From assembly GCA_019429425.1 (NCBI GenBank), contig JAHYIU010000002.1:185-64184 (forward strand): a DNA stretch of 64,000 bases, in the 5' to 3' direction. How positions within the stretch are numbered: the first letter of the stretch is position 1; each line of letters opens with the position of its first letter. A program made the position numbers and the translations under genes. The DNA is from Candidatus Syntrophosphaera sp. (GTDB taxonomy: Bacteria; Cloacimonadota; Cloacimonadia; Cloacimonadales; Cloacimonadaceae). Below, piece by piece: positions 1-64,000 of the stretch. Under the pieces are notes generated by a model, which was not told the origin of the DNA, made no database searches, and saw only the letters and a list, made by a program, of their open reading frames with translations.

Positions 1-72
1 CATTGGTCATACTCCTTACTATAGGTTTTTGGTCAACCTATTTCAGGACGGGTCACCCTCAGGCCTGGCTCT

Positions 73-167
73 TAATCACTTCTCTATCCACTGTCTATCA
101 CTTGTCTATTATAGACAAGTGATAGACAGTGGATAGTCAAGTGATAGACAGCGTGAAAAGAGGGCGG
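73..167. repeat. Hairpin repeat family 1, copy A (iteron-like palindrome plus GAGGGCGG clamp)
   Basis: Perfect 26-nt arms at 84-109 and 111-136 around a 1-nt centre (t110). An imperfect extension covers 73-83 / 137-147. GAGGGCGG lies at 160-167. Located ~100 nt downstream of the GH3 stop. Confidence 0.85.
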
Positions 168-269
168 AAAAAGAAAGGCCGGGGATTCCGCGGGCAAAGC
201 CTGCTTCGATCCCCAGCCATGTTGAATCAACTTGTCAGGCCGGGCTAACGATCTGGCCCAGAGCTCCGT

Positions 270-2192
270 TTACAGGTATTCCAATCCGTAGCCATAGGGG
301 AACATGGGGTGGTAGCCCGGATCGCCCAGATTCCAGTTCTCGTCGTCGTAGCGGGGCCAGGAAAAGCTCAGCTTGCCCTGCATCGGATAATCGCCGAAGA
401 GCACATCCGCCACGCCCTGTCCCTCTGAACCGGGGAACCAGGCGACCACGAAGGCCTTGGTTTCGGCCAATTCCTGTTCGATGACGAGGGGGCGCCCGCA
501 GATCATGACCGCGACCACGGGAATCCCTTTGGAAGTGATGTTCCGGATGGTGGCGATATCCTCGGGATGCAGCTCGTGCAGGTAGAGATGGGATCCGTAG
601 GGGCCTTTCTTCATGATGGGGATGTCTTCGCCGGGCAGGGTTTCGTCCGAGGTCGAGCCCGGGCCGATGTTCAAGCCCTTGGCCAGGCCTTCGACGCGGA
701 TGTCGCCGAGCATTTCGGCATAGGGGACTTCGCCGATGACCACGATGGCCAGATCGTGTTTGGAGGGATCGGCATCGGAGCCGTCACTGCTCAAAACGGC
801 GTTGGGCGCCAGGTTCCGGATCCCCTCCCAGACGGATGTTCCGCCGATGATGGCGGAGCCCCAGGAATCGGCGCTCTTGTCACTGGCGTCCCTGGGCTTT
901 TCTTTTTCGGCCTGATCATAGATCCCCGTTTCGATGGGAGCTTTGTCATTCACGCCCTGCCAGGCGACAGTGAATCCGCCGCACTGATGGCCCCGGTTGT
1001 GGGCGTTCTTTCCTGTGACCAGGATCCGGGCGTTTTTGTCCAGAGGCAGGATGTCGTCCTCGTTCTTGAGCATGACGAGGGATTTGCGGACCGCTTCGCG
1101 GGCGACCTCACGATGCTCGCGGGAACCGAAACTGGAGTGGTCCAGGGAAAGTTTCCTGAGGGCGGGACGGGGCTTGTCAAACATGCCGAAGGCGTATTTG
1201 ACGCGCAGGATCCGCCTGACGGCATCGTCCAAGCGTTCCTGGGGTATGCGGCCGTTGGCAATGTTGGTTTTGACGTGCGAGATGAATTCCTTCCATCTGG
1301 AGGTGACCATGAACATGTCCATTCCCGCGTTCAGGGACATGACCACCGCTTCGCCGTAATCTTCTGATAAATAGTCAATTCCATCCCAATCCGAGATCAC
1401 GAAGCCTTCGAAGCCCAGTTCCTTTTTCAGCAGATCGGTGAGCAGGAATTTGTGCCCGTGGCACTTCTGACCAAACCAGCTGCTGAGCGAAACCATGACG
1501 GTGAGGACGCCGGCCTTGATGGCGGCCCTATAGGGCGGAACGTGGATCTTCCGCAGTTCCTCTTCTGAGATGCACATGTCGCCCTGATCGATGCCGTGCA
1601 GCGTGGCGCCGTCGCCGACCCAGTGCTTGGCGCAGGCGATGACCTTGTCTTCACCAAAATCGCCCTGCAGGCCTTTGACAAATCTGGGTGCGTATTCCGC
1701 CACGATCTTCGGATCTTCGGAATAGCTTTCGTAGGTCCTGCCCCAATGGTCATTGCGGGCCACGGCCAGAGTTGGCGCAAAGGTCCATTCGACCCCGGTG
1801 GCGGTGATCTCTTTCGCTGTGGTGGCGGCGATCCGCTCGACCAGATCTGGATCATGGGCCGCGCCCAAACCTATGTTGTGGGGAAAAACCACGGCTCCGA
1901 GCACGTTGGTGTTGCCATGGATGGCGTCGACCCCATAGATCAGGGGTATGGGCAGATGATCCTCGTCTTCCTCCATGGAGGCGGCCCAATAGGCATCGTT
2001 CATCGCGATCCAATCTTCGGGTCTGTTTTCCCCGGGGACCGATCCGCCTCCGCTCAGGACAGAGCCAATGTGGTATTTCTTCACTTCCTCGGGTGTGATG
2101 AACTGGCGTTCCGGCTGGAGGATCTGGCCGATTTTTTGCTCCAGGGTCATTTTCGCCAATAGGGCGGAGACCTTTTCTTCGATCTGGTTCAT
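270..2192 (-). CDS. Glycoside hydrolase family 3 beta-glucosidase / exo-beta-glucanase, no signal peptide (cytoplasmic)
   Basis: 640-aa ORF. GH3 hallmarks GVDAIHGN and KHWVGDG, and nucleophile motif FVISDWDG. BglX-like N-terminus MTLEQKIGQ. Last gene of the minus-strand glucan operon. Confidence 0.9.
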   Translation of the reverse strand: MNQIEEKVSALLAKMTLEQKIGQILQPERQFITPEEVKKYHIGSVLSGGGSVPGENRPEDWIAMNDAYWAASMEEDEDHLPIPLIYGVDAIHGNTNVLGAVVFPHNIGLGAAHDPDLVERIAATTAKEITATGVEWTFAPTLAVARNDHWGRTYESYSEDPKIVAEYAPRFVKGLQGDFGEDKVIACAKHWVGDGATLHGIDQGDMCISEEELRKIHVPPYRAAIKAGVLTVMVSLSSWFGQKCHGHKFLLTDLLKKELGFEGFVISDWDGIDYLSEDYGEAVVMSLNAGMDMFMVTSRWKEFISHVKTNIANGRIPQERLDDAVRRILRVKYAFGMFDKPRPALRKLSLDHSSFGSREHREVAREAVRKSLVMLKNEDDILPLDKNARILVTGKNAHNRGHQCGGFTVAWQGVNDKAPIETGIYDQAEKEKPRDASDKSADSWGSAIIGGTSVWEGIRNLAPNAVLSSDGSDADPSKHDLAIVVIGEVPYAEMLGDIRVEGLAKGLNIGPGSTSDETLPGEDIPIMKKGPYGSHLYLHELHPEDIATIRNITSKGIPVVAVMICGRPLVIEQELAETKAFVVAWFPGSEGQGVADVLFGDYPMQGKLSFSWPRYDDENWNLGDPGYHPMFPYGYGLEYL

Positions 2193-2229
2193 GTTTGTTC
2201 TCCTATGTTTTCTTAAAATCTTATGCTAT

Positions 2230-5200
2230 CTAACGCAGTTCCACTGCTATGCTCAGGATCTCACGAGCACGGATCTGCCTGACAATCTCTCCGCTGAGGG
2301 CCGCTGTTTGAAACTCCCGCGAAATTCCCTGGAGGTCAAGCACTTTCCAACTGGCCGGGGAAACTGAATCAGGCCCGAAAGTGTCCTTGCGCGAGGGATT
2401 GAGGTAGGTCACCAGGATCTTCCCCAGGAACATGAAGCTGAAAGTATCGGCCTCAAACTGGACATCCTGCCATGCGTCTCCGATCAACAAACGGCTGCGC
2501 CTTGCTTCCGGGGTGAACAGCCAGCCGGGCAGGACAGGTTTGAGGTTAAGCCGCAATTCTCCCGCGGAGTCCAGTTCGAAAGGATTTTGCCCCACCGTCA
2601 TCAGGTGCAGGATATGGATGAATTCAGCCGTCGCCCCGCTCAGGCGGGCCACAAAGCCATTGCCGTGCAGCGAGGGATCGGGATTGGCGCTGCTGACGAT
2701 GAAGGAGGAATTTTCCAAGATGCTGCGGCCATAAACTTCGGGATCGAAGAAGGGAACGAACACCTGTTTGAAATCCCGGAAAAACTCAGCATGGAGCCCG
2801 TTGCGCAAGAGTTCCAGCATGTATTTGTATTCCATGTGCAGCCAGATCGATTCATTCTCAAACCAGCCGGGGGAAAAGGTTCTGGCCCGGCCGATCTCCA
2901 TGGGCTGGTCTGCCAGGGATTCATTGACCTTGTACATCTTGAGTTTGGCGTCATAGAGCCCGCTGTTCCTGACTCCAGCGGCAAGTTTTCGGGCCTCCTG
3001 GGGGTCCGATTGGGCGCGCAGGAAATGCACCGGACCCTCCAGAAAGAGGGGTAAGGGAACCTGGTTGAACTTTTTGGCCCGGAAGCAGGATAGGCCTTTG
3101 GCATTGCACTTGGCTTCCAAACTGCCGTCCCGGGAGGGTACGGTGATCTGATCATATTCCACGGCTTCGTTGATGAAATAAGTGGAAACCACATCGTTGT
3201 TCCAGGCCCTGGCTATGCCGGCGTCCAGTTTCTGCAGACTGGCTTGCAGAAAATCGATCAACTCGCTGAGCGTGATATTCTTTTCTTTTCCGCTGACTCC
3301 CAGCCTGGTTTTGGCCCGGTAGTTTTCCTTGAGCGCGGTGGCCCGGTCCCAAAACTCAAAGGCGGAAAGCCCGGATCCAAGCAGGCCGCTCAGAGTTGCG
3401 ATGAATTCATGCAATTCCTCATATACGGCAAACTCCAGGCCTTGATTGAAGAATCCGGCCAAGGTATCTAAAAGGAAGAGGATATGGCGTTTTAGCTCCA
3501 GGGTTTCGCAGAGGCTGGAACCGATCAGGCCGGGCATGCCGTTCAAGGCGTCGTACCAGCCGGGTTTGTCGGCCTCCATTTCCACTCCCACGCCTTCGGG
3601 ATCGAGAGAGGCGAGTTTGTTGGTGATCAGACTCAGCATCACCGTAAACAAGGTAGTTTTGTAGACCTCTCCTTGCCCGTATTGCATGCGGACCTTGTTT
3701 TGGTCGTGGCAGCGCTGGCTGATGAGCAGTTCTTTCTCTTTGTCAAGAACCACGGAATTCAATTGCATGGCCCGCCCCCCCCAGATGACGTATTTCTCGT
3801 CCCGGGGCTGGACCCGCTGCGGGTTGTCGTAAAATGTGAAAGTTTTGTTTTCGAACAGAATCTGCTTTTTTTGCTCAGGATAGACAGCCAGAAAGTTCTC
3901 CAGCAGGTCCAGGTTGTAGGTCCAGTGATCGATCCAGAACCCTTCGCCGGGCTCGGTGCCGTAATGCTTGGCGCTGATGCCCAACAGGTCGCCGATAAAG
4001 ATGTTCGCATCGCCCTTGATCGCGATCCCCCGGTCATGCAGGTGAAGCAGCAATTCGCCCGGTGTGTAGGTATCTTGAAGATAGGCCGCGACCTCTCCCA
4101 CCCTGCCGGGATCGAGATATTGGCCGAGGACCTCATCCAGCCTGGCGTGCTGGGAGATGCTAAAACGGCTCTCTTTGACGACCAAAGGATTGAAGCCATC
4201 GAGCTGGATCAGGCTGGCAAACTGGAGCACATTGCCCTCAGCCACCTGGGGGTTGAAAAACAGGTCGCAGCGCCGGTTCTGGTTCACATCCCGGAAATGC
4301 CCGTTACCTTGGGAATAGGGTGTGGGAGTAAGACGGTAGTCGTTGTAATCCCGTTCCAGGTCTCCATGCTTGCGGGAATAGAGATGAAGTACGGAAGAGC
4401 TTTCCCTTCCCTTCAGCGTGTGCGGGAATCCGCCCCGCATCACGTTATCCAAAAAATTCTGCCTTGCGTATTGATCCAAAACGAGTTCTGCACTGCAGAT
4501 GAAGTTCTTTTGGGTCAATGCCGAAACGATCTCCTGATTGGCAACAGCCTTTCTCTCAATGTATCCGTTGTGGACAATATTGGGGACCAGTTCATTCAAC
4601 TCACTGGCTGAACCGGCGTGGCCAATAACTGAGGTATAGGTGCATGTGCGATGCGTGGCTATGGTCGTCTCAAAAGATCCCATCGCGCAAGGCAGACGGT
4701 TCTCATAAATCTGTCCGGCAGCGAGTTCCTCGCTGGAACTGCTCAAAAATCTCTCAGGGTGGGCGTAATCGCCCCGGATGCCAAATATCTTCACGGGGTC
4801 ATAGATCGGATCGACCAGCTTGGAATCATCCATGAATCCAAGATAGAAATTGCCCTTTTTGATCCTGACCACGTCCGGACGGTCGGAGGGCTCGACTTTC
4901 AGCTTGTAGAAGGGAACCTTGTTTTCAAAGTTGGTGACCTCTACAAAGGCCTCGAACAGGCGCCGCATATGTTTGAGGCCATAGTCGTCCAGACCATAGG
5001 GCACTATTAAAGGAAGGCCGTCCAATACCTGCAGTCGTACCGGATCCGGGTTCAGGTTTTGGATCGTGAGCCTGCGCACGAGGCCGGCATAGTTTTCCTG
5101 CGGGATGTTGAAATACTCCACGCTGAATTTCAGACCCAGGGTTTTGTTCACTTCCTCAAGGGTCAGTTTGGCTGGGGCGATGATCATTCTTTGCGCTTTC

Positions 5201-5553
5201 TGGTACTGCTGATCATCGGCTTTGTTCTGAAACGGTTCGTAGAATCTGTTGGATGACTGGTCCACCAACTTGATAAAAGTCCTGAACCCCTGGGTGGATA
5301 CGAGATTATAAGCCCAGTTGGCGGGCAGGAATTCCATGATGGGATGATGTTTGCCTTCAATGCCCATGCTGCAGACGCATTGCCCGCGATTGACGTAAAA
5401 GGTCCACATGGGAATGCCGTTCTTTCCGGCAATGCCCGGGAAGAAACTGGAAAACAACTTGGCGGAGTTGTAATCCGTGATAATGAACTCACCGTTGTCA
5501 GTGAGCTGGTATTTGGCTTGGGGGCTTCGATCCAGCACTATTATGTTTCCCAA
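2230..5553 (-). CDS. Large cytoplasmic GH94/GH149/GH161-superfamily-like glycan phosphorylase (putative beta-1,3-oligoglucan phosphorylase)
   Basis: 1107-aa ORF without signal peptide; TTG start as given by the ORF track, so the start is uncertain. Segment GHFRDVNQNRRCD resembles the GFRDxNQD segment I recall from GH94-type phosphorylases. Size and beta-1,3-glucan context fit GH149/GH161. The family call is from memory, not a search. Confidence 0.55.
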   Translation of the reverse strand: MGNIIVLDRSPQAKYQLTDNGEFIITDYNSAKLFSSFFPGIAGKNGIPMWTFYVNRGQCVCSMGIEGKHHPIMEFLPANWAYNLVSTQGFRTFIKLVDQSSNRFYEPFQNKADDQQYQKAQRMIIAPAKLTLEEVNKTLGLKFSVEYFNIPQENYAGLVRRLTIQNLNPDPVRLQVLDGLPLIVPYGLDDYGLKHMRRLFEAFVEVTNFENKVPFYKLKVEPSDRPDVVRIKKGNFYLGFMDDSKLVDPIYDPVKIFGIRGDYAHPERFLSSSSEELAAGQIYENRLPCAMGSFETTIATHRTCTYTSVIGHAGSASELNELVPNIVHNGYIERKAVANQEIVSALTQKNFICSAELVLDQYARQNFLDNVMRGGFPHTLKGRESSSVLHLYSRKHGDLERDYNDYRLTPTPYSQGNGHFRDVNQNRRCDLFFNPQVAEGNVLQFASLIQLDGFNPLVVKESRFSISQHARLDEVLGQYLDPGRVGEVAAYLQDTYTPGELLLHLHDRGIAIKGDANIFIGDLLGISAKHYGTEPGEGFWIDHWTYNLDLLENFLAVYPEQKKQILFENKTFTFYDNPQRVQPRDEKYVIWGGRAMQLNSVVLDKEKELLISQRCHDQNKVRMQYGQGEVYKTTLFTVMLSLITNKLASLDPEGVGVEMEADKPGWYDALNGMPGLIGSSLCETLELKRHILFLLDTLAGFFNQGLEFAVYEELHEFIATLSGLLGSGLSAFEFWDRATALKENYRAKTRLGVSGKEKNITLSELIDFLQASLQKLDAGIARAWNNDVVSTYFINEAVEYDQITVPSRDGSLEAKCNAKGLSCFRAKKFNQVPLPLFLEGPVHFLRAQSDPQEARKLAAGVRNSGLYDAKLKMYKVNESLADQPMEIGRARTFSPGWFENESIWLHMEYKYMLELLRNGLHAEFFRDFKQVFVPFFDPEVYGRSILENSSFIVSSANPDPSLHGNGFVARLSGATAEFIHILHLMTVGQNPFELDSAGELRLNLKPVLPGWLFTPEARRSRLLIGDAWQDVQFEADTFSFMFLGKILVTYLNPSRKDTFGPDSVSPASWKVLDLQGISREFQTAALSGEIVRQIRAREILSIAVELR

Positions 5554-5578
5554 TTCTGTTCTGAGTTTGTTTTTAGAA

Positions 5579-5614
5579 AGATCAGCCGATACAATAATCC
5601 GTACCGGCTGATCT
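5579..5614. terminator. 10-bp hairpin downstream of the 941-aa CBM-protein gene
   Basis: AGATCAGCCG-16 nt-CGGCTGATCT. Related in sequence to 8515-8543. Could be a terminator, attenuator or RNA-processing site within the operon. Confidence 0.35.
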
Positions 5615-5702
5615 TCATGTTCATTTAAGCAGCGCCAGGCATTTGAGTTCAGACGCTTGGTCGCTGACTTTCATTTAATTATTAGCCGGGTTATCTGTGT
5701 TC

Positions 5703-8471
5703 CTAATTGGCATTTGCCGTCACATAGTAGAATCTGGCCGGTTCAGTGACAGAAGAGGACCAACTGGTCCCGTTGTAGGTTCCGTCAGCAACCGGAGCAT
5801 AGGTCCCGAAGGGATCTTGCGAGGCATACACCGTATAGGAAGTCGCGCCGGCAACGGGGTCCCAGGTGACCGTCACCGTATTCGCGGTCTCGGTTATGGT
5901 GACATTCGCGGGTATGTCGAGTCCCATGGCGTAGAAATAGAAGTTATCGATATACATGGTGCCCAGAGGGTCTTTGGACAGGATGTACTGCGCCATGTTT
6001 CCAGTGATGTTCAGACCGGTGAAAGCTGACAGGGGGATGTCGTAGGAGATCCAAGATCCCGTTTCGGGAGTTTCAAACATCAACTCATGTTCCGTGTCAT
6101 CACCACCGCTCCAGGCGCCGTCGGCACCCCAATCCACCAGCTTGAACCTGAAGTTGTTGGCATCGGGTGTCCAGAGGTCCAGATGCACGTGGGTCATGCC
6201 GGAAACATCGATCAGATTCGGTCCCACTGTTTCGATCCCGACAAAGTTCACCAGGGTGTACTTCTTGACCGGATTTCCCGCGACCACAACCTCTTCATAA
6301 ACTCCCTGCGACCAGGGGGTCAGCCAGGTATCGACAACTACATCGGTGTAGGCGTCGCTGAACAGGGAAATGACGTTAGCGGGGTTATGCGTCGGAACGG
6401 GCGGCACGGAATTGGGATAGGTGATCGCAAAGGCCACTGTGTAGGTTTTGGTGTTAATTCCATTCTGGGCTGTCACCAGCACGGAGGCGGTTCCGGGAAT
6501 GCCGGAAGCCTGGGTGATAACGTAGGTGGCATTGGGATCGGTGGTAGTGACTGAGGTGATCTGGGGAACGATCACGGTTCCTTCGAGCAGGCCGTAATTG
6601 TAGCCCTCGGTCAGGGGCGTGAAGCCGGCTAGCGTGGCTCCATCGACCTGCAGATCGCTCAGAGTGGCGTCCGTGCCCTGAGCAGTGGGGTTTTTCCAGA
6701 AGTAGAGGTTGTCAAACCATATATCCCCGTTCCCTTCCACCTTGAATTGGAAGACATTGGCCAGGTTGACCGGAGGAACAAAGTAGGAAAGGGGAATATC
6801 CACGCTGACCCAAGTGCCGGGAACGATCGTGAACACATACTCCGTCTCAGCGCCGGGGCTGATCAGATAGATGCCCAGGTCGGTGGAATTGACGGTCCAG
6901 AAATCCACGTGCAGATATTCGTAGGCCGAAACATCCTGAGGAGTGTATTCCGTTCCCTGGTAGTTGAGGTTTTGATAAAGCAGAGTGTTGTTGCCCGCTA
7001 TCACAACGTCAACGGTGACAATTGTCTGTTGGCCCCAATAGGGGTTGAAATTGGTGCCTGGCAGATTGGCGTAGGCATCGCTGTAGATGGATATGACATC
7101 CTCAGGTTCGTGGGTTGGAACGGGTGGAGCGTCAACAGGAGCGGTTTGGGTAACAAAGTTAACCGTATAGGTCAGGGAGGTGATTCCATCCTCAGCGGTC
7201 ACCACGACTGTTGCGGTTCCTGGAACTGCCGTGGCCTGGGTGATCACCATGGTGGCGTTGGGATCGTTTTTCGTGGCCGAGACGACCGGCGTTCTGGCCC
7301 CTGTAACCTGGTAAGTGTAATTGAAGGTAGCCGGGGAAAATCCCGGGATCGTGACATTGTCGACCCGCAGATCACTTAGAGTGGCGTCACTGCCGGCTGC
7401 TCCGGAATCATAAAAATAGACATTGTCCACATACACGGTGTTGGGGTCGCCGGAAATGATCAATTGGGCCAAATGTCCGGTGGTCGTCAGGTTGATGAAA
7501 TTCGCCAGGGGGATGTCGAAACTAATCCAGTTTTCGCTCACCAGGGGCGGGATTGAATCGGCATTGAAGCTAAGCTCATGCTCAACATCATCTCCGCCTC
7601 CCCAGACTCCATTGGCCCCAAAATCAACCAGTTTGATCCTGAAGGCCGCCGGCAGGGCAGTGGGATCCGGGGTCCAGATGTCCATGTGGAAATGGGTCAT
7701 GGCTGTGGCGTTGATGGTCTGGGAGGTGAATTCGATCCCTGCATAAACCAGATTGGTATAGAGCTTGGTGTCATTGCCCGCGATCTGGACATCAGCAACA
7801 TCCGCCATGTCCCAACCAGCAGACCAGGTGTCCACGGGAACATTGGTATAGGCGTTGCTGAACAGGGAGATCACGTTCGCGGGATCCACGGTTGGGGTTG
7901 GCGCTGCCACGGTCGGTTCCGTTGGAGGAGCCATGTTTCCCTCAGGGATGCGGATGTTGTCGAAGTAGATGATGTTATCCTGGTTTCTGGGCGCGAAATC
8001 CGGTATGATCACGATCCTGCTGTAAGTATTCCCAATGACAGCTGAAAAATCAAAGGTTAGTTCTTCCCATTGATTTACCAGGGTATTTGTAACTTGTAGT
8101 TCCAGTGGTGCGCTGCCACCCTCAAATTTTACCGCCACTGGGCTGATCACAGGTTTGTAGACCATGATCTTTACCAAGGCGTTGGACGCGTTGAACTGGA
8201 AGGTTTCGATATCGTCGGTAAAACACAGGGCCCAATCCATCCCTGCATCCAGGGCAGTGAATTGGGCTACCGTCGGCGTAGTGTTGATTCCGCCCATTAC
8301 AGGGTTGGCAGGAAAGGTTAGCGGAGGGTTGGCTCCGTTTTCTCCCACCACCCAATTCCAGTCGGCTCCCAGGCCGCCTGGCTCAAAATCAACTGTGATG
8401 TATTGTGCAAACATAATGGCTGTGAACGCCATCATGAAAATCACCAGCAAAAACAGTTTGTTAGCTCTCAT
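5703..8471 (-). CDS. Secreted multi-domain glycan-binding protein (four CBM-like beta-sandwich modules, two cadherin-like modules, C-terminal Fn3-like module)
   Basis: Start trimmed to MRANKLFLLVIFMMAFTAIMFAQ (signal peptide), preceded by AGGAGA. Three copies of a ~150-aa module (VISLFS/IYSDAYxxxP...DxWxP...YVDNxYF). Two ATLSDLxVD...FxP..xxY modules (cadherin-like). Ends in an Fn3-like ATSYTVYASQDP...RFYYVTANAN. Confidence 0.8.
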   Translation of the reverse strand: MRANKLFLLVIFMMAFTAIMFAQYITVDFEPGGLGADWNWVVGENGANPPLTFPANPVMGGINTTPTVAQFTALDAGMDWALCFTDDIETFQFNASNALVKIMVYKPVISPVAVKFEGGSAPLELQVTNTLVNQWEELTFDFSAVIGNTYSRIVIIPDFAPRNQDNIIYFDNIRIPEGNMAPPTEPTVAAPTPTVDPANVISLFSNAYTNVPVDTWSAGWDMADVADVQIAGNDTKLYTNLVYAGIEFTSQTINATAMTHFHMDIWTPDPTALPAAFRIKLVDFGANGVWGGGDDVEHELSFNADSIPPLVSENWISFDIPLANFINLTTTGHLAQLIISGDPNTVYVDNVYFYDSGAAGSDATLSDLRVDNVTIPGFSPATFNYTYQVTGARTPVVSATKNDPNATMVITQATAVPGTATVVVTAEDGITSLTYTVNFVTQTAPVDAPPVPTHEPEDVISIYSDAYANLPGTNFNPYWGQQTIVTVDVVIAGNNTLLYQNLNYQGTEYTPQDVSAYEYLHVDFWTVNSTDLGIYLISPGAETEYVFTIVPGTWVSVDIPLSYFVPPVNLANVFQFKVEGNGDIWFDNLYFWKNPTAQGTDATLSDLQVDGATLAGFTPLTEGYNYGLLEGTVIVPQITSVTTTDPNATYVITQASGIPGTASVLVTAQNGINTKTYTVAFAITYPNSVPPVPTHNPANVISLFSDAYTDVVVDTWLTPWSQGVYEEVVVAGNPVKKYTLVNFVGIETVGPNLIDVSGMTHVHLDLWTPDANNFRFKLVDWGADGAWSGGDDTEHELMFETPETGSWISYDIPLSAFTGLNITGNMAQYILSKDPLGTMYIDNFYFYAMGLDIPANVTITETANTVTVTWDPVAGATSYTVYASQDPFGTYAPVADGTYNGTSWSSSVTEPARFYYVTANAN

Positions 8472-8514
8472 TTTTCTCTCCTTGCTTAAGTCAGATAGTT
8501 GTTGTTTTTCAAAG

Positions 8515-8543
8515 TCAGCCGGCACCAAAACGGTGCCGGCTGA
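8515..8543. terminator. Perfect 12-bp GC-rich hairpin between the two CBM-protein paralogs
   Basis: TCAGCCGGCACC-aaaac-GGTGCCGGCTGA. T-rich on the plus-strand 3' side and A-rich on the minus-strand 3' side, so it is not a canonical minus-strand terminator. Shares CCGGCTGATCTT with the hairpin at 5579-5614. Confidence 0.4.
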
Positions 8544-8555
8544 TCTTTATGATTA

Positions 8556-42542: not shown

Positions 42543-44753
42543 ATGAACAAATACACTGTGCTCGCGATCTTTCTACTGTGCTTGTCGGCTTTGTCTTCCC
42601 AGCCTTGGGAACAGGACAATTCTGTTTTCAATCCCAGCGGAGTGCCCAGCCTCACCTTTTCCCAGCCCCGCTTTGCCGACCTCGATGGCGACGGGGACCT
42701 GGACTTTTTCCTGGGCAACACCAACCGTTCGCCCCTATACATCCAAAACACCGGCACAGCAAGCTCTCCGGCCTTCGCGCCCGGCCCGGACCTGGCCGCG
42801 GGAATCTCCTCACTGGCCGCGGAAATGGGAGTCTGTGCTGACCTCGACGCGGATGGCGACCTGGACTTCATCACCGGCGGCTACACCGGACTGCATCTTT
42901 TCCTGAACACCGGAAGCCCCACGGAGCCTGTGTTTGTCCAACAACCGGGCTTCTTCTCCGGACTGGCGGTGGGCTCCATTCCCGTGCCTGATCTGGCGGA
43001 TGTGGACGGCGACGGCGATCTGGACCTGGTCGTGGGCCTCAGCGAGGATGGCGGCTTGCTGCTTTATACCAACATCGGAACACCCACCAGCGCCCAGTTC
43101 AGCCAATCCGCAGTACTGACGATCGGCGACGTCGGACTCTACGCCTATCCTGTGTTTTGCGACCTCGATGGCGACGGGGACCAGGACATCCTCGCGGGCA
43201 GGGATTCCCATGGCTTCGTCTATTTCGAAAACATTGGCACCCCCACCGCCGGAAGCTGGCAGCCAAACTCCGCAGTCTTCTCCGGATTGGGCATGCAGAC
43301 CTACTGGAACTCTCCTGACCTGGTTGACCTGAATGGCGACGGCCTTTTTGACCTTGTTTTCGGCACGGCCTCCGGACCGCTGCAGTATTACGTCAATACA
43401 GGTACCGCCACAAACCCCGTCTGGCAGGCCAACACCTCTCTGTTCGGCGGAGTCATTGACGTCGGCGGGGCTAGCTCTCCGGTCTTTTATGACTTTGATG
43501 GCGATGGTGACCTCGACCTGATCAGCGGCAGCCAGATGGGCGACATCAAATATTATGAAAACACCGGCAGCATCCACGCTCCCGCCTGGAGCGAAAACAG
43601 CGCCTATTTTTCCAGCATCGACCATTCCATCTATGCCGCAGTGGCCATCGGCGACCTAAACGGAGACGGGCTGCCGGACGCGGTGATCGGCGACCTCAGC
43701 GGAAACCTCTATTTCCACCGCAACACGGGTTTTGGCTTCAACGAAGAAACCGGAATGCTGCCCAATGCCAGTTTCGGAGGCTGGTCCGTACCCCGCCTTA
43801 TCGACATGGACTCAGACGGGGACCTGGACCTGGTGGTGGGCAATGAGGCTGGAAACCTGCGCTATTTCGAGAACCAGGGCACACCCCAACTTCCAGATTG
43901 GAACGAGGTGAGCGGCTATTTTGGCGCGATCGACGTCGGATCAGATTGCTCCCCGACCCTGGGAGACATCGATGGCGACGGCGATCTGGACCTCTTGGCC
44001 GGCAATCTGTTCGGCAACCTGCAATGCTATCTGCGCGGGGCTTTTGGCTGGACTCTGGACGCAACCCTCTTTGCCGGCATTTCCACCGACCAAAACGCCG
44101 CCCCGGCCCTGGCAGACCTTGACCACGATGGAGACCTCGACCTCGTTTTGGGCGATTACGACGGCACTTTCAGCTTCTGGCGCAACCTGATGTATTCTGA
44201 CGCGGTGCTCAATCCGCCCCAAAACCTGGCCGTGGATATCTCTAATAGCAACGTTTTGCTGCTCTGGGACCCGCCCGCTCCGGGCAGTACTTCGCCCTTC
44301 GAACACTACCAGGTTTGGCTGGACGGCGAATTTCAGGGCGGCACGGGGATGGAATCCTGGATCCTGAACGACCTCGCGGGGGGCCAGACCTACTTCGTCC
44401 AGGTCATCGCCCAATATATTGCGGGAGAATCAGTTCCAGCCGCGTTTGAATTTTCCCTGGCCGCTTCCGACGACCCCCAGCAGCCGGCTTTGGCCCTCTG
44501 CAACTATCCCAATCCCTTCAACCCCAACACCACTATCTCCTTCAGCGTGGAAGGCCCCGGCCTGGCTTCACTGCGGATCTACTCCTACCGCGGCCAGCTC
44601 GTAAAAGCATGGGATGGCTTCGCCTTTGGAATTCACAATGTTGCCTGGGACGGCCGCGACGAGCAAGGCAAGCCCGTCAGCAGCGGAGTTTACTTTTATC
44701 GCCTGGAAAGCGGAAACCGGATCCAGAACCGCAAGATGCTGCTCCTGAAATGA
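42543..44753 (+). CDS. FG-GAP/VCBS-repeat (integrin-alpha-like beta-propeller) protein with Fn3 module and T9SS C-terminal sorting domain
   Basis: Start trimmed to MNKYTVLAIFLLCLSALSSQ. At least 10 repeats of DLDGDGDLDxxxG. C-terminus is NYPNPFNPNTTISF...GVYFYRL...RKMLLLK. Confidence 0.85.
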   Translation: MNKYTVLAIFLLCLSALSSQPWEQDNSVFNPSGVPSLTFSQPRFADLDGDGDLDFFLGNTNRSPLYIQNTGTASSPAFAPGPDLAAGISSLAAEMGVCADLDADGDLDFITGGYTGLHLFLNTGSPTEPVFVQQPGFFSGLAVGSIPVPDLADVDGDGDLDLVVGLSEDGGLLLYTNIGTPTSAQFSQSAVLTIGDVGLYAYPVFCDLDGDGDQDILAGRDSHGFVYFENIGTPTAGSWQPNSAVFSGLGMQTYWNSPDLVDLNGDGLFDLVFGTASGPLQYYVNTGTATNPVWQANTSLFGGVIDVGGASSPVFYDFDGDGDLDLISGSQMGDIKYYENTGSIHAPAWSENSAYFSSIDHSIYAAVAIGDLNGDGLPDAVIGDLSGNLYFHRNTGFGFNEETGMLPNASFGGWSVPRLIDMDSDGDLDLVVGNEAGNLRYFENQGTPQLPDWNEVSGYFGAIDVGSDCSPTLGDIDGDGDLDLLAGNLFGNLQCYLRGAFGWTLDATLFAGISTDQNAAPALADLDHDGDLDLVLGDYDGTFSFWRNLMYSDAVLNPPQNLAVDISNSNVLLLWDPPAPGSTSPFEHYQVWLDGEFQGGTGMESWILNDLAGGQTYFVQVIAQYIAGESVPAAFEFSLAASDDPQQPALALCNYPNPFNPNTTISFSVEGPGLASLRIYSYRGQLVKAWDGFAFGIHNVAWDGRDEQGKPVSSGVYFYRLESGNRIQNRKMLLLK

Positions 44754-44763
44754 GCCCGCGCCG

Positions 44764-45582
44764 ATGCTGAACCTGGTCCTGAGCGTCCTCTGTTCGGTGC
44801 TGATCGCCAATCTGCTGATGGTTTTCAACCGCGGCGGAAGGATCAGCATTTTGCCCATCTTCTTGGGTAACTACCTGATGGCGGGGATCTTCAGCTATGC
44901 CAGCCTGCCGTCCGGAAGGCTGGTAGGATTGCCGGCCTTCGACATCCTCTTCGGGATCCTCACCGGGTCTTTCTTCCTGGCCAATTTCTGGGTTTACCAG
45001 CGCTCCATCGTTGTCAACGGGCTCTCGCTTTCGGTGGGCGTGATGCGCATCGCCATGATCGTCCCGATCCTTCTGGCGGTGGCGGTTTTCCGGGAAAGCC
45101 TGGGCCTCTGGAACATTCTGGGGATCGGGCTGGGTTTGGCCGCTTTCGGGCTCAAGGCCAACCCCAGGGAACTGCATAACCTGCTCTGGATATTGGGTCT
45201 GTTCCTCATTTCCGGGCTCACGGACGCCAGCCTTAAGGTCTACAAGGAGCTGGGCAGCGGGGCTGAGCCAGCCTTTGTGTTCATCATCTTCAGTTCCGCT
45301 TTCGTCTTCACCCTCGGCGCGATCCTGCTGGCCAGGATCCCCGTCACCCTCAAAAGCATCCTCCTGGGCCTGGCTTTGGGCATTCCCAACCGCTATTCCA
45401 CCGTCTTTTTCCTCAAGGGGCTGGATAGCGTCCCGGCTGCCATCGCCTATCCCCTGGTGGCCGTTTCCATCGTGCTTTTGAGCATCATCAGCGACCTGGC
45501 GCTCTGGAAAAAGCAGGCCTCCCGGCGCGATATGCTGCTCTGGGCCCTGCTGGTGCTCAGTTTGCTGCTGCTCAACCTGTAG
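44764..45582 (+). CDS. Polytopic inner-membrane protein, DMT/EamA-like transporter (tentative)
   Basis: 272 aa, with 8-10 hydrophobic helices in two similar halves. The opposite-strand 343-aa ORF is charged low-complexity sequence, typical of the shadow of a membrane gene. Confidence 0.55.
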   Translation: MLNLVLSVLCSVLIANLLMVFNRGGRISILPIFLGNYLMAGIFSYASLPSGRLVGLPAFDILFGILTGSFFLANFWVYQRSIVVNGLSLSVGVMRIAMIVPILLAVAVFRESLGLWNILGIGLGLAAFGLKANPRELHNLLWILGLFLISGLTDASLKVYKELGSGAEPAFVFIIFSSAFVFTLGAILLARIPVTLKSILLGLALGIPNRYSTVFFLKGLDSVPAAIAYPLVAVSIVLLSIISDLALWKKQASRRDMLLWALLVLSLLLLNL

Positions 45583-45782
45583 ATCAATCTCAGCCGGTTC
45601 AATTTGGCAGGCCGATTGCCAAGTAGGATTGGAAAACCCATCCAGAGCCTGACCACACCCGCTGGCCAGAACCATATACTTCACTGCTGTACAGTGACAT
45701 AGATACAATAGTGATTAACGATACTCACGCTATCGAGGTATCTCCAAGCCAGCCATAGATTTACACCGTCCACACTCCTGTC

Positions 45783-45873
45783 GCCCTCCTTATCAATACG
45801 GTGTCAATACGGACTCATTACGGACAAAGTCCGTAGTGAGTCCGTAATGATAGCGTATTGATAAGGGGGGCCA
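45783..45873. repeat. Hairpin repeat family 2, copy A
   Basis: CGCCCTCC (45783-45790) abuts a 38-nt arm (45789-45826). The arm contains the 11-nt units TCAATACGGTG/TCAATACGGAC/TCATTACGGAC. Centre AAA, then a 38-nt arm (45830-45867; 33/38 paired), then GGGGGGCC. It lies between the convergent ends of the membrane-protein gene and phoU. Confidence 0.85.
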
Positions 45874-45904
45874 CCCCTCTCAGATTCCTATCGGTAAAGG
45901 GACC

Positions 45905-46558
45905 TCAAGCGTCGTCCTGGTGGTGTTTGATGACCTTGCCTATGGCCAGGTAGATGGTGTTTTCAGCGATGTTGGTGGAGAGGTCGCCGGTACGCTCGAG
46001 GTTTTTGGCGATGCGCAGGAGGTGGAGATAGCGCTCCGTGAGTTCCGGGCTGGCTTTGATCAGTTCCACCAAGTGGTGGTAGATCCTGCGGTTGAAGTCA
46101 TCCACGACGTTGTCCGCGTCGCAGACCGCGCGGGATTGCTCCACATCCTCCCTGGCAAAGGCGTCCAGGCTGTTCCTGAGCATGGCGAGGACGGAGTTTT
46201 TCATCTCCGCCAGTTCCGGCAGCTGGGCCAGCACGGGATAGCCGAGCAGATGCCCGACGCTTTCAGCTATGTTGACAGCCTGGTCGCCGAGGCGCTCGAG
46301 GTCGTTGTTGATCTTGTAGATCATCAGGATCAGGCGCAGGTCCTTGGCTTCCGGCTGATGGAGAGCGATGGCGGCGGTGCATTTGTTTTCCAGTTCCAGT
46401 TCGATCTGGTTGACCCTCTCCTCAAAGACCAGAACGTCCCGCAGGAGGCTTTCGCTTCGGGTGTAGAGGCCGTCGATGGACATGCAGACCATCTTTTCCA
46501 CGAGGGAAGCCTCGGACATCAGCAATTGCTTTAATTCCAATATTTTCATCTGTAGCAT
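45905..46558 (-). CDS. phoU: Phosphate transport system regulatory protein PhoU
   Basis: 217 aa. Duplicated PhoU repeats ending ERLGDQAVNIAE and ERTGDLSTNIAE. Confidence 0.9.
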   Translation of the reverse strand: MLQMKILELKQLLMSEASLVEKMVCMSIDGLYTRSESLLRDVLVFEERVNQIELELENKCTAAIALHQPEAKDLRLILMIYKINNDLERLGDQAVNIAESVGHLLGYPVLAQLPELAEMKNSVLAMLRNSLDAFAREDVEQSRAVCDADNVVDDFNRRIYHHLVELIKASPELTERYLHLLRIAKNLERTGDLSTNIAENTIYLAIGKVIKHHQDDA

Positions 46559-46571
46559 CTTTTCTCCTTGA

Positions 46572-47330
46572 TCAACCGAAAACGCCGGTCAGATATGCTT
46601 CGGTGCGCTTGTCCGCCGGGACGGTGAACATCTTTTCCGTGCTGTCGAACTCCACCAGTTCGCCCAGATACATGAACGCGGTGTGGTCGGAAATCCGGCC
46701 TGCCTGGGCCACATTGTGGGTGACGATGAGAATTGTCACGCTTTTTTTCAGTTCCAGGCAGAGTTCCTCGATCTTGGCCGTGGACTGGGGATCGAGGGCT
46801 GAGGTGGGCTCGTCCAAAAGCAGGACCTGGGGGCGGTTCGCCAGGGCCCGCGCGATGCAGAGCCTTTGCTGCTGACCGCCGGAAAGGCACATGGCGGAAT
46901 GGTTCAGCCGGTCCTTCACCTCATCCCAAAGCCAGGCTGCTCTGAGGCTTTCCTCGACGCGGTCCACGATCTCGCTTTTGGCGTGCTTTCCCTGGATATG
47001 CAAGCCGTAGGCCACGTTGTTGAAGATCGTTTTGGGAAAGGGATTGGGCTTTTGGAAAACCATGCCCACCCGGGCGCGGATGGTGGTGACGTCGGTCTTG
47101 GGGGCGTAGATATCCTCGTCTCCGAGGGTGACGCGGCCTTCGATGCGGGTTTGCGGGATGAGGTCGTTCATGCGGTTGAAACAGCGGAGCAGAGTGGATT
47201 TCCCGCAGCCGGAGGGACCGATCATGGCCGTGACCCGGTTGCTGTAGACGGGCAGGTTGACATCGTGCAGGACGTGGTTCTTTCCGAACCAGAGGTTAAG
47301 GTCTGAGGTCTGTATCTGTGCGGTTACCAT
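46572..47330 (-). CDS. pstB: Phosphate ABC transporter ATP-binding protein PstB
   Basis: 252 aa. Walker [10 protein letters not shown], signature LSGGQQQRL, Walker [12 protein letters not shown]. PstB-type N-terminus and C-terminal YLTGVFG. Confidence 0.95.
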
Positions 47331-48178
47331 TGTCTTTTTCTCCTGATTGAAGACCGGACCAGGATCGCGACGGCGCTGATGACCAGCACCAGGATCAGCA
47401 GGACCAGCGCGGTCCCGTAAGCGATCGGGACCTGGGCCTTGGGATGGGTTCCCTCGGTCATGAGGGCGTAAATATGATAGGGCAGGGCCATCACTTCATC
47501 GGAAAGGCCCTGCGGTAGGCGGCGAGTGTAAAAAGTGGCCGCGGTGAACATGATGGGTGCGGTTTCCCCGGCGACGCGGCCGATGCTGATGATCGCGCCG
47601 GTGAGGATATTGGGCAAGGCGGTGGGCAGCAGGACCCGGGTGATGGTCTGCCGCGGCGTGGCTCCCAGGGCCAGCGAGGCGTCGCGAAAGTCCACCGGAA
47701 CGCTTCTGATGGCCTCTTCGGTGTTGTTGATGATCACCGGCAGGGCCAGGATCGCCAATGTCAGCCCGCCGGCCAGCAGGGATACGTCCATGTTCATTAA
47801 ATTCACGAACACCGCCATGCCGAACAGCCCGAAAATGATCGAAGGCGTCCCAGCCAAAGTGTTGATGGCGACCCGCAGAACGCGCACCAGCCAGAGCGGC
47901 TTTCCATAATTGGTGAGCCAGATCGCGGTAAAAACTCCCAGCGGCAAGGCCACCAGCATGGCCAGGCCGGTGAGCAGAAAGGTTCCCACCAGCGCGGGCC
48001 AGATACCGCCTTTGGTCATGGCCGCGCGGGGCGCCGTGAACAGGAATTCCCAGCTCAGGACAGACCATCCCTGGGAGAAAATGCGCACTAAAAACAAGAG
48101 CAGAAAGAGGGCCGTGAGCAGCAGCATTCCGCCTAAAATGCCGGTCGCCAGATGGTTCGTGAGTTTGCGCCGGGTCAT
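47324..48178 (-). CDS. pstA: Phosphate ABC transporter permease PstA
   Basis: 284 aa with 6 TM helices. EAA-loop-like region [16 protein letters not shown]. Position between pstC and pstB. Confidence 0.9.
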
Positions 48179-49044
48179 TTGGGCCTCTTGGAAAGGAACA
48201 CCAATTCGGTGACCAGGTTGGAAACGAAGGTGATCAGAAAGAGCAGGATGGCCAGGGCGAATAGGGATCTGTAGTGCAGGTCTCCCATCACGGTCTCACC
48301 CATCTCCGCGGCAATGGTGGAAGTGAGCGGACGCGCTGAATCAAAGACGGAACGCGGGATGCGGGCAGCGCCTCCAGCCACCATCAGCACCACCATCGTT
48401 TCCCCAATGGCGCGTCCGAAACCCAGCAGCACGCTGCCAATGATGCCGCTTTTGGCATAGGGTACCACGGCCTTGAAAATGGTCTCGGAACGCGTGGCAC
48501 CCAGGGCCATGGAGGCTTCGCGGATGCTCTTGGGCACGCTGGAAAGGGCGTCCTCGCTCATGCTGCAGATGATGGGCACGATCATCACGCCCAGGATTAT
48601 CGAGGTCGTGAAGACGTTCAGGCCGGTGTCCAGATTGAACCACTGCCGCACCAGCGGGGCCAAAAAGGCCATGCCGAAAAGGCCGTAGACCACGGAAGGG
48701 ATACCGGCCAATAGCTCGATCACGGGTTTGGCGATCTCGCGCAGGCCGCTGCTGGCGATCTCGGAGATGAAAATTGCGCTGCCCAAACCCAGCGGAATCG
48801 CGATCACCAAAGCTCCAAGGGTAACATACAGCGATCCGGCGATCAGGGCCCAGGCCCCAAATTCCGGTTCCGCGTGGGTGGGATACCAGTTGTTCGTGAA
48901 CAGGAACTGGAATAGATTCACCGTTTTGAAGAGCGGCAGGCCCTCGCGGAAGATCCCGAAAATGATGCCCAACATGGCCGCAATGGTGAACAGGGAGGCC
49001 ACGTAAGTGATTCCCTGGAAAGATCTTTCCTTAAGTGTTTTCAT
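48175..49044 (-). CDS. pstC: Phosphate ABC transporter permease PstC
   Basis: 289 aa with 6 TM helices. ALGATRSETIFKAVVP. Immediately downstream of pstS. Confidence 0.9.
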   Translation of the reverse strand: MKTLKERSFQGITYVASLFTIAAMLGIIFGIFREGLPLFKTVNLFQFLFTNNWYPTHAEPEFGAWALIAGSLYVTLGALVIAIPLGLGSAIFISEIASSGLREIAKPVIELLAGIPSVVYGLFGMAFLAPLVRQWFNLDTGLNVFTTSIILGVMIVPIICSMSEDALSSVPKSIREASMALGATRSETIFKAVVPYAKSGIIGSVLLGFGRAIGETMVVLMVAGGAARIPRSVFDSARPLTSTIAAEMGETVMGDLHYRSLFALAILLFLITFVSNLVTELVFLSKRPK

Positions 49045-49121
49045 ATCCTCCCCTTCCTGCGGGAGCCAGGGCTCCCGCTATCTGAGGGTGTCTTGCAGTC
49101 CTTGAATTGATGGCTTTCAAA

Positions 49122-49934
49122 CTAATTCAGGGTGATGAAGCCCTGGGCCTGGACGATCTTCTGCCCGGCCGAAGATTGGATGAAGGCCAGGTATTTGTTG
49201 ACGTTGCCGGTGGCCTTGCCGTTGGTGTACATGTAGAGTTTGCGGGAAAGCTGGTAGCTGCCGTCCTTGACGGTCTTTTCGCTGGCTTCGGTCCCGTTCA
49301 CGGAGAGGGTCTTGACCTCGTCGGTCAGATAGCCGAGCCCCACGTAGCCGATGGCACCTGGCGTGCTGCCAACCGTGGTCGCGATGGCGTTGTTGGAGGC
49401 CAGAAGCTGGGCGGAGGGATCGACCTTGGCGCCGTTGAGAGCCTTGTCATTGAACACTTCGAAGGTGCCGGAGGCCACGTCACGGGATATCACGACTATT
49501 GGCAGCTTGGGCCCGCCCACGGCGCTCCAGTCCTTGATCTTGCCGGTGTAGATGTCCCGGATCTGCGCAACGGTGAGGTTCTTCACGGGATTTGATCTGT
49601 GCGCGATGATGGCGATGCCGTCCAGGGCGACCGCGTACGGCGTGGGATTTATGCCTTTGGACTTGGCCTGGGTGAGTTCCTTGGATTTCATGGGACGGCT
49701 GGAATTGGCGATCTGCACGGTGCCGTTTTGCAGGGCGGCGATCCCGACGCCCGATCCGCCGCCGCGGATGGAGATGTTGATGTCTGGATTCAGGTCCATG
49801 AAGGCTTCCGCGGTGGCCTGGGCGATCGGCAGCACGGTGGTGGAGCCAGAACAGGTGATGGTGTTTCTTTGCGCCAGAAGGGGCAGGATGCCCAGCACAA
49901 GGGCGAGGATGAGGACGATGATCTTATTATGCAT
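49122..49934 (-). CDS. pstS: Phosphate-binding protein PstS
   Basis: Start trimmed to MHNKIIVLILALVLGILPLLAQ. GSTTVLPIAQ, GGGSGVGI and SRDVASGT motifs of PstS-family PBPs. Confidence 0.9.
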   Translation of the reverse strand: MHNKIIVLILALVLGILPLLAQRNTITCSGSTTVLPIAQATAEAFMDLNPDINISIRGGGSGVGIAALQNGTVQIANSSRPMKSKELTQAKSKGINPTPYAVALDGIAIIAHRSNPVKNLTVAQIRDIYTGKIKDWSAVGGPKLPIVVISRDVASGTFEVFNDKALNGAKVDPSAQLLASNNAIATTVGSTPGAIGYVGLGYLTDEVKTLSVNGTEASEKTVKDGSYQLSRKLYMYTNGKATGNVNKYLAFIQSSAGQKIVQAQGFITLN

Positions 49935-49945
49935 GGTGTTTACTC

Positions 49946-51025
49946 CTATTTGATGGTTTTGGAAAAGCGCCATTTAAGCTGCAGCATCAGGGTGGTGGAA
50001 TCCGCGGATTCGCTCACGCTATTGCTTTTGGCGGTATAGTTCAGTTGCAATTGCATGGCCGGCACGGCGCTGGCGTTGTGCATGAAGTTGTAGTTCACTC
50101 CGCCGGTAAGTGTTGTGAGGATGTTTTCGTTGGCAGAGCTGTCGGTGGGGTCATATCTGTCGTAGCGGCCGATCAAATCGATATCGGCACCGGCGATCTT
50201 CTTGAGATTAAGGCTGGGCATGACCATCAGGGCGTTGGCCGTATGGTCTTTGCCGCTGTCATGAGGATAGCTCACATCTTTGGAAAGGTATTCCACCCAG
50301 AGGTCCACAGGGCCGTAAGCCGCGCGCAGAAGGCCGTCCAGCAGCATCTGGGTGTTGCGGTTGGCATTGTCCGTGGCGTCGGCCAGAAGCTGGTCCCTCT
50401 CGCTGCTGTTGGCCATGATCGAGCCACCGATGGTTATTCCGGCGAGCGGGGTCAGGCGCAGGTTGGCCAGCAGGGCGGGGTCGATGTTGTCCTTGAGGTT
50501 GATGCCGTAAGCTTTATAGCCTTCGCCATTGTACATGCCCAGGGCGTATTCACCCCAGCCGCCGGGAATGTAGCCATTCAGGGTGATACCGTAATCGGCG
50601 GAATTGGCGAACTTGTATTCATCAGAGGGCGCCTTGCCGATCAGCTTGTAGTTCCAGTCATAGATCGTGCCGAAATAGACTTTCTGCAATCCGACAGTCG
50701 TGGTCAGGTCCGGCACGGGGATCAAATGGGAAAAATCCAGATAGGCGTATTTGAGTTTGAGCCCGGCGCCGTCCTTGATCAGGTCGGTGCTGAAGATGTC
50801 AACCGTGAAGCGGCCTTTGACGGTTTCACTGAATTTGGGTTCCAGGCCGAGATAGCCGCGTTCTAGCGAAAAGAAGTTCTTGAGGGTGGCGTCGCTGCCG
50901 TCTGGCGCGGTTCCATTTTCCATTGTCCAGCGGTTCCACATTTCCCCGGCAATTTTCAATTCCTGTGCCGTCAGGCCTGCCAGCAGCAGGATTCCCAGCA
51001 CTGTTAGCATGAGCAGTTTTTTCAT
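49946..51025 (-). CDS. Outer-membrane porin (possibly phosphate-selective OprO/P-like), first gene of the pst operon
   Basis: 359 aa with signal peptide MKKLLMLTVLGILLLAGLTAQ. Alternating amphipathic strands throughout, and an aromatic-rich C-terminal strand LMLQLKWRF. The function is inferred from operon position only. Confidence 0.55.
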   Translation of the reverse strand: MKKLLMLTVLGILLLAGLTAQELKIAGEMWNRWTMENGTAPDGSDATLKNFFSLERGYLGLEPKFSETVKGRFTVDIFSTDLIKDGAGLKLKYAYLDFSHLIPVPDLTTTVGLQKVYFGTIYDWNYKLIGKAPSDEYKFANSADYGITLNGYIPGGWGEYALGMYNGEGYKAYGINLKDNIDPALLANLRLTPLAGITIGGSIMANSSERDQLLADATDNANRNTQMLLDGLLRAAYGPVDLWVEYLSKDVSYPHDSGKDHTANALMVMPSLNLKKIAGADIDLIGRYDRYDPTDSSANENILTTLTGGVNYNFMHNASAVPAMQLQLNYTAKSNSVSESADSTTLMLQLKWRFSKTIK

Positions 51026-51074
51026 GTTTTACTCCTGTTTCCTTGTTAAGGTCTGCTCTGTTATACGCTGGAAA

Positions 51075-51112
51075 TGTTAGGATTTTATAAGGCTGGGGTT
51101 AAGAATTGTTAA
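51075..51112 (-). promoter_or_regulatory. Pho-box-like array upstream of porin-pstSCAB-phoU
   Basis: Minus strand reads TTAACA-attc-TTAACC-ccagcc-TTATAA-aatc-CTAACA. These four hexamers have ~10-12-nt phasing and lie 50-87 nt upstream of the porin start. They resemble the TT(A/T/C)ACA PhoP/PhoB direct repeats. Confidence 0.5.
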
Positions 51113-51129
51113 CTTTGCTGAGTTGGGGA

Positions 51130-51657
51130 TCAGAGGGTGTGCTTAAGCCGGCGCAGAGCTTTGCCGCGCAGCTGTTTAACTCGCTCCACGGGTATCTGCA
51201 GGGCTTGGGAGATTTCCTTTAAGGTGAGCTTATCCTGGCATGAGAGGATCAGTATCTGGCGCTCCAGAGGAGGAATTCCTGCGGGCAATATCAGGTCTGA
51301 ATCCCGTACTGGAGCGGGATTCGGATCTGGCATGGCTTCGAGGTCCTCTTGGGCGAGGGTTCCAATGTCATGAAACGCCTCTGCCTCTTTTTGCAAGGCC
51401 AGCAAGACCTGTTTTTTGATCCACCAGACAGCATAGGTGGAGAATTGCGCGCCCTTGTCCGGTTGGAACCTGCGGGCAGCCTGGATCAGCCCCAAAAGCG
51501 CCTCCTGGCGCAGGTCTTCGAGAGGAACGCCCCGGTTTTTATACTGGTTGGCTATGCCATGGGCCAGTTTGCCATGCTCTGACAGGATCTGATCCAGAGA
51601 AAGGGATTCGCTTTCGGGACATGATCCGTTAATAGGGAGTCCGGCCGGTTTGTTCAT
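51130..51657 (-). CDS. Small sigma-70-family RNA polymerase sigma factor (regions 2 and 4 only)
   Basis: 175 aa. Region 2 is DLRQEALLGLIQAARRFQPDKGAQFSTYAVWWIKKQV. Region 4 HTH is LTLKEISQALQIPVERVKQLRGKALRRLK. 4-nt overlap with the phoR stop. Confidence 0.8.
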   Translation of the reverse strand: MNKPAGLPINGSCPESESLSLDQILSEHGKLAHGIANQYKNRGVPLEDLRQEALLGLIQAARRFQPDKGAQFSTYAVWWIKKQVLLALQKEAEAFHDIGTLAQEDLEAMPDPNPAPVRDSDLILPAGIPPLERQILILSCQDKLTLKEISQALQIPVERVKQLRGKALRRLKHTL

Positions 51658-60599: not shown

Positions 60600-63131
60600 C
60601 TATTTTAGCAGGATCATCTTCTTCGTGGACCTGTAGCCGCCAGCGCTCATCCGCAGTTGGTAGATCCCGCTGGATACGGGTTCCCCGCTGTGATCCAGGC
60701 CCTGCCAGAGGATGGAGTGATTTCCGACTTCCTGCCATGCGTCAACCAGGGTGGCCACCAATTGGCCCTTCAGGTTGAAGACCTGCAGAGTTGCCCGGGA
60801 GGCCTCTTTCAGGCTGTATGTGACCGTGGTTTCAGGATTGAAGGGGTTCGGATAGTTGCCGTGCAGCGCGGTTACTGCCACCGGCGCGATCGGGTCCTCA
60901 TTGGCGGTCCCGGGTGGCAGTTGGAAATTCAGGGTGGTGGTCTGCCCAACCACGACCAGAACGTTGTCCTGGGTGACGGACTGATAGTTCGGATGGCTGG
61001 CCGTGACGCTGTGCGCGCCGCTTTCCACCAGCATGCTGTAAGCCCCGCTGGCATTGGTGGTGGCGCTCACATCTCCGCAAGAGACGGTGGCATCCATGAT
61101 CGGGGCGTTTTGCAGGCTGCGCACGATCCCGGCGATCGTTCCGACCGGCGTGACCTTGGTCAGTGGATTGGAAAATGCCGGATCTGAAAGCACTCCGTTG
61201 ATGTAGACCGATTTCACCGCCCAATAGTAGGTTCCATCCGGAACGGCATACCATCCCGTGTCCGTGAAGGTCGTCTCGGTGATGGTTCCAGGGGTCAGGT
61301 TCACCCAGAGGGCCTCGTTGTTGGCCTGGCCTTGCAGGAAGCGCCAGACCTGGTAAGCCGTTATGCGCTCAGGTTCAGGATCGGTCAGGGCCAGAGGCGT
61401 GAACGAAGTCAGCGCGGCGGGAGGATTGAGGCCCACGTAGCCCTGGATGTTCCAATTGAAGTCGCAATAGGCGTTCACGGAGAGCAGGGTGGTCCAACTG
61501 CCCTGCCAATGGATCATGTTGCCAAAGCCATCCACCGCCGGACCGTAATCCATTCCCGCGTAGGCGGGATTTACTCCCGTCACGTCGCACAGGAAGCCGA
61601 ACCACAGCTCTTCCGTGCCCGTGACCGGAATAGGAAAATCCAGCAAGACAGTATTGTAGGAATTGAGGACCGGGATGATGGGCTGGTCCACCACCATCAT
61701 GCCAGGGGCGAAAGCGTCTCCACCGGTCCAGACCCGGACAGAGAAATTTCCCCCCATGGCTGGCCAGATCCGGACCGCCTGCAAAAAACCGCCGGCATAG
61801 TCGGCCAATGCGGCTGGCGGAAAGCGGATCGCCACGTCAAAACTGAGCGAGCCCGCGGTACCGAAGGAGGTGTTGTTCTCCCCGCTGTCGTAATGCAGCC
61901 AGCCTTCCAGCGCCACATTCGGTTCCTCCCAGGCCAGGTCCACGGAGTTTCCATTGGCGGATTCCGCCGCCACCACATTCTGCGGAGGATAGGCAATCTC
62001 GCTCAGGACAATGTCGCCCAGGTCATAGTTTACCGCGCCGACAGAAAACTCTCCCGTGGCATTCTGATATCCGGATGCGCCAATGTTGTAATTGTATGTC
62101 TGGCTGGCATATACCCCGGGTATGCTGAAAGACCCCGTCGCGTCGCTGGTGGCTGAATACTCCGCGTAGCCTGCGATGCTGACCTGCGCGTTGGCCAAAC
62201 CCTCTGTGGGCGCGTCACTGCCCACAGCCCGGCCGCTCACAGTGATCTGGGGAAGCGGAGCCAGAACGAAATCCTGGGTGGTGGTTTGCCCTTCCGCGAT
62301 CGTAACCGTATGGCTTACAGCCGGGTAGCCTGTTTTGGAGGCAGTGGCCTGATAGGTCCCCGCAGGCACGTAGGGAAAGTCGTAATTCCCGTCCGCGCCG
62401 GTGGTGAAACTGAAATTGGTGTTCTGGATCGTGACCGTCGCGCCGGAGAGAGGCGATCCCCCGGAACTGACATTCCCCAACAGCGCTCCGCGGCCGGATA
62501 CGTCAACAAAGAACGTGGTTTTGGGAAACTGGCCCGTGACCCCGGTCGTGGGGGGATTATCCGGATTGATGGGTGTATTGTGGTTATAGGTGTTGAGGGA
62601 GCGGTTAGAGCCCACGGTTTGGGCTTGGAACAGGTCCAGGGAAAAGTAGTAATCGTCATCCCAGGGCCGGAAGGCCATCAGCACGAGATTTCCGCCGCCG
62701 TAAGTATAAGGCGTATTGAGGTTTATCGTGATCTCGTTGATTCCGGCAGGATAATCGACATTGCCGGAAAACACCTGCGTGAGCTGGCTGGCAGGGATCC
62801 AGCCGTTGGCCAAGTCCGTCAGATAGGTCTCGCCCAGCCAGATCTGGGTGGGTTTGTTGGGAATGTTGGTGTAGAAATTATTGTAGAAGCGGATGGCCGT
62901 GATCTCTCCACTGACGTTCATTTCGCTGGCCAGATAGATGGTCTCGAACAGGCTGGTGCGGTAATACATGTTGACCGGGATCTGGGCTTGCTGGTCTCCG
63001 CTGCCAATGGTAACGGAGATTATCTCGCGTGTGGATCCGCCCCCGTCAGAAAACGGCTCATCCGGAGCTGCGGTGGCAAAAATCGCTCCCAGCGCCAGTA
63101 TCAGCGCCAGTGCAACAACCAAGCTTTTCAT
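60600..63131 (-). CDS. Large secreted surface protein with carboxypeptidase-regulatory-like (CarboxypepD_reg) beta-sandwich modules and T9SS C-terminal sorting domain
   Basis: Start trimmed to MKSLVVALALILALGAIFATA, with AGGAG 8 nt upstream. Three modules of type GATVTIQNTNFSFTTGADGNYDF..VPAGTYQATASKTGY. C-terminus is NYPNPFNPETTVTY...GIYQLRM...KKMILLK. Confidence 0.75.
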   Translation of the reverse strand: MKSLVVALALILALGAIFATAAPDEPFSDGGGSTREIISVTIGSGDQQAQIPVNMYYRTSLFETIYLASEMNVSGEITAIRFYNNFYTNIPNKPTQIWLGETYLTDLANGWIPASQLTQVFSGNVDYPAGINEITINLNTPYTYGGGNLVLMAFRPWDDDYYFSLDLFQAQTVGSNRSLNTYNHNTPINPDNPPTTGVTGQFPKTTFFVDVSGRGALLGNVSSGGSPLSGATVTIQNTNFSFTTGADGNYDFPYVPAGTYQATASKTGYPAVSHTVTIAEGQTTTQDFVLAPLPQITVSGRAVGSDAPTEGLANAQVSIAGYAEYSATSDATGSFSIPGVYASQTYNYNIGASGYQNATGEFSVGAVNYDLGDIVLSEIAYPPQNVVAAESANGNSVDLAWEEPNVALEGWLHYDSGENNTSFGTAGSLSFDVAIRFPPAALADYAGGFLQAVRIWPAMGGNFSVRVWTGGDAFAPGMMVVDQPIIPVLNSYNTVLLDFPIPVTGTEELWFGFLCDVTGVNPAYAGMDYGPAVDGFGNMIHWQGSWTTLLSVNAYCDFNWNIQGYVGLNPPAALTSFTPLALTDPEPERITAYQVWRFLQGQANNEALWVNLTPGTITETTFTDTGWYAVPDGTYYWAVKSVYINGVLSDPAFSNPLTKVTPVGTIAGIVRSLQNAPIMDATVSCGDVSATTNASGAYSMLVESGAHSVTASHPNYQSVTQDNVLVVVGQTTTLNFQLPPGTANEDPIAPVAVTALHGNYPNPFNPETTVTYSLKEASRATLQVFNLKGQLVATLVDAWQEVGNHSILWQGLDHSGEPVSSGIYQLRMSAGGYRSTKKMILLK

Positions 63132-63445
63132 GGTCATACTCCTTGTTTCTATCTGTTCTCCGCAATCCCCGCATACTGACATCTGGAAAACAATGCCCAT
63201 TGACAAATGAAGATGACTGTGTTTTTCTGTAAAGCTTTTTTTATCCAAATCAATACTACCTTAGGTTCCTGAGACACGCGCAAGAGTTGAAAGCAAGATC
63301 GATTGTCAACTGGCCAGAACCGGAAAATTCGGAAAAGGGCCGCGCAAGCCGAAAAAACTTGCCAGGAATTGCGTCTTGCAGTTCAAGGTATCTTGCATCA
63401 CAAAGTGACATAAGAAGCTTTTTTACAAAGGAGTTGAAAGCAAGC

Positions 63446-63907
63446 ATGGACCTTCAGTCAAACTTGGTAAGGATCGCCAGTCTGGACAGCGTGGCCAACA
63501 ATCCCGCCCGGCTGATGATCCTCTTTCTGCTGGAGCGACACCCAAGCCTTGATTATACTGGCTTGATGGAACTGACCAGGCTCAGCTCCGGAAATCTCAC
63601 CACCCACCTGGCCAAACTGGTCCAAGCGAAGTACATTGCCAGGAGAAAGAGCTTTTTGAACAACAAACCCCATACCTCATACAAGCTGACGGAGAAAGGC
63701 AGAAACGCCTATGAGCGCTGGGGCGAACAGATCCTTTACGCTTTGCCCCAAAAGCAGCAAAACGGTCTGAGGGAGCAGGCCGGGCAGATAGCATACACTC
63801 TGAACCACTATCCGCATTGGTTCTGGGACGTGGACCTGCGCTCCCGGTTTTCCTCCACCCAGGGCGGCATGAACCTGCTGCCGCCCCTGAGCGGAATTCT
63901 CAACTAA
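63446..63907 (+). CDS. Winged-helix (ArsR/MarR-like) transcriptional regulator
   Basis: Start trimmed to MDLQSNLVRIASL, after AAAGGAG. wHTH region is NPARLMILFLLERHPSLDYTGLMELTRLSSGNLTTHLAKLVQAKYIARRKSF. Confidence 0.65.
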   Translation: MDLQSNLVRIASLDSVANNPARLMILFLLERHPSLDYTGLMELTRLSSGNLTTHLAKLVQAKYIARRKSFLNNKPHTSYKLTEKGRNAYERWGEQILYALPQKQQNGLREQAGQIAYTLNHYPHWFWDVDLRSRFSSTQGGMNLLPPLSGILN

Positions 63908-63944
63908 TTATGGCACAAAAACATATCTTGGCAAAGGAGAACTT

Positions 63945-64000
63945 ATGATCGACAAACTCAAACAAACGCTGGAAAAGATCCAGGCGGATTATGCCGATCT
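63945..64000 (+). CDS. 5' end of an unidentified CDS running off the window
   Basis: ATG 6 nt after AAAGGAGAA, open to the window end (MIDKLKQTLEKIQADYADL...). Confidence 0.3.
   Translation, partial: MIDKLKQTLEKIQADYAD

What the first reader, a model, noticed from the sequence alone, without database searches (positions are those of the whole stretch)
44..170. A second copy of the family-1 hairpin lies just outside the other end of the glucan locus, so the locus is bracketed by direct repeats
**Copy A (73-167)**
- It shares the 53-nt core palindrome with copy B (27614-27728).
- It shares the right-hand tail GTGAAAAGAGGGCGGA in the same orientation.
- Its outer stem extension is degenerate (7 of 11 positions pair), and its left clamp reads CACCCTC.
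- The single central nucleotide is T in copy A and A in copy B.

**Position of the pair**
- The two copies sit ~100 nt beyond the GH3 stop (270) and ~75 nt beyond the stop of the last plus-strand gene (27541).
- The whole 27-kb utilization locus, and nothing else, lies between direct repeats.

**Inference**
- The locus may be an exchangeable or excisable module, or the hairpins may act as bidirectional operon-boundary elements.
- No integrase or transposase is present in the window.
Basis: partly seen in the sequence, partly recalled or inferred. Interest (0 to 1): 0.65.

Follow-up and report, generated by a model that had tools for sequence, protein, structure and literature searches.

The report
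Dispersed modular palindromes flank a glucan locus
The two hairpins at the ends of the beta-glucan locus are real, but they are copies of a dispersed palindromic repeat family of Cloacimonadota that settles in gaps between genes, and they did not deliver or delimit the locus.

Summary
**Observation.** Confirmed. Two ~117-nt near-perfect palindromes lie just outside the two divergent operons of a 27-kb beta-glucan locus. They are 52/72-168 and 27613-27729, 93% identical, with an identical 53-nt core.

**What they are.**
- They belong to a superfamily of modular palindromes found in Cloacimonadaceae.
- Each has a C-rich clamp, then 3-4 units of 11 nt that usually start NNTCA, a 1-3 nt centre, and the mirror image.
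- A second family has two copies in the window. Related copies occur at unrelated sites in four other genomes.
- Two metagenomes hold copies with different flanks, and homology stops exactly at the element ends.

**Relatives.**
- They carry the same locus without these hairpins.
- One has the locus directly next to comM. One has a 13-kb block in between.
- Two species have an "empty" LTD-comM junction with 15-22 nt between the genes and no hairpin.
- One has the GH3 end abutting a comM 3' remnant.

**Verdict.**
- The locus is an accessory, rearrangement-prone block at a comM-adjacent hot spot.
- The family-1 hairpins are later insertions of a repeat element, and the bracketing is most likely incidental.
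- "Direct" orientation rests on only a few bases, because the element is its own reverse complement.
- The hairpins lack terminator features.
- The mechanism of spread is inferred to be MITE/REPIN-like and is not shown.

The parts
52..168 (.). Family-1 palindromic element, copy A. Bases 72-168 are well conserved and the core is 84-136. The left outer arm and clamp (GTCACCCTC) are degenerate.
   Evidence: D10, I6; -71 kcal/mol, z = -12.6.
27613..27729 (.). Family-1 palindromic element, copy B. It is 117 nt: clamp TCCGCCCTC/GAGGGCGGA, 4 x 11-nt units per arm and a 1-nt centre.
   Evidence: I4; -86.5 kcal/mol, z = -17.3. In run X2, homology to copies with other flanks ends exactly at 27613 and 27729.
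169..218 (-). Terminator-like stem (GGCUGGGGAU...AUCCCCGGCC) and U-run of the GH3 operon. It lies immediately upstream, in the sense of transcription, of copy A.
   Evidence: fold of 170-270 on the minus strand. The consensus scan missed it; I attribute this to its loop exceeding the scan's 8-nt limit.
270..16951 (-). Minus-strand glucan operon: GH16, MFS_2, GH30, GH17-like, a T9SS-tailed protein, two large proteins without Pfam hits, and GH3.
17208..18314 (+). GntR-HTH / LacI-type sugar-binding regulator.
18467..27541 (+). Plus-strand glucan operon: a 1046-aa protein, a 206-aa protein, a GH16-like T9SS protein, a GH2-like protein and a T9SS-tailed protein.
27890..29431 (+). comM/yifB Mg-chelatase-like ATPase, the conserved right flank. 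The promoter region from about 27770 onward is conserved with L003.
1..46 (-). Start, ribosome-binding site (AAGGAG) and promoter-like site of an unidentified minus-strand gene that leaves the window (left flank).
   Evidence: A contig in run X1 is identical over 1-55 and then diverges.
45780..45874 (.). Family-2 element, copy 1 (95 nt, 3 units per arm). It lies between the convergent EamA and phoU genes.
   Evidence: (D9, I5).
57795..57889 (.). Family-2 element, copy 2. It lies in the divergent promoter region between a STAND/TPR-cyclase gene and a [FeFe]-hydrogenase gene.

Best explanation
**What the elements are**
- Copies A and B are two members of a lineage-specific superfamily of non-coding, modular palindromic repeat elements in Cloacimonadaceae.
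- Each element has a C-rich clamp, then three or four 11-nt units that nearly always begin NNTCA, a 1-3 nt centre, and the exact mirror image.
- The result is a 95- or 117-nt hairpin or cruciform.

**How they behave**
- Families differ in the unit sequence, but both arms of an element always carry the same family.
- The elements behave as insertions. They are absent from the corresponding gaps in close relatives, present at unrelated sites elsewhere, and multi-copy in metagenomes.
- The most likely mechanism (inferred, not shown) is that they are non-autonomous mobile elements of the MITE/REPIN kind. An unidentified protein encoded elsewhere would move them, and the phased units would be its binding sites.
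- They persist in permissive non-coding DNA such as operon ends and island junctions.

**The bracketing**
- The glucan locus is an old accessory block at a comM-adjacent hot spot, and it predates these insertions.
- Two same-family copies at its ends is best read as incidental. Local spread may help, because the two family-2 copies are also neighbours, 12 kb apart.
- Any effect on RNA 3'-end stability, or on recombination between the copies, would be secondary.
For: **Discrete, dispersed elements**
- Run X2 holds family-1 copies whose homology stops exactly at 27613 and 27729, with unrelated flanks. Run X1 holds another flank and a 61-nt variant.
- Family 2 shows four different left flanks in X1 and X2. 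Core word depth is 32-70, against about 3 for the flanks.

**Superfamily**
- In a centred register, all families share the clamp and the 11-nt phase of NNTCA.
- 22 of the 36 inner pair positions carry at least 2 different canonical pair types across the compared copies. The symmetry is kept while the sequence changes.
- Related copies are at L097:21402-21518 (117 nt, same clamp, different units), L094:12712-12806, L090:11826-11920 and L006:7149-7196.
- About 1.2 Mb of loci from other phyla, scanned with the stricter early scans, gave almost none.

**Insertion polymorphism**
- L090 has the same last gene followed by comM across 117 nt with no hairpin.
- L093 (GH3 93% identical) has no hairpin after GH3.
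- L003 lacks the family-2 copy between EamA and phoU.

**Locus independent of the hairpins**
- The locus is present without them in L090, L095, L094 and L101. The empty LTD-comM junction has no hairpin.
- GC content does not step at the hairpins.

**Position in the window**
- 4 of the 12 intergenic gaps longer than 100 nt hold a hairpin (gap count made by hand from the ORF list).
Against: - No transposase, RAYT or other candidate partner protein was found. Only 64 kb of this genome is available.
- No target-site duplication or precise empty site could be shown.
- Family 1 seems low-copy: about 2-3 times flank depth in X2. Two copies 27.5 kb apart, exactly at the locus ends, is then somewhat unlikely by pure chance.
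- Hairpins or other small repeats recur at synteny breakpoints around this locus. Examples are L094 at the GH3 side, the MITE-like repeat at the start of the L086 contig, and the X1 contig that diverges at the left end of copy A. This fits a causal role in rearrangement as well as passive accumulation.
- An assembly chimera through the shared palindromic core at copy A cannot be excluded.
Confidence: 0.6

Rival explanations
1. **Portable recombination sites.** The two same-family palindromes act as homologous or site-specific recombination substrates. Because each copy is its own reverse complement, a pair can delete, invert or exchange the intervening glucan module.
For: - The pair shares a 53-nt identical core, and the bracketing is exact.
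- The locus is present, absent or differently oriented next to comM among relatives.
- Synteny with X1 breaks at the left edge of copy A. Synteny with L003 breaks around copy B.
- L094 has a superfamily hairpin at its GH3-side border.
Against: - No recombinase is present in the window.
- The empty site has 15-22 nt between the genes and no hairpin.
- Occupied sites in L090 and L095 have no hairpin at the comM side, and L093 and L101 have none at the GH3 side.
- Other copies sit singly at unrelated sites.
- No read data were available to look for junctions.
Confidence: 0.12
2. **Operon-boundary RNA elements.** When transcribed at the 3' ends of the two divergent operons, the very stable hairpins block 3'-5' exonucleases or read-through. 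This is the role described for REP sequences (own knowledge), and it would insulate the locus from its neighbours.
For: - Three of the four window copies lie 31-102 nt beyond the stop of the last gene of a transcription unit: GH3, the last plus-strand gene and phoU.
- Folding energies are -63 to -87 kcal/mol, with z-scores of -10 to -17.
Against: - No U-tract follows any copy, on either strand. Flanks tend to be T-rich before the element and A-rich after it, the reverse of terminator polarity.
- GH3 already has a terminator-like stem and U-run upstream of copy A.
- One copy lies in a divergent promoter region.
- Orthologous operon ends in relatives lack the elements.
- No RNA data could be obtained.
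Confidence: 0.13
3. **Protein-binding arrays on duplex DNA.** The phased NNTCA units, three to four direct and then three to four inverted at about one helical turn, form sites for a regulator, a partition-like protein or a nucleoid protein. Family 1 would then be linked to control of the glucan locus.
For: - The 11-nt phase and the TCA triplet are conserved across families while the rest varies.
- The centre of family 1, TTGTCTAT-N-ATAGACAA, loosely resembles the TGCTATATAGCA-type palindromes in the locus promoters.
Against: - Exact family-1 motifs are absent from the promoter regions of the locus.
- Copies are missing in relatives that keep the locus and its operator-like sites.
- Other copies sit next to unrelated genes.
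Confidence: 0.08

Closest known systems
REPINs (REP doublets forming hairpins, mobilised by RAYT transposases; PMC3116915, PMC3337134)
   Same: - Both are extragenic, non-coding and about 100 nt long.
- The whole element folds into a hairpin.
- Several sequence groups coexist in one genome, without hybrid elements.
- Both are multi-copy.
   Different: - There is no 20-40-nt REP unit with a GTAG or CGTC tag at the ends (tags as defined in PMC3733652).
- There is no conserved-end plus variable-spacer layout.
- The arms are arrays of 11-nt tandem units under a C-rich clamp.
- Flanks are T-rich at the 5' side and A-rich at the 3' side, the reverse of what is described for the GI REPINs.
- No RAYT gene was seen, and this could not be tested genome-wide.
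Bacterial MITEs such as Correia and ERIC elements
   Same: - They are small and non-coding.
- They have terminal inverted repeats and insertion polymorphism between relatives.
- They are intergenic and often lie near operon ends.
   Different: - Here the inverted repeat is the whole element and has internal tandem periodicity.
- No target-site duplication was seen.
- No parent insertion sequence with matching ends was seen.
(The properties of Correia and ERIC elements are taken from my own knowledge.)
pdif modules and integron cassettes (modules bounded by recombination sites)
   Different: - No Xer-type or attC-type consensus is present.
- No recombinase gene is nearby.
- The empty site carries no copy.
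- Copies occur singly elsewhere.
(The properties of pdif modules and attC sites are taken from my own knowledge.)
Iteron or centromere-like arrays (for example 11-bp repeats bound by ParR or by rolling-circle Rep proteins)
   Same: Both have short repeats phased at about one helical turn, arranged in direct and inverted sets.
   Different: - The elements here are dispersed and multi-copy on a chromosome.
- They are perfect dyads.
- No associated par or rep gene was seen.
This is a resemblance from my own knowledge only.

Membership tests
REP / REPIN | Extragenic, dispersed and multi-copy | tested here: met
   - The window holds four copies in two families.
- X1 and X2 hold copies with other flanks and excess core depth.
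- Relatives hold copies at other sites.
REP / REPIN | A 20-40-nt imperfect palindromic REP unit with a GTAG or CGTC tag at one end (PMC3733652) | tested here: not met
   The ends read TCCGCCCTC or TCGCCCTCC. No GTAG or CGTC lies at either terminus in any family.
REP / REPIN | Two inverted REPs separated by a less conserved spacer, with the whole element forming a hairpin | tested here: inconclusive
   The whole element forms a hairpin. There is no separate REP and spacer; the arms are 11-nt unit arrays.
REP / REPIN | A cognate RAYT (Y1/HUH transposase) gene in the genome | not testable with these tools
   Only 64 kb of this genome is available. The window holds none.
MITE | Terminal inverted repeats, small size and no coding capacity | tested here: met
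MITE | Insertion polymorphism (the element is absent from the corresponding gaps in relatives) | tested here: met
   The element is absent at L090 (comM side), L093 (GH3 side) and L003 (EamA-phoU gap). The flanks are too diverged to give a base-precise empty site.
MITE | Target-site duplication | tested here: inconclusive
   No duplication is visible at A, at B, or at the X2 flanks. No precise empty site was available for comparison.
MITE | An autonomous parent element with the same ends | not testable with these tools
   None is present in the window. The Tn7/Mu-like end repeats in L090 (GACCACTGTGACA) are unrelated.
Intrinsic (bidirectional) terminator | A G+C-rich stem followed directly by a U-tract | tested here: not met
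   The consensus scans found none. The flanks have the opposite polarity, T-rich before and A-rich after.
Recombination-site-bounded module (att, attC, dif-like) | A recombinase nearby, and a single site left at the empty locus | tested here: not met
   No recombinase domains are present. The empty LTD-comM junction has 15-22 nt between the genes and no hairpin.
Any Rfam RNA family | A score at or above the family's gathering threshold | tested here: not met
   The whole window gave no hit. The only sub-threshold hits are generic microRNA-precursor hairpin models, on both strands.

The most novel reading that the evidence does not exclude
- The modular palindromes are the cis-sites of an undescribed mobility or recombination system in Cloacimonadota.
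- The family-specific 11-nt unit acts as the recognition code for a cognate protein, for example a Y1/HUH or DDE enzyme.
- Same-family pairs serve as portable sites that flip, delete or swap accessory loci, such as this glucan locus at the comM hot spot.
Probability: 0.12. Interest if true: 0.7.

Novelty: new variant of a known kind. Interest (0 to 1): 0.35.

Why it matters
- The result warns against reading a repeat pair as module boundaries when the repeat is a dispersed palindrome.
- It describes an apparently unreported repeat architecture in an uncultured phylum: clamp, phased 11-nt units and a perfect dyad, with 95- and 117-nt size classes.
- Such elements break assemblies, mark synteny breakpoints and may shape genome plasticity around polysaccharide-utilisation loci.
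- The coexistence of several families with unmixed arms suggests cognate proteins worth finding.

Tried and rejected
**Searches that found nothing useful**
- A 20-mer of the family-1 core found nothing in the species-representative genomes.
- The same 20-mer found only two unrelated non-palindromic hits in JGI metagenomes.
- The family-2 core found nothing in viral contigs.
- The hairpin found nothing in plasmids or phages.
- Exact-protein look-ups of window proteins failed.
- The comM-based scan of genome contigs returned mostly distant phyla, with a best hit of 77%.

**Read-level tests**
- A junction test was impossible. Only fragmentary Logan contigs exist (X1, X2).
- The raw-read runs X3 and X4 laid nothing at 1% sampling, and no RNA runs were listed.

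**Method problems**
- My first two palindrome scans required a perfect centre and missed decayed copies. A relaxed scan found them.
- The repeat finder with a small max_distance returned nothing.

**Ideas rejected**
- The family-2-like hairpins upstream of STAND/TPR genes in the window and in L090 are not orthologous. The proteins are only 35% identical and the flanks are unrelated.
- The locus is not compositionally foreign within boundaries set by the hairpins. GC is lower only in its centre.
- The DnaA-box, IHF, omega-heptad, Xer/dif, attC, protelomerase-site and retron resemblances I considered from memory do not fit the sequences or the multi-copy distribution.

Full report
**1.
- Reading the sequence and the repeat finder (D10) confirm two copies, at 72-168 and 27633-27729. 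They are 93% identical over 97 nt.
- Copy B is a 117-nt near-perfect palindrome, 27613-27729, closed by TCCGCCCTC/GAGGGCGGA (I4).
- The 22-nt core occurs only in these two elements. Shuffles expect 0.00 matches.
- As RNA the elements fold at -86.5 kcal/mol (B) and -71.1 kcal/mol (A), with z-scores of -17 and -13.
- The stops of GH3 (270) and of the last plus-strand gene (27541) lie 102 and 72 nt away.
- Pfam annotation shows a coherent beta-glucan locus between the copies:
  - a minus-strand operon with GH16, MFS_2, GH30, a GH17-like protein, T9SS-tailed proteins and GH3;
  - a GntR/LacI-type regulator;
  - a plus-strand operon with GH16-like, GH2-like and T9SS-tailed proteins.
- No recombinase or transposase domain appears in any major ORF of the window.

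**2. "Direct" orientation is weak**
- The element is its own reverse complement. Reverse-complemented A aligns to B with score 78, against 84 for the direct alignment.
- The repeat finder also reports the pair as an inverted repeat at 90% (I2).
- Only the right-hand tail favours the direct reading.
- Copy A's left arm is degenerate: 46 of 58 positions pair, against 51 of 58 in B.

**3. The hairpins belong to a superfamily**
- A second family has two copies in the window, 92% identical to each other:
  - 45780-45874, between the convergent EamA and phoU genes;
  - 57795-57889, in a divergent promoter region between a STAND/TPR-cyclase gene and a [FeFe]-hydrogenase gene.
- Placed in a register centred on the dyad, families 1 and 2 share one plan:
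  - a C-rich clamp;
  - three units (95-nt elements) or four units (117-nt elements) of 11 nt, nearly all starting NNTCA (TATCA, AATCA, TGTCA, GGTCA);
  - a 1-3-nt centre;
  - the mirror image.
- 22 of the 36 inner pair positions carry at least two different canonical pair types across the compared copies. The dyad symmetry is preserved while the unit sequence changes.
- A relaxed palindrome scan found relatives in other Cloacimonadaceae contigs:
  - L097:21402-21518, 117 nt, the same TCCGCCCTC clamp, units AATCAAGCCTT;
  - L094:12712-12806;
  - L090:11826-11920, decayed and nested in a MITE-like element with 40-nt inverted repeats;
  - L006:7149-7196.
- That is four copies in about 191 kb of non-redundant relatives, against four in the 64-kb window.
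- About 1.2 Mb of loci from other phyla, scanned with the stricter early scans, gave almost nothing comparable.
- Rfam has no matching family at gathering score. Sub-threshold hits are generic microRNA-precursor hairpin models only.
- Plasmid and phage collections have no match.

**4. They behave as discrete, dispersed, multi-copy insertions**
- Logan contigs of two metagenome runs hold family-1 copies in other contexts.
- In X2, homology stops exactly at 27613 and 27729. The flanks there are CAAGTTCGCTGGCAGTTTCATTTTCCCCCT before the element and GAGAAAAAATTCAGG after it.
- X1 holds another left flank and a 61-nt variant in which one unit is replaced on both arms.
- Family 2 shows four different left flanks in X1 and X2. 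Core word depth is 32-70, against about 3 for the flank contigs.
- Family 1 looks low-copy, with core depth about 2-3 times flank depth.
- Flanks tend to be T-rich with CCCT before the element and A-rich after it. This is the opposite of terminator polarity.

**5. What relatives show about the locus**
- comM homologues place the window in Cloacimonadota/Cloacimonadaceae.
- Right end of the locus:
  - L090/L091 (comM 89% identical) carry the plus-strand half of the locus. Its last gene is followed by comM after 117 nt, with no hairpin.
  - L095/L003 (comM 91%) carry the locus in the same orientation, with a 13-kb six-gene block before comM and no hairpin.
- Left end of the locus:
  - L093 (GH3 93%) has an ordinary GC hairpin, then an alpha/beta-hydrolase gene.
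  - L094 (GH3 89%) has a 914-nt gap full of nested inverted repeats plus a family-2-like hairpin. The LTD, phosphorylase and AMP-binding genes follow.
  - L101-L103 (GH3 86%) have a comM 3' remnant of roughly 55-63 codons directly after GH3, then PHO4.
- Empty state:
  - L097-L099 and L100 (comM 88-89%) have AMP-binding, phosphorylase and LTD followed by comM, with only 15-22 nt between LTD and comM. There is no locus and no hairpin.
  - The LTD proteins of L094 and L097 are 64% identical.
- Taken together, the locus is an accessory block that is present, absent or differently arranged beside comM. This conclusion is a composite across genomes, because no single relative was seen at both ends.
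- Its history does not involve family-1 hairpins.
- GC content is lower only in the middle of the locus and does not step at the hairpins.

**6. Function**
- A terminator role is not supported.
  - No U-tract follows any copy, and the consensus scans found none.
  - The GH3 transcript has its own stem and U-run at 169-218, immediately before copy A.
  - One family-2 copy lies in a promoter region.
- A role in mRNA 3'-end protection is possible but untested. No RNA runs could be listed.
- My best explanation is a MITE/REPIN-like non-autonomous element whose phased units bind a trans-acting protein.
  - Shown: the insertion behaviour, the multi-copy state and the family structure.
  - Inferred: the mobility mechanism and the partner protein.
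- Same-family neighbours (family 1 at 27.5 kb, family 2 at 12 kb) hint at local spread.
- The 53-nt identical core could support rare RecA-mediated deletion or inversion (own knowledge). No data were available to test this.

**7. Chance and caveats**
- 4 of the 12 intergenic gaps longer than 100 nt in the window carry a hairpin (gap count made by hand from the ORF list).
- Flanking a recognisable gene block is therefore not a rare outcome. The low copy number of family 1 still makes the exact pairing mildly unexpected.
- Small repeats recur at synteny breakpoints here:
  - the X1 contig is identical to 1-55 and then diverges at the left edge of copy A;
  - the L086 contigs begin inside a MITE-like repeat upstream of comM;
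  - L094 has repeats at its GH3 border.
- This fits either passive accumulation or a causal role in rearrangement.
- An assembly chimera through the palindromic core at copy A cannot be excluded with the data at hand.

**8. Comparison with known systems**
- The closest known kinds are REPINs (PMC3116915, PMC3337134) and bacterial MITEs.
- The defining REP features, a tagged 20-40-nt unit (PMC3733652) and a RAYT gene, are not met or not testable.
- I therefore do not file the elements as REPINs. They are a new variant of dispersed palindromic repeats.

**Verdict**
- The finding is real as an observation.
- The module idea is right only in the weak sense that the locus is an accessory block.
- The hairpins are most likely bystanders.

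Noticed in passing
window 45780-45874 and 57795-57889: A second palindrome family (95 nt, units TRTCAWTACGG) has the same architecture as family 1. It is multi-copy in X1 and X2, with core depth 32-70 against about 3 for the flanks.
   Followed up: yes
L097:21402-21518; L094:12712-12806; L090:11826-11920; L006:7149-7196: Members of the superfamily occur in other Cloacimonadaceae genomes. The L097 copy is exactly 117 nt, has the TCCGCCCTC clamp and carries different units (AATCAAGCCTT).
   Followed up: partly
L090:11728-12040; L091 and L092 equivalents; L086-L089:18-29: A separate MITE-like element has 40-nt terminal inverted repeats (CTGTCATCCCGG...). In L090 it encloses the decayed hairpin downstream of comM. 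The same repeat end lies at the starts of the closest relative's contigs upstream of comM.
   Followed up: partly
L097:8339-11542, L100:8297-11542 against L094:10001-14489: Two species have LTD directly abutting comM. In L094 the GH3 end of the glucan locus abuts LTD. This implies an indel of the whole locus between conserved flanks.
   Followed up: partly
L101:11923-12149 (also L102 and L103): A comM 3' remnant of roughly 55-63 codons lies immediately after GH3 on the same strand. The locus is therefore arranged the other way round relative to comM in that genome, and comM is truncated there.
   Followed up: partly
L090:1-660: A Mu/Tn7-type transposase gene (Mu-transpos_C) lies where the regulator and minus-strand operon would be, just upstream of the plus-strand operon promoter. 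It is accompanied by repeated GACCACTGTGACA sites in direct and inverted sets.
   Followed up: partly
window 17013-17024, 17153-17168, 18414-18427; L090:759-771: Palindromes of the type TGCTATATAGCA / TTGCTNNATAGCA lie in the promoter regions of both glucan operons and are conserved in L090. They are probably operators of the GntR/LacI-type regulator.
   Followed up: no
window 1-55: A 959-nt contig in run X1 is identical to window 1-55 and then continues TCCGGGTAACTGATTATATATCTATCTGA. This sequence is not in the window. It marks a polymorphism, or an assembly alternative, exactly at the left edge of copy A.
   Followed up: partly
window 15686-16076 and 23358-23748: A 391-nt inverted repeat at 74% identity lies between the GH16 gene of the minus-strand operon and the GH16-like T9SS gene of the plus-strand operon. 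These are diverged paralogues on opposite strands within the locus.
   Followed up: no
window 29467-42314: About 13 kb of minus-strand genes separates comM from the FG-GAP gene, including very large repeat-rich proteins of 1573 and 1113 aa. L003 has only two genes at this position, so this is another variable block.
   Followed up: no
window 57403-58027 and L090:11543-12427: In both genomes a family-2-type hairpin lies about 400-500 nt upstream of a STAND (AAA_16-TPR, cyclase-like) gene. The proteins are only 35% identical and the flanks are unrelated.
   Followed up: yes
L001:1214-1233 and L002:4308-4327: The family-1 20-mer also occurs, not as a palindrome, in two homologous metagenome contigs (ACTGTCTATCACTTGTCTATCACCCC). 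The meaning is unknown.
   Followed up: no
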